The translations under genes and the position numbers were made by a program. Positions 1 to 64,000 of a stretch of DNA of 64,000 nucleotides are shown here, piece by piece. Source of the stretch: Candidatus Sulfomarinibacteraceae bacterium (lineage in GTDB: Bacteria; Acidobacteriota; Thermoanaerobaculia; Thermoanaerobaculales; Sulfomarinibacteraceae); contig CAVQSQ010000021.1 of NCBI GenBank assembly GCA_963715955.1, positions 673,295 to 737,294 on the forward strand, written 5' to 3'. Below the pieces are notes generated by a model that had not been told where the DNA came from, did not search any database, and saw only the letters and a list, made by a program, of their open reading frames with translations. Numbering within the stretch: position 1 is the first letter of the stretch; every line of letters starts with the position of its first letter.

Positions 1-1084
1 TCAGGGTGATGGCCTCGGCGTACCGGTGGTGCCTTCCGAGAATCACCCCCAACGACTCGTACGAGTCCGCGTGATCCGGGCACACCGCGATCGCCCGCTC
101 GAGGAGGGTCACCGCATCGCTCTCGCGATCGTAGGAAAAGGCCTCCACCGCGCGAAGCTGGAGGCGGGTCGCCCAGTAGTCGGGTTCGGGCGTCGCGAGC
201 AGCGGCAACGCCCGGACCTTGACGGTCGACGACGACCCGTCGCTCCACCGGCAATCCACCTCCCGGTTCTCGACCCGCATTTCGCGAGTGGCGGAGGCCA
301 GCAGGTAGGTCCGGTCGTCCCACCGCGCCGCCGTCACCACGGCGCCCGCCCGTTCATGATCCCCGGCCGCGAACTCCCCGGCGACACCGGCAGCTGCGAC
401 CCGATCGCCCGCGATGATTTCCAGCAGCACGGGCGCACGTGCCGCCCCGCGGCCGCTTGCCACCTTGGCGACCGTTTCCTGGCCCAGAAAACACCCTTTG
501 GACATCGACACGGCGGGGACGATCAGACTCGTCTCATGAATCAGCTGTCCCTGAGCGGCATCCACCCCCCACTGCGGAATCCCCGACAAAACCCGACGGG
601 CTTCGATTTCGTCGTCGTCGAGAAGAGGCAACGATGGCTGCGGGGTATCCCAGACGACGCAGCCCCGACTCCCCCAACCCGCGATCGGAATGGTCGAATC
701 GGCCGGGAACTTTGGAATCAACCGCACCGCCTCCGCGCCGAGAAGCAGCGTGAGTCCGCCGGTCTCGATCACCCGCATGCCGACGTCGTCGGCGATGATG
801 TGCCCCTCGAGAAACGCCTTCGCCGCTTCCGCCGCATCCGCCGGCATCAAAAGGTCGATACGATCAGGGCCCTTGTGGAGAAAACCGAAGGCCTGCAACC
901 GTCCCGCGCGATCGAGAAGCGCCGTCATCTGGGAATCGCCGACCGCCAGACTTCTGACGTCCGAGGTCAGCTGCGTGTGGAGAAAGCGCTCGCGATGGCC
1001 GCCTTCGACGGCGACCACGACCCATCCGTCGAGGCGTGCTGCGCCCCCGTCGAAGAGGAGACGGTCAGACGCTGAAGGACTCAC
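1..1084 (-). CDS. ygfZ: YgfZ/GcvT-like folate-binding Fe-S cluster maturation protein with a C-terminal TPR-like extension. Partial: the C-terminus runs off the left edge, and it is absent from the ORF track because there is no in-window stop.
   Basis: My own reverse-strand translation is open from about 1084 to base 1. It reads ...RFLHTQLTSDV...SMSKGCFLGQETVAKV..., which contains the K-G-C-F/Y-x-G-Q-E signature of YgfZ. It then reads ...LLERAIAVCPDHADSYESLGVILGRHHRYAEA, which is TPR-like. A candidate GTG start at 1084 overlaps the iscA 3' end, so the start is uncertain. Confidence 0.6.
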   Translation of the reverse strand, partial: MSPSASDRLLFDGGAARLDGWVVVAVEGGHRERFLHTQLTSDVRSLAVGDSQMTALLDRAGRLQAFGFLHKGPDRIDLLMPADAAEAAKAFLEGHIIADDVGMRVIETGGLTLLLGAEAVRLIPKFPADSTIPIAGWGSRGCVVWDTPQPSLPLLDDDEIEARRVLSGIPQWGVDAAQGQLIHETSLIVPAVSMSKGCFLGQETVAKVASGRGAARAPVLLEIIAGDRVAAAGVAGEFAAGDHERAGAVVTAARWDDRTYLLASATREMRVENREVDCRWSDGSSSTVKVRALPLLATPEPDYWATRLQLRAVEAFSYDRESDAVTLLERAIAVCPDHADSYESLGVILGRHHRYAEAITL

Positions 1085-1418
1085 CGCAGCCGCAGGTGTT
1101 GGTCGCGTTGGGGTTGGCGAAGACGAAGCCCTTGCCCTGCAGACCATCCTGGAAATCGAGGGTGATGCCCTTGAGGTAGATGGTGGACTTGGGATCGAGC
1201 AGGACGGTGAAACCGTCGTAGTCGATCCGGGTGTCGTTCGGGCGGGCTTCGGAGAAGTCCATGTCGTAGGATAGCCCGGAGCAGCCGCCGCCGACAACGC
1301 TCAGCCGCAAGCCCTTCTCACCACCCAGCCCCTCGCGCTCGAAGATCGAGCGCACCTCGCGCTGCGCCCTCTCACTCAGGGTGACGATGGAGCCGCTCTC
1401 CGTCGCCGGGGCGCTCAC
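1065..1418 (-). CDS. iscA: A-type iron-sulfur cluster carrier (IscA/ErpA/HesB family)
   Basis: The C-terminus ...GKGFVFANPNATNTCGCGESFSV and the internal GGGCSGLSY give the three conserved Cys of A-type carriers. The GTG start at 1418 forms a GTGA overlap with the grx stop. The upstream part of track ORF 1065..1871 is an Arg-rich read-through. Confidence 0.85.
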   Translation of the reverse strand: MSAPATESGSIVTLSERAQREVRSIFEREGLGGEKGLRLSVVGGGCSGLSYDMDFSEARPNDTRIDYDGFTVLLDPKSTIYLKGITLDFQDGLQGKGFVFANPNATNTCGCGESFSV

Positions 1419-1819
1419 GAACCGTCTCCAGCAACCATCGTCTGCAGTTCGCCGTTGGCGTGCATCTCGGTGACGATGTCGTTGCCGCCGATGAACTCGC
1501 CGCGGACATAGACCTGGGGAAAGGTCGGCCAGCCGGCGACCTCCTTGGCCGCGCTGCGGATCGCCTCGTCGGACAACACATCGAAGGTCCTGTACGGCAC
1601 ATCCAGCGAGTCCATCACGGCCACGGTGTTGGCCGAGAACCCGCACATCGGCCGTTGCGGCGTTCCCTTGATGAACACGAACACCGGCGACGATCCCACC
1701 ATCTGCAGGACCCGGGTCTTCGGGTCGATCGAAGCGTCGGTCTCCACGACCGGCTGCCCGAGGCCGCCGGCGGGTTCGGGGACCGCCGCGATGTTGAAGG
1801 GGTTGTCTCGTCGATCCAT
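1415..1819 (-). CDS. grxD: Monothiol glutaredoxin (Grx4 family, CGFS active site)
   Basis: FIKGTPQRPMCGFSANTV...WPTFPQVYVRGEFIGGNDI. A GGAGGAAAG Shine-Dalgarno sequence lies directly upstream of the ATG at 1819. Confidence 0.9.
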   Translation of the reverse strand: MDRRDNPFNIAAVPEPAGGLGQPVVETDASIDPKTRVLQMVGSSPVFVFIKGTPQRPMCGFSANTVAVMDSLDVPYRTFDVLSDEAIRSAAKEVAGWPTFPQVYVRGEFIGGNDIVTEMHANGELQTMVAGDGS

Positions 1820-2000
1820 CTTTCCTCCGTAGCAGGCGCACTGCGCCCGCCTTCTCTACAACCTGCGACACGGTTTCATCAATTCCCGGCGCCTGATGGT
1901 CTCCACCCGAGAGTCAGTTCGACGGCGCCTACCGCTCGTCTGGTTCGCGCGGTGTTGCGACGGTAAATGTTAAGCTCCGGCAAGTTCTAGCGAGGGGGAT

Positions 2001-2894
2001 TTGGTGGGCGTCCTGGGTCGGCTCGAACAACTCCAGTTGATCGTGGTCACCGGCAAGGGCGGCGTCGGCAAGAGCACCGTGACGGCGGCTCTCGGCGCCG
2101 CGCTCGCCAATCGCGACCGCCGCGTGCTGCTGATCGAGGTCGATCCGCGGGAAAACCTCCACCTCCTTCTCGACACGCCGCCTTCGGGTGGTGAGATCAT
2201 CGAGGCCGCCTCCAACCTCTGGGTCCAACACCTCGAGCCCCGCAAACTGCTCGACGACCTCATCATGGAGAAACTCAAGGTCGGGGTCCTCGCCCGCAAG
2301 GTGTTGTCGAGCCCGGTCCACTTCCACTTCACGGAGGGTGCGCCAGGTCTCAAACAGACCGCGGTGTTCGGGCGCGCGCTGCGTCTGGTCGAGGGGCACG
2401 GACCGAAGCAATTGCGGCGCCCCGACGTCGTGATCCTCGATGCCCCGGCCTCCGGCCACGGGATCGCATGGATGGCAGCGCCGCAACTGGTCTCGGAGGT
2501 GATCTCGAGCGGGCCCATCGGCAGTATGGCAACAGAGATCGCCGGCTTTCTCGAGGACCGTGAGCGCTTCGGCAGCGTGGTGGTCACCACCGCCGAGGAA
2601 ATGCCGGTGCAGGAAACGTTGGAGCTCATCGGGGCGATGAAGGACCGACTCGATCGGCGACCGGAACTGGTGGTCGCGAACGCCGTCTACCCGCCGCTCC
2701 CCGCCCGCGCCCGGCGCGACGTCTCCACCCGGCTGTGGTCCCGCCGCCGGGCCGTCAACGAACACGAGCTGGGCCGGCTCGCCGAACGTTGGGACGGCCC
2801 CCTGATTGAGATCCCGTTGGAGCCCATCGACGCCGGCCCGGCCCTGGTGGGCGTGGTCGGCGAGCATCTGGCAACCGCCCTCGGGGAACGATGA
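2001..2894 (+). CDS. ArsA/GET3-family P-loop ATPase (first of a pair)
   Basis: Deviant Walker A motif VVTGKGGVGKSTV. There is no arsenic-resistance context. The start is TTG 2001 or GTG 2004. Confidence 0.75.
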   Translation: MVGVLGRLEQLQLIVVTGKGGVGKSTVTAALGAALANRDRRVLLIEVDPRENLHLLLDTPPSGGEIIEAASNLWVQHLEPRKLLDDLIMEKLKVGVLARKVLSSPVHFHFTEGAPGLKQTAVFGRALRLVEGHGPKQLRRPDVVILDAPASGHGIAWMAAPQLVSEVISSGPIGSMATEIAGFLEDRERFGSVVVTTAEEMPVQETLELIGAMKDRLDRRPELVVANAVYPPLPARARRDVSTRLWSRRRAVNEHELGRLAERWDGPLIEIPLEPIDAGPALVGVVGEHLATALGER

Positions 2895-3958
2895 TGGACC
2901 CGCGCCGCACACCGCTGATCATCGTCGTCGGTTCCGGCGGAGTCGGCAAGACCACCCTCGCCGCCGCGATGGGGCTGCGCGCGGCACATCGAGGTGACGA
3001 CACCCTGGTGATGACCTTCGACCCGTCGCTGCGGCTCAAGGACGCTCTGGGGGTCGGCAACGAGGCCCTCGACGCCGAGACCGAAGTGGCAGCCGGTGCC
3101 GAGGGCCGGTTGTGGGCCAGCCTTCTCGATGCGCGACGGACGTTCGACCGGCTCATCGCCCGCTACGCCCCTGACGAAGCGGCACGTCAACGAATCCTCA
3201 CCAACCGTTTTTACGATCGACTGTCGGGAAATCTCGCCGGAGTGCTCGAGTACATGGCGTCGGAGAGGTTGTTCGAGGTCGCCGCGTCGGGTTCCTACTC
3301 CACCATCATCCTCGACACGCCGCCGACCCGCCAGGCCCTCGATTTTCTCGGCGCCCCGCAACGCATCGTCAGCTTTCTCGACAGCGGCGCCCTGCGCATC
3401 GCCCTCAAACCCTGGTTCGGCGCCGACGGCTCGCTCAAGGTGACCTCACGGCTGGGGATTCTCGGCCGCAACGTCGAGAGTTTCTTCGACCGCATGGTGG
3501 GGCTGGAGCTCCTGCGCGACATGGCCGAGTTCTTCCAGGCCTTTGCACCGCTCTTCGACGGGTTCCGCGAACGGGCCCTCGAGGTCCAGGAGAAGCTCCG
3601 CTCGCCCGACACCCTGTTCGTCCTCGTCTCCGGGCCCGGCAGCGGGCGGGTGGCCGACACCCTGTTCTTTGCCCGTCGTCTGACCGAGGCCGGCTACCAC
3701 CTGGGACCGATCGTGGTCAACCGTGTCCACCCCGAGCTGCCGCCGGTGCGCGATACTGCCAGCAAGGGCCGCCGCCTGCTGGCGTGGCTCGGCCAACGCG
3801 ACAACCAGGGGGTTGCCGAGCTGCGGGATCTCGTGGGCGAGACCCACCCCGTGGTGGAGATCCCCCTCCTGCCCGACGAACCGACGGATCTCGGATCGTT
3901 GACTGAGCTGGGAGAGCTGTTCGAGAAACAGCTCGACGAGGCGATCACGAACGACTGA
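2891..3958 (+). CDS. ArsA/GET3-family P-loop ATPase (second of a pair)
   Basis: IVVGSGGVGKTTLAAA. It overlaps the upstream gene by ATGA. ILDTPPTRQALDFL is typical of ArsA-like ATPases. Confidence 0.75.
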   Translation: MMDPRRTPLIIVVGSGGVGKTTLAAAMGLRAAHRGDDTLVMTFDPSLRLKDALGVGNEALDAETEVAAGAEGRLWASLLDARRTFDRLIARYAPDEAARQRILTNRFYDRLSGNLAGVLEYMASERLFEVAASGSYSTIILDTPPTRQALDFLGAPQRIVSFLDSGALRIALKPWFGADGSLKVTSRLGILGRNVESFFDRMVGLELLRDMAEFFQAFAPLFDGFRERALEVQEKLRSPDTLFVLVSGPGSGRVADTLFFARRLTEAGYHLGPIVVNRVHPELPPVRDTASKGRRLLAWLGQRDNQGVAELRDLVGETHPVVEIPLLPDEPTDLGSLTELGELFEKQLDEAITND

Positions 3959-4188
3959 TGCAGGATCCAGGATGACAATGAAAGTCGTAGGCGGGTCGTT
4001 CACGGCCCGCCCGCGAGAAGCTGAAATCGGCGTCGGTGGTGGCAGGCCCTGAAGGACCTGCCTACGTCTTTCAGATACTCCCAGGGTTCACCACGAACTT
4101 GGCACGCGAGACGCGTACCCCACAAGGAGACCGATCCCGGAAATCTTGTGGGCCTGCATCCTGACCCCTGCATCCTGCATCCTGCATC
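3957..4188. repeat. Foldback-type composite. The left heptamer array (GATGCAG GATCCAG GATGACA, 3957-3984) and an inverted right array (CTGCATC x5, 4153-4188) flank about 170 bp of hairpins.
   Basis: Read directly from the sequence. The left array starts inside the arsA-like stop codon. The inner hairpins are GGCAGG..CCTGCC and CCCACAAG..CTTGTGGG. Confidence 0.8.
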
Positions 4189-4212
4189 AAGCCCGGGGTA
4201 GCCGGGCGGGAG

Positions 4213-5160
4213 ATGTGCTACAACACGCCGATGAACATTCGCATCCCCTTCGTCGCTCGTGCGCGGCCCTTGCCGCGCTCGATCGTCATCGCCGTCGCCT
4301 GCACCGAGGCTCCCGAGCCGGTCGACCCGGCCTACGCCGCCGAGATCGACGCCTGGCGCAACCAGCGCCTCGAACGGCTCACCGCCGACGACGGGTGGCT
4401 GGCCCTCACGGGTCTGTACTGGCTCGAGCCGGGCGAGAACCGGTTCGGTTCGGCGCCGGACGGCGCCGTGGTGCTCCCCGACGAAAACGTGCCGGAGATC
4501 GCTGGTCTTCTCATCGTCGCAGCGGACGGGACCGTGGTGGCCTTTGGCGAGGAGGGTACGGGCGTCGAGGTCAACGGCGAACCCCTGACCAACACCGTCC
4601 TCGTAACGGACGCCCAGGGCTCGCCGGATGTGATCACGGCCGGCCGCATTTCGTTCTACATCATCGAACGGGAGGGCCGCCTCGGTGCACGGGTCAAGGA
4701 CCCGGAGGCGGCGACACGGCTGACGTTCGCGGGCATCGAACATTTCGATATCGACCCGGCCTTTCGAGTCGTGGCACGGTTCGAGCCCTACGACGAACCC
4801 CGCCAGGTGGCCATCCCGACTGTCCTCGGCCAGGACACCTCGATGCTGGCGATGGGGATCCTCCGCTTTTCGATCAACGGCGAGGAACAGGTGCTCGAGC
4901 CCTACGTCAGCAATCCCGAGGATGATTCGTTGTTCCTGATCTTCCGCGACGGGACCAGCGGCGTGACCACCTACGGCGCCGGCCGTTTCCTGTCGGCGGA
5001 CGCGCCGGGCGACAACGGCACCACCGTGCTCGACTTCAACCTCGCCTACAACCCGCCGTGCGCCTTCACTCCTTACGCCACCTGTCCGCTGCCGCCGCCG
5101 CAGAATGTGCTCGACATCGCCATCGAGGCCGGTGAGCAGTACCACGGGGACGCCCACTGA
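4213..5160 (+). CDS. DUF1684 domain-containing protein (probable lipoprotein)
   Basis: C-terminal FNLAYNPPCAFTPYATCPLPPPQNVL matches my memory of the DUF1684 signature. There is a lipobox-like IAVAC near the N-terminus. An alternative ATG lies at 4231. Confidence 0.7.
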   Translation: MCYNTPMNIRIPFVARARPLPRSIVIAVACTEAPEPVDPAYAAEIDAWRNQRLERLTADDGWLALTGLYWLEPGENRFGSAPDGAVVLPDENVPEIAGLLIVAADGTVVAFGEEGTGVEVNGEPLTNTVLVTDAQGSPDVITAGRISFYIIEREGRLGARVKDPEAATRLTFAGIEHFDIDPAFRVVARFEPYDEPRQVAIPTVLGQDTSMLAMGILRFSINGEEQVLEPYVSNPEDDSLFLIFRDGTSGVTTYGAGRFLSADAPGDNGTTVLDFNLAYNPPCAFTPYATCPLPPPQNVLDIAIEAGEQYHGDAH

Positions 5161-5201
5161 AACCGCGGCATTCTGCAGACCCTGGGGTATACTCCCGAGC
5201 C

Positions 5202-6086
5202 ATGTGGAAATCTGTCTTGAGGGTGTTGCTGACGGCTTCGGTCGCGTTGTTTCTTTGCTCGCCGACGATCTCCGCGCACGAGGGTGAGGAGCCGGAATCC
5301 GAACAGGCGAAGAAGACCGGAATCTGGTTTCCGCCCAACGATTTCTACCCCCGCTACGTCGCGGATCCTCTGCGCCCGCAGAATGCTCTGACTCTGCAGT
5401 GGATGGCCCATACCGAGATCCCCGACACCACCGCCGGGCGTTTCGGCCTTCGGGTGGGCGGCACTCTCGGCATCTATCGCTGGCACCCCGAGGGCGACAC
5501 GGACCTCGGATGGCAGCTTTCCTTCGAGGGTGGGATGTCCGCCCAGTTCGATATCGGATACAGCTTTGACAACACGGGCTGGGACGGCTTTTACGGGCTC
5601 ACCCTGGCGTGGAAGCCGAAGCACAACCTCGGGTTTCGAATCGGCTCCCAGCACGACTCGTCGCACATCGGCGACGAGTATTCCGAGCGGACGGGCACGA
5701 AACGCGTCCATTACACGCGGGAGGACGCCATCCTCGGAGTCAGCTGGGAGATGATGCCGCGATGGGTTCTCTACTCCGAACTCGGCTATGGGAACGGATA
5801 CGCAGGCTCCCTGACCGCGACCATCCAGGTCGGCACGCAGTACAACACCGAACAGACGTGGTGGAAGGACCGGGCGTCGTATTTCGTCGCGTTCAATTCG
5901 CGCAGCTATGAAGAATCCGATTGGCGCACCCGGCTCACAATCCAGACGGGCCTCATGATTCCCGTCGGCGATCGCAGTTCCGTTCACCGGATAGCGATCG
6001 AGGCAGGTCTGGGACGATCGGTCATGGGCCAGTTCGAACCGTACGACGAATCGTGGGTCGCCATCGGGTGGTTCTACGATTTCTAG
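5202..6086 (+). CDS. DUF1207-like outer-membrane beta-barrel protein
   Basis: It has a signal peptide, FPPNDFYPRYVADPLRPQ (DUF1207-like), alternating beta-strand patterns, and a C-terminal ...GWFYDF ending in Phe. Confidence 0.65.
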   Translation: MWKSVLRVLLTASVALFLCSPTISAHEGEEPESEQAKKTGIWFPPNDFYPRYVADPLRPQNALTLQWMAHTEIPDTTAGRFGLRVGGTLGIYRWHPEGDTDLGWQLSFEGGMSAQFDIGYSFDNTGWDGFYGLTLAWKPKHNLGFRIGSQHDSSHIGDEYSERTGTKRVHYTREDAILGVSWEMMPRWVLYSELGYGNGYAGSLTATIQVGTQYNTEQTWWKDRASYFVAFNSRSYEESDWRTRLTIQTGLMIPVGDRSSVHRIAIEAGLGRSVMGQFEPYDESWVAIGWFYDF

Positions 6087-6147
6087 CAATTCGCGACCTG
6101 GCAGGGTGCGGCCGCATACGGCCGCACCCTGCCAGGCCACGAATTGC
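6086..6147. terminator. Near-perfect palindrome of about 62 bp between convergent genes. It is a likely bidirectional terminator or REP-like hairpin.
   Basis: GCAATTCG-CGACC-TGGCAGGGTGCGGCCG-CATA-CGGCCGCACCCTGCCA-GGCCA-CGAATTGC. No U-run follows on either strand. Confidence 0.6.
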
Positions 6148-6149
6148 AG

Positions 6150-7214
6150 CTAGACGATTCTTTCGCGGATCTTGGCCGAGATGATGTCCATCAGCCACAC
6201 GGTGCCGGCGATCAGCAGCACCAGGGTGCCGACTTCGCCCCACTCGCCCAGATCGACCCTCGGTTTGAGGATGTAGCCGATACCACCACCGCCGACAAAA
6301 CCGATGATGGTCGACATCCGTACGTTGATGTCCCAGCGGTAGATGGTGAAGGACAGGAAGGGCGGGACGACCTGCGGGACGACACCGTAGCGCAGGACCT
6401 GAAGGGTGCCCGCGCCGGTGGCGGTGATGGCGTCCATCGGCCCGGTGTCGATCGATTCGATCTGTTCGGAGTAGAGCTTGGTCAATGCGGCGACCGAGTG
6501 GACCCACAGCGCGAGCACGCCGGCGAAGGGGCCGATCCCGACCCACGAGATGAAGATCAGGGCCCACACCAGCGGTTCCACGGCACGCACGAAATTCATG
6601 AACGTCCGCGACACCGTGTATGCGGTCCGCGCCAGGAACGAACCGCGGGTCAGGTTGCGCGCCGACGGGAAGGCCAGAACGAAGGCCACCGGGATCGCGA
6701 AGGCGGTTGCCATGAAGGCCAGGAAGATCGTCTGCACCAACAGGACAAGCCCCTCGTGCAGCACACTCGCCGAGGGGTGGGCCAGCCCGCGCACGATGTC
6801 GGCGGCCTTGCCGAACTTGGTCAGGAAATCGTAAAGGTCGAGCTCGGTGATCAGCCAGCCGGCAAAGAAGGTGAATTCGATGAAGACCGCTGTGAACCAC
6901 CCGCGAAGGGTCTGGGTCCACTCCAGATCACGCTCCCACTCGGGAACGCCCCGCACCAGAGCGCGTCCGGGCGACGCTCCGATGAAGCGATAGAAGACGT
7001 TCCACGACACCGCCGCGACAACCCCGGCAAGTGCGGCCCACACATAGTGGAGGAGATCGAGGATCTGTTCCGCGCTGAGCAGCAATCCGGTGTCGCCGCG
7101 ACGGCCGGAGAAGGCGACCACCAGGAGCTCGGCCATCAGGATGAGCATCGCGATCAGCACCGCGTCGATTCCGATCGACTGCAGCCGAGCCAGAGATTTG
7201 CGCCAGCCCGCCAT
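6150..7214 (-). CDS. phnE: Phosphonate ABC transporter permease PhnE, with an N-terminal membrane extension
   Basis: Multi-TM protein whose C-terminal half resembles PhnE (...IESIDTGPMDAITATGAGTLQVLRYGVVPQVVP...). It sits in an operon with phnC and phnD. Confidence 0.75.
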   Translation of the reverse strand: MAGWRKSLARLQSIGIDAVLIAMLILMAELLVVAFSGRRGDTGLLLSAEQILDLLHYVWAALAGVVAAVSWNVFYRFIGASPGRALVRGVPEWERDLEWTQTLRGWFTAVFIEFTFFAGWLITELDLYDFLTKFGKAADIVRGLAHPSASVLHEGLVLLVQTIFLAFMATAFAIPVAFVLAFPSARNLTRGSFLARTAYTVSRTFMNFVRAVEPLVWALIFISWVGIGPFAGVLALWVHSVAALTKLYSEQIESIDTGPMDAITATGAGTLQVLRYGVVPQVVPPFLSFTIYRWDINVRMSTIIGFVGGGGIGYILKPRVDLGEWGEVGTLVLLIAGTVWLMDIISAKIRERIV

Positions 7215-8017
7215 CAGAACCCCGTGTTGGACGCCGGCTCGGCGTCCTCGCCGTAAATCTCTTTGAAGGTGGCGCGATCGAACTGTTTCGGCAGGCCTTC
7301 CCAGACGACCCTGCCGGCTCGCAGCGCGACCAGCCGGGTCGCATAGCGCTCCACCAGGTCGATATCGTGCAACGAACAGATGACCGTCAGGCCCTCATCA
7401 CGGTTGAGAGCCTCGATGTGGCGCATCACCGAGTGGCGGAGGGCCGGATCGAGCGAGGCCACCGGTTCGTCAGCCAGGATCAGACGCGGTTCCTGCATCA
7501 GGGCGCGCGCCACTGCGACCCGTTGTTGTTGGCCGCCGGAAAGGGCGTCAGCACGGCTGCCCGCCCGGTCCTCGAGACCCACCCGTGCGAGATGAGCCCG
7601 GGCGCGGTCGCGCTCCGACTGGGTAAAGGTCAACATCAGGCTCGGCAGCAGACGCGCCCGCCCCAGCGAACCCGACAGCACGTTATTGATCACGGTGTGG
7701 CGGCGAACCAGGTTGAACTGCTGGAAAATCATCGCGACCCGGCGGCGAACCGCGCGCAGATCGCCTCCGCTCAGGGCGGTGATCTCGTCTCCGAAGATCC
7801 AGACCCTGCCTTCGGTCGGATTGATCAGTCGGTTGATGCACCGCAGCAGCGTCGATTTGCCGGAGCCCGAAAGACCGAGCACGGCGAGAAACTCGCCGTC
7901 CCTGACCTCGAGGTCGACGCCTTCGAGTGCGCGGACCCCTCCCGGGTAGACCATGCCGAGGCCTTCGACACGGACAGCAACGGCGGTCGACGGCGCAGGC
8001 GCCGGCGCACCTCTCAC
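7214..8017 (-). CDS. phnC: Phosphonate ABC transporter ATP-binding protein PhnC
   Basis: [17 protein letters not shown] (Walker A), [15 protein letters not shown] (signature) and ILADEP (Walker B), plus the operon context. Confidence 0.85.
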
Positions 8018-9393
8018 GACCCGCCCTCCTTGCGCGCGCGCTCCTTCTCGAGTCTGGCCTCGGCTGCCTCGAGCAGCGCCGATGCGCTCACGCCGGCTTC
8101 GGTCAGCGCCGCACGGAAATCGTCGAAGTCATCATCGGTGCACGGCGACGCAGCGACCCCGGCGACCAGATCGTAGTAGGCGCCGCGGCCGTCGGGGGTC
8201 TCGAGGAAGCGTTGCAGCGAGGACTCGAACTGCTCCCAGATATTCTCCGAAAAACCGCGCCGTACGCAGCACACGTCATTCGGGATGGGTTCGGTCAGGG
8301 CGAGAATTCGAACCTCGTCGAGCAGCTGTTCGCGTTCCGCCTGGGTCGCCATGTTCTTGAGAATCAGGAAACGTGCGTCTCCCACCATGGTGCCGTCGCG
8401 CTGATTGGCGGCCGAAGGCGGCGAGTAGAAGGTCGCGCCTCCCGAAACCTTGCCGTCGCGGACCGCCTGCACGACGTTCGGGTGGCCGCCGGCAAAGAGC
8501 ACGTGGCCCAACGCCACTCCTCGTCGCTGCAGCAGCGCCCGCGCGAAGATGTGGCCGGACGTCGAGGTCTCATCGGAAAACGCGAAATTGCTGCCGTTGA
8601 GGTCCTCGAGACGGTTGATGCCGGAGTCGGTGCGGCTCATGACGCAACCGTAGTAAACGCTCGAGAGTTCGGGCTGGGCCTGATCGCTGCTGTGGATGAC
8701 GCGGGTCTCGCGGAGGGTCCCCGGCCGGTCGTACTCGAGCTCCTTGCGGCCGTCGCCGACCAGATCGTGGGGGCCGGAGTAGACGTGGCGGCTGGCCGCG
8801 GCATCCACAGAACGGTCCTCAACCAACAGCCATACCGCCTCACGGTCGCTGGCCACCGGGACCTCGACCCAGCCGGGGGCCTGCTGGTCCAACAGCTCGA
8901 CGAGCGAGGCGCGCAATCTTCCGCTGATCGCAGTCGGCACAGCGATCCGACTGTCGACCAGGTTTTCCAGGCGTTGCGGTTCGCCGGGGCCGGAGCGGGT
9001 GATGACGATGGAGTAGCGGTCGACCGAACGAACCACCTGGAGGCGGGCCTCGGCGCCGTAACGCGCGTTGGCGAGGACATAGGCGAAGGCGGGGATCCAC
9101 GCGACGTCGGCCTGGCCCGCACCGAGGGCCTGGATCACCGCAGCGTAGCTCGTCGGAACCTGCGATCGGAGGGTGAGACCGCTGTCGGCGCGGACGAACC
9201 GCGCGAGCTCGTCGCCGCGGCGCACCAGGGTCCCCTGTTCCACCGACGGCACGAACAGCATCTGGACGGCTTTCTGGCCCCGCATCTCGAGCTGCGAGCG
9301 GTGCCGCAGACCCCAGATGAACGCCACCATCAGAAGGGCGATCACCGCCCATCCAACCCGCGGCAGCCAGAGTCTCACTCGACGGTCTTCCAC
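8014..9393 (-). CDS. phnD: PhnD-like phosphonate/phosphite substrate-binding protein, about 150 aa longer than usual (apparent internal duplication)
   Basis: N-terminal TM anchor. PhnD-like blocks are LFVPSVEQ..., AWIPAFAYVLA and FAFSDETSTSGHIFARALL. A second copy of the Y-x-I-V-x-R...L-x-x-L block lies at SVDRYSIVITRSGPGEPQRLENLVDSRIAV. Confidence 0.7.
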   Translation of the reverse strand: MEDRRVRLWLPRVGWAVIALLMVAFIWGLRHRSQLEMRGQKAVQMLFVPSVEQGTLVRRGDELARFVRADSGLTLRSQVPTSYAAVIQALGAGQADVAWIPAFAYVLANARYGAEARLQVVRSVDRYSIVITRSGPGEPQRLENLVDSRIAVPTAISGRLRASLVELLDQQAPGWVEVPVASDREAVWLLVEDRSVDAAASRHVYSGPHDLVGDGRKELEYDRPGTLRETRVIHSSDQAQPELSSVYYGCVMSRTDSGINRLEDLNGSNFAFSDETSTSGHIFARALLQRRGVALGHVLFAGGHPNVVQAVRDGKVSGGATFYSPPSAANQRDGTMVGDARFLILKNMATQAEREQLLDEVRILALTEPIPNDVCCVRRGFSENIWEQFESSLQRFLETPDGRGAYYDLVAGVAASPCTDDDFDDFRAALTEAGVSASALLEAAEARLEKERARKEGGS

Positions 9394-9504
9394 GATCGGC
9401 GGTCAGGTTAGCACGGCCGGATCTGCTAACCTCCATGCCGGCCCCTCAGGACCCGGTCGAATCCTTCCCGGATCCTGAGAAAACAACAGGTGGAGGAAGT
9501 ATCC

Positions 9505-12500
9505 ATGATCCGTCGATTCGCCCTTGTGGTTGTTGTTTCGCTCACCATCTGTACCGCAGCATTCGCCGTGGAGGCCCCGCTGCCCCGCCACCCGTCGCCG
9601 TCGCCCGACGGCACGCAGATCGCATTCTCGTGGCAAGGAGACCTGTGGGTGGTCCCGGCCGCCGGCGGCGACGCCAGACGACTCACCGCCAACCCCGCCA
9701 CCGAGCGCTTCCCGGTGTGGTCGCGGGACGGCCGGTTCATCGCCTTCGCCTCCAACCGCTATGGCAACGACGACGTGTTCGTGATGCCGGTCGACGCCAG
9801 CGCCGCGCCGACCCGTCTGACATTCGCCTCGACCTCGGATGTGCCGGACGACTTCACCCCGACTGTCGATGCCGTCCTGTTCACCAGCAACCGCGCAGAG
9901 AGCGTCAAATGGGGCACCCAGCTGTGGACCGTGCCCCTGAATGGCGGCACCCCGGCACTGGCCCAGGATGCCTTCGGCGAAGCCGCCTCCTACTCGCCCG
10001 ACGGCGAGCAACTGGCCTTCGTCCGCGGCCAGACCAAGTGGACGCGACGCGGCTACCGCGGGCCGGCGAGCCGCGACATCTGGCTGCGGACCGGCGGTGA
10101 TTACACGAGGCTGACGGACTTTGACGGCACCGACGACCGGCCGACCTGGCTCGACGATCAGAACATCATCTTCCTGTCGTCCCGCGACGGCCGCAAGAAC
10201 GTCTACCGGCTCGACGTCGCGACCAGGACCGCGACCCAACTGACCTTTCAGGAGGGCTCGGCAGTGCGCTTCCCGCGCGCCGCCGCCGACGGCAGCGTCA
10301 TCGCCTACGAGTTCGAGGACGGCATCTGGACGGTGCCGCCTGCGGGCGGCCCCTCGACCCGCCTCTCGATCCAGGTCGCGGCGGATCAGGTCAACAATCC
10401 GGTCGAGCGCCGCACCGCCACCGACGGTGCCGACGAGATCGCCATCAGTCCGGACGGCAAACTCGCAGCGTTCATCGTTCACGGCGACGTCTTCGTGACC
10501 GCAATCGTCGACAAGGACGACCTGGAGATCGCGAAACCGCCGACGGCGCGGGTCACCACGACTCCCGAACGCGAACGCGACCTGAGCTGGTCGCCGGATG
10601 GGAAGACCCTGCTCTTCTCGTCCGCGGCCAACGGCAACGATGATCTCTACACCGCGGTCCCCTCCCCGAATGACACGCAATGGCCCGAGGCCTTCAACTT
10701 CCAGCTGACCCCGATCACCGCGACGCCCGCCGAGGAGTACGCCGCGGCATTCTCGCCCGACGGCGACCGCATCGCCTTCATCCGCGGCCGGGGCCAACTT
10801 GTCGTCCAACCGAAGGACGGCGGGGCGGAGACCGTGCTTCTCGACCACTGGGCGGCGCCCGACTACGCCTGGTCGCCCGACGGTGCCTGGATCGCCTACT
10901 CGACACCCGACGTGCACTACAACTCGGAGGTCTGGGTCGTTGCGTCCGCGGGCGGAGAAGCCTACAACGTCAGCCGCCACCCCGACGATGATCTCGCGCC
11001 GCGGTGGTCGCCGGACGGCCGCCGCCTGGTGTGGACCGCGAAACGCGCCGACAACACCTTCGATCTCTGGGGCGTCTGGCTGACTCGAGAGGACGACGAA
11101 CGCACCCCCGCCCAGTGGCTCAAGCTGTGGGCCGACAAGGGTGGCGACAAGAAGAAGGGCAAGGACAAGGAGGAGGACGACGACGCCTCTGACGACGACG
11201 ACGAGAAGAAGGCCGAGCTGCCCGCCGTGTCCATCGATTTCGAGCGGTTGTGGGAACGGGTCCACCGGATCACCGAACTCAAAGGCGACGAGGGCGCGGC
11301 CCGCATCAGTCCCGACGGCAAGACGATCATCTTCACCGCCGAGTTCGAGGGCGAGGAAGACCTCTACAGCGTGCGCTGGGACGGCGGCGATCTCAAGCGC
11401 CTGACCAAGGACGGAACGGAGCCCGGGCAGTTCGTCTTCGACCGCAAGGGCAAGACCATTTTCTACCTCGACGGCAAGGGCCACATCAAACGGGTCGCTC
11501 TCGACGGCAAACCCGGAGATCCGATCCCCTTCAAGGCGCGCTACGTGGTCGATGTCCGCCTCGAAAGGGCGGTGGTGTTCGACGAGGCGTGGCGCGCACT
11601 CAACGAAAACTTCTACGACCCCGACTTCCACGGCGTCGACTGGCCCGCGCAGCAGGTGAAGTACCGCCCGTGGGCGCTTCAAGCCTCGACCAGGGAGGAC
11701 TTCGCGGACATCGTGAATCTGATGCTCGGCGAGCTCAACGCCTCCCACATGGGCTACTACCCGCCCGGGACCCGCGGGAGACCGACCGCTTCCGGCGACA
11801 CGCACCGGTTGGATCGGCGTCACCTATGACCCGGCTGCCGGCGGGCCTGGATTACTGATCAAAGAGGTTCTGCCCGACTCGCCGGCATGGCGGGCGGACG
11901 CCGCGATCCAGCCGGGCGAACGCCTGGTGGCGGTGAAAGGGCTCGAGATCGGGGACACCACCAATGTCTTCGATCTGTTTGTCGACACGGTCGGCGAACG
12001 CACCCCCCTGACCGTTCGCGGCGTCGACGGCAACGACCGCACGGTGGTGGTGGAACCGGTCGGCAGCCAGCGCGGGCTGCGTTACGACGAGTGGGTGCGC
12101 CAGCGCCGTGCCCTCACCGACCAGTGGTCGGGCGGGCGCCTGGGATATATCCACATCCAGGGCATGGACATCCCGTCGTTCGAAGAGTTCGAGCGCATGC
12201 TGTTTGCTGCGGCGGACGGCAAGGAAGGGCTGCTGGTCGATGTGCGATCCAATGGCGGCGGCTGGACGACGGATTATCTGATGGCCGTGCTGATGGTGCA
12301 GCGTCACGCCTTCACGGTGCCGCGCGGCGGTGACTCCTCCGTCAAGGCATACCCGCAGAGCAGGTTGCCGCTGTCCGCCTGGACGCGGCCGGCTGTCGCG
12401 ATCTGCAACGAGGACTCCTACTCCAATGCCGAGATCTTCTCGCACGCCTTCAAGTCCCTCGGGCGGGGGCCGCTGGTCGGCTCGCCCACCTTCGGGGCCG

Positions 12501-12736
12501 TGATCTCGACCGGAGGTATGAGAACTCTCGACGGATCTCTCGTTCGCCTTCCGGGCCGGGGGTGGTTCGTCGCCCCGACCGGCCTCAACATGGAGAACAA
12601 CGGCGCACAGCCGGATGTCGTGGTGTGGCAACCTCCCTCCGAGGACGCCTCGGCCACCGGGGACACCCAACTTGCGCGCGCAGTCCAGGTGCTGCTGGCA
12701 AACCTCGAGACCGACCCGAGGGCCGGTTCCTGGTAA
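9505..12736 (+). pseudogene. Tricorn-protease-like S41 peptidase (beta-propellers + PDZ + S41 domain), interrupted by a single-base frameshift near 11762-11829
   Basis: Frame 1 (track ORF 9490..11829, real ATG at 9505 after GGAGGAAG) encodes a signal peptide and TolB-like propeller repeats (SPDGTQIAFSWQGDLWVV, SRDGRFIAFASNR) and runs to ...GELNASHMGYYPPG. Frame 2 continues from about 11800 with the PDZ domain (TGWIGVTYDPAAGGPGLLIKEVLPDSPAW...) and the S41 core (LVDVRSNGGGW, CNEDSYSNAEIFS) through track ORF 11927..12736. The span is 3232 nt (3n+1), giving 1076 aa once one base is removed, which is the size of a tricorn protease. Confidence 0.8.
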
Positions 12737-12810
12737 GAACATCGCAACGTTGACGTTGAACGTTGGAAAGTTGTCCATCGACCGGCGGGGTCGAAACACG
12801 GCAGCCGGGA

Positions 12811-13011
12811 CGGCTGCCCCACAAAGGCCTCACCGCAGGACTGAAGCCGAGCGGATTGTGGTGCGGCCGTCCCGGCTGCACCTCGGATGCGCCCGTACCC
12901 GGAAACCGGCACGGCTGCCCACAAAGGCCTCACCGCAGGACTGAAGCCGAGCGGATTGTGGTGCGGCCGTCCCGGCTGCACCTCGGATGCGCCCGTACCC
13001 GGAAACCGGTA
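12811..13011 (+). repeat. Tandem direct duplication, 2 x about 101 bp (identical except for one 1-nt indel and one substitution that I can see). Each unit contains CCACAA..TTGTGG and GTGCGGCCG-TCC-CGGCTGCAC hairpins.
   Basis: Units 12811-12911 and 12912-13011 aligned by eye. Confidence 0.9.
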
Positions 13012-13035
13012 CGGAATGACGACGTAGAATCAAGC

Positions 13036-14091
13036 ATGCATCCCGTGCGCTTCAGGATCGCCGTCGTGTCGCTTGCCGTGTTCGCGGCGGCCGCCGCCGC
13101 ACAGGAACCGGCTCCGACCACCTTCGGCGAGACGATCGAGGTCCGGCGAATCGTCACCGAGGTGCGGGTTGTGGCCTTCGATGGATCGCCGGTGCTCGGT
13201 CTCGGCCCCGAAGACTTCCGGGTCAAGGTCGGCGGCGACCCGGCAGAGGTCGAGTCGGTCGCCTGGATCCCTTCGACGGCCGACGCCGTCGCCCGGGGCG
13301 TGGCCGATCCGGGACACGACTTGGCAGCCGACGACGCCCGGAGACCCCCCGAGGGCAGGTTGATCGTGATTCTCTTCCAGATCGACTTCGCGCCCACTCC
13401 CTCCCGAACCGTCGGCCTGCTGCGGATGGCACCGCGGGCCTCCGAGTTCGTCGCCGGCCTCGGACCGGGGGACCGCGTGGCCCTCCTGGTGTTCGGCAGC
13501 CATCTCGAACTGCGGGCCGACTTCACCGACGACCACCAGGCCCTTGCCGAAATGCTGACCCCGACCGAGATCCTGCGGGGCCGGACCGATCCTCCCTCCC
13601 CCGAGGGCCCGTCCCTGGCCGCTCACCTCGAACCCGAGGCGATGCTGGATTCCGCATCCATGGCGGACGCCCTCGAACTCATCGGGCACGGCCTTCGTGA
13701 GATCCCGGGCACCAAGTCTCTGGTCTTCTTCGGTTACGGCCTCGGCCAGATGACCGCCGGCCATCGGGTCACGATCGACGACAGCTATCCCAGAGCGATG
13801 GAGGCGCTTTCGGAGGCACGGACATCGGTGTTCTCCCTCGACGTCACCCACGCGGATGCCCACTCGTTGGCCGTCGGTCTGCGCCAGGTCGCCGAGGACA
13901 CCGGCGGTTTCTACGTCCAGACCCACATCTTCCCCGAGGCCGCGATGACCAGGCTCGTCCGCGTCATATCGAGCTACTACGAGCTCTCCATCATTCCGCC
14001 GCCCGATCTCCCCGACGACTACACCATCAAGGTCAAGGTCGAGCGCCCGCGGTCCGACGTCTACGTCCGCCAGGAACACGCGTCACCGTAG
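13036..14091 (+). CDS. VWA domain-containing secreted protein (TIGR03436-like, Acidobacteria-type VWFA)
   Basis: ATG at 13036 followed by a signal peptide (MHPVRFRIAVVSLAVFAAAAAAQE). IEVRRIVTEVRVVAFDGSPV..., LIVILFQIDF and SLVFFGYG are typical of the family. The upstream 270 nt of track ORF 12763.. is translated repeat DNA. Confidence 0.7.
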   Translation: MHPVRFRIAVVSLAVFAAAAAAQEPAPTTFGETIEVRRIVTEVRVVAFDGSPVLGLGPEDFRVKVGGDPAEVESVAWIPSTADAVARGVADPGHDLAADDARRPPEGRLIVILFQIDFAPTPSRTVGLLRMAPRASEFVAGLGPGDRVALLVFGSHLELRADFTDDHQALAEMLTPTEILRGRTDPPSPEGPSLAAHLEPEAMLDSASMADALELIGHGLREIPGTKSLVFFGYGLGQMTAGHRVTIDDSYPRAMEALSEARTSVFSLDVTHADAHSLAVGLRQVAEDTGGFYVQTHIFPEAAMTRLVRVISSYYELSIIPPPDLPDDYTIKVKVERPRSDVYVRQEHASP

Positions 14092-14142
14092 ATCTGGCGC
14101 CCTTCTGTGCGATAATCGCCGGCATTCTGGAGGTAACCGAAC

Positions 14143-15078
14143 ATGCGTACACTCGTCCGCCGCCCGACAATCGCCTTGATGATGTGTTTCGTCGCCCTTG
14201 GCTGCGCTCAGGAGACCGAGATCGTCGCCGCTCAACCCGCCATCCCCGCGACCCCCGACGGCACCGTGATGGCGGTGGCTCAGAACCTCGCGGACAACCG
14301 CCCGGAGATCCTCTGGGAGGCCCTGCCCGAGAGCTACCGCACCGACATCACCGAGCTCACCCAGCTGTTTGCGGCGAAGATGGACCCTGAGATCTACGAC
14401 CGGGCCATGGCCACGGCCCTGAGTTTTGTCGATGTCCTCCAGGCCAAACAGGACATCATCCTCGCCAGCGAGACCATGGCCGGCACCGGCGTGGACGTCG
14501 CCGCGATGGACGCCCGCATGACCCAGACGCTGCAGATCGCCCGGACGTTCTTCTCGAGCGAGATCTCGAGCCTCGCCGGCCTCGCTGTCATCGATTGGCA
14601 GCAGTACCTGGCGGGAACGGTTTCCAAGCTCATGACCCAGGCCGACGCCATCGAGGCCGAGGAGGGCGAGGACCCCTTCCTCATGTTCGAGTCTCTCCAG
14701 GTCGAGGTCCTCGAGCAGACCGGCGACACCGCCCGGCTCAGAATCACCGTCCCCGACGAAGAGCCGGAAGAGGTTTCGATGGCTCTCATCGAGGGTCGCT
14801 GGGTCCCGACCGAGATGGCCGAAGAGTGGGACGCCAAGGTGGCGGAAGCCCGCACCGGCCTGGAAGAGATCACTCCCGAAAAAATCCAGGAGATGAAGGG
14901 CCAGGCGATGTTCGGCTTCGCCATGGCCGACGGCCTCGTGCAACAGCTCTCGGCGATCGAAACCGCGGAGGAGTTCGACGCCACCATGGGGCCGATGATC
15001 GCCGGTTTCATGCAGAACGTCAGCGGCTTCATTCCCCAGATGGACGAGATCGGGGACCCGGAACCCGAGACTCCGTAG
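14143..15078 (+). CDS. Hypothetical acidic lipoprotein
   Basis: GGAGGT Shine-Dalgarno sequence and a lipobox (FVALGCAQ). I recognise no family. Confidence 0.6.
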   Translation: MRTLVRRPTIALMMCFVALGCAQETEIVAAQPAIPATPDGTVMAVAQNLADNRPEILWEALPESYRTDITELTQLFAAKMDPEIYDRAMATALSFVDVLQAKQDIILASETMAGTGVDVAAMDARMTQTLQIARTFFSSEISSLAGLAVIDWQQYLAGTVSKLMTQADAIEAEEGEDPFLMFESLQVEVLEQTGDTARLRITVPDEEPEEVSMALIEGRWVPTEMAEEWDAKVAEARTGLEEITPEKIQEMKGQAMFGFAMADGLVQQLSAIETAEEFDATMGPMIAGFMQNVSGFIPQMDEIGDPEPETP

Positions 15079-15087
15079 GAAAACCGG

Positions 15088-16455
15088 CTAACGTCCGGCC
15101 AGGGCGTCAGCAGGATCGCCGGCCACCGCCCGCGACGCGGCGGGAAGCACGCCCACCACACAGGCGGCAACCGCCAGGGAGATGAGGGCGACGGCGAGCG
15201 TCGGTGAAAACGCGAACAGGGTGTCCGGTTTGAACGGGAAATCGGGCACGTGCGAGGCTGCGAACCGGTCGGCGGCCGCGGCGCCGATCGCGGCCACCGC
15301 CAGACCGACGGCGCCTGCCACCGCGCCGACCACGGACGCCTCGGTCAGCAACAGCTTGCGGATGTCGGACCTGCGCGCTCCGACCGCGCGCAAGACTCCG
15401 ATCTCGTGACGCCTGAGGACCACGATCAGCGAGAAGACGTGCATGATGTGCGCGGCCGACACCGCGATCAACACTGCGGCCGCGAGCCCGAGGACCGCGG
15501 TGACAACCGCAGTGCCGAAGGCCGCGCGCCGCGCGCCGAGATCGAGCACCTCGAGGCCCCGGGCCTCGACCGCCTCCACGACCCGCGGCACGGCCGCCTG
15601 GGAGGCCACTCCGAGCACCGCCGAGTGAAACCGCCTCCCCGCCTCGTCGGAGACCAGGAGCCGGTTGACCCGCCGCACCTCCTCGAGCGGCAGGGTCACT
15701 CCGAGCGGGATCGCCCGATCGGACACTCCGACCAGCCGCGCCAAACGCCGGATCGGCGCGCGGTTCGACGGGCGCAGGGTCGAGGCGCCGAGAGTCATCT
15801 CGAAGGTCAACCCCTTCAGGGCATCCGGGTTGAGCTTTGGCAGGTCATAGGCGCGGCGAAACGCGCCGTTGTAGAGCTCGACGACATATGGCGACACCAC
15901 CACCGGGAGATAGCCCCGGCAGACCCCGCCGCTGAAACTCCCGGCGCCGTCGCAGTAGGCATCGGCGCCGCACTGCCGGTCGTTCGTGCAGGGCCGGTCG
16001 GCATCGTCCAGGAAGGTGTCGCGAAAAGCCGGCCCGACCGCCTCCTGCACCAGGGCCGGGTCGATCCCGTCGGCGACAATTTCGGTCTGCATCCCGGCAC
16101 CGAAGAGGGTTGCTCCTCCCGACGCCATCGCCGGAACCATGAGCCGCATTTTCGGAAAGACCTCGGACACGCCGTCGATCGTCGCCAACCCATCGAGGTC
16201 GGTCTGGGTCAGCGCGTCGCGGCCGAGATCGAGCCTCAGAGCAAACAGGTCGAGGTCCGCGCTCCGCGGCGCCACCTCGATCCGGTCTGCGGGAAAGACC
16301 CGGCTCAGCAGAACCTGCCGGACCTGGAGCCCGAGGGCGAGAAAAAAAGCCAGGGCGGCCACTCCGAGCACGATACCGAAGGCAGCGGCGGCGAAGTGCC
16401 GCCAGTGCCGGCGCAGATCGGCCGCCACCGCACGGTACCAACCGCGGCCCATCAT
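15088..16455 (-). CDS. ABC transporter permease, FtsX/MacB/LolE-like, with a Cys-rich periplasmic insert
   Basis: N-terminal TM segment, a large periplasmic domain, and a C-terminal 3-TM FtsX domain (...LRAVGARRSDIRKLLLTEA...). The insert reads CTNDRQCGADAYCDGAGSFSGGVC. It overlaps the ATPase gene by ATGA. Confidence 0.75.
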   Translation of the reverse strand: MMGRGWYRAVAADLRRHWRHFAAAAFGIVLGVAALAFFLALGLQVRQVLLSRVFPADRIEVAPRSADLDLFALRLDLGRDALTQTDLDGLATIDGVSEVFPKMRLMVPAMASGGATLFGAGMQTEIVADGIDPALVQEAVGPAFRDTFLDDADRPCTNDRQCGADAYCDGAGSFSGGVCRGYLPVVVSPYVVELYNGAFRRAYDLPKLNPDALKGLTFEMTLGASTLRPSNRAPIRRLARLVGVSDRAIPLGVTLPLEEVRRVNRLLVSDEAGRRFHSAVLGVASQAAVPRVVEAVEARGLEVLDLGARRAAFGTAVVTAVLGLAAAVLIAVSAAHIMHVFSLIVVLRRHEIGVLRAVGARRSDIRKLLLTEASVVGAVAGAVGLAVAAIGAAAADRFAASHVPDFPFKPDTLFAFSPTLAVALISLAVAACVVGVLPAASRAVAGDPADALAGR

Positions 16456-17141
16456 CCAGCTCCCTCGGGACCGTCGATCAGCCGCCCGTCGACGAGTCGA
16501 ACCACCCGGTCGCCCGACCGGGAGACGGCGTCATCGTGGGTGGCCGCAACGATCACCATCTGATGTTCCCGGTGGACCTCGCCGAGAAGGTCCACGATCG
16601 CGCGGCCGGTTTCGGCATCGAGGTTGCCGGTCGGCTCGTCGCAGAGCAGAATCGCGGGTTCGAAAAAGAGAGCACGGGCCACCGCCACCCGCTGCCGCTC
16701 GCCGCCCGAGAGCGTCGTCGGGCTGCGCCGTTCCGCGCCCGGCAGACCCACCGAACGCAACACCTCGGCCACCCGACTGCGAACCCACGAAACCTCGCGC
16801 CGCCCGGAGCCGCGGGCGAACAGCGCCGCCAGGCCGACGTTTTCGCCGCAGCTCAGGTGATCGAGGAGGTGGTAGGCCTGGAAGACAAAGCCCACCCGCC
16901 GGTTGCGGAAGGAGGCGGCCTGGTTGTCGCTCAGACTCTCGATGGTCTCGCCGTCGACCACCACCCGTCCCTCGTGGGCGCTGTCGAGGCCCCCGATCAG
17001 ATTGAGCAGGGTCGTCTTTCCGGAACCCGAACGACCGACGATCGACACGAACTCGCCCGCGCCGACCTCCAGGTCGACGCCGCGCAGGACGTCGACGTCG
17101 GCGCCGGCGTAGCGCTTGCGGACGTTCTCCAACCGAATCAC
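16452..17141 (-). CDS. ABC transporter ATP-binding protein (LolD/MacB-type)
   Basis: [33 protein letters not shown] and LLCDEPTGNLD. I prefer the GTG at 17141 (VIRLENVRKRY...). The ATG of the track ORF at 17240 lies inside a repeat. Confidence 0.8.
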   Translation of the reverse strand: MIRLENVRKRYAGADVDVLRGVDLEVGAGEFVSIVGRSGSGKTTLLNLIGGLDSAHEGRVVVDGETIESLSDNQAASFRNRRVGFVFQAYHLLDHLSCGENVGLAALFARGSGRREVSWVRSRVAEVLRSVGLPGAERRSPTTLSGGERQRVAVARALFFEPAILLCDEPTGNLDAETGRAIVDLLGEVHREHQMVIVAATHDDAVSRSGDRVVRLVDGRLIDGPEGAG

Positions 17142-17228
17142 GGACGGAGTGTAACGCGCCCGGCACCTGCGCGCAGCGTCTCCCGCCCGGGACACGCCGA
17201 CGAATCCCGTCGCGTGGACTGATGGGCC

Positions 17229-17266
17229 GGAATTCCGCATTCTGAATTCAGAATTTACGAATTCGG
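17229..17266. repeat. Self-palindromic array of GAATTC-containing heptamers in a divergent promoter region
   Basis: GGAATTC CGCATTC TGAATTC AGAATTT ACGAATT CGG. Confidence 0.8.
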
Positions 17267-17296
17267 CCGCAGGCCGCTACGTTACACTCTCCGCCC

Positions 17297-18094
17297 ATGC
17301 GAGTTCTCGCATTCGACTTCGACGGTGTTCTGTGCGACTCCTCACGCGAGGTGTTCGTGGTCGCGGTCGACACCCTTGTCGATCTGGAGCCCGGTTCAGA
17401 CCTGATCGAGGTGCTGAGGCCGCTGCGGGACGAGGCGCTGTCGGGCGGCGACCGCTTCCGAAGCCATGAGGTGTACACGCGGTTTTCGGATCTACTCCCT
17501 CTCGGCAACCGCGCCGAAGATTTCGGCGTCGCGCTGCGGGCGATCGACGAGTCGATGCCGTTCTCCGATCAGGCGGGCTACGACGCGTTCTACGCCGGCC
17601 TTGCCGAATCCTGGAGAGATCTCTTTCACCGCGGCTTCTACGAGGCACGAGCTCGGCTGCGCGAGTCCGACGTGCGTCGTTGGCTGGCGCTCCACCTCCC
17701 CTACCCCGAGCTTGTCGCTGCCTTCAGGCGCCACCGGAACGAGTTCATCCCGGCGGTGGCGACCGCGAAAGACGCTCAGTCGGTCCACCTGCTGCTCACC
17801 GAGCTCGGGTTGCACGACGTTTTCGATCCGCGGTTCGTCCTCGACAAGGAGACCGGCGTCGCCAAGACCATCCACCTGAGGGAACTGCAACGGCTCACGG
17901 GAGCGCCGTTCAAGGACATCACCTTCATCGACGACAAGCTCAATCACCTCGTCAAGGTCGCGGAGCTCGGCGTCCGCTGCGTTCTCGCCGGGTGGGGATT
18001 CAACACCCAACGCGAACAGGAAGCGGCGCTCCGGCTCGGTTTCGAAGTGGCGCACCTCGACGACCTCGACACGACTGTTTTCAAGGGAGAATGA
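17297..18094 (+). CDS. HAD-superfamily hydrolase
   Basis: MRVLAFDFDGVLCDS (DxDG motif I) and a late FIDDK (motif IV-like). Confidence 0.7.
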   Translation: MRVLAFDFDGVLCDSSREVFVVAVDTLVDLEPGSDLIEVLRPLRDEALSGGDRFRSHEVYTRFSDLLPLGNRAEDFGVALRAIDESMPFSDQAGYDAFYAGLAESWRDLFHRGFYEARARLRESDVRRWLALHLPYPELVAAFRRHRNEFIPAVATAKDAQSVHLLLTELGLHDVFDPRFVLDKETGVAKTIHLRELQRLTGAPFKDITFIDDKLNHLVKVAELGVRCVLAGWGFNTQREQEAALRLGFEVAHLDDLDTTVFKGE

Positions 18095-18886
18095 ATGGCC
18101 AAGAAGAAGACCCTCCGACTTTTCAGCTGGAACGTCAACGGATTGCGAGCATGCGGACGGAAGGGATTCCTCGACTGGCTGGAGGCCGAAAAACCGGATG
18201 TGCTCGGTCTCCAGGAGACCCGCGCTCTGCCCGAACAACTGGAAGAGCCCCTCCGCAACCCGGACGGGTATCAGGTGAACTTTCACCCTGCTGAGAAGAA
18301 GGGCTATTCCGGGGTGGGCTTGTACTCCAGGTTGGAACCGCAGAGCGTGATTCTCGGTGGCCTCGACAACCCGGCATTCGATTCGGAAGGGCGCCTCATC
18401 ATCGCCGATTACGGCGACTTTCTGTTCTACACCGGCTATTTTCCAAACGGCGGCAACGACCTCAGCCGCGTGCCCTACAAGCTCGAGTTCTCGGAGGCCG
18501 TCCTCCAACACGCCGAGGCACAGAGGAAAATGGGCAAGAGCATCGTCATCTGCGGCGATGTCAACACCGCCCACCAGGAGATCGACCTCGCGAACCCCAA
18601 AGCCAACAAGAAGAACACCGGCTTCCTGCCCGAGGAGCGGGAGTGGGTCAGCCGCCTGCTCGACCACGGCTATGTCGACATCTTCCGCAAACGGAACCCC
18701 GACGCCGAGGGCCACTACACCTGGTGGAGCAACCGTCCGGGGGTCCGCGAACGCAACGTGGGCTGGCGCATCGACTACTTCATCATCTCGCCCGATCTCG
18801 AAGGTCGGGTGGTCGCCGCGCGGATTCACCCGGACGTGATGGGAAGCGATCACTGTCCGATCGAGCTGGAGCTCGATCGGAATTAG
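18095..18886 (+). CDS. xth: Exodeoxyribonuclease III
   Basis: SWNVNGLRA, LQETR, CGDVNTAH and a C-terminal GSDHCPIELE. The start codon directly abuts the HAD stop. Confidence 0.9.
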   Translation: MAKKKTLRLFSWNVNGLRACGRKGFLDWLEAEKPDVLGLQETRALPEQLEEPLRNPDGYQVNFHPAEKKGYSGVGLYSRLEPQSVILGGLDNPAFDSEGRLIIADYGDFLFYTGYFPNGGNDLSRVPYKLEFSEAVLQHAEAQRKMGKSIVICGDVNTAHQEIDLANPKANKKNTGFLPEEREWVSRLLDHGYVDIFRKRNPDAEGHYTWWSNRPGVRERNVGWRIDYFIISPDLEGRVVAARIHPDVMGSDHCPIELELDRN

Positions 18887-18913
18887 GAATTCGGAATTCG
18901 GAATTCGGAATGC
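18879..18913 (+). repeat. Heptamer tandem array (GGAATTC)n, 5 units, containing the xth stop codon
   Basis: GGAATTA GGAATTC GGAATTC GGAATTC GGAATGC. Confidence 0.9.
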
Positions 18914-18945
18914 CATCGCAGATCCCTCCGCTCGGTCACTTCGCT

Positions 18946-19017
18946 CCCTCGGTCGGGATGACAGGTGAGAAAGGCATCGCGCCTTCGGTCGGGATGACAG
19001 GTGTGAAAGGCATCGCG
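18946..19017 (+). repeat. 2 x 36-bp tandem repeat of the TCGGGATGACAG family
   Basis: CCCTCGGTCGGGATGACAGGTGAGAAAGGCATCGCG / CCTTCGGTCGGGATGACAGGTGTGAAAGGCATCGCG. Confidence 0.9.
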
Positions 19018-19036
19018 CCTCCGGATACGAGACGCG

Positions 19037-19148
19037 TGCGGCGGAGGTGCCATTTTCAACATTGTTGGATACATGAATACCCACGTCGGCAGATCGATTC
19101 GGGCCAACAATGTTGAGGGTGGCTCCTCTCGGGAAGGACGCTCTGAAA
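19037..19148 (+). repeat. Hairpin-forming element of about 112 bp, copy A (TGCGGCGGAGGTGCCATTTTCAA...CCAACAATGTTGAGGGTGGCTCCTC...CTCTGAAA)
   Basis: It shares both ends and an internal inverted repeat (CAACATTGTTGG / CCAACAATGTTG) with copy B. A third 5'-end fragment lies at 19157-19180. Confidence 0.8.
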
Positions 19149-19309
19149 CGTGCCGCGTGCGGCGGAGGTGCCTGGCATCCCGCGGTGACGTTGCCCTCAA
19201 CGTCGGCGCGGCGTGCCTGGCATCCTCCCGGCAAGCGAGTTGACAAAGTCATGTCGGTACGCAGCCAAACGGCGCTCACCGAGGCCATGGTGTACGGCGG
19301 AACGCCCTG

Positions 19310-20131
19310 ATGCCAGAGCTTCCCGAGGTCGAGACCGTACGCCGCGCGCTGGAACTCGAGCTTCTGGGGCGCCACATTACCGGCGTCCGCGGGACCTCCA
19401 TCTCGATGCGCCGGCCGCTCGACGTCGAACACCTGTCGACGGTCCTCCCCGGCCGCCGGCTCGCAGCGCCGCGGCGGCGGGGGAAATACCTGCTGATCGA
19501 TGTCGACCCGCCGGGCACTCTCCTCAATCACCTCGGGATGTCCGGCCGGCTCACGATCACCGGTGCCTCGGCGCCGGTCCTGCCCCACACTCACGTCACG
19601 CTGGAACTCGACGACGGACGAGAACTGCGGTTCGTCGATCCGCGGAGGTTCGGACTGATGGTGTGGTTGGAGCCTGGACACGAGGCGGCGGACCCGTCCC
19701 TCGCAGGGCTCGGGATCGAGCCGCTCGACCCGGGACTCGACGAGCGGCTGCCCCCCCTCCTCAAGGCACGGCGCGCCCCGCTCAAATCGCTGCTTCTTGA
19801 CCAGCACCTGGTCGCCGGAGTCGGAAACATCTACGCCGCCGAGGCCCTGTGGCGGGCCGGTATTCGACCCACCCGGTCGGGGCATCGAACATCGCTCGAT
19901 CGTCTGACCGCATTGACCCGCGAGGTCCGATCGGTCCTCGCCGAGGCCGTCGAACAGGGCGGCACGACGATCCGAGACTACGCCGCGCCCGACGGTGACT
20001 TCGGTTACTTCGCCATCCACCTCGCGGTCTACGGCCGCCAGGGCCGGCCGTGCCTGAGGTGCGACGCCACCCTCCGCTCCGACGTCATCGGCGGCCGCAC
20101 CACCGCGTGGTGCCCACGCTGCCAGCGCTAA
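19310..20131 (+). CDS. mutM: Formamidopyrimidine-DNA glycosylase
   Basis: MPELPEVETVRR N-terminus and a C-terminal zinc finger (CLRCDATL...TAWCPRCQR). Confidence 0.92.
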   Translation: MPELPEVETVRRALELELLGRHITGVRGTSISMRRPLDVEHLSTVLPGRRLAAPRRRGKYLLIDVDPPGTLLNHLGMSGRLTITGASAPVLPHTHVTLELDDGRELRFVDPRRFGLMVWLEPGHEAADPSLAGLGIEPLDPGLDERLPPLLKARRAPLKSLLLDQHLVAGVGNIYAAEALWRAGIRPTRSGHRTSLDRLTALTREVRSVLAEAVEQGGTTIRDYAAPDGDFGYFAIHLAVYGRQGRPCLRCDATLRSDVIGGRTTAWCPRCQR

Positions 20132-20194
20132 AAGCGGACTGGGGAGTGCGGATTTCTCGCCGCTGCCTACCGGCAGGTGCCTTGGGGACAGGGA

Positions 20195-20232
20195 GGCGGA
20201 AAGGGCGAAAGGGCGAAAGGGGAAAGGGAAGA
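20195..20232 (+). repeat. Simple 8-mer tandem array (GGGCGAAA-like x 4-5)
   Basis: GGCGGAAA GGGCGAAA GGGCGAAA GGGGAAA GGGAAGAG. Confidence 0.8.
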
Positions 20233-20472
20233 GCCGTTCGTGCGTCCGAGAATGCCATCCCGACCGAGCGAGCGCAGCGACCACTTTACTGTCATCCCGA
20301 CCGAGGGAGCCAGACGACCGAGTGGAGGGACCCCTCCGCTGCGGCCCGTCGGGCCTTCGGTCGGGATGACAGGACAGAAAGGTCGATCGTCCGGGAAGAC
20401 AATGAGTCTCGCCGAAACGACCCGAACATGATAAGGGCCGGCTCCTCCCCTGCTCCCGTTCCCCTGCTCCCC

Positions 20473-20588
20473 TGCGGCGGAGGTGCCATTTTCAATCTCT
20501 GTTGGACACCCTGCTCACCCAGGTCGGTGGGTTGCTACGGGCCAACAATGCTCAAGGTGGCTCCTCCCGGGAATGCCGCCTCTGAAAA
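20473..20588 (+). repeat. Hairpin-forming element of about 116 bp, copy B, in the same orientation as copy A on the other side of mutM
   Basis: TGCGGCGGAGGTGCCATTTTCAA...GGGCCAACAATGCTCAAGGTGGCTCCTCCCGGGAA...CTCTGAAAA. Confidence 0.8.
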
Positions 20589-20617
20589 TCCAGTAGTATG
20601 GATGCGTCTGGAGGCTC

Positions 20618-21928
20618 ATGGGACACCTGGTCGGCAAGGACGTGTATCGCGAGTTGGGCCGCAAAATCGACAGCCTGGCAACGCGCACGCCGTGGAACGA
20701 GACCCTGGGCGAGATCCTCCGCGAACTCTACACGCCGGACGAGGCCGACCTGATCACGCGCATGCCCAACGGCCTGTCGACCTTGCACCGGCTCGCGGCC
20801 GTTACCGGCGAGGAGCCGACCGCTCTCCGACACCGACTCGACCGTCTCTGCGACAAGGGCCTGGTGATGGACATCGAGATTCAGGGCACCTACCGCTACA
20901 CGGTGTCGCCTCTGGTCATCGGCATCTTCGAACTGACGATGATGCGCGTCGGCCCCGACCTCGACCGCAAGAAGATCGCTGGTCTGTTCCACCGGTACAT
21001 GGGCCCCGACGGTGTGTATTTCGACGCGAACTTCGGACACGGCGAGACCACCACCATCATGCGGGCCCTGCCCTATGAGGACACCATCCGCGACGAGGAG
21101 CACGTCGAGATCCTCGACTACGAGAAGGCGAAGGAGATCATCGACGGGCACGACCGTTTTTCGATGGGGCTGTGCTCGTGCCGGCACGAGAAGCACCACC
21201 TCGGCCACGCCTGCGACGCTCCCATGGACAACTGCTCCTCGATGGGCTATTCGGCCGAGTACCTGGTCCGGCACGATCTCGCCCGCGAGGTCTCGAAGGC
21301 CGAGATGCTGGACAACGTCGAGCGTTCGCGCGAGCTCGGTCTGGTCCTCAACGCCGACAACGTCCAGCGCAACGTCACCTTCATCTGCCACTGCTGCGGG
21401 TGCTGCTGCAACGCCCTTGCCGGCCTCACCGACCACGGCTACACCGCGGCGGTCGTCACCTCGAGTTTCATCGCCGCCACCGACGACGACATCTGCAAGG
21501 GCTGCAACCACTGCGAGAAAGCCTGTCCGATCGACGCCATCGCCATGGTCGCGGACGACAACCCCGCAACCCGCAAGAAGAAGAAGCCGGCCATCGATCA
21601 GGAATTCTGTCTCGGGTGCGGAGTGTGCGCCAATGCCTGCACGACCGGGGCCATGAAGCTCGAACCTCGCGCGCAGAGGGTGATTCCGCCCGAGAGCACC
21701 TTCCAGCGCGTGATTCTCTCGGCCCTCGACCGCGGCACTCTGCAGCACCAGCTGTTCGACAACCCGGCGAGTGGCAGCCAGGCCTTTCTTCGCGGGCTGG
21801 TCGGCGGTTTTTTCAAACTGCCGCCGGTCAAAAAGGCCCTGCTGTCGGACCAACTGCGATCGCGCTTCCTCAAGACCCTGGAGGGCGGCGTTCGCAAACA
21901 GGGCAAGAGCTGGGTTGCCGAGATCTGA
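20618..21928 (+). CDS. 4Fe-4S dicluster domain protein with an N-terminal winged-helix-like segment and extra Cys clusters
   Basis: CKGCNHCEKACP and CLGCGVCANAC ferredoxin motifs, plus CSCRHEKHHLGHACDAPMDNC and ICHCCGCCC. A GGAGG Shine-Dalgarno sequence precedes the ATG. Confidence 0.7.
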   Translation: MGHLVGKDVYRELGRKIDSLATRTPWNETLGEILRELYTPDEADLITRMPNGLSTLHRLAAVTGEEPTALRHRLDRLCDKGLVMDIEIQGTYRYTVSPLVIGIFELTMMRVGPDLDRKKIAGLFHRYMGPDGVYFDANFGHGETTTIMRALPYEDTIRDEEHVEILDYEKAKEIIDGHDRFSMGLCSCRHEKHHLGHACDAPMDNCSSMGYSAEYLVRHDLAREVSKAEMLDNVERSRELGLVLNADNVQRNVTFICHCCGCCCNALAGLTDHGYTAAVVTSSFIAATDDDICKGCNHCEKACPIDAIAMVADDNPATRKKKKPAIDQEFCLGCGVCANACTTGAMKLEPRAQRVIPPESTFQRVILSALDRGTLQHQLFDNPASGSQAFLRGLVGGFFKLPPVKKALLSDQLRSRFLKTLEGGVRKQGKSWVAEI

Positions 21929-22061
21929 ACATCGCGCCACATCGACACCAGCGTGGTGACCGACGGGCTGGCCAAGGTCCTCCTCATACAACGCGAGTTC
22001 CACATGGACCTGCGCTTCGACAACATTCAGCCGGCGAACTCAAGCCTCCCATGAGAACAGC

Positions 22062-22143
22062 TCTGAAGGTGGGCCAAGGCCCACCCTACGAGTCCGCTCG
22101 ATTTGGAGGTTCGAAGTAGGGTGGGCCTTGGCCCACCTTCAGA
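22062..22143. repeat. Perfect 28-bp inverted repeat pair (TCTGAAGGTGGGCCAAGGCCCACCCTAC / GTAGGGTGGGCCTTGGCCCACCTTCAGA) separated by 26 bp. Each arm is itself a hairpin.
   Basis: Read directly. A second, more compact copy lies at 50112-50172. Confidence 0.9.
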
Positions 22144-22263
22144 CTCCTTGCGGGTGGGTGACTTCTTCCGTTAAGCCATTGCTGTCCATGATGTTGAGGA
22201 GAACACGAGAACGTTCCGCCGCACGTTGTCTCACCCGCTCGGAACACTCCAGTGCCCGTTGTC

Positions 22264-22298
22264 TGTGCATCCTGAATCCTGAATCCTGAATCCTGTAT
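22264..22298 (+). repeat. Heptamer tandem array (CTGAATC)n, 5 units
   Basis: GTGCATC CTGAATC CTGAATC CTGAATC CTGTATC, followed by a GCCGCCC-GACTA-GGGCGGC hairpin that spans the stop of the 22311 gene. Confidence 0.9.
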
Positions 22299-22310
22299 CG
22301 AGCCGCCCGA

Positions 22311-23144
22311 CTAGGGCGGCGGCAACTTGAGCCCCGAGTTCGGCATCGCCGGGTTGCCGCGAGGCGGCTCGTCGCGTTCCGGAAAACCGCCGTCGAGCGT
22401 GCGGGTGATGGTCGGACCCGAGTGTCCGAGAGGTGTCGGGCGCTGAGGCGGCACCTGACCGCCGCCCAGCCGCCAGATCAGGGCCGAAAAATTGGCGAAA
22501 TCGGTGAGCGCACGGGACAGGGCGACCCCGGCGACGCCGAAGGTCACCGCCCGGTCGTCGAGGCTCTGCCAGCCACGCAGCTCGCCGGTGCGGTAGAACT
22601 CCTGACCGACGAACGGGTAGAGCGAGGCGCTGCGGGCGACCGTGGCTTCGACCGCGGACCCGACGGCCTCGTCCTCGATGAGCTCGCGATCCTGCCCGTA
22701 ATAGACCAGCTTGACCCTGCCGAGGATGGAGTCCACATACTGTTGATAAGCCGCCGCATAGGCCGCCTCACGGCTGTCGTCGTGGGCGACGGCCAGCGGG
22801 TCGTTGGCATCGAGCACCAGCACCGCAAGGAAGCCCAACTCCTCCACCAGATCGCTGAGAGGCACCGGCTCCTGAAGATCCGCGGCACACCGCCTCACCT
22901 GCGCGTCGAGGGCCTGCGGCAAGTGGCCCGGAGGCCCGGCGCGCCACGAAGGAGGAGCCGCCACGCCACGACGGATCCCGGCGTTGAAACGATCCTCGTG
23001 CCGGTGGATCTGGCGGGCGAGATCCGGCGGGACGAAATCGACCGCCTTCCACGCCACGTGGCGGATGGTCGTTTCACTCCAACCGATGCTCAACACCGCA
23101 GCCACCACGGCCAGGACGACTCTGTGGCGCGGCGGAGGGGTCAT
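22311..23144 (-). CDS. Hypothetical membrane-anchored or secreted protein
   Basis: Coding-like ORF with an N-terminal hydrophobic segment. It overlaps the upstream tlpA-like gene by 4 nt. I recognise no family. Confidence 0.5.
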   Translation of the reverse strand: MTPPPRHRVVLAVVAAVLSIGWSETTIRHVAWKAVDFVPPDLARQIHRHEDRFNAGIRRGVAAPPSWRAGPPGHLPQALDAQVRRCAADLQEPVPLSDLVEELGFLAVLVLDANDPLAVAHDDSREAAYAAAYQQYVDSILGRVKLVYYGQDRELIEDEAVGSAVEATVARSASLYPFVGQEFYRTGELRGWQSLDDRAVTFGVAGVALSRALTDFANFSALIWRLGGGQVPPQRPTPLGHSGPTITRTLDGGFPERDEPPRGNPAMPNSGLKLPPP

Positions 23145-23674
23145 GTGCCGGGTGATCCGGGCCCGCCTTCCATGGCCGCCACCAACCGGCGGATCTCATC
23201 AGGCACCGTGGGTGAGTACCCCTCGTAGATCTGGACCGGACGACCCTCGCGGTCGATCAACACGCTTGTCGGCAGTGACTCCACGCCGAGCATCGCGAGG
23301 TCGTTCCTGCTCATGAGATAGACCGGGATGTCGATGCCGTAACGCTCGAGGAACTGCATGCCCTGGGCCGGAGTACGATCCATGTTGACCGTCACCAGCG
23401 CCAGATTCTCGGCCTTCAGCTCACCGACCAGCCTTTGGAATTCGGGAAGTTCCTGCCTGCACGGTCCGCACCAACTCGCCCAGAAGGTGATCAGCACGGG
23501 CCGGCCGCGCAGCGACTCGAGATCGATCTTCTGGGTCCCGTCGGCTGAAAGAAATGACAGGTTCGGAAAGACCGGAGTGTCCTGGGCCCGGGCGTGCAGC
23601 GCGCCTGCGGCCGCGACCCCGACGATGATGACAACAGCAGCGAGAACTCGTCTCATGGGTTCATCATACACCAC
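23141..23674 (-). CDS. TlpA/ResA-like thiol:disulfide oxidoreductase (thioredoxin fold)
   Basis: Signal or anchor segment, then FWASWCGPCRQELPEF (CxxC). An alternative ATG lies at 23656. Confidence 0.85.
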   Translation of the reverse strand: MVYDEPMRRVLAAVVIIVGVAAAGALHARAQDTPVFPNLSFLSADGTQKIDLESLRGRPVLITFWASWCGPCRQELPEFQRLVGELKAENLALVTVNMDRTPAQGMQFLERYGIDIPVYLMSRNDLAMLGVESLPTSVLIDREGRPVQIYEGYSPTVPDEIRRLVAAMEGGPGSPGT

Positions 23675-23766
23675 GGGAAACGACGCCCGGCAACGCCAAC
23701 GTCACGATATTGTGAAATTTCGCACAATCGCGTGCCGACTCCCCGATCTTTTGCTACACTCCGCTC

Positions 23767-24675
23767 ATGAGTTGGGAATTACACCGCGTCGCCATCGTCG
23801 GCGGAGGGATGATGGGAAGGTCCCTCGCCACCAAGGTCGCCCAGGAGGGCATCAACGTCTACCTCAAGGAAGTCTCTTCCGAGGCCGTCGAGGTGGCACG
23901 GGGCGAGCTCGAGGATGCGCTCGATCACGAGATCGCGCGTTTCGGGCTCACGAACTCCGAGAAGAAGGCCATTCTCTCGCGCATCACCTGGGTCACCCAC
24001 TTCGACTGCGCCACCGACTGCGACCTCGCGATCGAGGCCGTGCAGGAGGATTTCGGCCTCAAACGCCAGATTCTGCGCGAGCTCGACAAGAGGATGGCGC
24101 CGGACCACCCCATCGTCATCAACACGTCCACTCTGTCGATCACCGAGCTCGCGGCCCAGAACACCCAGCCGCAGCGCATCGTGGGCATGCACTTCCTCTA
24201 CCCGGTGACGACCACCCAGGTGGTCGAAGTGGTGCGCGGCCAGCTCACGACCGACGAGGTCTACGAACGCGCGATCGATTTCGCGCGTCTGCTGGGCAAG
24301 GTGCCGATCAAGGTCTTCGAGATGCCGGGGTTTGTCACCACCAGGATCATCCTGCCGCTCATCAACGAGGCGATGCACGTGGTGATGGAGGGCGTCGCCG
24401 AGGCGGCCGAGGTCGATCTCGCGATGAAGCTCGGGTACGGCTTCCGCAGCGGGCCCCTCGAGTGGGCGGACCGAACCGGTCTCGACCGGGTCCTCAACTG
24501 GCTGCAGCACCTCTACCAGGAGAGCGGCGAGCCCCGTTTCCGTCCCTGCCCGTTGCTCAAACGCCTGGTTCGCGCCGGGCTCTTCGGCGCCAAGACGGGT
24601 CGCGGATTCTTCGAATACGACGAGAACCGCCACCGCACCGACCGCCTCCCGGACGACAAGCCTCGAATGGCGTGA
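23767..24675 (+). CDS. 3-hydroxyacyl-CoA / 3-hydroxybutyryl-CoA dehydrogenase
   Basis: Rossmann motif VAIVGGGMMG, plus EAVQEDFGLKRQIL, GMHFLYPV and PGFVTTRI. Confidence 0.85.
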   Translation: MSWELHRVAIVGGGMMGRSLATKVAQEGINVYLKEVSSEAVEVARGELEDALDHEIARFGLTNSEKKAILSRITWVTHFDCATDCDLAIEAVQEDFGLKRQILRELDKRMAPDHPIVINTSTLSITELAAQNTQPQRIVGMHFLYPVTTTQVVEVVRGQLTTDEVYERAIDFARLLGKVPIKVFEMPGFVTTRIILPLINEAMHVVMEGVAEAAEVDLAMKLGYGFRSGPLEWADRTGLDRVLNWLQHLYQESGEPRFRPCPLLKRLVRAGLFGAKTGRGFFEYDENRHRTDRLPDDKPRMA

Positions 24676-24699
24676 CGCGAACGCCGCACGGAGTCGAAC

Positions 24700-25956
24700 A
24701 TGAAAATCCTCGTCCTCAACAGCGGATCCTCTTCAGTCAAGTTCCAGATCATCGAGACCGATCTCGAGCGCATGAACGCCCACCAGGACCAGACCCTGGC
24801 GGTGGGTCTGGTCGAAAAGATCGGCCTGTCCGACTCGCGCCTGGTGCTCGAGGTTCCCGACCGCAAGACCTACCAGGACTACCGGGAGATCCTCGAGCAC
24901 CGCACGGCCATCGAGTGGGTCCTGCGCATCCTCACCGACCCGGAGCACGGCATTCTCGCATCGGTCGAGGAGATCGGCGCTGTCGGCCATCGGGTGGTGC
25001 ACGGCGGCGAGGCCTTCGCCTCGTCCGTTCTGATCACGCCCGAGGTCGTCGAACAGATCGAGGCGTGTTCGGTGCTCGCGCCACTCCACAACCCACCCAA
25101 CCTCCGCGGCTACTACGCCGCCCACGCCGCCATGCCCGACATCCCCCATCTCGCGGTATTCGACACGGCCTTTCATCAGACCATGCCGGCCCACTCCTTC
25201 CTCTACGGAATCCCGTTCCAGCTCTACAAGAAACACCACCTCCGCAAGTACGGCTTTCACGGCACCTCCCACCGTTACGTGACCTTTCGGGGCAGTCAGA
25301 TCCTGGATTGGGAACGCGAGAACAAGAAGCTGATCAGCGTCCACCTCGGGAACGGGTGCTCGCTGGCCGCGGTCGATCACGGCAGGAGCATCGACACATC
25401 GATGGGTTTCACCCCCCTCGAGGGGCTCGTGATGGGGACCCGCTCCGGCGACATGGACCCTGCGATCATCCCCTGGCTGATGGCCATGGAGGAGATGACG
25501 CTGCACCAGGTCAACACCATGCTCAACAAGCACTCGGGGCTGTACGGGGTGTCCGGTGTTTCGTCCGATATGCGGGAGTTGTTGGCCGCCCGCGCCGAGG
25601 GCAACCAGCGCGCCGACGTGGCCTTCCGCATGTTCTGCTACCGGATCAAGAAGTACATCGCCGCCTACGCCGCAGCCATGGGCGGTGTGGATGCGGTGCT
25701 GTTCACGGGCGGTATCGGACAGAAATCGCCGGAGGTACGGGAAGCGTCGCTCACCGGTCTCGAGTTCATGGGCATCGAGCTCCACCGGGACCGCAACGCC
25801 GCCCTCACCGACGGCGAAGGAGAGATCACCACCGACGAATCACGGGTCAGGGTGCTGGTGGTCCCGACCAATGAGGAAAAGACCATCGCCCGCGACGTCA
25901 TCCGGGTCCTCAACAACATCATGCCGACCTTCAACCCGCCGGAGACGGTGACCTAG
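24700..25956 (+). CDS. ackA: Acetate kinase
   Basis: MKILVLNSGSSSVKFQ, GHRVVHGG, HNPPNL, YGFHGTSH and VHLGNGCS. Confidence 0.92.
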   Translation: MKILVLNSGSSSVKFQIIETDLERMNAHQDQTLAVGLVEKIGLSDSRLVLEVPDRKTYQDYREILEHRTAIEWVLRILTDPEHGILASVEEIGAVGHRVVHGGEAFASSVLITPEVVEQIEACSVLAPLHNPPNLRGYYAAHAAMPDIPHLAVFDTAFHQTMPAHSFLYGIPFQLYKKHHLRKYGFHGTSHRYVTFRGSQILDWERENKKLISVHLGNGCSLAAVDHGRSIDTSMGFTPLEGLVMGTRSGDMDPAIIPWLMAMEEMTLHQVNTMLNKHSGLYGVSGVSSDMRELLAARAEGNQRADVAFRMFCYRIKKYIAAYAAAMGGVDAVLFTGGIGQKSPEVREASLTGLEFMGIELHRDRNAALTDGEGEITTDESRVRVLVVPTNEEKTIARDVIRVLNNIMPTFNPPETVT

Positions 25957-25962
25957 CCGGCC

Positions 25963-26143
25963 ATTCATTTCGGATTTCGGATTCCGAATTTCGGATTTTT
26001 CGAACCCGCGGCTTCAGTCCCATATCGCCAATTCAGCACGGCGAACGAACGACACGTGTCTTCGGCGATAGCGTCCATCCACGGTTTGCTCCGGGGTCGG
26101 TGCGATGGAAAATTCGAAATCCGAAATTCGAAATCCGAAATTC
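25963..26143. repeat. Foldback-type composite. The (TCGGATT)n array at 25963-26004 and an inverted (AATCCGA/AATTCGA)n array at 26107-26143 flank about 100 bp.
   Basis: Read directly. It lies between convergent ackA and the pgsA-like gene, and the latter's reading frame runs through the right array. Confidence 0.85.
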
Positions 26144-26737
26144 ACTCTCACTCCTCGTCGGCCTCGTCTCCTGCTCGCGTGCCTGCCTCGCTTCTTCGAC
26201 GAAGCGGGCGACGCGGTAGATGTAGTTGAACGCCGACCCGATCACGAGAAAGAACGACAGGTAGAAGCAGGCGGGCGGGAGCCAACGAGGCACGAAGAAC
26301 ACATTTGCCAACAGGACGACCGCCACCGTGGCGACCTGGGCGAAAGTGGTGGCCTTGCCGAGAGGTGACGGGGGAAACTCCCGCAGACCCTCGACCATGT
26401 ACAGCACACCGGCCACCATCATGATCACGAAATCGCGGAAGAGAGCCAGGATCGTCAGCCACAGGGGAATCACGACCGCCTGTCCCTGGGGAATGGTCAA
26501 GGCGATGTAGGCGACCGTGATCAGCATCTTGTCGGCGATGGGATCGAGGTAGGCGCCGAACCGCGACCTCATGTCCATGCGGCGCGCCAGCCAGCCGTCG
26601 AAAGCGTCCGTGAGACCGGCGAGAATGAAGATCCACAGGGCGAGGCGGAAGTTCTTGTCCGAAACCGCGATCACGAAGACCGGCACCATCGCCATCCGGG
26701 TCAGGGTGATGAAGTTCGGCAGCGTGAGCGGCCGCAT
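26033..26737 (-). CDS. CDP-alcohol phosphatidyltransferase (PgsA-like). The C-terminal tail is translated from a heptamer repeat array.
   Basis: DAFDGWLARRMDMRSRFGAYLDPIADK matches the D-G-x2-A-R-x8-G-x3-D-x3-D motif. I prefer the ATG at 26737, which has a GAGGAG Shine-Dalgarno sequence. The track start (GTG 26833) would overlap coaX by 31 nt. The last roughly 35 codons (SESEFRISNFGFRIF...) read through repeat DNA. Confidence 0.75.
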   Translation of the reverse strand: MRPLTLPNFITLTRMAMVPVFVIAVSDKNFRLALWIFILAGLTDAFDGWLARRMDMRSRFGAYLDPIADKMLITVAYIALTIPQGQAVVIPLWLTILALFRDFVIMMVAGVLYMVEGLREFPPSPLGKATTFAQVATVAVVLLANVFFVPRWLPPACFYLSFFLVIGSAFNYIYRVARFVEEARQAREQETRPTRSESEFRISNFGFRIFHRTDPGANRGWTLSPKTRVVRSPC

Positions 26738-26802
26738 CTTCTCCTCGACCCGTTTGCGGATGCGCTGCCGCACCTCCTTGCGCGCTTCTTTTCCCCGTGG
26801 AG

Positions 26803-27585
26803 TCAACGCTTCTGCTCCCGGTTGAGCCGCCACAGGATCTTCAATCCGTGAAGGGTCAGGTCGGGTTCCACGTGGTGGATCATCTTCGAGTGTTTGGCGA
26901 AGGCCCCCGCCAGCCCACCGGTGGCGACCACCGTCGCCTCCCCGAGTTCGTCGAGGATCCGCTTCGTGACTCCTTCGATGAGACCGAGATAGCCGTAGAA
27001 GAGACCTGACTGGATGCTGTCCACCGTCCCCTTTCCGATCACCCGCTCGGGCGGCGCCATGGCAACGCTGGGGAGTTTGGCCGTCTTGAGCGACAACGCT
27101 TCAGCGGTGACCCCAGGTCCCGGGGCAATCGCGCCGCCGAGGTACTCGCCCTTGGCGGACACCACCTCCCAGGTGACGGCCGTTCCGAAGTCGAGCACCA
27201 GGCAGGGTCCACCGTGCTCCGCGAAGGCTGCCACCGCGTCGCACAGACGGTCTGCGCCGAGTTCCTGTGGCGCGTCCACCAACAACGGCATGCCGGTCTC
27301 GATGCCCGGCTCGACGAAGAAGGGTTTGCGGTCGAGGTAGCGCCGCACTCCTTCGTCGAGCCTCGGGTCGATCGGCGGCACCACCGACGAAATCGCGACC
27401 GCCGCAAGATCTCCTGGGTCCACCTTTTCCCAGCGCAGGAGCTGGTGCAGCCACATCCCGACCTCGTCCGCCGTGCGCTCGGCGTGGGTCGTCAGCCGCC
27501 AGTGGGTGCGCAGGTGGTCGCCGTCCAATAGACCGACAACGGTGTTGGTGTTGCCGACATCCAGTGCCAACAGTAGCTCGCCCAT
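26803..27585 (-). CDS. coaX: Type III pantothenate kinase
   Basis: LLALDVGNTNTVVGL, LVLDFGTAVTWEV and GGLA. The ATG at 27585 lies just after the TTG used by the track. Confidence 0.9.
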   Translation of the reverse strand: MGELLLALDVGNTNTVVGLLDGDHLRTHWRLTTHAERTADEVGMWLHQLLRWEKVDPGDLAAVAISSVVPPIDPRLDEGVRRYLDRKPFFVEPGIETGMPLLVDAPQELGADRLCDAVAAFAEHGGPCLVLDFGTAVTWEVVSAKGEYLGGAIAPGPGVTAEALSLKTAKLPSVAMAPPERVIGKGTVDSIQSGLFYGYLGLIEGVTKRILDELGEATVVATGGLAGAFAKHSKMIHHVEPDLTLHGLKILWRLNREQKR

Positions 27586-27816
27586 CAAGCCTCCGGTAGA
27601 GCAACGGTACAGCCCCTCCGGGGGGCTGTCTACTGGGGCGGAGCGGACGACGTCGAGACGGGCGGCCGCAGAACCCGAATGCGACCGGACCGTAGTATCA
27701 TCTGCGAACCGCGAACGAAAGCCGGGAGCGTCTGTGTACCTGAATCAAAACCTGTCCGGGGCCATCCCCACCGGAAATGCAAACCCAATCGACACCAACA
27801 CGGAAGGAGCGAAAGA

Positions 27817-29586
27817 ATGAGTCTTCGGCGTCATCTGACGGTCGCCGGGCTGGCGATGGCGGTGCTGCTCAGCACCCTGACCATCGCGGCCCAGGAGGCA
27901 AAAGTACCCGTCCAGGAGGTTTTTCTGGACAACGGAATGAAGATATTGATGGTCGAACGGCATGAAAGCCCGACGGTTTCAGCCGGCTGGATCACCCACG
28001 TGGGGTCGGTCAACGAGGAGGTCGGAGCCACCGGCATCGCCCACCTCTTCGAACACATGATGTTCAAGGGCAGCCCGACCATCGGAACCTCGAATTATGA
28101 AAAAGAGGCCGAAATCATGGCCCGGCTCGACGAGCTCCGTCTCGAGATGGAGGCCGAGTACGAGGTCATGCGCGAGATGAAACGCAAGGGCGAGATCGAG
28201 GGCAGCATCTACCTGCCCGAGAACCAGACCGAAAAGCTGGCCGAGCTCCGCGCGCGGATGCAGGAGTTTCAGGCCCAGCAGAAAGAGTTCATCGTCAAGG
28301 ACGAGTTCGACCAGATCTACACCGAGGCCGGCGCCTCCGGCATGAATGCCGGCACCAGCAACGACTTCACCATCTACTTCATCACCGTGCCGGCCAACAA
28401 GCTCGAGCTGTGGTTCTGGATGGAGTCCGAACGACTCCTCAACGCGGTCTTCAGGGAGTTCTACACCGAACGCGACGTGGTCCGTGAAGAGCGCCGCATG
28501 CGCACCGAGTCGAACCCGACCGCCAAGTTCGAGGAACAGTTCGACATGATGTTCTGGGGCTCCGTCCCCTACCACCACCCGGTGGTCGGATGGCCCTCCG
28601 ATGTCGAGTCCATTACCAGAGACCAGGCCGAGGAGTTCTTCGCCACCTACTACGCGCCCAACAACATCACGGCCGCTCTCGTGGGCGACTTCGATTCCGA
28701 CGAAGCTCTGGCGCTGGCCAAGAAGTACATGGGCCGCATACCCCGCGGGGAGAACCCGCCGCCGCCCGTGGTCACCGAGGAGATCGAGCAGCTCGCCGAA
28801 CGGCGCATGAAGGCCGAGGCCGACACCAACCCGTCGGTGCAGCTGCGCTGGCACACGGTTCCTTTCGGGAACAACGATTTCTACGCTCTCGAAGTCATGG
28901 ACTCGATCCTCAACGACCGCACCGGAAGGCTCTACAAGAGCCTGGTCGAGGACAAACAGATCGCCACCGGCGAGCCCTATTCGAGCCACAACGCGATGAA
29001 GTACGGGGGTTCCGTCGAGGTCGGCGCCGAACTGGCAGACGGAGTTGATCACCAGACGGTGGAGGACGCGCTGATCTTCGAGGTGAACCGCCTGAAGGAA
29101 GAACCGGTCGGCGAACGCGAGCTGCAGAAGGTCAAGAATCAGACCCTGGCCGATTCCTACCGGCGTCTCCAGTCCGATTTCTTCCTGGTCCTGCAACTCC
29201 TCCTCTACGACGTATGGGAGGACTGGAGCTTCCTCAACGAATCGCCGGCCCGCATCGAGGCGGTGACGGCCGAAGACGTCCAGCGAGTGGCCGATACCTA
29301 TTTCACAGACGAGGGACTGAATGCCCTTTGGTACTTCCGCAAGGAAGGCAGCGAGGAGGACCCCGAGCTGGCCGCACTGTCCGCCCAGGGCAAGGCGATG
29401 GCCAAACAGGCGCTCGCTCAGATCAATCAGGTGACCGATCCCGCCGAGCTCGAACAGGGGCTCGCGCAGATGCAGGCGATGGCCGCCCAGGCGCCGCCGG
29501 AGTACAAGGCCGCCATCGAACTGGTGATCCAAAAGGCCACCGAACGCCTCGAAATGCTCAAGGCGTCGGCCGGAGAGGGGGAGTGA
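27817..29586 (+). CDS. M16 (pitrilysin/insulinase) family zinc peptidase, catalytic subunit
   Basis: The ATG at 27817 follows a GGAAGGAG Shine-Dalgarno sequence and is followed by a signal peptide. HLFEHMMFKGS is the inverted HxxEH zinc motif. The upstream part of track ORF 27679.. is non-coding. Confidence 0.85.
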   Translation: MSLRRHLTVAGLAMAVLLSTLTIAAQEAKVPVQEVFLDNGMKILMVERHESPTVSAGWITHVGSVNEEVGATGIAHLFEHMMFKGSPTIGTSNYEKEAEIMARLDELRLEMEAEYEVMREMKRKGEIEGSIYLPENQTEKLAELRARMQEFQAQQKEFIVKDEFDQIYTEAGASGMNAGTSNDFTIYFITVPANKLELWFWMESERLLNAVFREFYTERDVVREERRMRTESNPTAKFEEQFDMMFWGSVPYHHPVVGWPSDVESITRDQAEEFFATYYAPNNITAALVGDFDSDEALALAKKYMGRIPRGENPPPPVVTEEIEQLAERRMKAEADTNPSVQLRWHTVPFGNNDFYALEVMDSILNDRTGRLYKSLVEDKQIATGEPYSSHNAMKYGGSVEVGAELADGVDHQTVEDALIFEVNRLKEEPVGERELQKVKNQTLADSYRRLQSDFFLVLQLLLYDVWEDWSFLNESPARIEAVTAEDVQRVADTYFTDEGLNALWYFRKEGSEEDPELAALSAQGKAMAKQALAQINQVTDPAELEQGLAQMQAMAAQAPPEYKAAIELVIQKATERLEMLKASAGEGE

Positions 29587-29587
29587 C

Positions 29588-31066
29588 ATGCGCCGCAAGA
29601 TGATTTTTACCGCTACCTTGGCACTGATGGTCGCCGCGGCGACGGTCTCCGCCGCAGATATCCCGGACCGGCCGGAGAAGCTGGTCTATCCGGAACTCAC
29701 GTTCGAGGTGCCGGATGCCGACTCCCTGCGTTTTGAACTGGCGGACGGCACCCCCGTCTACGCCAAACAGGACAGCCAGTTCCCGCTGGTCACCATTTCG
29801 GTCTATTTCCGGGGCGGGCGCTATCTCGAACCCGACGGCAAGGCCGGGTTGGCCGCCATCACCGGTGACGCCTGGCGCTCGGGAGGCGCGGGCGAAAGAA
29901 CCGCTCAAGAACTGGATGAGGAACTCGATTTCCTCGCCGCGAATCTGAGCACCAGTGTCGGCGACGTCACCGGTTCGGTGAGTCTCAACGTGCTCTCCAA
30001 GGACCTCGAGGCGGCCATGGCCATCCTCATGGACGTCCTCACCAAGCCGCGCTTCCAGGAGGACCGCTTCGCCAAGACCAAGGACAACATGCTGCAGGCG
30101 ATGAAGCAGCGCAACGACGACACCGCGGATATCGAGGCAAGAGAGTGGGATCGTCTGATCTACGGCGACGACTACTGGATGAACCGTCTGGCGACCCAGG
30201 CGTCGGTGGATGCGATCACCGCCGCCGATTGCAAGGCCATGGTCGGCTCGCTGATGCGCTCCGGCAATCTCGTGGTCGCGGTGGCCGGGGACTTCCAGCA
30301 GGCCGAAATGGAAGCCCTGCTCAACCGCACCATCGCCACGCTGCCGAAAGTCGAAAACGCGCTGCCGGAAATCCCGCAGCCGCAAGCCACTACCGCAAAA
30401 GGCGTCTACGTCGTCAACAAGCCGGACGTCAACCAGGGCCGGGTGAGCATCGGCAAACTCGGTTACAAACAGGGCTTCCCAGGCCAGTTCCCGCTGATGA
30501 TCGGCAACGACATCCTCGGCGGCGGTGGTTTCACCGCCCGCATGATGAAGACCATCCGGTCCGACGAGGGTCTCGCCTACAGCGCCTATTCCAGCCTCAA
30601 CTTCCCCGCCACCATGCCGGGGACGTTCCAGGCCTACTACCAGTCCAAGTCCTCGACCTGCGCCTACGCAGCGGAGATCTTCTTCGACCTCCTGAAGAGC
30701 ATGCGGACGGCTGCGCCCACCGACGAAGAGGTGCGCACCGCCAAGGCCTCCTTCATCGAGACCTTCCCGCGCCGCTTCGCGAGCGCCGGCCAGGTGGTCG
30801 GTCTGTACGCCTCCGATGAGCTTCTCGGGCGGCCCCACTCGTACTGGACCGAATACCGCGACAATGTGGCGGCGGTGACCGGTGCCGATATCCAGAAGGC
30901 GATGGCCGCCGACCTCGACCCGGAGAAGATGATCATGCTCGTGGTCGGCAACATCGAGGAGATCACCAAGGCCCACCCCGAGCACGATGCAAAACTCACC
31001 GACTTCGGGACGATCACGGAGCTTCCGCTGCGCGACCCGATGACGCTCGAGCCGATCACCGAGTAG
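29588..31066 (+). CDS. M16 family peptidase-like protein lacking HxxEH (non-catalytic partner)
   Basis: Insulinase-fold similarity and a signal peptide, beginning 1 nt after the upstream stop. I see no HxxEH motif. Confidence 0.8.
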   Translation: MRRKMIFTATLALMVAAATVSAADIPDRPEKLVYPELTFEVPDADSLRFELADGTPVYAKQDSQFPLVTISVYFRGGRYLEPDGKAGLAAITGDAWRSGGAGERTAQELDEELDFLAANLSTSVGDVTGSVSLNVLSKDLEAAMAILMDVLTKPRFQEDRFAKTKDNMLQAMKQRNDDTADIEAREWDRLIYGDDYWMNRLATQASVDAITAADCKAMVGSLMRSGNLVVAVAGDFQQAEMEALLNRTIATLPKVENALPEIPQPQATTAKGVYVVNKPDVNQGRVSIGKLGYKQGFPGQFPLMIGNDILGGGGFTARMMKTIRSDEGLAYSAYSSLNFPATMPGTFQAYYQSKSSTCAYAAEIFFDLLKSMRTAAPTDEEVRTAKASFIETFPRRFASAGQVVGLYASDELLGRPHSYWTEYRDNVAAVTGADIQKAMAADLDPEKMIMLVVGNIEEITKAHPEHDAKLTDFGTITELPLRDPMTLEPITE

Positions 31067-31088
31067 ACCTCGAACTGTATCCAACAAC

Positions 31089-31115
31089 CGCCCGGGCTTC
31101 GGCCCGGGCTTTTTT
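31089..31115 (+). terminator. Rho-independent terminator after the M16 pair
   Basis: GCCCGGGC-TTCG-GCCCGGGC followed by TTTTTT. Confidence 0.85.
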
Positions 31116-31128
31116 GTGGATACATGCT

Positions 31129-31195
31129 GCAGGATTCAGGATTCAGGATTCAGGATTCCAGCTTCCTGCGACCTGCATCCTGATACCTGCATCCT
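31129..31195. repeat. Back-to-back inverted heptamer arrays: (CAGGATT)x4, then (CCTGCAT/CCTGATA)x4
   Basis: GCAGGATTCAGGATTCAGGATTCAGGATTCC..CCTGCGACCTGCATCCTGATACCTGCATCCT. Together they form an imperfect long hairpin. Confidence 0.8.
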
Positions 31196-31242
31196 ACTTT
31201 GGTGCTACCGTGTGGCCCGCCGCTCGTGCGGCAGGAGGCACA

Positions 31243-33015
31243 GTGTTTCGAATCCGCAGAGTCTACGACAACATCTTCGCCCACGACCGGGCCGCCATCG
31301 AACAGGTGCAGGCGATCCTGGTCGACCGCTTTCCGGATCTCGACCCCAAAGATGTTGAAAGCCTGCCCGACAAACTCAGATCACCGGTGCGGCACGGTTT
31401 CCGGGCAACCCTCTACGTCGCCGAATCGCAGCGCCACACCGTCAAGGCCTTCGCCGTCATCCACCACGAGACGGAGATCGGCTTTGTGTGGCTGGATTTC
31501 ATCGCCACCCGATCGGGCACCGCCGGCAGCGGTCTCGGCGGCACCCTGTACGAACGCGTGCGAAGGGACGCTCTGGCGGTGGGCGCGTGGGGCGTCCTCT
31601 TCGAGTGTCTGCCCGACGACCCGGCGCTCTGCCCCGATCCCGCCAAGCGACGCCAGAACGCCGCCCGTCTGCGTTTCTACGAGGGTTTCGGCGCCCGCCC
31701 GGTGGTCGGGACCGGCTACGAAACCCCGCTGAGCCCGGACGACGAGGAGCCTCCCTACCTCGTGATGGACGACCTCGGCACCGGCAAGGCGCCGGGACGC
31801 AAGGCCATGCGCGCGGCGGTGAGGGCGATCCTCGAACGAAAGTACAAGAGCTTGTGTCCCCCGGACTACGTGGAAAGCGTCGTCGCATCGATCCGTGACA
31901 ACCCGGTCCGGCTGCGACCGTTCAAGTACCTCAGCGAACCGACGCGCGCCGAGGCAGATCTTCCGCCCGTCCCCCCTCCCGACCGGCGCATCGCCTTGGT
32001 GGTCAACGACCGCCACCTCATCCACCACGTGCGGGAGCAGGGATATGTGGAGTCGCCGGTTCGGATCAAAGCCATCCGGAAGGAGATTGACCAGACGTCG
32101 CTGTTCGAGGAAACCGCGCTGCGCGAGTTTCCCGATCGGCACCTCTTCGAGGTGCACGACCCGGCCTACGTGCGCTATCTGAAACGGGTGTGCGAGCGGG
32201 TCGGCGACGGGAAGGCCGTCTACCCCTACGTCTTTCCTATCCGGAATGCTGCGCGCCCCCCCAAGGAACTCGAGGTCCGGGCCGGCTATTACTGCATCGA
32301 CACTTTCACACCCCTCAACCGCAACTCGTACCTCGCCGCCCGCCGGGCGGTCGACTGTGTACTCACCGCAGCCCACGCGCTGACCACGGGGCGCCGGCTC
32401 GCCTACGCTCTCGTCAGGCCGCCGGGGCACCACGCCGAGCACCGGTCGTTCGGGGGGTTCTGCTACTTCAGCAACGCGGCCATCGCCGCCCAGGAACTTT
32501 CGAAATCCGCCCGCGTCGCGATTCTCGACCTCGACTATCACCACGGCAACGGCCAGCAGGATATCTTCTGGGAACGCGGCGACGTCCTCACGGTGTCGAT
32601 CCACGGGCACCCGAACTTCGCCTATCCCTATTTCTCGGGCTTCGCCGACGAGCGCGGGGCGGGCGACGGCCTGAACGCAAACCGCAACTACCCGCTCGAA
32701 GAACATGTCGACGGCGAGAGGTACCGGCAGGTCCTGGCCAGGGCGCTGCGCAGGATTACGGACCACGGCACCGAGGTGCTCGTGGTTGCCCTCGGTCTGG
32801 ACACCGGGCGCAAGGACCCCACCGGAACATGGGACCTTGTCACGAAAGACTTCGAGGCCAACGGCCGCCTGGTCGGAGGTCTTCACGTGCCGACCCTGGT
32901 CGTTCAGGAGGGCGGTTACCGTGTCCGCAGCCTCGGGAGCAACGCCCGGAGCTTCTTCACCGGGCTCTGGGAAGGGGCGTTCGGGCTCGACGCGCCAGCC
33001 CCGGATCAAAAATAA
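31243..33015 (+). CDS. Fusion protein: N-terminal GNAT-like acetyltransferase domain plus C-terminal histone-deacetylase-family (acetylpolyamine/acetyl-lysine amidohydrolase-like) domain
   Basis: The GTG at 31243 sits 5 nt after GCAGGAGG. The N-terminal half has a GNAT motif-A-like segment (FIATRSGTAGSGLGGTLYERV). The C-terminal half has HDAC hallmarks (RPPGHHAE, DLDYHHGNGQQ, QEGGY). The first 43 codons of track ORF 31114.. are translated repeats. Confidence 0.8.
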   Translation: MFRIRRVYDNIFAHDRAAIEQVQAILVDRFPDLDPKDVESLPDKLRSPVRHGFRATLYVAESQRHTVKAFAVIHHETEIGFVWLDFIATRSGTAGSGLGGTLYERVRRDALAVGAWGVLFECLPDDPALCPDPAKRRQNAARLRFYEGFGARPVVGTGYETPLSPDDEEPPYLVMDDLGTGKAPGRKAMRAAVRAILERKYKSLCPPDYVESVVASIRDNPVRLRPFKYLSEPTRAEADLPPVPPPDRRIALVVNDRHLIHHVREQGYVESPVRIKAIRKEIDQTSLFEETALREFPDRHLFEVHDPAYVRYLKRVCERVGDGKAVYPYVFPIRNAARPPKELEVRAGYYCIDTFTPLNRNSYLAARRAVDCVLTAAHALTTGRRLAYALVRPPGHHAEHRSFGGFCYFSNAAIAAQELSKSARVAILDLDYHHGNGQQDIFWERGDVLTVSIHGHPNFAYPYFSGFADERGAGDGLNANRNYPLEEHVDGERYRQVLARALRRITDHGTEVLVVALGLDTGRKDPTGTWDLVTKDFEANGRLVGGLHVPTLVVQEGGYRVRSLGSNARSFFTGLWEGAFGLDAPAPDQK

Positions 33016-33039
33016 TTTTCGCCTGAGGGCCACAACCTA

Positions 33040-33067
33040 TTGACACCCGGTAAAACGGGCGTAATGT
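33040..33067 (+). promoter_or_regulatory. Sigma-70-like promoter upstream of kamA
   Basis: TTGACA (33040-33045), a 16-nt spacer, then TAATGT (33062-33067). It lies about 320 nt upstream of the kamA ATG. Confidence 0.5.
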
Positions 33068-33386
33068 CGAATTATGAGCGTGAGTTCCTCCGCTGAAGAG
33101 CCTCCAAGTAGGCTCGGGCCGTCTACCGGACACCAGTCCGGGTGGATGGCCCCCGCTTCCCTCGACGGGAAGCGTCCTCCCAGTGACCCCACGGAAGTGC
33201 GTGTCATGAGTTCGCCGCGCCCGCGGCGACGGGAAACACCACCCCAGAGATAACCAGGCCATGTCGACGCGCCCCTCGGGGCTTTTCGTGCGCCAGGCGC
33301 AGCCGGTAGCCGTTCAGATGAGCGGTACCTGCGAGCGCCTTGCCACACCCATCGAGAACCACTGCATGAAAGAGAGGAATCTTCTG

Positions 33387-34550
33387 ATGTCAGCCAGCGG
33401 CCGCGCCGCAACCACAATCAACACCCTCGACGGACGCGAACGTGTCTGCCGGGTATTCGACGAGACCTACGACCCGACGAGTTGGGCCGATTGGCGTTGG
33501 CAGATGCGCCACCGCTTGACCCGCCTCGAGCACCTCGAGGCATATCTCGATCTGACCGACAGCGAACGCACCGGTCTCGCCATGGGAGCCGAACGCTTCG
33601 CAGTCTCAGTGACGCCCCACTTCGCTGCGTTGATGCATCCTACCGATCCGCAATGCCCCATCCGGCGCCAGGTCGTTCCGACCGCCGACGAGTTCGTCGT
33701 CAGCACCGGCGACATGGAGGACCCGTGCGGCGAGGACCACGCCTCCGCGGTCGAAGGGCTGGTTCACCGCTACCCGGACCGGGTGCTGCTGCTGGCTCTC
33801 GACACCTGCGCCGCCTACTGCCGCTACTGCACGCGGTCGCGGCTGGTCAGCCAGGGCGCCCTCGATCCGCTGCCCCGCCGCATGGACGCCATCCTCGAGT
33901 ATCTGCGCGCACACACCGAGGTGCGGGACGTGCTGCTGTCGGGCGGCGATCCGCTGATGATGTCGGATGACCGGCTCGACGCCCTCCTGGGCTCGATCCG
34001 CGAGATCGAGCACATCGAGTTCGTGCGGATCGGCAGCCGCGTTCCCTGCTTCGTCCCGCAGCGCATCACTCCCGAACTGGCCGCCGTGCTGCGGCGCCAC
34101 AGGGTGTGGCTGTCGGTGCACTTCTCTCACCCCTCCGAATTGACTCCCGAGGTCGAGACCGCGTGCGACATCCTGGCCGACGCGGGCATTCCGCTCGGCA
34201 GCCAGACCGTCCTCTTGCGGGGCGTCAACGACGACGCCGGGGTTTTGAAGGATCTCTTCCACGGGCTCCTCAAGATTCGCGTCCGCCCCTACTACCTCTA
34301 CCAGGCCGACCCGGTGGTCGGCACGGCCCACCTCCGCACCTCGATCGGCAAGGGCATCGAGATCATGAGTCAGCTTCGCGGGCACACCAGCGGCTACGCA
34401 GTGCCCACATACGTGGTGGACGCTCCCGGCGGCGGCGGCAAGATCCCGGTCCAGCCCGAAACGGTGATGGGACGCGACGGCGGCACCTGGCAGCTGAAGA
34501 ACTGGGCGGGCGAAATCTTCACCTATATCGACCCGCCGGAAATGGAGTGA
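33387..34550 (+). CDS. kamA: Lysine 2,3-aminomutase (KamA-family radical SAM/PLP enzyme, short AblA-like form)
   Basis: WADWRWQMRHRL, HRYPDRVLLL and CAAYCRYCTRS (CxxxCxxC), then VLLSGGDPL, RPYYLYQADPVVG and YVVDAPGGGGK. The ATG at 33387 follows AGAGAGGA. The track start at 33261 is also possible. Confidence 0.85.
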   Translation: MSASGRAATTINTLDGRERVCRVFDETYDPTSWADWRWQMRHRLTRLEHLEAYLDLTDSERTGLAMGAERFAVSVTPHFAALMHPTDPQCPIRRQVVPTADEFVVSTGDMEDPCGEDHASAVEGLVHRYPDRVLLLALDTCAAYCRYCTRSRLVSQGALDPLPRRMDAILEYLRAHTEVRDVLLSGGDPLMMSDDRLDALLGSIREIEHIEFVRIGSRVPCFVPQRITPELAAVLRRHRVWLSVHFSHPSELTPEVETACDILADAGIPLGSQTVLLRGVNDDAGVLKDLFHGLLKIRVRPYYLYQADPVVGTAHLRTSIGKGIEIMSQLRGHTSGYAVPTYVVDAPGGGGKIPVQPETVMGRDGGTWQLKNWAGEIFTYIDPPEME

Positions 34551-34555
34551 ACCCG

Positions 34556-35632
34556 ATGCATCTTTCGATCGGTCTCTGTTACGACAGTAAAGAGGAGTAC
34601 CTCGCCGCCGGCCACAGCAAGCTCGAGGTGGCCGAGTTCGACGACGAGGGAGTGATCAGCGGGCTCGAGGAGACCCTCTCCGGCCTCGGCCACCGCGTTG
34701 AACGGGTCGGCCGCGGGCGGGCCCTGGCCGCGCGGTTGGTAGCCGGCGACCGTTGGGACCTCGTCTTCAACGTCACCGAAGGCCTTCGCGGCCGCGCCCG
34801 CGAGGCCCAGGTGCCGGCGTTGTGCGAACTGTTCGATCAGCCCTACACGTTCTCTGATCCGGTGACCTGCGGTCTCACCCTCGACAAGTCTCTGGCCAAA
34901 CGCATCGTCCGCGACAAGGGCCTGCCGACACCCGGCTTCATCATCGTGCGGTCGCTGAGCGACATCGATTCGAGGATCAACGGCAACCCGATGTTCGTCA
35001 AACCGCTTGCCGAAGGCAGCTCGAAGGGCGTCGGCGCCTACTCGATCGTCTCCAACCGCAAACAGCTGATCAAGACCTGCACCCGGTTGCTCCCCGACTT
35101 CCCGACCGGCCTGCTGGTCGAGGAGCTCCTCCCCGGCCGCGAGGTCACCGTCGGAGTCCTCGGCAACGGTGTCAACGCCCGCGTCGTTGCCGTCATGGAA
35201 GTGGTCTGGACCAATCGCTCGGAGGTCGAGGCCTACACCCAGCTCAACAAGGACGAATACCTCGACCGGATGGAGTACCGCCTGGTCACCGGCGAGCCCC
35301 TCGCCGACCAGGCGGCGGAGCTGGCGCTGGCGGTCGTCGAGGCGTTGGATTGCCGTGACGCAGCTCGCGTGGACATGCGGTGCGATGCGGCCGGCAGGCT
35401 TTCATTCATCGAGGTCAACCCGCTGCCGGGTCTCCACCCGGTGCGTTCCGACCTGCCGATCATGGCCCGCATGGCGGGTCTCCCCTACCACGACCTCCTC
35501 GGCGAGATCGTCACTGCAGCCAAAGAAAGGTACGAATCCGAAACATGTCCGACATCCTTGTTGCCCACAACGCTGTCGCAGCCGCGGACGACCCGTCGAC
35601 GCGCGACGTCCTCGCCCAAGTCGGTTTCGTAA
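34556..35632 (+). CDS. ATP-grasp ligase, D-alanine--D-alanine ligase-like (copy 1)
   Basis: The ATG at 34556 lies 6 nt after the kamA stop. LDKSLAKRIVRDKGLPTPGF, FVKPLAEGSSKGV, EELLPGREVTVGVLG and FIEVNPLPGL indicate a Ddl-like ATP-grasp fold. The upstream 450 nt of track ORF 34106.. is out of frame inside kamA. Confidence 0.75.
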   Translation: MHLSIGLCYDSKEEYLAAGHSKLEVAEFDDEGVISGLEETLSGLGHRVERVGRGRALAARLVAGDRWDLVFNVTEGLRGRAREAQVPALCELFDQPYTFSDPVTCGLTLDKSLAKRIVRDKGLPTPGFIIVRSLSDIDSRINGNPMFVKPLAEGSSKGVGAYSIVSNRKQLIKTCTRLLPDFPTGLLVEELLPGREVTVGVLGNGVNARVVAVMEVVWTNRSEVEAYTQLNKDEYLDRMEYRLVTGEPLADQAAELALAVVEALDCRDAARVDMRCDAAGRLSFIEVNPLPGLHPVRSDLPIMARMAGLPYHDLLGEIVTAAKERYESETCPTSLLPTTLSQPRTTRRRATSSPKSVS

Positions 35633-36525
35633 CCGGAGCGCTGGACGCCCTCCGTCTCCCCTACCGCGTGATGGCGGTCGGGGACGGAGGGGTCGACGCC
35701 GCATCGCTCGGCGGCGCGGGGACGGTGTTCAATCTCGTCGAGTCGCCTCCGGGACGCCCCACGTTTCAGGTCGAGGCGGCTGCCGCGTTCGAACGCGCGG
35801 GGCTCAACGTCACCGGTTCGTCCGCCGAGGCCATCCGCGCCACCACCGACAAGGAGGCGACCCGACAGACCCTCACCCGACACGGAGTCGCGGTGGCGCC
35901 CGGCGGACTGCTCGACCCCGATCACCCGGACATCCTCGACAGCGTGATGCCGCCGTGGATCCTCAAGCCGTCGCTCGAGGACGCCTCTCTCGGTCTTGAT
36001 ACCACAGCCGTCACCTCGGACCGCGCGGAAGCCATCACGCGCGCCGGCGAGCTCGGGCGCCTCTTCAACGGCCAACCCGTTCTCGTCGAGCACCTCCTTC
36101 CGGGACGCGAGTTCAACATCTCCATCCTCGACGGAGCATCCGGTCCCGAGGTCCTGCCCGCGGCGGAGATGACCTTTGTCGACTTCCCTCCCGACCGCCC
36201 GCGGATCCTCGATTGGGAGGCGAAGTGGGACGAGGGCTCGTTCGCCTACCGCAACACGGTGCGGGTCTTTCTCAACGGCTCCGAGACGCTCCTCCGGCGC
36301 CACCTCGAAGAGGTCGCGCGGGTTTCGTGGTCGGCCTGCGGTCTCACCGGTTACGGCCGCGTCGACATCCGGCTCGACGAGGACGAGGTGCCGCGAGTGC
36401 TCGAAATCAACGCCAACCCCTGCATCTCCCCCGACGCGGGATTCGCCGCGGCCGCCGCGAAGGCAGGGATCGAACCCGAGGAAATCGTGCGGCGGATCCT
36501 CGCCGCAGCGGGATGGAAAGAATGA
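35545..36525 (+). CDS. ATP-grasp ligase, D-alanine--D-alanine ligase-like (copy 2)
   Basis: ATG at 35545 (MSDILVAHNAV...). TDKEATRQTLTRHGVAVAPG, ILKPSLEDASLGL, EHLLPGREFNISIL and VLEINANPCISP. It overlaps copy 1 by 88 nt if both calls are right. Confidence 0.75.
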   Translation: MSDILVAHNAVAAADDPSTRDVLAQVGFVTGALDALRLPYRVMAVGDGGVDAASLGGAGTVFNLVESPPGRPTFQVEAAAAFERAGLNVTGSSAEAIRATTDKEATRQTLTRHGVAVAPGGLLDPDHPDILDSVMPPWILKPSLEDASLGLDTTAVTSDRAEAITRAGELGRLFNGQPVLVEHLLPGREFNISILDGASGPEVLPAAEMTFVDFPPDRPRILDWEAKWDEGSFAYRNTVRVFLNGSETLLRRHLEEVARVSWSACGLTGYGRVDIRLDEDEVPRVLEINANPCISPDAGFAAAAAKAGIEPEEIVRRILAAAGWKE

Positions 36526-37100
36526 ACACGCTCACCCTGATCTCACCCACCATCGTTCGCCGCGAGCTGTCGATGGCGGACCGCACCCCGGTTCACCGGC
36601 TCCTCGACGCGACCGGGTTCTTCAACCCCGAGGAAGTCGAGGTGGCGATGGAACTGGTCGACGACCGCATCGCCCTCGGCGAGGAGAGCCACTACCGATT
36701 CCTGGTCGGCGAACATCACGGCGAGGTCGCCGGCTACGCCTGCTGGGGGCCGATCCCGGGGACCGTCGAATCGGCGGACCTCTACTGGATCGCAGTCGAC
36801 CCCGCGCTTCAGGGAGTCGGCATCGGCCGCACTCTGCTGGCCCAGGCCGAGAGTTGGATGGCCGCATCGGGGAGGCCTCGCGTCTACCTCGAGACCGCCG
36901 GCCGCGCCCAGTACGCGCCGACCCGAGCCTTCTACCTGGCTTGCGGCTATCAGGTTGCCGCCGAGCTCGAGGACTTCTATGCGCCCGGTGATTCCAGGGT
37001 GACCTTCCTCAAGGTCCTCGATCCGGCGGCGTCACGGGGTCTTCAAGGTTTGAAGAGCCCCGCAGGATCGGCGCCGGCGAAGCAGGCGTCCATCAGGTAG
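36522..37100 (+). CDS. GNAT family N-acetyltransferase
   Basis: The ATG at 36522 overlaps the upstream stop (ATGA). IAVDPALQGVGIGRTLLAQAE is acetyl-CoA-binding motif A. Confidence 0.8.
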   Translation: MNTLTLISPTIVRRELSMADRTPVHRLLDATGFFNPEEVEVAMELVDDRIALGEESHYRFLVGEHHGEVAGYACWGPIPGTVESADLYWIAVDPALQGVGIGRTLLAQAESWMAASGRPRVYLETAGRAQYAPTRAFYLACGYQVAAELEDFYAPGDSRVTFLKVLDPAASRGLQGLKSPAGSAPAKQASIR

Positions 37101-37780
37101 CGCGGCGCCCGCGGCAGGCTCCGCGCGGTCTCCTCATCGACGAGACGGGTGTGGCGCAGCCGGTCGAGGGCATCGCCGAGGTACTCCAGGTCATCGGTCG
37201 TGAACCGCCAGCCGCGATCGTCGAAGCGCGTGAGGTCGCAGGGCACCGAGTAGGCGCGCAGCGCGCTGTAGCCGTCGAGGTTGAAGTAGAAGGGAAAGTA
37301 CGAAAGTGCGAGCTCGCGGACCGTCCGGTACACGGGGTCGCGCATCCGGAGCGCCGTCGTGTTGGATGTGGCGACGGCTCCCCACAGACCGCCCTCGCGA
37401 AAGAGCGCCACGACGTGGTCGTCGTCGTTGTGCGCCCGAAGATCGACCAGCAACGGCGGCCGCCCGTGGTGGCTCAGAGCAGCCGCCGCGAGCAGCGCCC
37501 CTTCCATGCAGTGAGCCCGCCGTACCCGGAGGACCTCCCGCGGCGACCGGCACACCGGCTCCGAGTTGTACGGAATGCCGTCCAGAAAATCCTGAATCGC
37601 CCGCGGCGAATCAAGCCGGTCGAGCACCCGCAGCTCCGCTCGCGGTCCACTTCCAACGTTCCCTCGACCTGACTCCGAGACTCCACCTCTGACCTCCCCG
37701 CAGCGATTTCCGCCGCCCAATCCCGAGGCTGATCGGGCGGCATATCCGAATTCCGAATTCCGAATTCCGAATTCTGACAT
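37043..37780 (-). CDS. Transglutaminase-fold / cysteine-peptidase-like hypothetical protein (start uncertain)
   Basis: [16 protein letters not shown] (Cys), DDDHVVALF (His) and [10 protein letters not shown] resemble a papain/transglutaminase-like core. The candidate starts are ATG 37780 (just before a heptamer array), ATG 37801, TTG 37840 and GTG 37627. The 3' end overlaps the convergent GNAT gene by 58 nt. Confidence 0.55.
37745..37777. repeat. Heptamer tandem array (CCGAATT)n, inverted relative to the 18879 array
   Basis: TCCGAATTCCGAATTCCGAATTCCGAATTCTGA. It lies immediately downstream of the candidate ATG at 37780 of the minus-strand gene. Confidence 0.9.
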
Positions 37781-37880
37781 CTCCACCCTCGATTCTCCCA
37801 TCTTCAACCCGCCCTTGCCCGCTCGTGAAAGATGGTACAAAATAGCCCGGCCCGCAACGGGCAGTCCCCAAGGAGGCGAG

Positions 37881-39929
<2,049 letters not shown>

Positions 39930-39930
39930 A

Positions 39931-39965
39931 GAGCTGTTAGCTGTCAGCTTTTAGCTGTCAGCTTC
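39931..39965 (+). repeat. Heptamer tandem array (AGCTGTC)n, 5 units, starting 2 nt after the sucD stop
   Basis: AGCTGTT AGCTGTC AGCTTTT AGCTGTC AGCTTCA. Confidence 0.9.
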
Positions 39966-39998
39966 AAACGCCTCCGGGAAACCGGGGGCGTTTCTTTG
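39966..39998 (+). terminator. Probable sucCD terminator
   Basis: AAACGCCTCCGG-GAAA-CCGGGGGCGTTT followed by a T-rich tail (TTTCTTTG). Confidence 0.65.
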
Positions 39999-40050
39999 TC
40001 TCCAGGGAATCCAGTATGGGAACAGACTCGCGGCGCAGAGAGACCCGAAA

Positions 40051-40126
40051 GGGAGGGGATAAACCCCTCCCCTACGATGCTCGGATCACCTCTGAAAGGC
40101 GTAGGGGCGGGGTTTATCCCCGCCCG
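40051..40126. repeat. Pair of GGGGATAAACCCC / GGGGTTTATCCCC hairpins (X then Y) with CCTACG / CGTAGG flanks
   Basis: GGGAGGGGATAAACCCCTCCCCTACG ... CGTAGGGGCGGGGTTTATCCCCGCCCG. This is the same family as 56811-57051. Confidence 0.85.
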
Positions 40127-40208
40127 CACGATGTTGAATTCTGCAAGAGGTCCATTTTTCTGCCGGCATTCGAGGGCCTCGGAATCGCGCACCACGAGGC
40201 GAAAACAC

Positions 40209-40235
40209 TTGACTTCGGAAAAATCCCTATATAAT
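40209..40235 (+). promoter_or_regulatory. Sigma-70-like promoter of an orphan short transcription unit
   Basis: TTGACT (40209-40214), a 15-nt spacer, then TATAAT (40230-40235). The spacer is shorter than the 17-nt optimum. Confidence 0.45.
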
Positions 40236-40241
40236 TCCGAC

Positions 40242-40302
40242 TTCGTAGTGAGGGAGGAGGAGTTTCTCTCTACGAGAGCCCGGCGGTTTCGCCGGGTTTT
40301 TT
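40242..40302 (+). ncRNA. Candidate small RNA of about 60 nt. A hairpin displays GGAGGAG in its loop and is followed by an intrinsic terminator.
   Basis: It sits between convergent sucD and addA. The stem is UUCGUAG/CUACGAG with an inner GAGGGA/UUUCUC helix and a GGAGGAG loop. Then comes CCCGGCG-GUUU-CGCCGGG plus UUUUUU (40279-40302). No ORF follows on this strand. Confidence 0.35.
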
Positions 40303-40466
40303 CATTCGCCCGGGCGGTGCCCGGGCGAATGAAAAAACAGGTGGGGGCACTCACGGGCAATGCGGCCGAGAGCATCGGGATGTTCACCTCGGCCCTCCGC
40401 TCGTGAACGCTCGAGTCGACCGACGGGCCTCTTGTGGTGCGGGCGTCCCGCCTGCACCGCGGCTGC

Positions 40467-43400
40467 TCACAACCTCACGATCCGGTCGGCGGCGAGGAAC
40501 CACAGCTCGACGTGGGGTTCGTGGTCGAGGGTGAGAGCGTCGCGGAGGGCGCGGGCGTAGGTGCGCACCTGGGGTTCGTAGAGCGCGGTTCGCTCCTTCA
40601 TCGCATCTTCGCCTTCGCAATGGTCCGTCTTGTAGTCGGCCACCACGACCCGGCCGTCGCCCGGATCGCGGTAGACGAGATCGACGATCCCTGACACCAC
40701 CGCACCGGGAACACCGGGCTCCTCCGACCACACCATCACCGGCAGCTCGCGCGCGAGCACGTGACCTGCGACAACTTCCAGCCGGGTCAGACACGAACCT
40801 TCGGACAATCTCGTGAGGAGGTCCTCCGCCCGGGTCTTCCCATCGTCGAAGGGCGCAAGCTCGGCGAGGATCCGTTGACGGTGGCCGGCGACCTGCGGCC
40901 CCAGAGCGGCATCCAGATCGAGGTTCTCCATCAAGGAGTGAACCGCGGTTCCGAGGGCCATCGCCGCCCTGCGATCGGACGAGCCCTCCCCCACCGGTTC
41001 GACCTCTTCGGCCTCGGCGCGGCGCAGGCGGTCGTGGGCCTCGGCCGAGGCCGACCGGAAGACCGGCTGTTCCATCCGGTGAACCGACGTCGCGCGCGCC
41101 GCGGCCAGCTCTCGGGCCCGCTGGAGGCGTTCCTCGATCCCCTCGATGCCTTCCCCGGCGCGTCGGTCGGGTTCAGCCTCCAACGCAACATCTGCGAACG
41201 CCGGCATCACGCGCACCAGGTGCGGAGCGTCACCTGCCTCACGTTCGGCCGCGCGCCCGATCTGGGCCTCCACCGCCTCCCCGACGAGCCGGCGGCTCAC
41301 GAGATCGGCAAATGTCGTCGCCGCCTTCGGCGACTTGTGTTGGCCCGGAGCCCTCCACCCCCCGGAGAGGACCAGGCGGTTTTTCGCCCGGGTGGTGGCG
41401 ACGTAGAGAAGCCGCACGAGTTCGGCCCTGGTCTTTCGTTCGGATTCCCATTCGGCCGACGCGAAGCCCGGAGACGCCCACCCGAAGATGCGGTATTCCG
41501 GCATCCCGTCGAAGGTCCGCACCTCGGCCGCCGCACGATTGCCTCCGCCGCGCCCTCCCTTGTGAATCTGGGACACGTAGACGTGCGAGAAATCGAGCCC
41601 CTTGGCCTTGTGAATGGTCATCACGTGGACCGCGTCGACCTCGAGATCGGGGGGCGTCGGGACCCGGCTTTCGCCGCCCTCCGAGACCGCCAGCCGCAGA
41701 AAACGCGCGAGATCGGCACCGCCCCGTTCGCCGGTCACCAGGGTGGCCTCGAGGTCGGCCAGAAAGCGCTCGATCCGCGCCCGCCGAAACCCACCGAGAT
41801 ACCGTCCGGCCGCCGTGACCTCCGCCAACCACAGCGTCCGGATCTTTTCCACGAACACATCGGGAGGGTCGCGCCGCAGCGACCGCCGCAATTCGGCGAT
41901 GGTCGCAGCGGCCGCGCGGACCGCGTCCGGCCAACCCGGTACCTCGTCGACGCCCGGAGCATCGGCCGGGGTCGCCGCCCGGGCTGCCTCGACCGATGCG
42001 TCGACCGCGTCGATCACCGCTCGATCCGGACCCGTCAGACCGGCCATCCGAGCCGGGAGGCCGGCACGCCACAACGGCGCCAATGCGGCGTCGGGCACTC
42101 CGACCACGTCACTGCGCAACACGGTCAGCAGCGCCAGAACGTCCGCGGGCTCGAGCACGGTCCGTACCAGCGCAGCCAGCTCGACGACTTCCCTCTGGCG
42201 GTAGTAGTCGCGCTCGCGAGCCACCTCGTACGGTACGCCGGCCTCGCGCAGGGCCTCGAGAAGGATTTCCTGCGCGGTGGTGACCCGCAGCAGTACGGCC
42301 ACCTCGCCCCAGCCGCCGATCACGCCCTCGGAGTGCAGGCGGGAGATATCCGCTGCAATCGCCCGCGCTTCGAGGGCCGAGGTCCCGTTGTCGGCGTTGC
42401 CCTTCTCCGGCGCCACGCCGTCCGGCCCTTCCGGCCAGGCAACCCAGTGCTCCACCGTCTTCCAGCCGCTTTCGTCGACGCCCGCGGCCCCGCGCCGGTC
42501 TCCGGTCGCCTCGAGCGCCTGGAAGGCCGGTTGGATCCCGGTCTCCCGCTCCATGACCGGCGCCACCAGGCGCTCGACTTCATCGAGGATCGGCGTCACC
42601 GATCGGAAATTCTGCACCAGGTCGACGGTCTTCCCCCCGGCTTCCAGCACCCGTCGGACGAAACGGTGGTAGGCCGCGAGGTCGGCGCTGCGCCAGGCAT
42701 AGATCGACTGTTTCGGATCGCCGACGATGAACAACGACGGACGCCGCGGCGGTTCATCGGCCAGGGCCAGCATGTCGACCAACCGGCACTGGACGTCGTC
42801 GGTGTCCTGGAATTCGTCGACCAGGAGGTGGTCGATGCCGCGCACGACCTCCGAGCGAACGCCCGGTGATCCGGCCAGGAGATTCGCGGCGGCGCGCAGT
42901 TGATCCGAGAAGGTCACCAGACCTACGGCACGGCGGCGTTCCTGGACGGCCTCGAGCAGCGGCGAGAGGACCGCCCGAGCGGCCGCCAACTCTTCGCGAT
43001 GCGGATCGGCAAGCGGCGCCAACACCGCCGCCAATTCGCCGGATGCAAGCGCCACCTTTTCGCCGATGTCCTCGAAGGCCGCGCCCTCGCCGGCGGTGAA
43101 GTCGAGCCTCGACCACGTGCGCAGCCGCTCGATGGCCCTCGGATCGACCGCAGCGGCCACCCCCACGAGATCGAGCATCGACACCTCGTCGCCCGGCGGC
43201 GGAAGGTTCGCCGCTACCTGTTCTCCCACACTCCCGGCGAGCACACTGACCTCGCCCCGGACCCCGGCCAGGCGATCGCCCACGAGCCCGCGGAAGATGT
43301 CGTTCGCACGCCGCAATCGGACCGCGAGGACCGGCGCCCCTGCGTCATCGAACGGATCGCGCGCGAGCCACCCGGGTTCGACGCCGGCCTCCACCAGTGC

Positions 43401-44039
43401 GCACACCGCATCGACGATGGTCGCCGGGGCGATGCCATCGGCCGCGAGCTGCCGCCAACTCCCGCCTGCCGATGCCTCACCGAGTTCGCGCAAGGTCTCC
43501 TCCAGCGCCTCTTCCGCCAGTTCCCGGATGCGCGAACCGTCGGCGTCGACCTCGAACCTGGGGTGGAGACCGGCCTCCAACGGGTAGGTGGAAAGAAGAC
43601 GCTGGCAATAGGCGTGGATGGTCGAGACCACCAGCCGGTGGCTTTCTTCGGACAGGGCCAGCGCGCGCCGTTTCTCCTCCTCACCGTCGTCCGGCAGCAA
43701 TCCCGGTTCGGGGTCCCACCCCACCGGTTTCTCGCCGCACGCGAGCGCGAGAAAGGCGGCGCCGATCTTGTGAGCCATCTCGGCCGCAGCGGCATCGGTG
43801 AAGGTGATCGCGACCACCCGTTCGATCACCCGGCGGGCGACCGTGGAGTCGTCGAGCCCGGTCTCGGCGTGGCGTTCCCAACCCGGGCCCGCACACCACG
43901 CCACCACTCGCGAGACCAGCAGAGCTGTCTTTCCGGTGCCGGCGCCCGCGACGACAACGACCGGGCGCTCGAACTCGCTCTGAGCGAACCGCCGCGATCG
44001 GCGGTCGGCCTCGACCGGATCGGCGGATTTCACGGTCAC
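40467..44039 (-). CDS. addA: UvrD/Rep-family helicase fused to a C-terminal PD-(D/E)XK nuclease (AddA/RecB-like)
   Basis: VVAGAGTGKTALLV (Walker A), LLVDEFQDTD, and a C-terminal nuclease block (IVDLVYRD...VVADYKTD). I prefer the GTG at 44039 (GTGA overlap with the addB stop). The track start at 44075 is also possible. Confidence 0.8.
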   Translation of the reverse strand: MTVKSADPVEADRRSRRFAQSEFERPVVVVAGAGTGKTALLVSRVVAWCAGPGWERHAETGLDDSTVARRVIERVVAITFTDAAAAEMAHKIGAAFLALACGEKPVGWDPEPGLLPDDGEEEKRRALALSEESHRLVVSTIHAYCQRLLSTYPLEAGLHPRFEVDADGSRIRELAEEALEETLRELGEASAGGSWRQLAADGIAPATIVDAVCALVEAGVEPGWLARDPFDDAGAPVLAVRLRRANDIFRGLVGDRLAGVRGEVSVLAGSVGEQVAANLPPPGDEVSMLDLVGVAAAVDPRAIERLRTWSRLDFTAGEGAAFEDIGEKVALASGELAAVLAPLADPHREELAAARAVLSPLLEAVQERRRAVGLVTFSDQLRAAANLLAGSPGVRSEVVRGIDHLLVDEFQDTDDVQCRLVDMLALADEPPRRPSLFIVGDPKQSIYAWRSADLAAYHRFVRRVLEAGGKTVDLVQNFRSVTPILDEVERLVAPVMERETGIQPAFQALEATGDRRGAAGVDESGWKTVEHWVAWPEGPDGVAPEKGNADNGTSALEARAIAADISRLHSEGVIGGWGEVAVLLRVTTAQEILLEALREAGVPYEVARERDYYRQREVVELAALVRTVLEPADVLALLTVLRSDVVGVPDAALAPLWRAGLPARMAGLTGPDRAVIDAVDASVEAARAATPADAPGVDEVPGWPDAVRAAAATIAELRRSLRRDPPDVFVEKIRTLWLAEVTAAGRYLGGFRRARIERFLADLEATLVTGERGGADLARFLRLAVSEGGESRVPTPPDLEVDAVHVMTIHKAKGLDFSHVYVSQIHKGGRGGGNRAAAEVRTFDGMPEYRIFGWASPGFASAEWESERKTRAELVRLLYVATTRAKNRLVLSGGWRAPGQHKSPKAATTFADLVSRRLVGEAVEAQIGRAAEREAGDAPHLVRVMPAFADVALEAEPDRRAGEGIEGIEERLQRARELAAARATSVHRMEQPVFRSASAEAHDRLRRAEAEEVEPVGEGSSDRRAAMALGTAVHSLMENLDLDAALGPQVAGHRQRILAELAPFDDGKTRAEDLLTRLSEGSCLTRLEVVAGHVLARELPVMVWSEEPGVPGAVVSGIVDLVYRDPGDGRVVVADYKTDHCEGEDAMKERTALYEPQVRTYARALRDALTLDHEPHVELWFLAADRIVRL

Positions 44040-47000
44040 CCGTCCACCTCCGGTCGTTCGAACCCGAGCCACCACAGATCGCGTGCGGCATCCGCCGCCG
44101 TGTCGCAGCTGTCATCCGAACTGCGCATCCACCGCACCAGCTCACGGCGGAAGGCCGAGTCGTCGCGACGACACGCCTCGGCCACGGCACAGTAGAGACA
44201 GTGCCCCGCCGCCTTGCCGTCGGCCTCCTCGAGGCGCGGGAAGGCAACTCCCGCCGTTCGCGCCCGTTCGATCGTCTGCACCGCGTTGATGAACAACCCG
44301 ACGGCCGCCTCGTCGTCGCCGCCAAGGGCGAGGATCCTCACCTCGTCGGACCACTCGTCATTCGGTTTGAGGAAGAGGTACGCTCCCCGCGCGCTTTCGA
44401 CTCCTGCGGCCGACGCGTAGGCGACTGCCTGCAGGCGCCGCCCTCGTGCTATCGAGGTTTCAAGGTGTTTGCGTCTGGTCACCTCCTTTTTGGCCTCCGA
44501 GACCGGTCGCGACGCCTTGTAGTCGATCAGCGTGATCGCACCGCCGAGACCACCGACCCGGTCGGCACGGAAGGACAGCCTGCGGTCCACACCGGGTACC
44601 TCCGCCGCGCCCTCGACCTCGGAACCGAGAACACCCGACAGAGCTCCGCCCGTCCACTCCAACTCCCGTTCGACCTCGAGATAGCCGCGGGCGCGCGCTG
44701 CCAACAACGGCGCCATCCCGACCGGTCCGAGACCGGCCCGTTCCGCCACGCGGGCGGCGATCTCCGTCAGAAGTTCCTCGAACACCGCCTCGTCAGGCCA
44801 GACCACCGTCACCAGGCGGCCCGCTGCCAACTCGTCGAGCCTCGCGGTCCCGACCCGCTCGGGATCCGCGATCCCGCGATCGACGATCTCGTCGAGGACG
44901 CCGTGCACCACCTGGCCGACCAACGGTCCGTCGATCCCCGGCAGGCCGAGCTGCGGGTCGGGCATCGGGAAGACCCCGAGTCCGTGCTCGATGAATTCCC
45001 GCCAGGGACAGGTGCCCGTCCCCTCCGCGTGGGTCACCCACAGGGGTTGACCGGCTTCACCCCGACCGCCTCCCGTGAAACCGAACCACGGGGAGATTAC
45101 CGCGTCCCGGGGCCGCTCGACCGCTTCGAGGACGTCGAGTCTGGACGCGGCAACGGCAACCGGCGACACCGTTTCGGCGGTTGTGGCGGCGTCCGTCCGA
45201 CCCTCTTCGACGGCCGCCCCGAGCAGGCGCTTCAAACCGTTCGAGTCTGCAAGCGGCGCCGCCAGAATCGCCAACTCGTAGGCCGTCCGCGGGTGGTCGC
45301 GGCCGCCCTGCTCGCTCCACAACTGAGACGCCCGCAACGGTTCTCCGGCCTCGGTGCGGAGCCGCAACCGATCGACGAACGGCGAGGCCGTCATGGTGCC
45401 GTCTGCGCCGAACGCGGACCACGAGAGGTGGACCGAAGGCGAAGACGCGACGAGCTGGGCGAAGAGATAGCGCTCCTCGTCGGCGCTCCGCCCCTTCACC
45501 GGCATCTCGGGCAGCACGGTGGCGGCGAGTCTCGTCCGGACCGCCTCCGGCAGCATCGGATCTTCGTGAACGACCCGCGGAAAGAGGCCCCGGTTGCAGG
45601 CCATCACAAACAGGTGCGAAAAGGTGCGTGAGCGGGCCTCCATCACGGTCAGGACCTGGACCCCCGCACCTTCGCCGCCGATCGCCACCTCACCGATCTT
45701 CTGCAGTCGATCGCCGAGCAATCGCTGCCACTCCGCAGCGGTGAGCATCAGGTCATCGGGAACCTCTCGGCAGATTTTCTCGAGCGCATCCCAAACCTCG
45801 GCGCGCCCGGGGGAATCCTCGCCCCAACCCAGGGCGTCGAGAAGGACGAGCGTGTGCCGTCTGTGAACTGGCGCCGATCCCTTTTCGGGCCTCAGATCGA
45901 GAGCCGAGACCACCCGGCCGGCACGGGCCACTGCCTCTCGTACAACACCGGCGGACAGCCTTCTCGGGGTGCCGGGCTCCTCGCCGTCCTCGTCCGGTCC
46001 GAGGTCGACCGGCAGCCGAACACCGCTTGCAGGCACGGCGCCCGGCTGCAGCTCGGCCAGATCCGACAACCGGAGGACGCCGAGCACCCGGAGACCGAGC
46101 AGGAGCTCGGTCGTCCCGCCCTCGACGGTAGAGGCCTCCATCCAGAGGTCGGCGCCGCACGACGGGCCCTGGCGAAGAAGCTCCAGGAAGCGCAGAATCG
46201 GGGTTCTCGGGGAAGCGCCGGGAACCCCAGCCCCGATGCCCGAAAACGGAACACCGAGACGTCTCAGGTGCCGTCGCAGGGGCAGCACCAGACCATCGAG
46301 AGTCCGGCCCACCACACCGATCTCCTCCGGCGTGACTCCGCCGTCGAGGAGCCGTCGCAGCTCCTCGGCCACCCACCGCGCCTCGGCTTCGCGATCGGGC
46401 GCCTCCACGAGTTCGAGCCGCGGCGGCGGTTCGAGCCGGGGATCAACCTCCCGATCGAGGTGGGTCAGCCGTTCCTCGAGCCGACTCAGATACACCCCGC
46501 CGAGATCGTCGGTTTCCTGGTTGGCGGGGTCCGGCGGCCGGTCGAGAATCACCGTGGAGTTGAACACCCTCACCACGGCGGCGAGGAGGTCGGCGGCGAC
46601 TCCGGTAACGTCTGCGAACCCGTGCACCAGCAGGTGCCGGGTCGGGGCGGCCAGGGGTCCGTGCTGGACGAGGCTTTCCCCAGCCCACTGCAGTGCCTGC
46701 ATCGACCGCGCAGGGCCCGGATCCTCCCCCAACTCGCAGACCACGGCCGCCAGTCTCACGACGGCGCGCGTGCGCTCGACTCGACCCGGCGCGAGATCCC
46801 GCGCCACATCGTCGAGGGACTCGAACACGGCCTCGAGATTGCCCGGCTCGAAGCCGGCATCGAGGAGGTCGCGAACGGCCCCGACCACCGGATCATATCC
46901 GTCGCGCAAGTCCCCGAGTGAGGCGTTGAGCGCCGGGTCGGCGGCCGCAAGGCGCCGCACCACGAGTTCGAAGACCGCATCGCCGGGTGGCACGGATCGT

Positions 47001-47260
47001 CCGGCTCTCGTCAGAATCTCGAGAGCAAAACCGAACAGAGTCTGCACCTGAACCCCGGCGACCGCGCCCCACCGCCGGGCGAGGGTGTGCAGCAGGTGCC
47101 GGCGCAAACTCTTCGAAGGCACCACGATCCGGATCGGGAGACCGAGTGCCTCGAGATCCAACGCGCGATTTTCCTCGATCACCTCGAGCAGACGACGCTC
47201 GGCTGCCCGCGCGCCGCGGCAGATGACGACCCGGGATCCGGTGGGGAGTGCTTCACGCAT
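44036..47260 (-). CDS. addB: AddB-like helicase-nuclease subunit (inactive helicase fold + PD-(D/E)XK nuclease with Fe-S cysteines)
   Basis: The ATG at 47260 (MREALPTGSRVVICRG...) follows GGAGGA. The C-terminus carries ITLIDYKAS (nuclease) and Cys residues at GTGTCPW plus CLYCAVAEAC, the 1+3 Cys pattern of the AddB Fe-S staple. The upstream 215 codons of track ORF 44036..47905 cross the divergent gene and repeats. Confidence 0.75.
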   Translation of the reverse strand: MREALPTGSRVVICRGARAAERRLLEVIEENRALDLEALGLPIRIVVPSKSLRRHLLHTLARRWGAVAGVQVQTLFGFALEILTRAGRSVPPGDAVFELVVRRLAAADPALNASLGDLRDGYDPVVGAVRDLLDAGFEPGNLEAVFESLDDVARDLAPGRVERTRAVVRLAAVVCELGEDPGPARSMQALQWAGESLVQHGPLAAPTRHLLVHGFADVTGVAADLLAAVVRVFNSTVILDRPPDPANQETDDLGGVYLSRLEERLTHLDREVDPRLEPPPRLELVEAPDREAEARWVAEELRRLLDGGVTPEEIGVVGRTLDGLVLPLRRHLRRLGVPFSGIGAGVPGASPRTPILRFLELLRQGPSCGADLWMEASTVEGGTTELLLGLRVLGVLRLSDLAELQPGAVPASGVRLPVDLGPDEDGEEPGTPRRLSAGVVREAVARAGRVVSALDLRPEKGSAPVHRRHTLVLLDALGWGEDSPGRAEVWDALEKICREVPDDLMLTAAEWQRLLGDRLQKIGEVAIGGEGAGVQVLTVMEARSRTFSHLFVMACNRGLFPRVVHEDPMLPEAVRTRLAATVLPEMPVKGRSADEERYLFAQLVASSPSVHLSWSAFGADGTMTASPFVDRLRLRTEAGEPLRASQLWSEQGGRDHPRTAYELAILAAPLADSNGLKRLLGAAVEEGRTDAATTAETVSPVAVAASRLDVLEAVERPRDAVISPWFGFTGGGRGEAGQPLWVTHAEGTGTCPWREFIEHGLGVFPMPDPQLGLPGIDGPLVGQVVHGVLDEIVDRGIADPERVGTARLDELAAGRLVTVVWPDEAVFEELLTEIAARVAERAGLGPVGMAPLLAARARGYLEVERELEWTGGALSGVLGSEVEGAAEVPGVDRRLSFRADRVGGLGGAITLIDYKASRPVSEAKKEVTRRKHLETSIARGRRLQAVAYASAAGVESARGAYLFLKPNDEWSDEVRILALGGDDEAAVGLFINAVQTIERARTAGVAFPRLEEADGKAAGHCLYCAVAEACRRDDSAFRRELVRWMRSSDDSCDTAADAARDLWWLGFERPEVDG

Positions 47261-47353
47261 CGCGGTTCCTCCATGGGACCACGGGCCTCCCGGCCTGTCA
47301 ACGCCGCCCCCGGCGGTGGCGTAGAATGTCGGGAGCCGATACGGGGAGGCCGC

Positions 47354-47824
47354 ATGCCGGGAGTGGAACAGACCGTCATCGAGAGGTGGAACCGCGCGAA
47401 GGGCTCGGCTTTCGGCCGCTGGCTCTTCAGCCGGGCGGTGGGCCGGTTCGCGCCCTACACGGGCACCATCGGCGCCCGCATCGAGGAGTTCGAACCGGGT
47501 CGATCCGTGGTCACGATGCGCGACCGCAAAAAGGTCCGCAACCACCTGAGATCGGTGCACGCCGTGGCCCTGACCAATCTGATCGAGCTCTCCGGAAGTC
47601 TCGCGATCATCGCCTCGATGCATCCGGACACACGGATGATTCCGGTGCGGCTCGAGTCGGAGTTCGTGAAGAAGGCGCGCGGCACGGTGACGGCCGAGGG
47701 CAGCTGCGACACCATCGAGCCGGGGTTCGAGGGAGAGGTTCAGGCGGGGGTGGTGGTTCGCGACAGTGGCGGCAACGAGGTCACGCGAGGGCGGGTGACG
47801 GTGGTGATCGGCGCGACGGGGTGA
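47354..47824 (+). CDS. Hotdog-fold thioesterase-like protein (DUF4442/PaaI-like)
   Basis: The ATG at 47354 follows GGGGAGG. About 156 aa, with ...VHAVALTNLIELSG...ESEFVKKARGTVTAEG..., typical of DUF4442-type hotdog proteins as I remember them. Confidence 0.6.
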   Translation: MPGVEQTVIERWNRAKGSAFGRWLFSRAVGRFAPYTGTIGARIEEFEPGRSVVTMRDRKKVRNHLRSVHAVALTNLIELSGSLAIIASMHPDTRMIPVRLESEFVKKARGTVTAEGSCDTIEPGFEGEVQAGVVVRDSGGNEVTRGRVTVVIGATG

Positions 47825-47839
47825 AGCCCGCCGCGCCTC

Positions 47840-48043
47840 AATTCTGAATTTTGAATTTTGAATTTTGAATTTCTGCCCGAATGGCAGCCGGGACGGCTGC
47901 CCCACGATCTTTCATGATCGGTCTTTGTGGGGCAGGCGTCCCGCCTGCCAGGTAGCGGGACCCGCCGGAAGCCACCCTTCAGACCGCCGTCAGTGAGGTG
48001 GGACGAGCTCCATTCAAAATTCAAAATTAAGAATTCAAAATTA
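47840..48043. repeat. Foldback-type composite. The (TGAATTT)n array at 47840-47873 and an inverted (AAATTCA)n array at 48011-48043 flank GGCAGCCG-GGA-CGGCTGCC and GGCAGGCG-TCC-CGCCTGCC hairpins.
   Basis: Read directly. It lies between the convergent hotdog gene and sppA, and the sppA TAA stop lies inside the right array. Confidence 0.85.
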
Positions 48044-49771
48044 CTGGATGAGAATCGGCGGCATCCAGACGACGCCGGGGGTTGCGAGGGTGCCGCTGGT
48101 CAACCAGTTCTGGAGAAACTCGACCTTGGCCGCTAGGGCCACCTGGTCGGAACCGCGCTTTCTGGTCAGCTCCTGCCACCACGACATCGGCCGCGGGAAG
48201 TGCACCAGCTGGACCTCGGTGTCGGGGTCGATATCGGCAAGCCTCTTGGCCTCGGACAGCGCCACATCGAACCCGCCGAGCACATCGACGAGCCCGTTCT
48301 CGATCGCCTGGACGCCCGTGAAGACCCGGCCGCGGCCGATCGCGTCGACCGCTTCGGGCGTCATGCCGCGCGAGGCCGACACCCGCTCCACGAAATCGTC
48401 GTAGATCCGGTCCAGCATGCGATCGACGATCGCGCGCTGCTCGTCGGTCCAATTCTCGAGTTCGCCGTAGATATTGGCGTTGGTCCCCGCATCGATCCTG
48501 CCGTAGGTCACGCCGAGCTTGTCCGACCAGAATCCGGATGTATTGAGGTGGCCCGCGTAGACGCCGATGGACCCGGTCAGGGTCACCGGTTCGGCGACGA
48601 TCCGTTGCGCCCCGCAGGTGATCCAGTAGCCGCCCGACCCGGCCACGTTCGACATCGAGACGACGACCGGAACCTCGGCGGCGACCCGCACCATCTCCTG
48701 GCGGATGATCTCGGACGCGACCGCGCTGCCGCCGGGGGAATCAACGCGAAAGACAACCGCCTCGACGCCGGGCGTGTCGCCGACATCCCTGAAAGCCTTG
48801 GCCAAGGTCTCCGACCCCATGATCTCGCCGCCGAGCAACGGGTTGACGCTCTCGCCGCTCGAGCCGCGCATGATGGCGCCGACCCCGGTCACGACCGCGA
48901 TCTTCGGGCCATTGTGGACCCTTCTGCTTTGTTGGAGATAGGCTCGGACACCGACCTCTCTCGCACCGGGCTCACGTTCGTCGAGGCGCTCGTTGAATGA
49001 GGTCCAATCCTCGAGACTGTCGATCAGACCGGCCTCGACCGACTCTGCACCTATGAACGGTGCACGATTGATGAGGCTGCGAACCTCGTCCGCCGACATG
49101 CCCCGGCTGTCGCCTATGCCCAACGTCATCTGCTCCATGAGGGAATCGATCAACCACCCGGTCATCTCTTCCTGTTCGCGGGTGAATTCGGTCTCGGTGT
49201 ACATGAAGCGTGCGGTTTTGTAGTCGCCTCGTCCGGGAAACTCGGCCTGGATGTCCAATTTGTCGAAGGTCCCTCGGATGAACGGCGTCCGCGAGGAGAG
49301 ACCGATCAGGTTGAGGTCGCCCTGCGGGTTCATCGACACCTCGTCGCAGGCCGACGCGACGTAGTAGACCAGATTGCCGGGCATGAACTCACCGGCGGTG
49401 TCCATGTAGGCGGCGGTCCATTTCCCGGCGGCCCCCACCCTCGCGATCAGCGACCGCAGTTCCTGCGCGGTCGCGAATCCGCCGCCGATGCTGTCGATGC
49501 GCAACCGCAGCCCGCGAACCCGGTCGTCCTCCGCAACCCGGTTCAAAACGTCCCGCAGGTTGCTCAGGCTGGTGGCCTGGTCGCCCATCAATTCGGCGAG
49601 CGGGTCTTCGGCGGTCACCTCGGCGATCGGCCCCGCCAACCGCAGCGACACGACCATCTCTCCGGGGAGCGACGGGGCGGCAAGCCCCCGCACGAGCACC
49701 ACCATGATGATGAAACCGAGAACAACCAGCAGGCACCCGGCACCCAGGAAGACGGTCCGCGCTTTGGCCAT
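48041..49771 (-). CDS. sppA: Signal peptide peptidase SppA, 67K type (tandem S49 domains)
   Basis: N-terminal TM segment and two ClpP/S49-like halves (SIGGGFATAQEL; DSPGGSAVASE...SNVAGSGGYW). GGAGGTG Shine-Dalgarno sequence. Confidence 0.88.
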   Translation of the reverse strand: MAKARTVFLGAGCLLVVLGFIIMVVLVRGLAAPSLPGEMVVSLRLAGPIAEVTAEDPLAELMGDQATSLSNLRDVLNRVAEDDRVRGLRLRIDSIGGGFATAQELRSLIARVGAAGKWTAAYMDTAGEFMPGNLVYYVASACDEVSMNPQGDLNLIGLSSRTPFIRGTFDKLDIQAEFPGRGDYKTARFMYTETEFTREQEEMTGWLIDSLMEQMTLGIGDSRGMSADEVRSLINRAPFIGAESVEAGLIDSLEDWTSFNERLDEREPGAREVGVRAYLQQSRRVHNGPKIAVVTGVGAIMRGSSGESVNPLLGGEIMGSETLAKAFRDVGDTPGVEAVVFRVDSPGGSAVASEIIRQEMVRVAAEVPVVVSMSNVAGSGGYWITCGAQRIVAEPVTLTGSIGVYAGHLNTSGFWSDKLGVTYGRIDAGTNANIYGELENWTDEQRAIVDRMLDRIYDDFVERVSASRGMTPEAVDAIGRGRVFTGVQAIENGLVDVLGGFDVALSEAKRLADIDPDTEVQLVHFPRPMSWWQELTRKRGSDQVALAAKVEFLQNWLTSGTLATPGVVWMPPILIQ

Positions 49772-49814
49772 CGATCACCTCCGAACCCGGCCATGGTAGC
49801 AGGGAGCGAGGCTC

Positions 49815-49848
49815 GAATTTTGAATTTTGAATTTTGAGTTTTGAATTC
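49815..49848 (+). repeat. Heptamer tandem array (GAATTTT)n, 5 units, upstream of sppA
   Basis: GAATTTT GAATTTT GAATTTT GAGTTTT GAATTC. Confidence 0.9.
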
Positions 49849-49858
49849 CATCGCAAAC

Positions 49859-50172
49859 GGCAGCCGGGTCGGCTGCCTCATCCGGCTTCGCTCCTGGGGC
49901 TTCGCCGGGACAAGCACTCATCGCCTGCTTGTGACGGCGTAGCGCTCGCGCGAAGCCGCATGGGGCAGGCGTCCCGCCTGCCGGGCGGTCAACCCTTGTG
50001 GGGCAGGCGTCCCGCCTGCCAACGTGCGGCGGAGGTGCCCGTCATCCGCTCGGACCATGCATATCTTGAATTTCGAAGGGTTGCTGTTCCATCTTGCTCT
50101 CCGACAGCGTGACTGAAGGTGGGCCAAGGCCCACCCTACTTCGGAGGTAGGGTGGGCTTCAGCCCACCTTCA
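49859..50172. repeat. Cluster of REP-like GC-rich hairpins (BIME-like mosaic)
   Basis: It contains GGCAGCCGGGTCGGCTGCC (49859-49877) and GGCAGGCGTCCCGCCTGCC twice (49964-49982, 50002-20). It also has a GTGCGGCGGAGGTGCC fragment and CTGAAGGTGGGCCAAGGCCCACCCTAC / GTAGGGTGGGCTTCAGCCCACCTTCAG (50112-50172). Confidence 0.85.
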
Positions 50173-50218
50173 GAGTCGTTCATGTGTTTCTGGCGATCTG
50201 GAACAGCGGGGTAGCGGT

Positions 50219-51119
50219 CTACACCTTCGTGCAGTACCTGTACAACCCGGCCGAGCTCTCTTTCACCGGGCACAGCTTGCGGTACCTAGCCGCCGCCTCG
50301 GGTGGGACCCGTGAGGCTTCCATCTCACGCTCGTCCTCCGATGCCAGCGCCGCACCGAGCGCCTCACGATCCCCGCCCCCGTCGACGACCTTCCGCGCGA
50401 TATCGGTCCAGCGGAGCAGGCGGTCTTCGAGTTCGTCGAAGTGGCGGGCGGGATCGTCGTACGCTCCGTAGTGGGTGAGCAACAGCCGCGAAGGCGCGAG
50501 GCGACGCAACAACGCCAGGCTCGCGCGCCAGTCCTCGATCTCGATGTCGGGCGGGGGCATGGGCGGCAGAACGTGGGTCGCCCCGGGGAAGCGAACGCCG
50601 CCTACGTCACCGGTGGCGATCGCATCTCCGATCTGCCAGGCCACGTGGTGAACCGCGTGGCCCGGGGTGTGGTGGGCGACGATTTCGAGGTTGCCCACGG
50701 TCACCGACGCGCCATCTTCCACCGTGCGAAGCTGGTCGTCGGGTACGCCCTCGGTGACGCCCCACAACGGCACCATCATGTCCTTGTAGATCCGCTCGGC
50801 CGAAGGCAGGAGCTTGTCGCCGGGGTTGGCCAGGTGGGGAGCGCCGGCCGGGTGTGAGTAGACCGTGCAACCCGGTCTTCCTCGCAAGGACGCCGGCACC
50901 TCCGGAGTGGTCGAGGTGGACGTGGGTGGCAAACACCGCGCGCAGACCTTCGAGGTCGTGGCCCGCCTCGTTCACCCGCCGTTCGAGCGCGTTCACCGAA
51001 CTGGCGGGACCGGTCTCAAAGAGCACGAAACCACCCTCCACCGGCGCCAGGAACGACGCGATGATCTCCGTCGCGCCGAAGAACTCGAGGTCGAGCGTCT
51101 GGATGTGCGGGGTCGTCAT
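50219..51119 (-). pseudogene. MBL-fold metallo-hydrolase, interrupted by a single extra base near 50866-50876
   Basis: The ATG at 51119 follows GGGAGGG. The N-terminal part reads ...FATHVHLDHSGGAGVLARKTG (HxHxDH) in one frame. The rest (CTVYSHPAGAPHL...HHTPGHAVHH...LLLTHYG) continues in the frame of track ORF 50219..50932. The span is 901 nt (3n+1), giving 299 aa once one base is removed. Confidence 0.8.
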
Positions 51120-51175
51120 GGCACCCTCCCGGGGTTCAGTGTACGCTGTCCGGGCGCCCGTCACGGAGGACCCCG

Positions 51176-51589
51176 ATGCGCCACTTCGCCCTTGTCGCTA
51201 TCGTCTGTACAGCCGCCGCCTGCGCCACTTCGGACGGCGTTCCGACCCTGCGGGCCGACTGCGATGACCGCTTCGACGCCGTGTGGGTCGCCGCGCAGAC
51301 GGCGGTGAGCAGGCTGGGCGGAACCGTCCGAAGCGCGAACCGGGCATCGGGCGCCATCCTCGGCCGCCTCGACTCGGACGTTCTCGGCGCCGAGATCGAT
51401 CTCCACATCAACCTGAGCCGACTGCCCGACCACAATCCTGGAAGCCAGCAACCGGTGACTGTCACGATCAAGGCCACCGACACACGCCTGGCCGAGCCTG
51501 ATGTTCACCGGGTGGAGGAACTGCGTTCCCTGGAAGATCGTTACCTCCGGCTGGTCGGGGAACGGGCGGCCTGCAGCGGGCCCGTGTGA
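51176..51589 (+). CDS. Hypothetical lipoprotein
   Basis: GGAGGA Shine-Dalgarno sequence and a lipobox (VCTAAACAT). Confidence 0.55.
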   Translation: MRHFALVAIVCTAAACATSDGVPTLRADCDDRFDAVWVAAQTAVSRLGGTVRSANRASGAILGRLDSDVLGAEIDLHINLSRLPDHNPGSQQPVTVTIKATDTRLAEPDVHRVEELRSLEDRYLRLVGERAACSGPV

Positions 51590-51714
51590 TGCTGCTTCGC
51601 CGAGGCGGTCGTGTCCGGGCGCTGCTCGGACGGCTCACAAGGTATGATGGAGAGTGACGAGATCACCGGGCTCGGCATCCGGACCGACGCCGCGGTGCAA
51701 CCGAAGGAGGCCAC

Positions 51715-51960
51715 ATGTCCGACGACAGGAATACCAAGCTGCTCTCGATCGTCATCCTGTTCCTGCTGGGAACCACCCTGTTCAACACTCTGAGAGCGAA
51801 TGACTACGGACACCGGACCACCACCTTCCGCAAAGAGGCCCGCTACCAGATGGCCGCAACACGTGCAGCCCTCGCCGAACAGCAGCGGATCAACCAGGAC
51901 CTGCAACGCCAGATCGACGCCCTTGTTGCCGCCCAGAACGCCGGCGCGCCGGCGCAGTAG
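51715..51960 (+). CDS. Small membrane protein with a C-terminal coiled-coil (hypothetical)
   Basis: Strong AAGGAGG Shine-Dalgarno sequence, one TM helix (LLSIVILFLLGTTLF), then a heptad-like AEQQRINQDLQRQIDALVAAQ. Confidence 0.55.
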   Translation: MSDDRNTKLLSIVILFLLGTTLFNTLRANDYGHRTTTFRKEARYQMAATRAALAEQQRINQDLQRQIDALVAAQNAGAPAQ

Positions 51961-52008
51961 GCGCTCCGCCGAGCATCCGGGTCGAGGCCGTGCGGGCCCG
52001 ATCCGAAC

Positions 52009-53328
52009 TCAATCCGTCCCGACACCGATCCGAGCCGCCGCCGCGAACACCAGACTCCTCCACGGTCCGGAAGCACCCAGTCTCGCGAGGTTTCCGAAGT
52101 GCCCCCCAAGAGCCCGGTTGATGAAGATGACGTCTTCTGGAAACTGCATGTCCATCGAGTACTGCCATCCGTCCATGCCGATGTCGAACAGGCGGCGGTA
52201 GATGTCGGGATCCTCGCCGAAGGTGTAGGGCGGTGAGGGCCTGAGGACCTCGCCGAACAACTCGAGATAGGGGTCGATCACCGGCAACGGCATCGGCGAT
52301 CCGTCGTTCATGTGAATGCCCATCCTCACGAGGATTCGAGCAATCTCGTCGCCCCGCCCATGTGCCGTCGCCACCAACAGCTCGGCGTACCTGGTCGCCA
52401 TGTCCTCCGGCACCCGCTTGACGCTGCCGAAGTCGTACACGACCACCCGTCCGTCCTCGAGGAAAGCGAAGTTCGCGAGGTTCGGGTCGGCGTGCAGAAA
52501 CCGATGTTCGAGGAGGCCGCGCAACAGAAACTCCGCCAAGACTTCGCCCCAGCGGTTTCTCAAACCCTGATCGGCGGCGCACGCCCGGTCCGGCGACATC
52601 CCCGGCACGTACTCCAGCGTCAGGATGTTGCGGGCAGTCGCTTCCTCCACGACCCGCGGGATCACGATTTCCGGCACGCCGGCGTGGAGTTCCGCCATGC
52701 GGCGAATGTTGGCCGCCTCGTTCTGGTAATCGAGCTCTTCCATCAACCGGTCGTTGAGCTCCGACCAGATCGGATCGAAATCGATGTCGGAGATCATCGC
52801 GAGCAGGGTGCGGACCAGGGCCCTCAGGTTTTTGAGGTCGGCCTCGACGATGTGGTCGATCAACGGGTACTGAATCTTCACCGCCACGTCGCGGCCGTCC
52901 CTCAGTCTCCCGCGGTGGACCTGGCCGATCGACGCCGCGGCAAAGGCCTCGAAGTCCAGGTTCTCAAACAGATCGTCGAAGTCCTCGAGAGCGCCGCGGA
53001 TCTCGAACTCCATCACCTCGGCAGGCACCTTCGGCGCTTCCTGTTGCAGACCGCGCAGCACCTCGGCCACCTCCGGCGGCAGCATGCCGTCGTGCAGACT
53101 CAACATCTGGCCGATCTTCATCGCGGCGCCCTTCATCTCGCCGAGGGTCTCGACGATGCGGGTCGCGTTGTGGACCAGGTTTTCGGTCTTCTTGATCTGC
53201 TTCGAGGGCCCGGACCGGGCGACGTCGAGAATCTGGCTGCCGATCACCGACGCTCCCACCCGGCCCGCCAAACCACCGAGTTTGACGAAGCGGCGCACGG
53301 CCGAGGTGATCATGTCGTTGTCGGTCAA
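52009..53328 (-). CDS. ABC1/UbiB-family atypical protein kinase
   Basis: AASIGQVHRGRLRDGRDVAVKIQYP, HADPNLANF and DFG. The start is TTG 53328 or ATG 53313. Confidence 0.85.
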   Translation of the reverse strand: MTDNDMITSAVRRFVKLGGLAGRVGASVIGSQILDVARSGPSKQIKKTENLVHNATRIVETLGEMKGAAMKIGQMLSLHDGMLPPEVAEVLRGLQQEAPKVPAEVMEFEIRGALEDFDDLFENLDFEAFAAASIGQVHRGRLRDGRDVAVKIQYPLIDHIVEADLKNLRALVRTLLAMISDIDFDPIWSELNDRLMEELDYQNEAANIRRMAELHAGVPEIVIPRVVEEATARNILTLEYVPGMSPDRACAADQGLRNRWGEVLAEFLLRGLLEHRFLHADPNLANFAFLEDGRVVVYDFGSVKRVPEDMATRYAELLVATAHGRGDEIARILVRMGIHMNDGSPMPLPVIDPYLELFGEVLRPSPPYTFGEDPDIYRRLFDIGMDGWQYSMDMQFPEDVIFINRALGGHFGNLARLGASGPWRSLVFAAAARIGVGTD

Positions 53329-53571
53329 GGTGGTTCAGTTTCCTCAGCGATCGCGGTGCATCCTGCCGATCGTCCGTCATCCACTCCTCCGCTCGAGGTT
53401 GAAACCCCGCTCGGTGAGGCGTGGTTCCGGGGATTATAAGGCCTCAAACTGTACCGATTCTCACTCTTGACATCGTTCTGAGATGATGGCTTTTCGTGTT
53501 GACAAGAAGATTTTATTGCTACATATTAGCGTTTAGGCGGATTTCAACAGTTGGCTCTGCCAGGGCGGAAA

Positions 53572-54033
53572 ATGGAAACATCTCAAAAAGAAGACCGCAT
53601 CCGGGAATTCAAGCGGATCTGCCGCGAGCGCGGCGAGCGCTACACGGTGCAGCGCGAAATCATCCTCGAGACGGTCCTCGACCTCGACAACCACCCATCG
53701 GCCGACCAGATCTTCGAGGCCGTCGAGTCCCGCCTCCCCGGCATCGCCCGCACCACCGTCTACCGCACACTCGAGCATCTCGTCCGAACCGGAATCATCA
53801 CCAAGGCCTGCCACCCGGGCCGGGTCGCCCGCTTCGATCCCCGTACCGAGATCCACCACCACCTGGTGTGCCTCGACTGCAACCAGTTTTTCGACTTCGA
53901 GGACGACAGGCTGAACCGACTGACCATGCCCGACACGTCGACCTTCGGATTCGAGGTCAGCGACTACCGCGTCCAAATCAGGGGCATCTGTCAACAGTGC
54001 AGAGAAATTCGAGAGAAGGAGGATTCGAAATGA
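53572..54033 (+). CDS. Fur-family metalloregulator (PerR-like by context)
   Basis: YTVQREIILETVLDLDNHPSADQIF (winged helix), HHHLVCLDCNQ and ICQQC (CxxC x2). It overlaps the peroxidase gene by ATGA. The track start is TTG 53551. Confidence 0.85.
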   Translation: METSQKEDRIREFKRICRERGERYTVQREIILETVLDLDNHPSADQIFEAVESRLPGIARTTVYRTLEHLVRTGIITKACHPGRVARFDPRTEIHHHLVCLDCNQFFDFEDDRLNRLTMPDTSTFGFEVSDYRVQIRGICQQCREIREKEDSK

Positions 54034-55181
54034 GGAAAGGTGTATTCATCGCACTCCTGGGCGCCGCCGCGTTGGTTGCGGCAGGAGCCCTCAGCACCGC
54101 TGGGGAGGGGCCGTCGACGCCGCTGGGTCTGCCACCGGTGCCGATTCCGGAGGACAACCCGCAGACGCCGGAGAAGATCGCCCTCGGGGAAAAGCTCTAC
54201 AACGAGACCCGATTCAGCACGACTGGAGAAGTCGGCTGTTTCACCTGCCACGACCCGGTCAAGGCATTCACGGACAGCCCTCTCAAGACGTCTGAGGGCA
54301 TCGACAAGCTCACCGGCACCCGCAACTCCCCCACCGTGATCAACTCCGCCTACTTCACAACGCAGTTCTGGGACGGCCGCTCGCCGGATCTCGAGGACCA
54401 GGCGTTGCACCCGTTCATCAACCCGGTGGAGCACGGCCTCGCGAGCCACGACCCGATTCTCGAGATCGTGCGCACAGACCCGGAATACGCCGGAGCGTTC
54501 AAGGAGGTCTTCGGAAAGTCGGGCGAGCAGATCACGATGAGGGAAGTCACCCTCGCGATCGCTTCTTTCGAGAGGACCGTGATTTCCGGGAACTCACCCT
54601 TTGACCGGTACTACTTCGCCGGCGAAAAGGACGCGCTGACCGAGCAGCAGATTCGCGGCTTCGATCTGTTCGTCAACGAGGGCCGCTGCGTCTCCTGCCA
54701 CGTCGTCGAGCAGACCCAGGCCCTCTTCACCGACAACCGGTTCCACAACATCGGGGTCGGCATCAACAACATTCAATCGGATGTGCCCATGCTCGCCGCG
54801 AATTTCCTCGCGGCCGACATGAATCTTTCCGAGGTTGATGTCGAGGTGTTGACCGACCCGAAAACGTCCGAGCTGGGTCGTTTCGCGATCAGCCACGGTC
54901 TTGACGACCTCGGGTCGTTCAAGACCCCGACTCTGCGCAACGTCGCCGTCACCGCCCCATACATGCACGACGGCAGCATCGAGACTCTCAAGGACGTGGT
55001 CATCCACTACAACAACGGCGGCGTGACCGACGTCGGCGACCCCGTCAACGACTTCCTGTCCGGGGGCATCCGACCGCTCAATCTCGACGAGGATCAGATC
55101 GACGATCTGGTGGCGTTCATGGAGGCCCTGACCAGCCCCGAATTCGAGAAGCCGGCCGATTCCGCCGACGGCGAGAAGTAG
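54030..55181 (+). CDS. Di-haem cytochrome c peroxidase (CcpA/MauG family)
   Basis: Signal peptide and two CxxCH motifs (CFTCH, CVSCH), plus FWDGR and TPTLRNVAVTAPYMHDGS. The upstream part of track ORF 53496.. is out of frame over fur. Confidence 0.9.
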   Translation: MRKGVFIALLGAAALVAAGALSTAGEGPSTPLGLPPVPIPEDNPQTPEKIALGEKLYNETRFSTTGEVGCFTCHDPVKAFTDSPLKTSEGIDKLTGTRNSPTVINSAYFTTQFWDGRSPDLEDQALHPFINPVEHGLASHDPILEIVRTDPEYAGAFKEVFGKSGEQITMREVTLAIASFERTVISGNSPFDRYYFAGEKDALTEQQIRGFDLFVNEGRCVSCHVVEQTQALFTDNRFHNIGVGINNIQSDVPMLAANFLAADMNLSEVDVEVLTDPKTSELGRFAISHGLDDLGSFKTPTLRNVAVTAPYMHDGSIETLKDVVIHYNNGGVTDVGDPVNDFLSGGIRPLNLDEDQIDDLVAFMEALTSPEFEKPADSADGEK

Positions 55182-55188
55182 AGGTGAA

Positions 55189-56268
55189 ATGATGACTGAC
55201 TCGAAACTGACCCGACGCGGATTCATCAAAGGTGCGGGCGCCGTGGCAGCGGCCAGCGCCCTGCCCGTCAGCATGGTGGAACTCGCCTTCGCTGACCCGA
55301 CGAAGAACTTCACGTTCGCCTACATCTCGGATTCCCACATCCAGCACATCAAGGGCAGCACCTTCGTCAACAACTGGGACCGCGGTCTGATCCGTGCGGT
55401 CGCGGAGACCAATCTCCTGCAGCCCAAACCGGACTTCGTGATGTTCGGCGGCGACCTCGCCCAGCTCGGCAGCAAGCCCGAACTCGACCACGGCGCCGAA
55501 ATGCTCGCCAAGCTCGATTACAAGACCCACATGGTGATGGGCGAGCACGACTACTACCTCGACCTCGGTGAGTACTGGTCGGAGCTCTTCGGGCCCCAGT
55601 GGTACAGCTTCGACCACAAAGGCGTCCACTTCGTGGTCCTCAACTCGATTCTCACCTACGACGAGTGGACCTTTGATCGCTGGCCGAGCGATGAACAGAG
55701 GATGCTCGAGATGGCCGGTCTCGACAACCCCAACGGGTCGCCGTTCATGGTCGGAGAGAAACAACGGGAGTGGCTCGCCAAGGACCTCGCCGGAATCGGC
55801 AAGGACACCCCGGTTGTGGTTTTCTCCCACTCGCCGATCCAGAAGATCTACAAGGGATGGAATTTCTGGACCGAGGACGCGGAGGAGGTGCAGGCCCTCT
55901 TGCAGCCCTTCAACGACGCCACCGTGGTGTACGGCCACGTCCACCAGATCCAGTACAACCAGATCGGCAACATCAGCTTCCATGCGGTGATGGCGACGGC
56001 CTGGCCGTGGCCGTACCCCAGTGCGTACGCGCAGGCCGAAAGCCACATGCCGAAGATCACGGTGCCGATGAACCGCGCCGATCCGTTCTTCGAACGAGAC
56101 GCCACGGGTTGGCAACTCGTCAACCTGAAGACCGGCCGCGTCGATCTCGACTACAACCTCTACAGCAACACCAATAGGACGGTGGGCTTCAACCCGGAGA
56201 CCGGACAGCCCGAAGACACCGTCTACCAGGACCCGGCCAGCCGGATCCCGCCGCAAACGCAGTACTAG
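55189..56268 (+). CDS. Tat-exported calcineurin-like metallophosphoesterase
   Basis: Twin-arginine leader (LTRRGFIKGAGAVAAASA). ISDSHI, GGDLAQ, GEHD and GHVH are metallophosphoesterase motifs. Confidence 0.8.
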   Translation: MMTDSKLTRRGFIKGAGAVAAASALPVSMVELAFADPTKNFTFAYISDSHIQHIKGSTFVNNWDRGLIRAVAETNLLQPKPDFVMFGGDLAQLGSKPELDHGAEMLAKLDYKTHMVMGEHDYYLDLGEYWSELFGPQWYSFDHKGVHFVVLNSILTYDEWTFDRWPSDEQRMLEMAGLDNPNGSPFMVGEKQREWLAKDLAGIGKDTPVVVFSHSPIQKIYKGWNFWTEDAEEVQALLQPFNDATVVYGHVHQIQYNQIGNISFHAVMATAWPWPYPSAYAQAESHMPKITVPMNRADPFFERDATGWQLVNLKTGRVDLDYNLYSNTNRTVGFNPETGQPEDTVYQDPASRIPPQTQY

Positions 56269-56278
56269 GAGGCTAATC

Positions 56279-56692
56279 ATGTCCAAGAAGAACCTTCCGA
56301 TCGCCATCTGCCTGGTGGCGGCCGCGACGATCCTGGTCGGCTATGGTCTCCAGGCCGACGAGTTCACCGACACCGATCTCGAACGCTGGCAGGGCGAGTT
56401 CATGGTGGTGGTCACCGAAGGACGCTCCCTTTGGGGCAGCCCTGAGCTCGGCACCAACGGCGTCGCCTGCGGGCAGTGCCATCCCAATGCCGCCAACACC
56501 CACCCCGAGACCTACCCCAAGTTCCAACAGCAGCTCGGACGGGTGGCGACCTTCCGCGAGATGATCAACTGGTGCATTCAGAACCCGCTCGAAGGCGAGA
56601 CCCTCGCCCTCGACGACCGCCAGATGATCGCCCTCGAGGCCTACGCCACGTATGAACGACGCGGTGTGCCGCTCGCGCCCGGCAAGCACTGA
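56279..56692 (+). CDS. Mono-haem c-type cytochrome, SoxA-domain-like
   Basis: Signal anchor and CGQCH. FREMINWCIQNPLEGETL...LEAYATYERRG resembles the R-x-N-x-C...A-Y block I recall from SoxA-type cytochromes. It is followed by a clear terminator. Confidence 0.7.
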   Translation: MSKKNLPIAICLVAAATILVGYGLQADEFTDTDLERWQGEFMVVVTEGRSLWGSPELGTNGVACGQCHPNAANTHPETYPKFQQQLGRVATFREMINWCIQNPLEGETLALDDRQMIALEAYATYERRGVPLAPGKH

Positions 56693-56712
56693 ACGTCACA
56701 CCTCGACACGAC

Positions 56713-56740
56713 AAAACGGGCGCTGCGGCGCCCGTTTTTT
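56713..56740 (+). terminator. Rho-independent terminator of the fur-ccp-MPE-cytochrome operon
   Basis: AAAACGGGCGC-TGCG-GCGCCCGTTTT followed by TT. Confidence 0.9.
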
Positions 56741-56810
56741 CGTCCCACAGCGCGGGCGGGACGGACCCCTCCCCCCAGCTTTCACCGGAATCTCGGTCGT
56801 TCGCTGGTGT

Positions 56811-57051
56811 CTCTGATATCCGTAGGGGCGGGGTTTATCCCCGCCCGGCTTCCCGGCGTTCAGAGGCGATGTTCCATGGATTACGCGAGGAGGGGATAAA
56901 CCCCTCCCCTACGGCGTTCATCGGCACCCGGGGTCGTTATCGATCGGCTCTGATATCCGTAGGGGCGGGGTTTATCCCCGCCCGGCTTCCCGGCGTTCAG
57001 AGGCGATGTTCCATGGATTACGCGAGGAGGGGATAAACCCCTCCCCTACGG
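56811..57051 (+). repeat. Two identical 104-bp units (56811-56914 and 56948-57051) separated by 33 bp. Each unit holds a Y hairpin, a spacer and an X hairpin.
   Basis: CTCTGATATCCGTAGGGGCGGGGTTTATCCCCGCCCGGCTTCCCGGCGTTCAGAGGCGATGTTCCATGGATTACGCGAGGAGGGGATAAACCCCTCCCCTACGG occurs twice, with a 137-bp period. Confidence 0.9.
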
Positions 57052-57089
57052 CTTTGAGAAACGACATTCGTCCCGAGAATTCGTCGCTC

Positions 57090-57578
57090 CTACGCGGCGC
57101 CGCCCTCGGGCGGTCCGCCCTGGAAGGACTGCAGAGCGAGGTACTGTTCACCGAAACGTTTGACGTGTTCCGACTGCTGGTCGAACTGGTCCCAGTGCCC
57201 CTCTTCAGCCGCCACCAGCTCCTCGAAGAGCTTCTTGGTCCCCGAGTCCGCGTTCTGGGCGCACTCGTTGGCAAAGCGGTTGTACATCTGAATGGCCTCC
57301 TGCTCCAGGGCGTCGGCCTTCTTGAGCATGGCTTCCGCGTCGTGGATCTTCTCGATCTCGCGCCCCACCTTCATCTCGACGTCGCCGCCGAGGAAGAGGA
57401 TGCGCTCGGCGATCATCTCGGCGTGCTGCATCTCCTGGATCGCGGTCATCTTCAACAGGTTGGCCAACGGCGCGTAGCCGAGGTCGTCCAACCGGAAGTG
57501 GAAGTACATGTACTGGTGGATGGCCGCCAGCTCATCGGCGATGGCCGTGTTGAGAAGCTCGATACTCTTTTCATACAT
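57090..57578 (-). CDS. bfr: Bacterioferritin / ferritin-like di-iron protein
   Basis: ELAAIHQYMYFHF, IQEMQHAEMIAERI and EEGHWDQF (di-iron ligand pattern E, ExxH, E, ExxH). AAGGAGGA Shine-Dalgarno sequence. Confidence 0.85.
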   Translation of the reverse strand: MYEKSIELLNTAIADELAAIHQYMYFHFRLDDLGYAPLANLLKMTAIQEMQHAEMIAERILFLGGDVEMKVGREIEKIHDAEAMLKKADALEQEAIQMYNRFANECAQNADSGTKKLFEELVAAEEGHWDQFDQQSEHVKRFGEQYLALQSFQGGPPEGGAA

Positions 57579-57679
57579 GGATGATCCTCCTTCGCTCGTC
57601 AGCGAATTCTACACCCTCCCGCTTGCGACCGGCGCGCGATCGAATCCTTTTGGCCCCTCCCGCCGTATAGTCAGTCAGA

Positions 57680-59296
57680 GTGCAGAACCTCAGCATCAAG
57701 AACCGGCTGATTTCCTCGAGGGCCGCCGCCCTGGCTGCCACGCTGGCGGCGTCCCTGCTGATCTCCACGTCATCGGTTTCACAGCCGGCGCCGAGGGAAG
57801 CACCAGGAGCTCCGCAAAATGAGGCATCCGCGCTCCCACCGACTCTTTCTCCCCACACCAAGGTCGGCAAGCACACCAGCGAGGAGTGGCGTGCGCTTGT
57901 GGACTCGACGTGGGGCCCCGGGCTGCCGGCTGCCGAACAGGTCGAGATCTTCGATGCCGCCTGGGACAACCTCGACCGCGACTACGGCGCCTACATGAAT
58001 CTCGAGGTCGACATGCAGGCGCTGCGGCGCCGCTACCGCCAGGAGGTCCGCGACGGCGTCAGCAAGGGTCGGTTCGCGGCCATCCTGAACCATCTGTCGC
58101 TGGCCATGAAGGACGCCCACACGGCCATCATGAGGCACTCGGTCAACTGGCAGAACCGGATCGATTTCGACACTCCCCTCTTCGTCGTCGGTGCGTGGGT
58201 CGACAACGCGACCTTCGGCGCCGCGCTGACGCCCATGCCCGACGGGTCGCTGCTGGTCTACAAGGCGCTGCCGAACCACGTGCTCGGTCTCGAGCCCGGC
58301 GACCTGGTGCTCGGCTACGACGGCGTGGCGTGGCAGGACATCTACCCGCAACTGCTCGCGGCGGAGCTCCCCATCCAGCTGCGGTGGGTGTGGGGCAGCA
58401 CCGACGAGTCGATGGAACACTGCATGCTGATGAGCGCCGGATTGAACTGGCACCTCTTCGACGCCATCGACATCCAGAAGTACGGATCGGACGAGGTCGT
58501 GAGCCTTCCCACAACCCTCCTCGTCAACCAACAGGGCACGATCTGGGGCAACGAACAGCTCCCGGTCGCAGGCGTCGAGATGCCCGATTTCGTCAACGAG
58601 GACTACATCACCTGGGGCATCATCGACGGCACCCAGATCGGGTATATCTATGTCGCGGGGTGGCACTGGCAGGACGAGTACCGGATCAGCGAGCAGTGGT
58701 ACGAGGCGGTGGACGAGCTGATGCACCACCACGAGACCACCGGCCTCGTCGTCGACTTCCGTCTCAACTACGGCGGCTACATGCTCGAGGCTCACGCCGG
58801 CTACTCCCTGCTGTTCAACGAGCGTGTCTCCGCCGTTTCGTTCGACCTCCGCGGCAGCCCCGACGACCACTTCGACATGGTCCCCCACCCCACCTACAAC
58901 GCCGGCCGCTTCACCATCCCCGGCGATCCATCCACGTTCTACGACAAACCGATCGCCGTCCTCTTCGGCCCCGGGTCGGTGAGCAACGGCGACTGGGAGT
59001 CGCTGCGCATGGGCTTCCATCCGATGGTCCGCACTTTCGGCAAACCGACCAACGGCGCGTTCACACTGTCCGACAACCCCGTGCTCGGCGACGACTGGTA
59101 CTTCACCAAGGGCACCGGAAGCGGCTACCTGGTGGACGGCCACCACTATCTCGCCCACACCGGCGTCCAGCCCGACCAACGGGTGTGGCTCGACCGCGAC
59201 GATGTCGCCGAGGGGCGAGACACCGTGGTGGAAGCCGCGATCCGTTGGATCGAAAGCCGATGGCCGCGCCGGCCGACGGCTCGCCGCAAGCCCTGA
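57680..59296 (+). CDS. Secreted S41-peptidase-like protein with a PDZ-like segment (hypothetical function)
   Basis: GTG start, signal peptide, LEPGDLVLGYDGVAW (PDZ-like), and VVDFRLNYGG...LFGPGSVSNGDWES, which resembles the S41 core. Confidence 0.55.
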   Translation: MQNLSIKNRLISSRAAALAATLAASLLISTSSVSQPAPREAPGAPQNEASALPPTLSPHTKVGKHTSEEWRALVDSTWGPGLPAAEQVEIFDAAWDNLDRDYGAYMNLEVDMQALRRRYRQEVRDGVSKGRFAAILNHLSLAMKDAHTAIMRHSVNWQNRIDFDTPLFVVGAWVDNATFGAALTPMPDGSLLVYKALPNHVLGLEPGDLVLGYDGVAWQDIYPQLLAAELPIQLRWVWGSTDESMEHCMLMSAGLNWHLFDAIDIQKYGSDEVVSLPTTLLVNQQGTIWGNEQLPVAGVEMPDFVNEDYITWGIIDGTQIGYIYVAGWHWQDEYRISEQWYEAVDELMHHHETTGLVVDFRLNYGGYMLEAHAGYSLLFNERVSAVSFDLRGSPDDHFDMVPHPTYNAGRFTIPGDPSTFYDKPIAVLFGPGSVSNGDWESLRMGFHPMVRTFGKPTNGAFTLSDNPVLGDDWYFTKGTGSGYLVDGHHYLAHTGVQPDQRVWLDRDDVAEGRDTVVEAAIRWIESRWPRRPTARRKP

Positions 59297-59462
59297 CCCT
59301 GATCGAGCGCACCCTCGCCCGGCAAAACTCGACCTTTTGGGGTGTTCACCGACTTGACAAAATCCGGCCGGGAAACGAGACTTTTCATATAACACGAATC
59401 CTTGATTAAGAATTGCGTCAATTTGAGGACCCGAGAACTCATCGCGCAAAAAAGGAGGTGTC

Positions 59463-60806
59463 ATGTTTTCATGCAACCGTCACGCCCCTCCCTGGTTCCC
59501 GATTGATCCGTCCCGGCGCACGGCGATTGTGCAAACCGCCCGGATTGTGTCGGTGATCATCGTTCTGGCTGCTCTGGCATCTCCTGCACAGACGCAGGAA
59601 AAGTGGGGCAACTGGGCGCCCGAGATGCGCCTCAACCTGGTCAACACCAACCCCTGGGTGATCGGCATTCATCCGGACAGCGGCTGGCAGCTGACCGTCG
59701 ACATGCAGGCGAGGAACCGCGATCTCCTCGGCATCGGAGTCGAATTCTTCCCTCCGACTTTTCCCAAATCCGAGAAGAGGGGTTTTCTGGTATTCGACGA
59801 CCCTGACCACTGCCCTTCATTCATCCCGTTTTCGGGCCAGACCACGACCTTTCAGATCTACTATTGCAGCGGCACTCCCGATCCCGATCTCCCGAACTGC
59901 GTCCCGCCCGACTGGCGGCCGACGCTGCAATCCGCGGGAATCGATCCGTGTACCGGGTCCATCCCCGACTCGCTGATTGAAAGCCTGCGCTGGGTCAAGG
60001 ACGAAACCTGGGTCGAGTTCACTCCCGGTCTGAGCGTGATGGATTCTGAGGCGAGTTCCGCGGAAGAACGGCCTTTGCTCTGGAAGTGGGTGGGAGGTTG
60101 GCAGTTGGCGCCGTATGGTCCCCACCTCGGCACGATCGATGACGACGTCAGATATGGGAGTTGGCGGCGCATGCCAGGGCTGGTGGTGGTGGCCGACCAC
60201 GGACCCGGAGTTCGTTTCAATCTTCCTGCAGCGGGCGAGAGTGAGCCTGCGCCCGACTATTTCGACATCGTCGAACCGCGCGAGGCGTGGAACATGGCCG
60301 GCTTCTTCCAGTCGGCGGCGTACTCACTCATGGGCGGAACCCGAGAGACCTCGTTAATGGCCCACATGAACGTACCCTACGGAGTGTTTGCCCCAGTCAT
60401 CTTGTATGACAACAACATCAGCCTGCCAACGGTCGATGACGCCGGGGTCTTGTGCGGAGCGGACGATGCCCTGTATCGGGTGGACGGCGGGCCTCTCACA
60501 TGTTGGAAAGGAGGGGGTTCGAGCAACATCGACCCGATCGCCAGTGAGACCGTCGTGACCGTCCGGGTCTTCATGCTCGACGGCGTTGCACCCGATATCC
60601 TCGTCGACATGGACGGCAACGGAATAATCGACATCCACGACGCAGAGATGATGGGCTACGACCCGGTCTCGAGTCAGCAGACGACTCGCTTCACGCAATA
60701 CTTCGAAATCTTCTGCAACTACCCATACGATTTTGACGGCGACGGCCAGGGAGGTACCTGCGTCGCCGGCGCCCGGCCGGGAGGCCTCACCCAGCCGCCG
60801 CGATGA
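59463..60806 (+). CDS. Hypothetical secreted protein with C-terminal dockerin/EF-hand-like Ca-binding loops
   Basis: Canonical AAGGAGGTG Shine-Dalgarno sequence and an N-terminal anchor or signal. DMDGNGIIDIHD and DFDGDGQGG loops. By eye it is lower in GC and less GC3-biased than its neighbours. Confidence 0.55.
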   Translation: MFSCNRHAPPWFPIDPSRRTAIVQTARIVSVIIVLAALASPAQTQEKWGNWAPEMRLNLVNTNPWVIGIHPDSGWQLTVDMQARNRDLLGIGVEFFPPTFPKSEKRGFLVFDDPDHCPSFIPFSGQTTTFQIYYCSGTPDPDLPNCVPPDWRPTLQSAGIDPCTGSIPDSLIESLRWVKDETWVEFTPGLSVMDSEASSAEERPLLWKWVGGWQLAPYGPHLGTIDDDVRYGSWRRMPGLVVVADHGPGVRFNLPAAGESEPAPDYFDIVEPREAWNMAGFFQSAAYSLMGGTRETSLMAHMNVPYGVFAPVILYDNNISLPTVDDAGVLCGADDALYRVDGGPLTCWKGGGSSNIDPIASETVVTVRVFMLDGVAPDILVDMDGNGIIDIHDAEMMGYDPVSSQQTTRFTQYFEIFCNYPYDFDGDGQGGTCVAGARPGGLTQPPR

Positions 60807-60830
60807 TTCGAGAAACCTCGCCCGGCCCCG

Positions 60831-63752
60831 TCAACCGGGGCCGTCGGCGAGGCGTTGCGCCTCGGCGATCTCCGGCAGCCCGCCGTCGGCGCCGCGCCAC
60901 AGGGCGAGGAACTCGCGCGCCTGGGCGGCCGACTTGTCAGGGCGCCCCATCGCGTCCAAAACCTGAGCCAGCACCAGCCGCGCACGGGCGCGGTCGAGCA
61001 TGAGGTCGAGGCGGGGGTCGGCCGAGTCGATCGACTCCGCAGCTTGACGCGCGGCGGCCATCGCCTCGGGCAACCGCCCCGCTGCAAGAAAGGCTCGTGC
61101 CAGACCGAGGCGGTACACGGCGTACTCGTAACCCTCGGACGCCACCGCCAGCGACAGCCGCTCCACCGCACGTGCGGCCTCTCCTTCCGCCAGCAGCGCC
61201 ATCCCCTCGAGATAGGCTGCCGCCTTGTCCTCGGTGCGATCGGGGTCGTCGGCCGGCAGGGCGTTGCCGGCTACCGCTGAGGCTGTCGCGCGCACCGCCT
61301 CGAGATCGCCGAGCCGCAGTTCCAGAAGACCTCGAGTCACCAGGTAGCGGGTCGGCACGCCCGGCGAGCGCTCGACCGAACGATCGATCAGACGGCGCGC
61401 CGTCCGGATGTCGCCGAGTTCAGCCAGGCAGTCGCCGCGCACCGCCAGGGCCATTGCCTCGCGGACCTGCTCCGCCTCGAGTTCGTCCTCGAGCGACGCC
61501 AGCATCCTCTCGGCCTCACGGAACCGCCCTCCGGACCGCAACACCGACGCCAGCTCGAAAACCGCGTCGAGACGGTCCCTCGGCGCCGCGCTCTCGTTCT
61601 CTACCAGCGACCGCAGGCGCTGCCGGGCATCGCCGAAGCGCCCCTCGAGCGCCTCCACCACGGCCAGGCTGTTGGTCGCGAGGTGGAACGCAGGATCCGA
61701 TTCGAGAGCCGCCCGGTACTCGTCCGCCGCCAGATCGAGCTCACCCTGGGCGCGGTAGGCATCGCCGAGGGAGGCGTGGCCGTTGGCGCTGTCCGGCTCC
61801 AACTCCACGTAGCGCTGGAGTTCGACGACGGCGCCGGTGTAGTCGCCCTTCGCCAGATGGGCGTAGCCGAGCATGCTGCGCACCACGCCATCGTCCGGGG
61901 CAAGTCTGGCGAGCACCTGGAGCTCTGCGATCTCCTCGTCGTAACGGCCGCTGTCGTGGAGCGCGCCGGCCAGCATATGCCGGGCGTCACTGTCGTATGG
62001 ATAGGCCTCGACCAGCGCCCGGTATTGGGCCAGCGCGTCGTCGATCCTCGCCTCGAACTCGGCCTCCGCCGCTCGCACGTAGCGCGTCTCCCGGTCCGAC
62101 AGCCCGTCGGATTCCGCGGCGGCCCTCCTGATTTCGTTCAGCGCCTCGTCCCGTCTCCCGGTGGCCCCGTACACCCAGGCCAGCCGATAGCGGGCCATGG
62201 TGAAGTCGGGCGCCAGAGCCAACGCCTCGGAAAAGCCGCGCTCGGCTTCGTCGTACCGCCAATCCGCGAAGGCCCTCAGCCCCGACACATAGGCCCTGTA
62301 GGCCTCGGGGTTCGCGGTTGCGAAGTCGGCGGAAAAGACGTCGACGTTGTCTTCGGGTGGCAGCCCGAGCCCCCTGCGGGCCTCGGCGGCCACCTCATCC
62401 GCACACCCGAGCAGCGACCCGGCCGCCAGGCCGTCCATCCGCAGGGCCGCCACGCTGCGGCCGGTTCCGGGTTCGACGATGCGCGCCGCCACCGTGATTC
62501 CCGATTCTCCGGGCAGGAACTCCCCCGACACCAGGACGTCGAATCCCCCGGCAGATTCGGAGACCTCGTCCGACACCACGTGCAGCAATCGCGAGCCGGT
62601 GAGGGCGTCGGTCACCAATCTGGCAACGGCCTCGCCGTACCAGTCCAGGTTCGGGTCCCCGGTGTAGTTGGCGAAATCGGCCACGGCGACGACAAAGAGC
62701 GGCTGCTGGGCCACGGCAGCCGGGGCCTCCCCGCCGGCTCCCGGCGCGGTCGGGGGCGACGCGCTCCGGTCGAGAAACCACCATCCGCCCGCTGTCACCA
62801 GCAACGCCGCGGCCACACCGATCATCACGCGGCGTGCGGTTGGAGACCCGGGAATCGACAACGCCACCGTTTGCCGACCGCCGGAAACCGTGGTGCGCCC
62901 CGCATCGAAGCCGCTCGCACTCAAGACGAGGGTCTGCTGTTCCATGCCGAGGTCCACCAGCAGTTCGCGAATACTCTGGTAACGCTGATCCGGCTCGCGC
63001 TGGAGGCACCTGCGGATCAACCGTTCGAGGTCTTCGGGCGCATCGGCCCGGAGATCCGCGACCGGGCGGACCTCCTGCGACAAAATGGCGAACATGATGG
63101 CGGTGGGATTGTCGCCCGCAAACGCGCGGGTTCCGGTGACCATCTCGTACACGATGGCGCCGAGCGACCAGATGTCGGAGCGGGGATCGACTGTCTCGCT
63201 CTTCGCCTGCTCCGGCGACATATAGGCCGGGGTCCCCAGGGTCGCCCCGGTCTGCGTCATCTGGGTGACATCGCTCAGCTTCGCGAGCCCGAAGTCGAGG
63301 ATCTTCACGCCACCGGGCGTGAGCATGATGTTGGCGGGTTTGATGTCTCGATGCACCACCCCGGCCTCGTGGGCGGCGGCAAGACCTTCCGCGATCTGGA
63401 CGGTGATCGCGCGTGCCTCGTCGAACGGAACCGGCCCTCTCAGGATCCTCTCGCGGAGGGTCTCCCCGGCGCAGTAGGCCATGGCGATGAACGGCCGACC
63501 GTCTTCGGCTTCGCCGATTTCGTACACCGTACAGATCCGCGGGTGGTCGAGAACCGACGCCGCCCTCGCCTCGCGGAGAAAACGCTCGCGGGCTTCCGGC
63601 GAGACCTCGTCCAACTCCGCCGTCAGGAACTTCAGGGCAACCGTGCGCCCCAGGCGTTTGTCCTCGGCCCGGTAGACGACGCCCATCCCGCCCCTTCCGA
63701 GGCGATTCAACACCCTGTACTGGGAAACCGTCTGCCCTTCCATCACTCCCAA
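60831..63752 (-). CDS. Ser/Thr protein kinase with TM segment, periplasmic-like module and long TPR array
   Basis: LGRGGMGVVYRA, VALK, HRDIKPANIM, DFGLA and TPAYMSPEQ, followed by one TM segment and multiple TPR-like repeats to the C-terminus. Confidence 0.9.
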   Translation of the reverse strand: MGVMEGQTVSQYRVLNRLGRGGMGVVYRAEDKRLGRTVALKFLTAELDEVSPEARERFLREARAASVLDHPRICTVYEIGEAEDGRPFIAMAYCAGETLRERILRGPVPFDEARAITVQIAEGLAAAHEAGVVHRDIKPANIMLTPGGVKILDFGLAKLSDVTQMTQTGATLGTPAYMSPEQAKSETVDPRSDIWSLGAIVYEMVTGTRAFAGDNPTAIMFAILSQEVRPVADLRADAPEDLERLIRRCLQREPDQRYQSIRELLVDLGMEQQTLVLSASGFDAGRTTVSGGRQTVALSIPGSPTARRVMIGVAAALLVTAGGWWFLDRSASPPTAPGAGGEAPAAVAQQPLFVVAVADFANYTGDPNLDWYGEAVARLVTDALTGSRLLHVVSDEVSESAGGFDVLVSGEFLPGESGITVAARIVEPGTGRSVAALRMDGLAAGSLLGCADEVAAEARRGLGLPPEDNVDVFSADFATANPEAYRAYVSGLRAFADWRYDEAERGFSEALALAPDFTMARYRLAWVYGATGRRDEALNEIRRAAAESDGLSDRETRYVRAAEAEFEARIDDALAQYRALVEAYPYDSDARHMLAGALHDSGRYDEEIAELQVLARLAPDDGVVRSMLGYAHLAKGDYTGAVVELQRYVELEPDSANGHASLGDAYRAQGELDLAADEYRAALESDPAFHLATNSLAVVEALEGRFGDARQRLRSLVENESAAPRDRLDAVFELASVLRSGGRFREAERMLASLEDELEAEQVREAMALAVRGDCLAELGDIRTARRLIDRSVERSPGVPTRYLVTRGLLELRLGDLEAVRATASAVAGNALPADDPDRTEDKAAAYLEGMALLAEGEAARAVERLSLAVASEGYEYAVYRLGLARAFLAAGRLPEAMAAARQAAESIDSADPRLDLMLDRARARLVLAQVLDAMGRPDKSAAQAREFLALWRGADGGLPEIAEAQRLADGPG

Positions 63753-63948
63753 CCCGACGGCCTCTCAGGAGTTGGGCGCGCGCGACAACCCTTTCATTGC
63801 GACGCCGATCTCAAGAACCGCCGGGATTCCCCGCACCAGTATAGAGACTTCACGGCGGCGAGGGTGGTTTTCGCTGCATGCCACAGCTGAGCCTCTTGCA
63901 AAATTCACATGCAAAGGCGGGCAGGCCCCGCCACTACCGGGGAATGTT

Positions 63949-63980
63949 CTTTGTGGGTAGGGGCGGCACCTGTGCCGCCC
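63949..63980. repeat. REP-like hairpin with the CTTTGTGGG flank
   Basis: CTTTGTGGGTAGGGGCGGCAC-CTG-TGCCGCCC. It has the same flank as the GGCAGGCG hairpin family. Confidence 0.7.
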
Positions 63981-64000
63981 GACCTCGATCAGGCGCGACA

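Follow-up and report, generated by a model that had tools for sequence, protein, structure and literature searches.

A conserved cassette of a KamA-family aminomutase, two Ddl-fold ATP-grasp ligases and GNAT and deacetylase enzymes as a candidate pathway for a beta-lysine amide or oligopeptide

What is made when a lysine 2,3-aminomutase (KamA), two Ddl-like ATP-grasp ligases (AG1 and AG2), a small GNAT and a GNAT-like~deacetylase fusion protein are encoded side by side? The question is raised by a locus within the window, that is, the whole stretch of 64,000 nucleotides of Candidatus Sulfomarinibacteraceae DNA analysed here, in which the original prediction had recognised these five genes together with a sixth, convergent one. 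No characterised pathway of such composition was known to the author of that prediction, and our literature searches likewise found no published description of the cassette and no characterised product.

Layout and distribution of the cassette

All six open reading frames were found at the positions and on the strands first assigned to them. The unit spans positions 31243 to 37100 (+ strand), in the order GNAT-like~deacetylase fusion, KamA, AG1, AG2, small GNAT. A terminator-like hairpin with a T-run (31090 to 31109, + strand; eight G-C pairs and a TTTTTT tail) would end the upstream M16-peptidase genes and mark the 5' boundary. The genes had been described as tightly packed, which held for the later junctions but not for the first, where a 371-nt spacer (33016 to 33386) lies before KamA. 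The 88-nt overlap of AG1 and AG2 (AG2 ATG at 35545, AG1 end at 35632), the ATGA overlap of AG2 and the GNAT gene (36522 to 36525) and the 58-nt overlap between the convergent gene (stop at 37043) and the GNAT tail were all confirmed; the gap between KamA and AG1, given as 6 nt, is 5 nt (KamA stop at 34550, AG1 ATG at 34556).

A scan of 185,579 species genomes seeded with AG2 yielded 587 related loci, the best 80 of which were examined for synteny. KamA-AG1-AG2(-GNAT) was present in all 80, so the arrangement is more than chance, and the expected synteny across phyla was borne out for these best 80 of 587 loci. They span at least nine phyla, with carriers in the Acidobacteriota, Bacteroidota, Desulfobacterota, Gammaproteobacteria, Planctomycetota, Spirochaetota, Myxococcota, Marinisomatota and Dependentiae, and the cassette is conserved in hundreds of bacterial species. 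Reduced modules also occur, namely KamA-AG1 (cyanobacteria), KamA-AG2-GNAT (spirochaetes) and KamA-AG1-AG2; every variant retains KamA and at least one Ddl-like ligase. In some lineages the GNAT forms one protein with AG2 or with the deacetylase, and these Rosetta-stone fusions (AG2-GNAT and GNAT-like~deacetylase~GNAT) tie the parts of the cassette together. The distribution across taxa is patchy and no plasmid copies were found; the cassette appears to be horizontally mobile. No other neighbouring gene, including any transporter, regulator or resistance gene, was conserved around the cassette loci.

The sixth gene (37043 to 37720, - strand) encodes a CPR-C4/vasohibin-like cysteine protease of transglutaminase fold. 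Its family profile matches CPR-C4 in the PDB (7ob6/7pjo, E 9e-70) and, more weakly, tubulinyl-Tyr carboxypeptidase; members of the family give weak Pfam Transglut_core, Vasohibin and DUF553 matches, and Cys40, Asp68 and His71 are invariant. A start at 37780 was not borne out, since the conserved part begins near 37627 to 37720, and either 37627 or 37720 may serve as the start. Among the related loci the gene occurs only in L007 and L113, the closest relatives of the window, and it is therefore a neighbour rather than a member of the cassette. We conclude that the proposed six-gene set does contain one conserved functional unit, but that the protease gene lies outside it.

The cassette is carried by organisms of soils, digesters, sediments and hot springs and by freshwater cyanobacteria, a range so mixed that osmoadaptation is not clearly indicated by habitat. 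Many carriers are anaerobes, and clostridial lysine fermentation begins with KamA, which could suggest a catabolic cassette in which KamA initiates the fermentation or degradation of lysine while the remaining enzymes salvage or detoxify intermediates. We regard this as extremely unlikely, as no 5,6-aminomutase, Kdd, Kce or Kal is conserved beside the cassette, ATP-consuming ligases are anabolic, and aerobic cyanobacteria, Woeseia and Nitrococcus are also carriers.

The aminomutase and the two ligases

KamA (33387 to 34550, + strand) is a radical-SAM/PLP enzyme with Pfam LAM_C and Radical_SAM domains; the start at 33387 is preferred (Shine-Dalgarno GAGAGG) over alternatives at 33366 and 33261. 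It matches the solved lysine 2,3-aminomutase 2A5H with E 9e-126, and its best model is AblA (450 bits), ahead of the glutamate (395) and arginine (375) aminomutases and EpmB (254), which places it with the lysine 2,3-aminomutases as had been predicted. The score exceeds the cutoff of the family model TIGR00238 (330 against 199 bits) and lies under that of the AblA equivalog TIGR03820 (450 against 525 bits), so that a related basic substrate is formally possible. The protein keeps the CxxxCxxC motif, as first noted, along with R134, D293, D330 and K337; these residues and C125, C129 and C132 are invariant across 73 orthologues, the Asp pair for the lysine epsilon-amine being kept in 73 of 73.

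AG1 (34556 to 35632, + strand) and AG2 (35545 to 36525, + strand) share 27% identity, and both carry Pfam Dala_Dala_lig_C (E 2e-27 and 8e-17, respectively). The AlphaFold2 model of AG1 has a pLDDT of 80.5, falling below 50 in a tail predicted to be disordered (residues 331 to 358, the last 28 or so codons, overlapping AG2), and its top 50 Foldseek hits are all Ddl/Van; the AG2 model (pLDDT 88) superimposes on DdlA/DdlB with TM 0.79 to 0.86. Both share the Ddl fold and the ATP, Mg and catalytic residues, but residues of the D-Ala site are replaced. In AG1 the catalytic residues are invariant and the pocket has Glu or Asp at three positions that replace D-Ala-specific residues (H63 to E, Y216 to E/D and L282 to D). 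In AG2, K97, K144, E180, E187, K215, R255, D257, E270 and N272 are invariant and the substitutions are S150 to A, Y216 to W, G276 to C and L282 to G. With these replacements, and with Ddl NCBIfam scores of 133 (AG1) and 95 (AG2) bits against a cutoff of 243, the two are not bona fide Ddl or RimK enzymes. The long AG2 N-terminus is kept in homologues (invariant A7, H8, N9, D16, S18, T19 and D21), so the 88-nt overlap is real and the 284-residue AG2 of the public annotation (P0002) is probably truncated.

Acetyltransferase and deacetylase components

The small GNAT N-acetyltransferase (36522 to 37100, + strand; alternative start at 36513) matches Pfam Acetyltransf_1 with E 9e-15, and its last 20 or so codons form a non-conserved tail overlapping the convergent gene. 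Among named models it comes closest to the RimI-type protein N-terminal acetyltransferases, but the match is weak (45 bits; cutoff, 86 bits). A solved homologue is 2r7h, a 'putative D-alanine N-acetyltransferase' (E 2e-35). The gene is present in 71 of the 80 loci; at one locus (L036) the GNAT carries a fused ureohydrolase (agmatinase-family) domain, and at another (L048) such a domain lies nearby.

The fusion protein (31243 to 33015, + strand) is the accessory member. It combines a divergent GNAT-like domain (residues 1 to about 250) with an acetylpolyamine-amidohydrolase (APAH)-type Zn deacetylase (residues 269 to 574; Hist_deacetyl, E 3e-70), in which the motifs RPPGHHA, DLDYHHGNG, LGLDTGRKDP and EGGY can be read. 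The N-terminal domain of the window protein matches GNAT only weakly, whereas Pfam GNAT models match it in 20 of 22 orthologues (best E 3e-7). The best solved relatives of the deacetylase are the APAHs 9gkz, 3q9b, 6phr and 3men (E 3e-65 to 1e-58), and the matches to HDAC6 (1e-49) and HDAH (1e-30) are weaker. By sequence, then, it is closer to the small-molecule-acting APAHs than to protein deacetylases.

[quoted passage not shown] An annotated example is that of Pelobacter carbinolicus (PMC3543383). A KamA whose best model is AblA, next to a GNAT, has the AblAB composition, and the cassette might be such an operon with the ATP-grasp genes as passengers or true cell-wall Ddl genes. This is very unlikely: KamA and the GNAT flank the ligases at practically all loci, the ligases are more constant than the GNAT, KamA-AG1 exists without any GNAT and AG2-GNAT fusions exist; in addition, the ligases score under the Ddl cutoffs with D-Ala-site residues lost, and mur, ftsQ or van context is missing. 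As no AblB-type beta-lysine acetyltransferase model is among the NCBIfam matches of the GNAT, we agree with the original prediction that AblA/AblB is insufficient to explain the set.

Streptothricins, viomycin and negamycin are also built with beta-lysine, and streptothricin is detoxified when a GNAT acetylates this residue. With this as a model, the cassette could produce a secreted bioactive beta-lysine peptide, antibiotic- or siderophore-like, with the GNAT and deacetylase serving self-resistance or pro-drug handling. Its patchy distribution would fit, as would weak matches of both the small GNAT and the GNAT-like domain profile (E 0.089, its best GNAT-type PDB match) to a putative streptothricin acetyltransferase. 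However, conservation around the cassette does not extend to any exporter, resistance target, NRPS/PKS or regulator, its genes are, for a secondary-metabolite cluster, unusually uniform in order and content over at least nine phyla, and plasmid copies were not found; we consider this quite unlikely.

The KamA leader and the proposed pathway

New in this analysis is a promoter-like element followed by a frame-preserved upstream ORF in the spacer before KamA. The element (33040 to 33068, + strand) consists of TTGACA at -35 (33040 to 33045), invariant in relatives, and a -10-like TAATGT (33063 to 33068), which matches at 3/6 positions only, so that a generic promoter scan missed it. The 59-codon uORF (33074 to 33253, + strand; MSVSSSAEEPPSRLGP...PPQR and stop) starts near the predicted transcription start and encodes a conserved acidic-Pro-Pro motif, EEPPSR (33095 to 33112). 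In 16 of 16 related leaders the frame is open, with its stop 8 to 10 nt 5' of a conserved ATG; internal indels are all multiples of 3. Of the 72 cassette loci in which a KamA core could be detected, about 47 have [DE][EQA]PP either 5' of KamA or fused to it (background, 7% of random 450-nt windows), and in other phyla the motif lies inside an N-terminal extension of KamA. The uORF is a candidate regulatory leader peptide within a structured leader of about 310 nt that matches no Rfam family.

The conserved peptide could alternatively be a substrate. One or both ATP-grasp enzymes might join beta-lysine to a target made by the ribosome. This could be the acidic-Pro-Pro peptide or the KamA N-terminal tail, modified at Glu side chains or at the N-terminus, or else a translation factor, for instance EF-P; the GNAT would then acetylate the added amine, and the APAH-type enzyme would undo this. 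Protein-modifying ATP-grasp enzymes are known (RimK, LysX/LysW, TTL/TTLL, PGM1), and a carboxylate or amine on a peptide or protein would in principle be open to a Ddl-fold enzyme. EF-P, which acts on Pro-Pro motifs, receives its beta-lysine through EpmB, a paralogue of KamA. The recurrence of [DE][EQ]PP[SG] just 5' of or fused to KamA (about 47/72 loci) and the RimI-type models of the GNAT also point this way. Against this, both ligases belong by sequence and fold to the Ddl clade, outside that of RimK/LysX; a search of 123 loci and the window gave no efp gene, and the neighbourhoods showed no EpmA-like or other conserved partner; the deacetylase is of the small-molecule type; and the motif was not found with the cyanobacterial KamA-AG1 modules. 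The peptide is unconserved beyond its motif and its substitutions lack codon periodicity, a pattern more in keeping with a regulatory uORF than with a substrate. Protein modification thus seems unlikely.

We favour, with a probability of roughly 55%, a self-contained operon that makes and tailors a small beta-lysine amide or oligopeptide, its charge tuned by acetylation. KamA would convert L-lysine to beta-lysine (3,6-diaminohexanoate), a step well supported by homology and residues; we infer every substrate beyond lysine. AG1 would then form an acyl-phosphate and an amide bond involving beta-lysine, a mechanism that we infer from its fold and conserved catalytic residues. The three acidic residues gained in its pocket suggest a basic second partner, the simplest candidate being another (beta-)lysine, to give a cationic dipeptide. 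AG2 may add a second amide bond, as extension or cap, and the small GNAT may N-acetylate a remaining free amine. The accessory GNAT-like~APAH-type protein, found in about a third of loci (28/80, at three different operon positions), would strip N-acetyl from an aminoalkyl side chain and possibly re-install one.

Obligatory transient N-acetyl protection, as originally envisaged, is unlikely given that the deacetylase is so restricted, the GNAT is absent from six loci and cyanobacteria have KamA-AG1 only; acetylation looks instead like tailoring or homeostasis. In this lineage, the KamA operon would be transcribed from a promoter of its own, and translation of the leader ORF with its acidic-Pro-Pro motif would probably couple expression to ribosome pausing. 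The product is most likely a cytoplasmic organic cation or compatible solute and unlikely to be an exported antibiotic. As with the polyamines, acetylation and deacetylation would determine how charged the product is.

Organisation of the locus and predicted activities of its products

The ORF listing and inspection of start codons revealed five genes that are co-directional on the + strand of the window and one gene that converges on them. P1, which encodes a GNAT-like domain fused to a deacetylase (31243-33015, +), is followed by the gene for KamA, the aminomutase (33387-34550, +, with alternative starts at 33261 and 33366), by those for the ATP-grasp ligases AG1 (34556-35632, +) and AG2 (35545-36525, +), and by the small GNAT gene P5 (36522-37100, +), while P6 occupies the - strand from 37043 to about 37627/37720. 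All three overlaps given in the original prediction were confirmed, namely 88 nt between AG1 and AG2, the ATGA, and 58 nt with the convergent gene. The gap between KamA and AG1, put there at 6 nt, measures 5 nt, and the P1/KamA junction, which had been described as tight, is actually a spacer of 371 nt. Between the unit and the M16 peptidase genes upstream of it lies a strong terminator-like hairpin (31090-31109), and the base composition at the locus is the same as that of its surroundings. The part of AG1 that overlaps AG2 is a C-terminal tail predicted to be disordered in the AlphaFold model. We noted that a public AG2 record (P0002, 284 aa, identical to the window AG2) begins at an internal ATG at 35671; since the long N-terminus of AG2 is kept among homologues, the true start is 35545, and the deposited annotation is probably short by 42 residues.

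KamA matches the Clostridium lysine 2,3-aminomutase 2A5H (E 9e-126) and exceeds the cutoff of the family model TIGR00238 in NCBIfam (330.7 bits against 199.2). It does not reach the cutoff of the AblA equivalog TIGR03820 (450 bits against 525), but this is still the top-scoring equivalog, ahead of those for the glutamate (395 bits), arginine (375 bits) and EpmB (254 bits, under a cutoff of 369) enzymes. In all 73 cassette KamA orthologues the radical-SAM CxxxCxxC cysteines C125, C129 and C132 are invariant, as are the residues that align in 2A5H with the carboxylate-binding arginine (R134), the epsilon-ammonium-binding aspartates (D293 and D330) and the PLP lysine (K337). By these measures KamA is a member of the KamA family that lies nearest to the lysine enzyme.

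AG1 and AG2 are paralogues that are 27% identical. They share the three-domain fold of Ddl and VanA (TM 0.7-0.86; pLDDT of the AlphaFold models 80.5 for AG1 and 88.3 for AG2), and the top 50 Foldseek matches of both models are Ddl/Van structures only. The ATP/Mg-binding and catalytic residues K97, K144, E180, E187, K215, R255, D257, E270 and N272 are invariant across 78 AG1 and 80 AG2 orthologues. However, AG1 and AG2 score far under the Ddl family cutoff (133 and 95 bits, respectively, against 243), and specificity residues of the E15/S150/Y216/S281/L282 type are replaced. D-Ala-site exchanges are S150A, Y216W, G276C and L282G in AG2 and H63E, Y216E/D and L282D in AG1, where they make the pocket acidic. 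A Ddl fold with an intact catalytic apparatus indicates that both proteins would carry out acyl-phosphate amide ligation on small substrates, and the three acidic replacements in AG1 suggest that its substrates may be diamino acids. A cell-wall (mur/ftsQ) or vanHX context was absent when ORFs from related loci were clustered, with only the cassette genes being conserved.

The deacetylase part of P1 matches Pfam Hist_deacetyl (E 3e-70), and its top five matches in the PDB are structures of acetylpolyamine amidohydrolase (APAH; E 3e-65 to 1e-58), well ahead of HDAC6 (1e-49) and bacterial HDAH (1e-30). The His-His dyad, the Asp/His/Asp zinc ligands and the catalytic tyrosine can be read in the segments RPPGHHA, DLDYHHGNG, LGLDTGRKDP and EGGY. 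The domain is thus classed, from these matches, as APAH-type (class II HDAC-like) and of the small-molecule kind, which suggests that P1 may remove the acetyl group from an N-acetyl-aminoalkyl chain, for instance at the epsilon end of a beta-lysyl residue. Its 250-aa N-terminal domain gives a marginal GNAT match in the window protein (E 0.02); 20 of 22 orthologues match Pfam GNAT models (Acetyltransf_7/1, best E 3e-7), and the acetyl-CoA motif (R/Q-x-x-G-x-G/A) reads GRGIGG in orthologues and GSGLGG in the window protein. P1 is therefore probably a GNAT-HDAC fusion, as first read, its deacetylase being more precisely of the APAH type. P5 is a small GNAT with weak NCBIfam matches to RimI-like or generic GNAT models, and no model of an AblB-type beta-lysine acetyltransferase in NCBIfam matched it at E<=0.01. 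A solved homologue, 2r7h, comes from structural genomics and is named 'putative D-alanine N-acetyltransferase' (E 2e-35); its source, one of the cultured carriers, is a Desulfovibrio/Oleidesulfovibrio strain for which transposon-fitness data exist.

Conservation of the cassette and its natural variants

We scanned one genome per species from 185,579 species with two AG2-specific peptide patterns and obtained 587 confirmed loci, of which the best 80 were fetched and compared with the window proteins by tblastn. Among these 80, AG2 is present in every locus, AG1 is missing solely from the two spirochaete loci, and KamA is missing only where a locus is cut by a contig end. The cassette genes are co-directional and tightly packed in all of them, and the set is syntenic across phyla. 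The small GNAT gene comes next in 71/80. The gene for the GNAT-like~deacetylase fusion occurs in 28/80 and takes one of three positions, either ahead of KamA, in the KamA-AG1 interval or in the AG2-GNAT interval. The carriers, with taxa as labelled in the records, are Acidobacteriota (Thermoanaerobaculia), Bacteroidota, 'Deltaproteobacteria'/Desulfobacterota, Myxococcales, Gammaproteobacteria (Chromatiaceae, Woeseia and Nitrococcus), Planctomycetota, Spirochaetota, Neomarinimicrobiota and Dependentiae. Spirochaetes have a KamA-AG2-GNAT variant, six loci have KamA-AG1-AG2 with no GNAT, and the cyanobacteria Planktothricoides and Nostoc have KamA and AG1 only (66-69% and 61% identity to the window proteins). 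Fusions of AG2 with the GNAT are found in some lineages, and a GNAT-like~deacetylase~GNAT fusion also occurs.

The invariant core is a lysine-type aminomutase with at least one Ddl-fold ligase, to which acetylation and deacetylation are additions. Acetyl protection, which had been proposed as one option, is therefore unlikely to be obligatory, as is also indicated by the 28 deacetylase genes and 71 GNAT genes in the best 80 of 587 loci and by the cyanobacterial modules of KamA and AG1 alone. The invariant core likewise argues against a plain AblAB pathway, in which lysine would simply be converted to N-epsilon-acetyl-beta-lysine.

The convergent gene P6 had been counted as a sixth member of the cassette. 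Its family profile matches the CPR-C4 structures 7ob6/7pjo (E 9e-70), with C40, D68 and H71 invariant, and on this basis we class its product as a transglutaminase-fold cysteine protease of the vasohibin-like CPR-C4 family. In eukaryotes, vasohibins undo a modification made by an ATP-grasp enzyme (TTL). The P6 family comprises 1283 representative clusters at E<=1e-3; among related loci, only L007 and L113, which are the nearest relatives, have P6 beside the cassette. We therefore rejected P6 as part of the system on grounds of synteny.

All-against-all clustering of ORFs from related loci gave no further conserved neighbours beyond lineage-level synteny, and no conserved transporter, regulator, carrier protein, decarboxylase or EF-P partner was found there. 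Plasmid copies of the cassette were likewise not found. Several sporadic neighbours were seen. A multi-pass membrane permease of ~417 aa, ArsB/NhaD- or citrate-transporter-like by eye, lies beside the cassette at six loci, which belong to two phyla (upstream of KamA in L008, L019, L022, L028 and L029, downstream of the GNAT in L073) and is the sole transporter candidate that we saw. In a deltaproteobacterial MAG (L036, ~12706-14124) the cassette GNAT carries a fused ureohydrolase domain of the agmatinase family, and a similar gene lies 1.7 kb downstream of the cassette in a Bacteroidales MAG (L048, 13132-13893), a hint that some lineages use a substrate of the guanidino or polyamine type. In a Nostoc sp. 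(L083, 2298-2666) a 122-aa SET-domain gene, lysine methyltransferase-like, is placed between KamA and AG1, and its product could methylate a lysine-derived amine. The cassette end adjoins the 3' end of an rRNA operon in three gammaproteobacterial MAGs, with 5S and 23S on the opposite strand; their distance from the GNAT is within 100-300 nt in two of the MAGs (L041 and L057) and about 1.4 kb in L058.

A conserved leader and an acidic-Pro-Pro motif upstream of KamA

The spacer between P1 and KamA contains a promoter-like site, whose -35 element TTGACA is invariant among relatives, and a ~310-nt leader downstream of it. A metagenome scan with the most conserved 20-mer of the leader brought in 12 additional cassette loci that carry it, and the whole element (33040-33386, +) is conserved in L001-L003, L007, L088, L089, L096, L098, L100, L102, L109, L112, L113, L118, L119 and L121. 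Neither the window nor the region upstream of KamA in 16 other loci matched an Rfam family, and a riboswitch was rejected. We also considered that the leader might be a structured RNA whose hairpins covary, and replaced this with the reading that it is mainly a frame-preserved uORF. The conserved string GA(R)CCTCCNAGTAGG translates as (D/E)EPPSR, which is the sole conserved feature of a uORF of 59-80 codons in related leaders. The frame is open in 16/16 leaders, starts approximately at the predicted transcription start and ends 8-10 nt ahead of a conserved ATG; the seven internal indels all have lengths divisible by three, and codon periodicity is lacking among the substitutions. The open frame, the start, the end and the pattern of indels point to a uORF that is translated. 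Directly past its stop, at 33261-33290 and at the same positions in related leaders, there is a second conserved ATG with CGCnCCCCTCGGGG. The short ORF that begins at this 33261 ATG is in the KamA frame in the window and out of frame in L001 and L002, and the segment may represent either another uORF or a hairpin in the RNA (GCCCC-TC-GGGGC).

The motif [DE][EQA]PP was found upstream of KamA in about 47/72 cassette loci with a detectable KamA core and in 7% of random 450-nt windows. In Thermoanaerobaculia the motif is part of the separate uORF, which may have any frame with respect to KamA, and its nucleotides are near-invariant and use rare codons. In other phyla it lies in-frame within an N-terminal extension of KamA and its codons vary, which argues for constraint at the amino-acid level. 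Such low-complexity extensions of 50-100 aa are present in most cassette KamAs outside Acidobacteriota and cyanobacteria (L031-L079; for example L039, 8594-9940, L071 and L073), with the motif, as EEPPG/S/P, 10-35 residues from the KamA start; it is absent from the two-gene KamA-AG1 modules of cyanobacteria. The proline codons are strongly biased, 34/47 motifs having CCU-CC, an anti-Shine-Dalgarno-like string. Pairing of this CCUCC with the KamA Shine-Dalgarno sequence was seen in 2/14 MFE folds.

Leader peptides rich in acidic residues and proline, such as MgtL, control downstream genes through ribosome pausing, and MgtL, SecM and CadC have been reviewed as pausing regulators (PMC12856214). 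The cassette leader resembles these in being a short ORF with a preserved frame at the 5' end of an operon mRNA; it differs in that its uORF has no sequence relationship to them and in that the motif is fused to KamA in most phyla. SpeFL and eukaryotic PPW uORFs are further examples of the pausing type. We consider the uORF a candidate translational sensor, that is, a ribosome-pausing leader peptide. The main alternative is that the acidic-Pro-Pro peptide is itself a substrate of the ligases. No linkage of the cassette to efp was seen, there being no efp gene among 123 loci or in the window.

Proposed pathway and comparison with known systems

From gene content, synteny, fusions, fold and residue conservation, all of which were observed directly, we infer the substrates after lysine, the order of the steps and the physiological role. 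KamA would make beta-lysine, AG1 and AG2 would build from it a small amide or oligopeptide, the GNAT would acetylate this product, and the APAH-type fusion would tune its acetylation state. We give this model as a whole a probability of roughly 55%. An antibiotic would be another possible end product; the lack of exporters and resistance genes and the uniform architecture across phyla favour a cytoplasmic metabolite, perhaps a compatible solute or organic cation.

A more specific proposal, which we hold to be unlikely, is that the cassette makes a new class of beta-lysine-based organic polycations (for example beta-lysyl-(beta-)lysine amides) whose charge is toggled by a dedicated GNAT/APAH acetylation cycle and whose synthesis is under feedback control by the acidic-Pro-Pro leader peptide or N-terminal tag, sensing ribosome pausing (EF-P activity, Mg2+/polycation or proline status). 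This would be a polyamine-like homeostasis circuit assembled from a radical-SAM aminomutase and Ddl-type ligases. In a bolder variant, AG1 and AG2 would beta-lysylate a translation component by an EpmA-independent route.

If the model is true, an undescribed beta-amino-acid metabolite is made, by four enzymes and with no NRPS, in hundreds of bacterial species, which include Acidobacteriota abundant in soil, sulfate reducers of sediments, Bacteroidales of digesters, planctomycetes, and cyanobacteria that form blooms or live as symbionts. The Ddl-fold ligases would gain a new substrate class (beta- or diamino acids), useful in enzymatic beta-peptide synthesis, beta-lysine biology would extend beyond N-epsilon-acetyl-beta-lysine, EF-P modification and antibiotics, and a bacterial GNAT~acetylpolyamine-amidohydrolase fusion would have a physiological partner. 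The acidic-Pro-Pro leader could be a new and phylogenetically broad case of control by translational pausing. The natural modules of two, three, four and five genes are a ready dissection series, so that the question is directly testable.

The enzyme families of the cassette are known; for their combination, its breadth and the leader motif, full-text literature searches found no description, and an earlier in-silico prediction is possible. In the EpmA/EpmB/EpmC system the modified protein is EF-P, and the loci had no efp and no extra conserved gene beside the cassette. Pyrrolysine formation by PylB and PylC combines a radical-SAM lysine mutase with a Ddl-like ATP-grasp ligase, so that here too a lysine rearrangement precedes ATP-grasp condensation with an amine, and the KamA-AG1 pair of cyanobacteria comes formally closest to it. 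However, the cassette KamA is not of the PylB type and there is no PylD, no dehydrogenase being conserved next to the cassette in related loci. A relationship to PylC itself was not supported, as PylC was absent from the AG1 profile matches in the PDB at E<=1e-3. Polyamine acetylation homeostasis (SpeG/SSAT-type GNATs with APAH) likewise pairs an APAH-like domain with GNAT domains, and agmatinase-family domains are occasionally fused or adjacent to the cassette; the difference is that in the cassette a single protein holds both GNAT and APAH domains and its gene is part of a beta-lysine ligase operon.

N-acetyl dipeptides are made by a GNAT and an ATP-grasp enzyme in the bacterial NAGGN (Ngg/AsnO) and mammalian NAAG (NAT8L with RIMKLA/B) pathways, and carnosine synthase is an ATP-grasp enzyme that acts on beta-alanine. 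Common to these systems and the cassette is ATP-grasp amide ligation of an amino or beta-amino acid combined with N-acetylation, and the AG2-GNAT fusions mirror the bifunctional idea of Ngg. The cassette differs in having two ligases of the Ddl clade and a precursor made in situ by a radical-SAM aminomutase; ORF clustering of related loci gave no conserved AsnO-type amidotransferase. The AblA/AblB solute pathway, which operates in methanogens and some bacteria, similarly places a lysine 2,3-aminomutase with the lysine-binding Asp pair and a GNAT in one operon, with beta-lysine as a cytoplasmic building block. By contrast, the cassette KamA falls under the AblA equivalog cutoff, its GNAT is not AblB-type, one or two Ddl-fold ligases, more constant than the GNAT, are present, the two ligase genes lie between KamA and the GNAT, and an APAH-type deacetylase fusion is often added. 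We conclude that the nearest known kinds of system are the beta-lysine solute pathway and the GNAT/ATP-grasp N-acetyl-peptide pathways.

Follow-up and report, generated by a model that had tools for sequence, protein, structure and literature searches.

Why should two tandem arrays of one AT-rich heptamer face each other in inverted orientation in the gap between two convergent genes, one of them running into a stop codon? This question is raised by positions 47840-48043 of the window, the 64,000-nucleotide stretch of DNA analysed here, which comes from an uncultured marine-sediment acidobacterium (Candidatus Sulfomarinibacteraceae). Ever since the STRR reports of 1990 and the surveys of 2007, tandem heptamers have stood out as the long simple repeat that bacterial genomes contain in excess, and they are still unexplained. 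In our best reading, 47840-48043 belongs to a class of intergenic hairpin elements that is found throughout the lineage and whose arms abut ORFs. The locus and its relatives extend known rules to AT-rich tandem heptamers, and they add a joint change of both arms and a tie to PF05635, the 23S rRNA intervening-sequence (IVS) protein, S23p. A preliminary description of the locus had stated that no bacterial repeat class was described in this way. That statement does not hold, since the architecture of paired inverted heptamer arrays is already known in bacteria, as a poorly understood class, with precedents in Geobacter (PMC2700814) and Xanthomonas (PMC4692102).

Sequences and Criteria

The sample consisted of the window and 37 loci around sppA homologues, to which nine loci around ackA homologues were added later; the DNA counted was 622 kb at first and 747 kb in later counts, with the window and the related loci standing in for a whole-genome census. 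The relatives are MAGs labelled Candidatus Sulfomarinibacteraceae, Thermoanaerobaculia or Acidobacteriota, the best at 93% protein identity and none identical, and their genes were called with a simple caller whose stops are reliable and whose starts are approximate. An array was considered to have a partner when another lay at a distance of ≤400 bp with a Smith-Waterman score of at least 28. Metagenome contigs were also scanned for (GAATTTT)3.7, and 80 loci among the matches listed were analysed. The DNA runs that hold parts of the window are low-coverage sediment metagenomes with short contigs. Related and metagenomic loci are designated by L and a number.

Anatomy of the Element and Other Arrays in the Window

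The features of the locus are collected in Table 1. The facing inverted heptamer arrays reported in the preliminary description are real and lie between two convergent genes, those of the DUF4442 protein and of SppA. The left arm, which begins 15 nt after the DUF4442 stop, reads AATTCTG AATTTTG AATTTTG AATTTTG AATTT, and the right arm reads ATTCAAA ATTCAAA ATTAAGA ATTCAAA ATT; the two are separated by 139 bp and align with each other with a score of 47. On the sppA-sense strand the right arm becomes TAA TTTTGAA TTCTTAA TTTTGAA TTTTGAA, that is, the stop codon followed directly by heptamers, so the sppA stop is in phase with the array. As had been noted before, this TAA (48041-48043, minus strand) lies inside the right array, overlapping its final unit at an arm-stop distance of 0 nt. 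Neither arm is placed in a coding region or a promoter spacer, as in phase-variation SSRs; both follow stop codons.

No ORF was found in the loop (47873-48011). The two hairpin-family members that had been seen between the arms are REPs, and together they form a REP doublet in inverted orientation, belonging to a hairpin family with seven copies in the 64-kb window against 0.06 expected. The REPIN is off-centre, so that the whole element is not one continuous palindrome, a point that we count against the best explanation given below. The third GAATTTT array, on the far side of sppA, is located ~16 nt upstream of the conserved sppA TGCTACCAT (-10-like) motif and is followed by a REP hairpin, as at 47840, and the gene is thereby bracketed on both sides by matching inverted arrays (48012/49815, score 47).

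Table 1. Positions of the genes, arms, hairpins and other heptamer arrays in the window.
Feature	Position	Strand	Evidence or remark
Third foldback, weaker: GATGCAG GATCCAG GATG .. 178 bp .. (CCTGCAT)x5.1	3957-3974/4153-4188		sequence
Second foldback: (ATTTCGG)x4.6 .. 111 bp .. (AAATCCG/AAATTCG)x4.6	25967-25998/26110-26141		sequence, TRF, orthologous gaps
Near-zero-spacer foldback: (CAGGATT)x4 / (CCTGCAT-like)x4	31130-31195		TRF, sequence
Solitary arm (AGCTGTY)x4.6	39932-39990	+	starts 2 nt after sucD stop, then intrinsic terminator
DUF4442 (thioesterase-fold) gene	47087-47824	+	ORF list; Pfam PF14539, E 2e-32
TGA stop of DUF4442 gene	47822-47824	+	ORF list
Left arm (GAATTTT)x4.7	47840-47872	+	sequence; TRF period 7, 4.7 copies, 96% matches
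REPIN in loop: GGCAGCCGGGACGGCTGCC + CCACGA..spacer..TTTGTGG + GGCAGGCGTCCCGCCTGCC	47883-47949		sequence, motif count
REP hairpin GGCAGCCGGGACGGCTGCC	47883-47901		sequence
REP hairpin GGCAGGCGTCCCGCCTGCC	47931-47949		sequence
62-nt GC-rich spacer with small local hairpin; absent from relatives	47950-48011		sequence, relatives, folding
Right arm, 4.4 copies	48012-48042	-	TRF period 7, 83% matches
sppA (signal peptide peptidase, S49)	48041-49771	-	Pfam PF01343, E 2e-63
Third (GAATTTT)x4.7 array	49815-49847	+	TRF, sequence

About 13 period-7 arrays were detected by TRF in the 64-kb window, some of them solitary (17230, 18877, 22269, 37745 and 39932) and some upstream of genes. The preliminary description had placed the same architecture at 25963-26143 and at 3957-4188. 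The former pair (25967/26110), between the convergent ackA and CDP-alcohol phosphatidyltransferase genes, is as clear as that at 47840-48043, while the latter is present in a weaker form, with a left arm of only ~2.5 units that overlaps the stop of an ArsA-like gene, and a 4153 arm just upstream of a DUF1684 gene. The genes around 3957-4188 are co-oriented, and so are those around the pair at 31130-31195, which has an intrinsic terminator before it and the next gene after it. The specificity for convergent gene ends that had been proposed is therefore not found: the arrays are not confined to such ends, as the solitary arrays, those upstream of promoters and the pairs between co-oriented genes (3957/4153 and 31130) reveal.

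Abundance, Pairing and Polarity of the Arrays

A strong preference for period 7 was observed among tandem repeats of at least three copies in the window and relatives, with 101 arrays as compared with 32 and 30 for periods 6 and 8, respectively. The copy number of the period-7 arrays is unimodal with a mode of 4.5 units (~32 bp), whereas periods 5 and 6 decay from two copies. The pairing census that the preliminary description had proposed for the whole genome was run on the window and 37 related loci, and an inverted partner within 400 bp was found for 26 of the 96 period-7 arrays, as compared with one direct, one reverse-only and no complement-only partner in the controls; the inverted arrangement is thus non-random, in agreement with what had been supposed. 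The partnered arrays yield 17 pairs with spacers of 11-260 bp. About two-thirds of the arrays are without a detectable partner, which we also count against the best explanation. The matching of units depends on the distance between the arrays: among array pairs less than 400 bp apart, 15 of 38 match in inverted and none in direct orientation, the corresponding figures being 8 and 2 of 52 at 400-2500 bp and 13 and 18 of 216 beyond 2.5 kb (Fisher p 3e-7). From this distance dependence it follows that pairing exceeds what shared unit usage within a genome gives.

The arrays are also ordered with respect to genes and strands. The start of 38 of them falls between -20 and +25 nt relative to the stop of the gene upstream, and 27 of 73 are situated in the outer 5% of their gap. 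Read on the strand that runs outward from the nearest ORF, they contain more G than C both beside stops (36:12) and beside starts (10:4), and the 20 nt beyond the arrays contain more C than G (34:14 on the stop side, 12:2 on the start side), this C-rich flank often being a CCCNCCCNCCC tract in the more distant relatives. Substantial variation was observed in the units themselves, with 56 different canonical units among 119 arrays.

Orthologous Gaps in Relatives and Metagenomic Copies

Arm pairs persist at orthologous gaps while both arms change unit together. Of the 17 relatives inspected, 12 share with the window a period-7 array at the sppA stop. Ten relatives and the window have a second one, just upstream of a conserved TGCTACCAT/TACGAT motif and the Shine-Dalgarno sequence GGAGGTG. 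The units differ between genomes (TTTTGAA, TTTTGAG, ATTTCGG, GGAATTC, TTCTCAA, GGGACCT and others). In five species, with five different units, sppA itself is bracketed by matching inverted arrays 1.8 kb apart. The type of the sppA stop codon tracks the unit in six orthologues, TAA occurring with TTNTNAA and TAG with TTNTNAG, which suggests that homogenisation reaches as far as selection allows. Compact foldbacks are located 3′ of sppA in L010, L011, L012, L014 and L015. The closest relatives (L001, L003, L004 and L005) have the sppA-side arm only and no arm on the DUF4442 side, so that the arm at 47840, and with it this particular pair, is either recent or dispensable, a further point against the best explanation. 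The same REPIN is present in L001 in the opposite orientation, in a gap that is heavily remodelled and contains a different 115-nt hairpin element, and no clean boundary between an empty and a filled site could be recognised between the window and L001.

In the gap between ackA and the CDP-alcohol transferase gene, the pairs are built of ATTTCGG in the window, GATGCTG/CAGCATC in L158, GATGCTC/GAGTATC in L165 and TTCTCAA/TTGAGAA in L160, and no inverted pairs were found in this gap in L161, L162 and L164. Between L158 and L165 one unit position is G:C in the one and C:G in the other, a compensated double change that runs throughout both arrays. The left arm of L165 has grown to ~17 units. Five sequences (the window, L005, L009, L010 and L012) have an AGCTNTN array after the sucD stop, and in three of them (L005, L009 and L010) it has an inverted partner. 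An intrinsic terminator lies between the two arms in L005, the partner being situated beyond it, and L003 and L004 have neither array nor terminator at sucD. Both arms change unit together at orthologous gaps, and something keeps them complementary. Such concerted evolution of the two arms fits the structure- or process-driven origin that had been suggested.

Among the metagenomic matches listed, GAATTTT loci occur on contigs of 26-68% GC with a median copy number of 4.4-4.6, and inverted partners are found on either side of the array, so that both arm topologies are present; this, too, counts against the best explanation. In the sediment runs, the depth of the GAATTTT array is ~70x that of its flanks, and other GAATTTT foldbacks in these runs have unrelated interiors of 30-39 nt. 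Such recurrence of arms around differing interiors speaks against a MITE. The earlier view that the element is not one copied MITE is therefore borne out, the unit being locus-specific and the interiors unrelated both between loci and between metagenomic copies.

Association with PF05635 and the 23S rRNA Intervening Sequences

One relative, the Sulfomarinibacter MAG L027, has an ORF-bearing version of the element in its sppA gap. Between sppA and the convergent gene, L027 contains arrays of the GGGCGTGA type, a PF05635 gene that is truncated (E 3e-25), and CCCTCAAG arrays in inverted orientation, which abut the convergent gene. Among the metagenome loci, which were chosen for a GAATTTT array only, PF05635 genes lie between inverted GAATTTT arrays in L063 and L077, and a PF05635 gene is flanked by CCTAATT arrays in L102; in L136 a GAATTTT array is placed downstream of a PF05635 gene, with only a remnant upstream. 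No PF05635 homologue was detected in the 64-kb window by tblastn with the L077 protein, which we list against the best explanation.

The IVS of Coxiella burnetii has a 28-bp terminal stem formed from complementary ends, with an S23p ORF in the loop, and its arm contains three to four tandem GACAGAT heptamers whose copy number varies between strains; RNase III cuts within the stem, and S23p is reported to be a homopentamer, as cited in that paper (Warrier et al. 2016, PMC4990558). The window element resembles the IVS in having complementary ends and a predicted stem of ~30 bp containing heptamers, and differs from it in being intergenic between protein genes rather than in helix 25/45 of 23S rRNA, and in having no ORF. 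The intergenic arrays are linked to the IVS by the relative whose sppA gap has a PF05635 gene inside such arms.

Predicted Folding and Transcript Ends

In the computed folding, both RNA strands fold with the arrays paired in a stem of ~30 bp, with energies of -95 and -104 kcal/mol for the two strands (z -6.0 and -6.4), and none of the 200 shuffles folded as well as the native element. The arms of the pooled pairs are only ~86% complementary, and their mismatches carry no G:U wobble signature (29 transitions, 35 transversions, no strand bias), both of which are listed against the best explanation; the arm mismatches thus give no RNA-specific signal of selection on the stem. Locally, L165 departs from this, each unit having one G:U on the ackA-sense strand.

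A scan for a canonical intrinsic terminator between the DUF4442 gene and sppA gave chance-level hits only, and a bidirectional intrinsic terminator was rejected, since the T-rich arm comes before the GC hairpins and the A-rich arm after them, the reverse of the order of A-tract, GC stem and U-tract. The Rfam search proposed in the preliminary description returned no match at the gathering threshold and, below it, chance-level hairpin matches to the REPIN; no rRNA was found in the 64-kb window by Rfam. Two further ideas were discarded. A stop triplet in a 7-nt unit might close all three frames, and the asymmetry between sense and antisense that this would entail is absent. Self-complementary units of the GGAATTC type are in modest excess (20 against 11.3 expected), for which one unit family is responsible, and they do not form a general rule.

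Origin of the Element and Alternative Explanations

The best explanation, whose chances we put at about even, is that 47840-48043 is an ORF-less, IVS-like hairpin element of the Geobacter/Xanthomonas-type class, with a REPIN in its loop and an RNA stem at the 3′ ends of both mRNAs. It builds on the inverted architecture, its non-random occurrence, its persistence at orthologous sites and the ORF-bearing version in the sppA gap of a relative. A REPIN would have colonised the loop of an ORF-less IVS-like element, and a DNA-level process acting on the folded hairpin or on neighbouring arrays would keep the arms alike, a candidate being slippage within the arms combined with inverted templated copying or gene conversion between them. 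Whichever of the convergent genes transcribes the element, an AU-rich stem of ~30 bp would then close the GC-rich loop. On the predicted folding, this stem is probably the 3′-end structure of both convergent mRNAs, and, by analogy with IVS excision, it most likely serves as an RNase III target and/or as a block to exonucleases.

It might be argued instead that the arrays are phased protein-binding sites, on DNA or single-stranded RNA, with one subunit per 7-nt unit, and that they are paired in inverted orientation because the protein binds with two-fold symmetry or in a loop, and not because the nucleic acid forms a hairpin. Candidates are a global regulator or nucleoid protein of the kind suggested for Geobacter, an OB-fold protein of the cold-shock type, and the pentameric toroid of PF05635/S23p. 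The strict period and the narrow length of ~4.5 units whatever the sequence would be expected of such sites, as would a limited unit vocabulary across phyla (MTYCTGA in Geobacter and the window; GAATTTT on contigs of 26-68% GC among the matches listed), and PF05635 genes do adjoin arrays, S23p being reportedly a homopentamer and CspB reportedly binding one protein per heptamer, as cited in the papers concerned. However, one sequence-specific protein could not read 56 canonical units in 119 arrays, units are wholly replaced at orthologous sites of close relatives, and a unit match that is local and specifically inverted is not required by the model, so we consider it unlikely. Fast gain and loss of arrays between relatives would suit a view in which DNA metabolism leaves the arrays behind as by-products without a function. 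The polymerase footprint would favour slippage by heptamers, which would build arrays in the only DNA not under constraint, a switch of template at a GC-rich hairpin (a REP or a terminator) would copy the adjacent array in inverted form to the other side, and purifying selection on the ORFs would explain why arrays end exactly at stop codons. The arm expanded to ~17 units in L165, the homogenisation reaching into the stop codon (TAA with ...NAA, TAG with ...NAG in the six sppA orthologues), the GC-rich hairpin between the arms at most loci and the missing wobble signature are all in keeping with it. This account is nevertheless improbable in our judgement, because the copy number is unimodal at ~4.5 instead of decaying, arrays are retained at three sites (the sppA stop, the sppA promoter and the sucD stop) in relatives with protein identities as low as 70%, the strand polarity and the C-rich flank recur consistently, and neutral slippage leaves the association with PF05635 unexplained.

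A foldback-type transposon or MITE, with TIRs built of subrepeats and mobilised by a transposase encoded elsewhere, would account for the inverted termini of tandem subunits, for presence/absence polymorphism between relatives, and for ORF-bearing and ORF-less versions that resemble an autonomous/non-autonomous pair. This is very improbable, and the likeness to foldback transposons that the preliminary description had drawn turns out to be superficial. The arms are 32 bp and not hundreds of bp, the flanks GCCTC/AATTC... and ...AAAATTA/CTGGAT are not duplicated on reading the sequence, which means that no TSD is seen, and copies with the same arms have unrelated interiors, the arms themselves being locus-specific; interiors differ at every pair found, and none share both termini and interior. 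In addition, a Pfam scan of the genes adjoining arrays found no transposase among them, and the only associated ORF encodes a four-helix bundle, for which neither nuclease nor transposase activity is known. A G-quadruplex or i-motif element, as proposed for the GGGAATC arrays of Xanthomonas, is scarcely credible here. The Xanthomonas arrays do share the positional rules and the four-unit preference (PMC4692102), and CCCNCCCNCCC tracts follow the arrays in some relatives; yet GAATTTT, ATTTCGG and most other units have no G-runs and show an equal length mode and pairing, and neither a C- nor a G-tract adjoins the arms at 47840-48043. The same rules hold for units without G-runs, so that the preference for four to five units cannot in general be due to G4 formation.

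Elements of these readings could be combined in one system, a suggestion that we regard as quite doubtful. The heptamer arrays of many phyla (STRR, GGGAATC, MTYCTGA and those described here) would all be arms of IVS-like hairpins, in which ~5 units form a docking track for a pentameric, Avd-like PF05635/S23p toroid, one unit per subunit. The protein, perhaps with the host polymerase or a reverse transcriptase, would copy or homogenise the arms in inverted form at ORF boundaries, and the ORF-less copies would be non-autonomous riders, used by the cell as 3′-end structures cut by RNase III. For the IVS-like hairpin itself, the finding of PF05635 within arms at the same gap gives testable candidates, namely RNase III cleavage or S23p binding, and for genome annotation such elements mark true gene ends.

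Comparison with Known Systems

The eukaryotic foldback (FB) transposons share with the present element the inverted ends built of tandem subrepeats, whereas their arms are hundreds to thousands of bp long against 32 bp here, where the unit is locus-specific and the interior unshared. With respect to REPs and REPINs, the heptamer arms are not part of them, since relatives show arms without REPs and REPs without arms. The STRR of heterocystous cyanobacteria and the TAACTGA repeats are likewise intergenic tandem heptamers of two to six units, gene-polar and patchy across phyla; unlike the present arrays, they have one or few units per genome and lie mostly upstream of start codons. In addition, inversion is very rare among the TAACTGA repeats of Beggiatoaceae, with one of 170 sets in the Beggiatoa genome (MacGregor 2015, PMC4679880), and CspB is reported to bind one protein per heptamer, as cited in the same paper.

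Closer parallels are provided by Geobacter metallireducens, in which five tandem MTYCTGA heptamers (class 3) are paired on opposite strands at variable distance and a second paired type consists of three TCTCCGTS units, both of which the authors took for sites bound by global regulators yet to be identified (Aklujkar et al. 2009, PMC2700814). MTYCTGA is also the unit of the window arrays at 22269-22299 and 31130-31158, and TCTCCGT-like units occur in L027; the Geobacter study, unlike the present work, contains no ortholog or polarity analysis (PMC2700814).

In Xanthomonas campestris/axonopodis, 186 GGGAATC arrays with a mode of four units were described, forming 70-75 convergent inverted pairs per genome that are potential stem-loops or cruciforms; they lie ≤50 bp from ORF ends, and their function is unknown, G4 formation having been proposed (Rehm et al. 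2015, PMC4692102). In Xanthomonas and in Nostoc, whose arrays consist of GGGGAYT units, the 5′ side of the array adjoins the ORF regardless of ORF orientation (PMC4692102). The arrays analysed here share with those of Xanthomonas the strict period of 7, the ~4-5 units, the inverted pairs, the position at ORF ends and the G-richer strand leading away, and in both cases the arrays of close relatives differ in length and sequence although their positions are conserved. They differ in belonging to the phylum Acidobacteriota (Thermoanaerobaculia), in a loop that often holds REP/REPIN hairpins or a terminator, and in comprising dozens of mostly AT-rich units unable to form G4; where the Xanthomonas and Nostoc units each carry a G-tract, GAATTTT has a single G. 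The rules known from Xanthomonas (about four units, inverted pairs, position at ORF ends and polarity) are thereby extended to AT-rich units that are not of the G4 kind.

Inverted arrays around sppA and in the ackA gap

In the window, the two heptamer arrays that lie on either side of sppA are mutual inverted copies of each other and are 1.8 kb apart (coordinates of all features are provided in the table below). The same arrangement, with sppA, a syntenic housekeeping gene, located between inverted-copy arrays, was observed in five species (the window, L001, L003, L032 and L034), which carry five different units. Variation in the spacing upstream of sppA was also recorded, with the distance to the MBL-fold gene being ~3.2 kb in the closest relative and 150 bp in the window.

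Substantial growth of one arm was detected in the foldback located between ackA and the CDP-alcohol phosphatidyltransferase gene, where the left arm has reached ~17 perfect CTCGATG units and the right arm contains 5 units, the long arm being present in two independent metagenome assemblies (L165 and L166). In the same gap of another relative, L159, the arms of the inverted repeat are made up not of heptamers but of a GCGCAGAT-type unit whose period is ~9-10.

Table. Coordinates of the repeats and associated genes in the window and in the loci of relatives.
Locus	Position	Feature
Window	12805-13014	100-bp unit, 2.1 copies, 97% identity
Window	40209-40336	Promoter-like TTGACT...TATAAT, then hairpin exposing GGAGGAGGAG, then strong intrinsic terminator
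Window	48012-48042; 49815-49847	Arrays flanking sppA
Window	49874-50023	MBL-fold gene-to-sppA gap
L001	6717-9898	MBL-fold gene-to-sppA gap
L006	5808-6060	Four successive direct modules, each a heptamer array, then CCCNCCCNCCC tract
L027	11816-12070	PF05635 gene, sppA gap
L028 (another acidobacterial MAG)	15350-16010	PF05635 gene and flanking GC-rich repeats, period ~6 (GGGACC/GCGACC)
L159	11280-11590	Inverted repeat, ackA gap
L165	1322-1445	Left arm, ackA foldback

Other repeats, a candidate small RNA and PF05635 genes

The units of the four L006 modules are all different (GGAATTN, GATGCTG/CTCGATA, GAATTTT and ATTTCGG), and the opposite strand of their tracts is G4-like (GGGTGGGCGGGCGGG). The REP-type hairpin family seen at 47883 in the window is also represented within the 100-bp unit. 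The arrangement of promoter-like sequence, hairpin and terminator at 40209-40336, downstream of sucD, is a candidate small RNA and had no Rfam match at the gathering threshold; it is kept in L001, L003, L004 and L005, with flanking repeats that are not alike.

The GC-rich repeats beside the L028 gene for PF05635, the 23S rRNA intervening-sequence protein (S23p), appear direct, not inverted. The L027 PF05635 gene covers the profile only as far as position 79 of 106 and is probably in decay; a similar reductive evolution has been reported for the S23p ORF of Coxiella.
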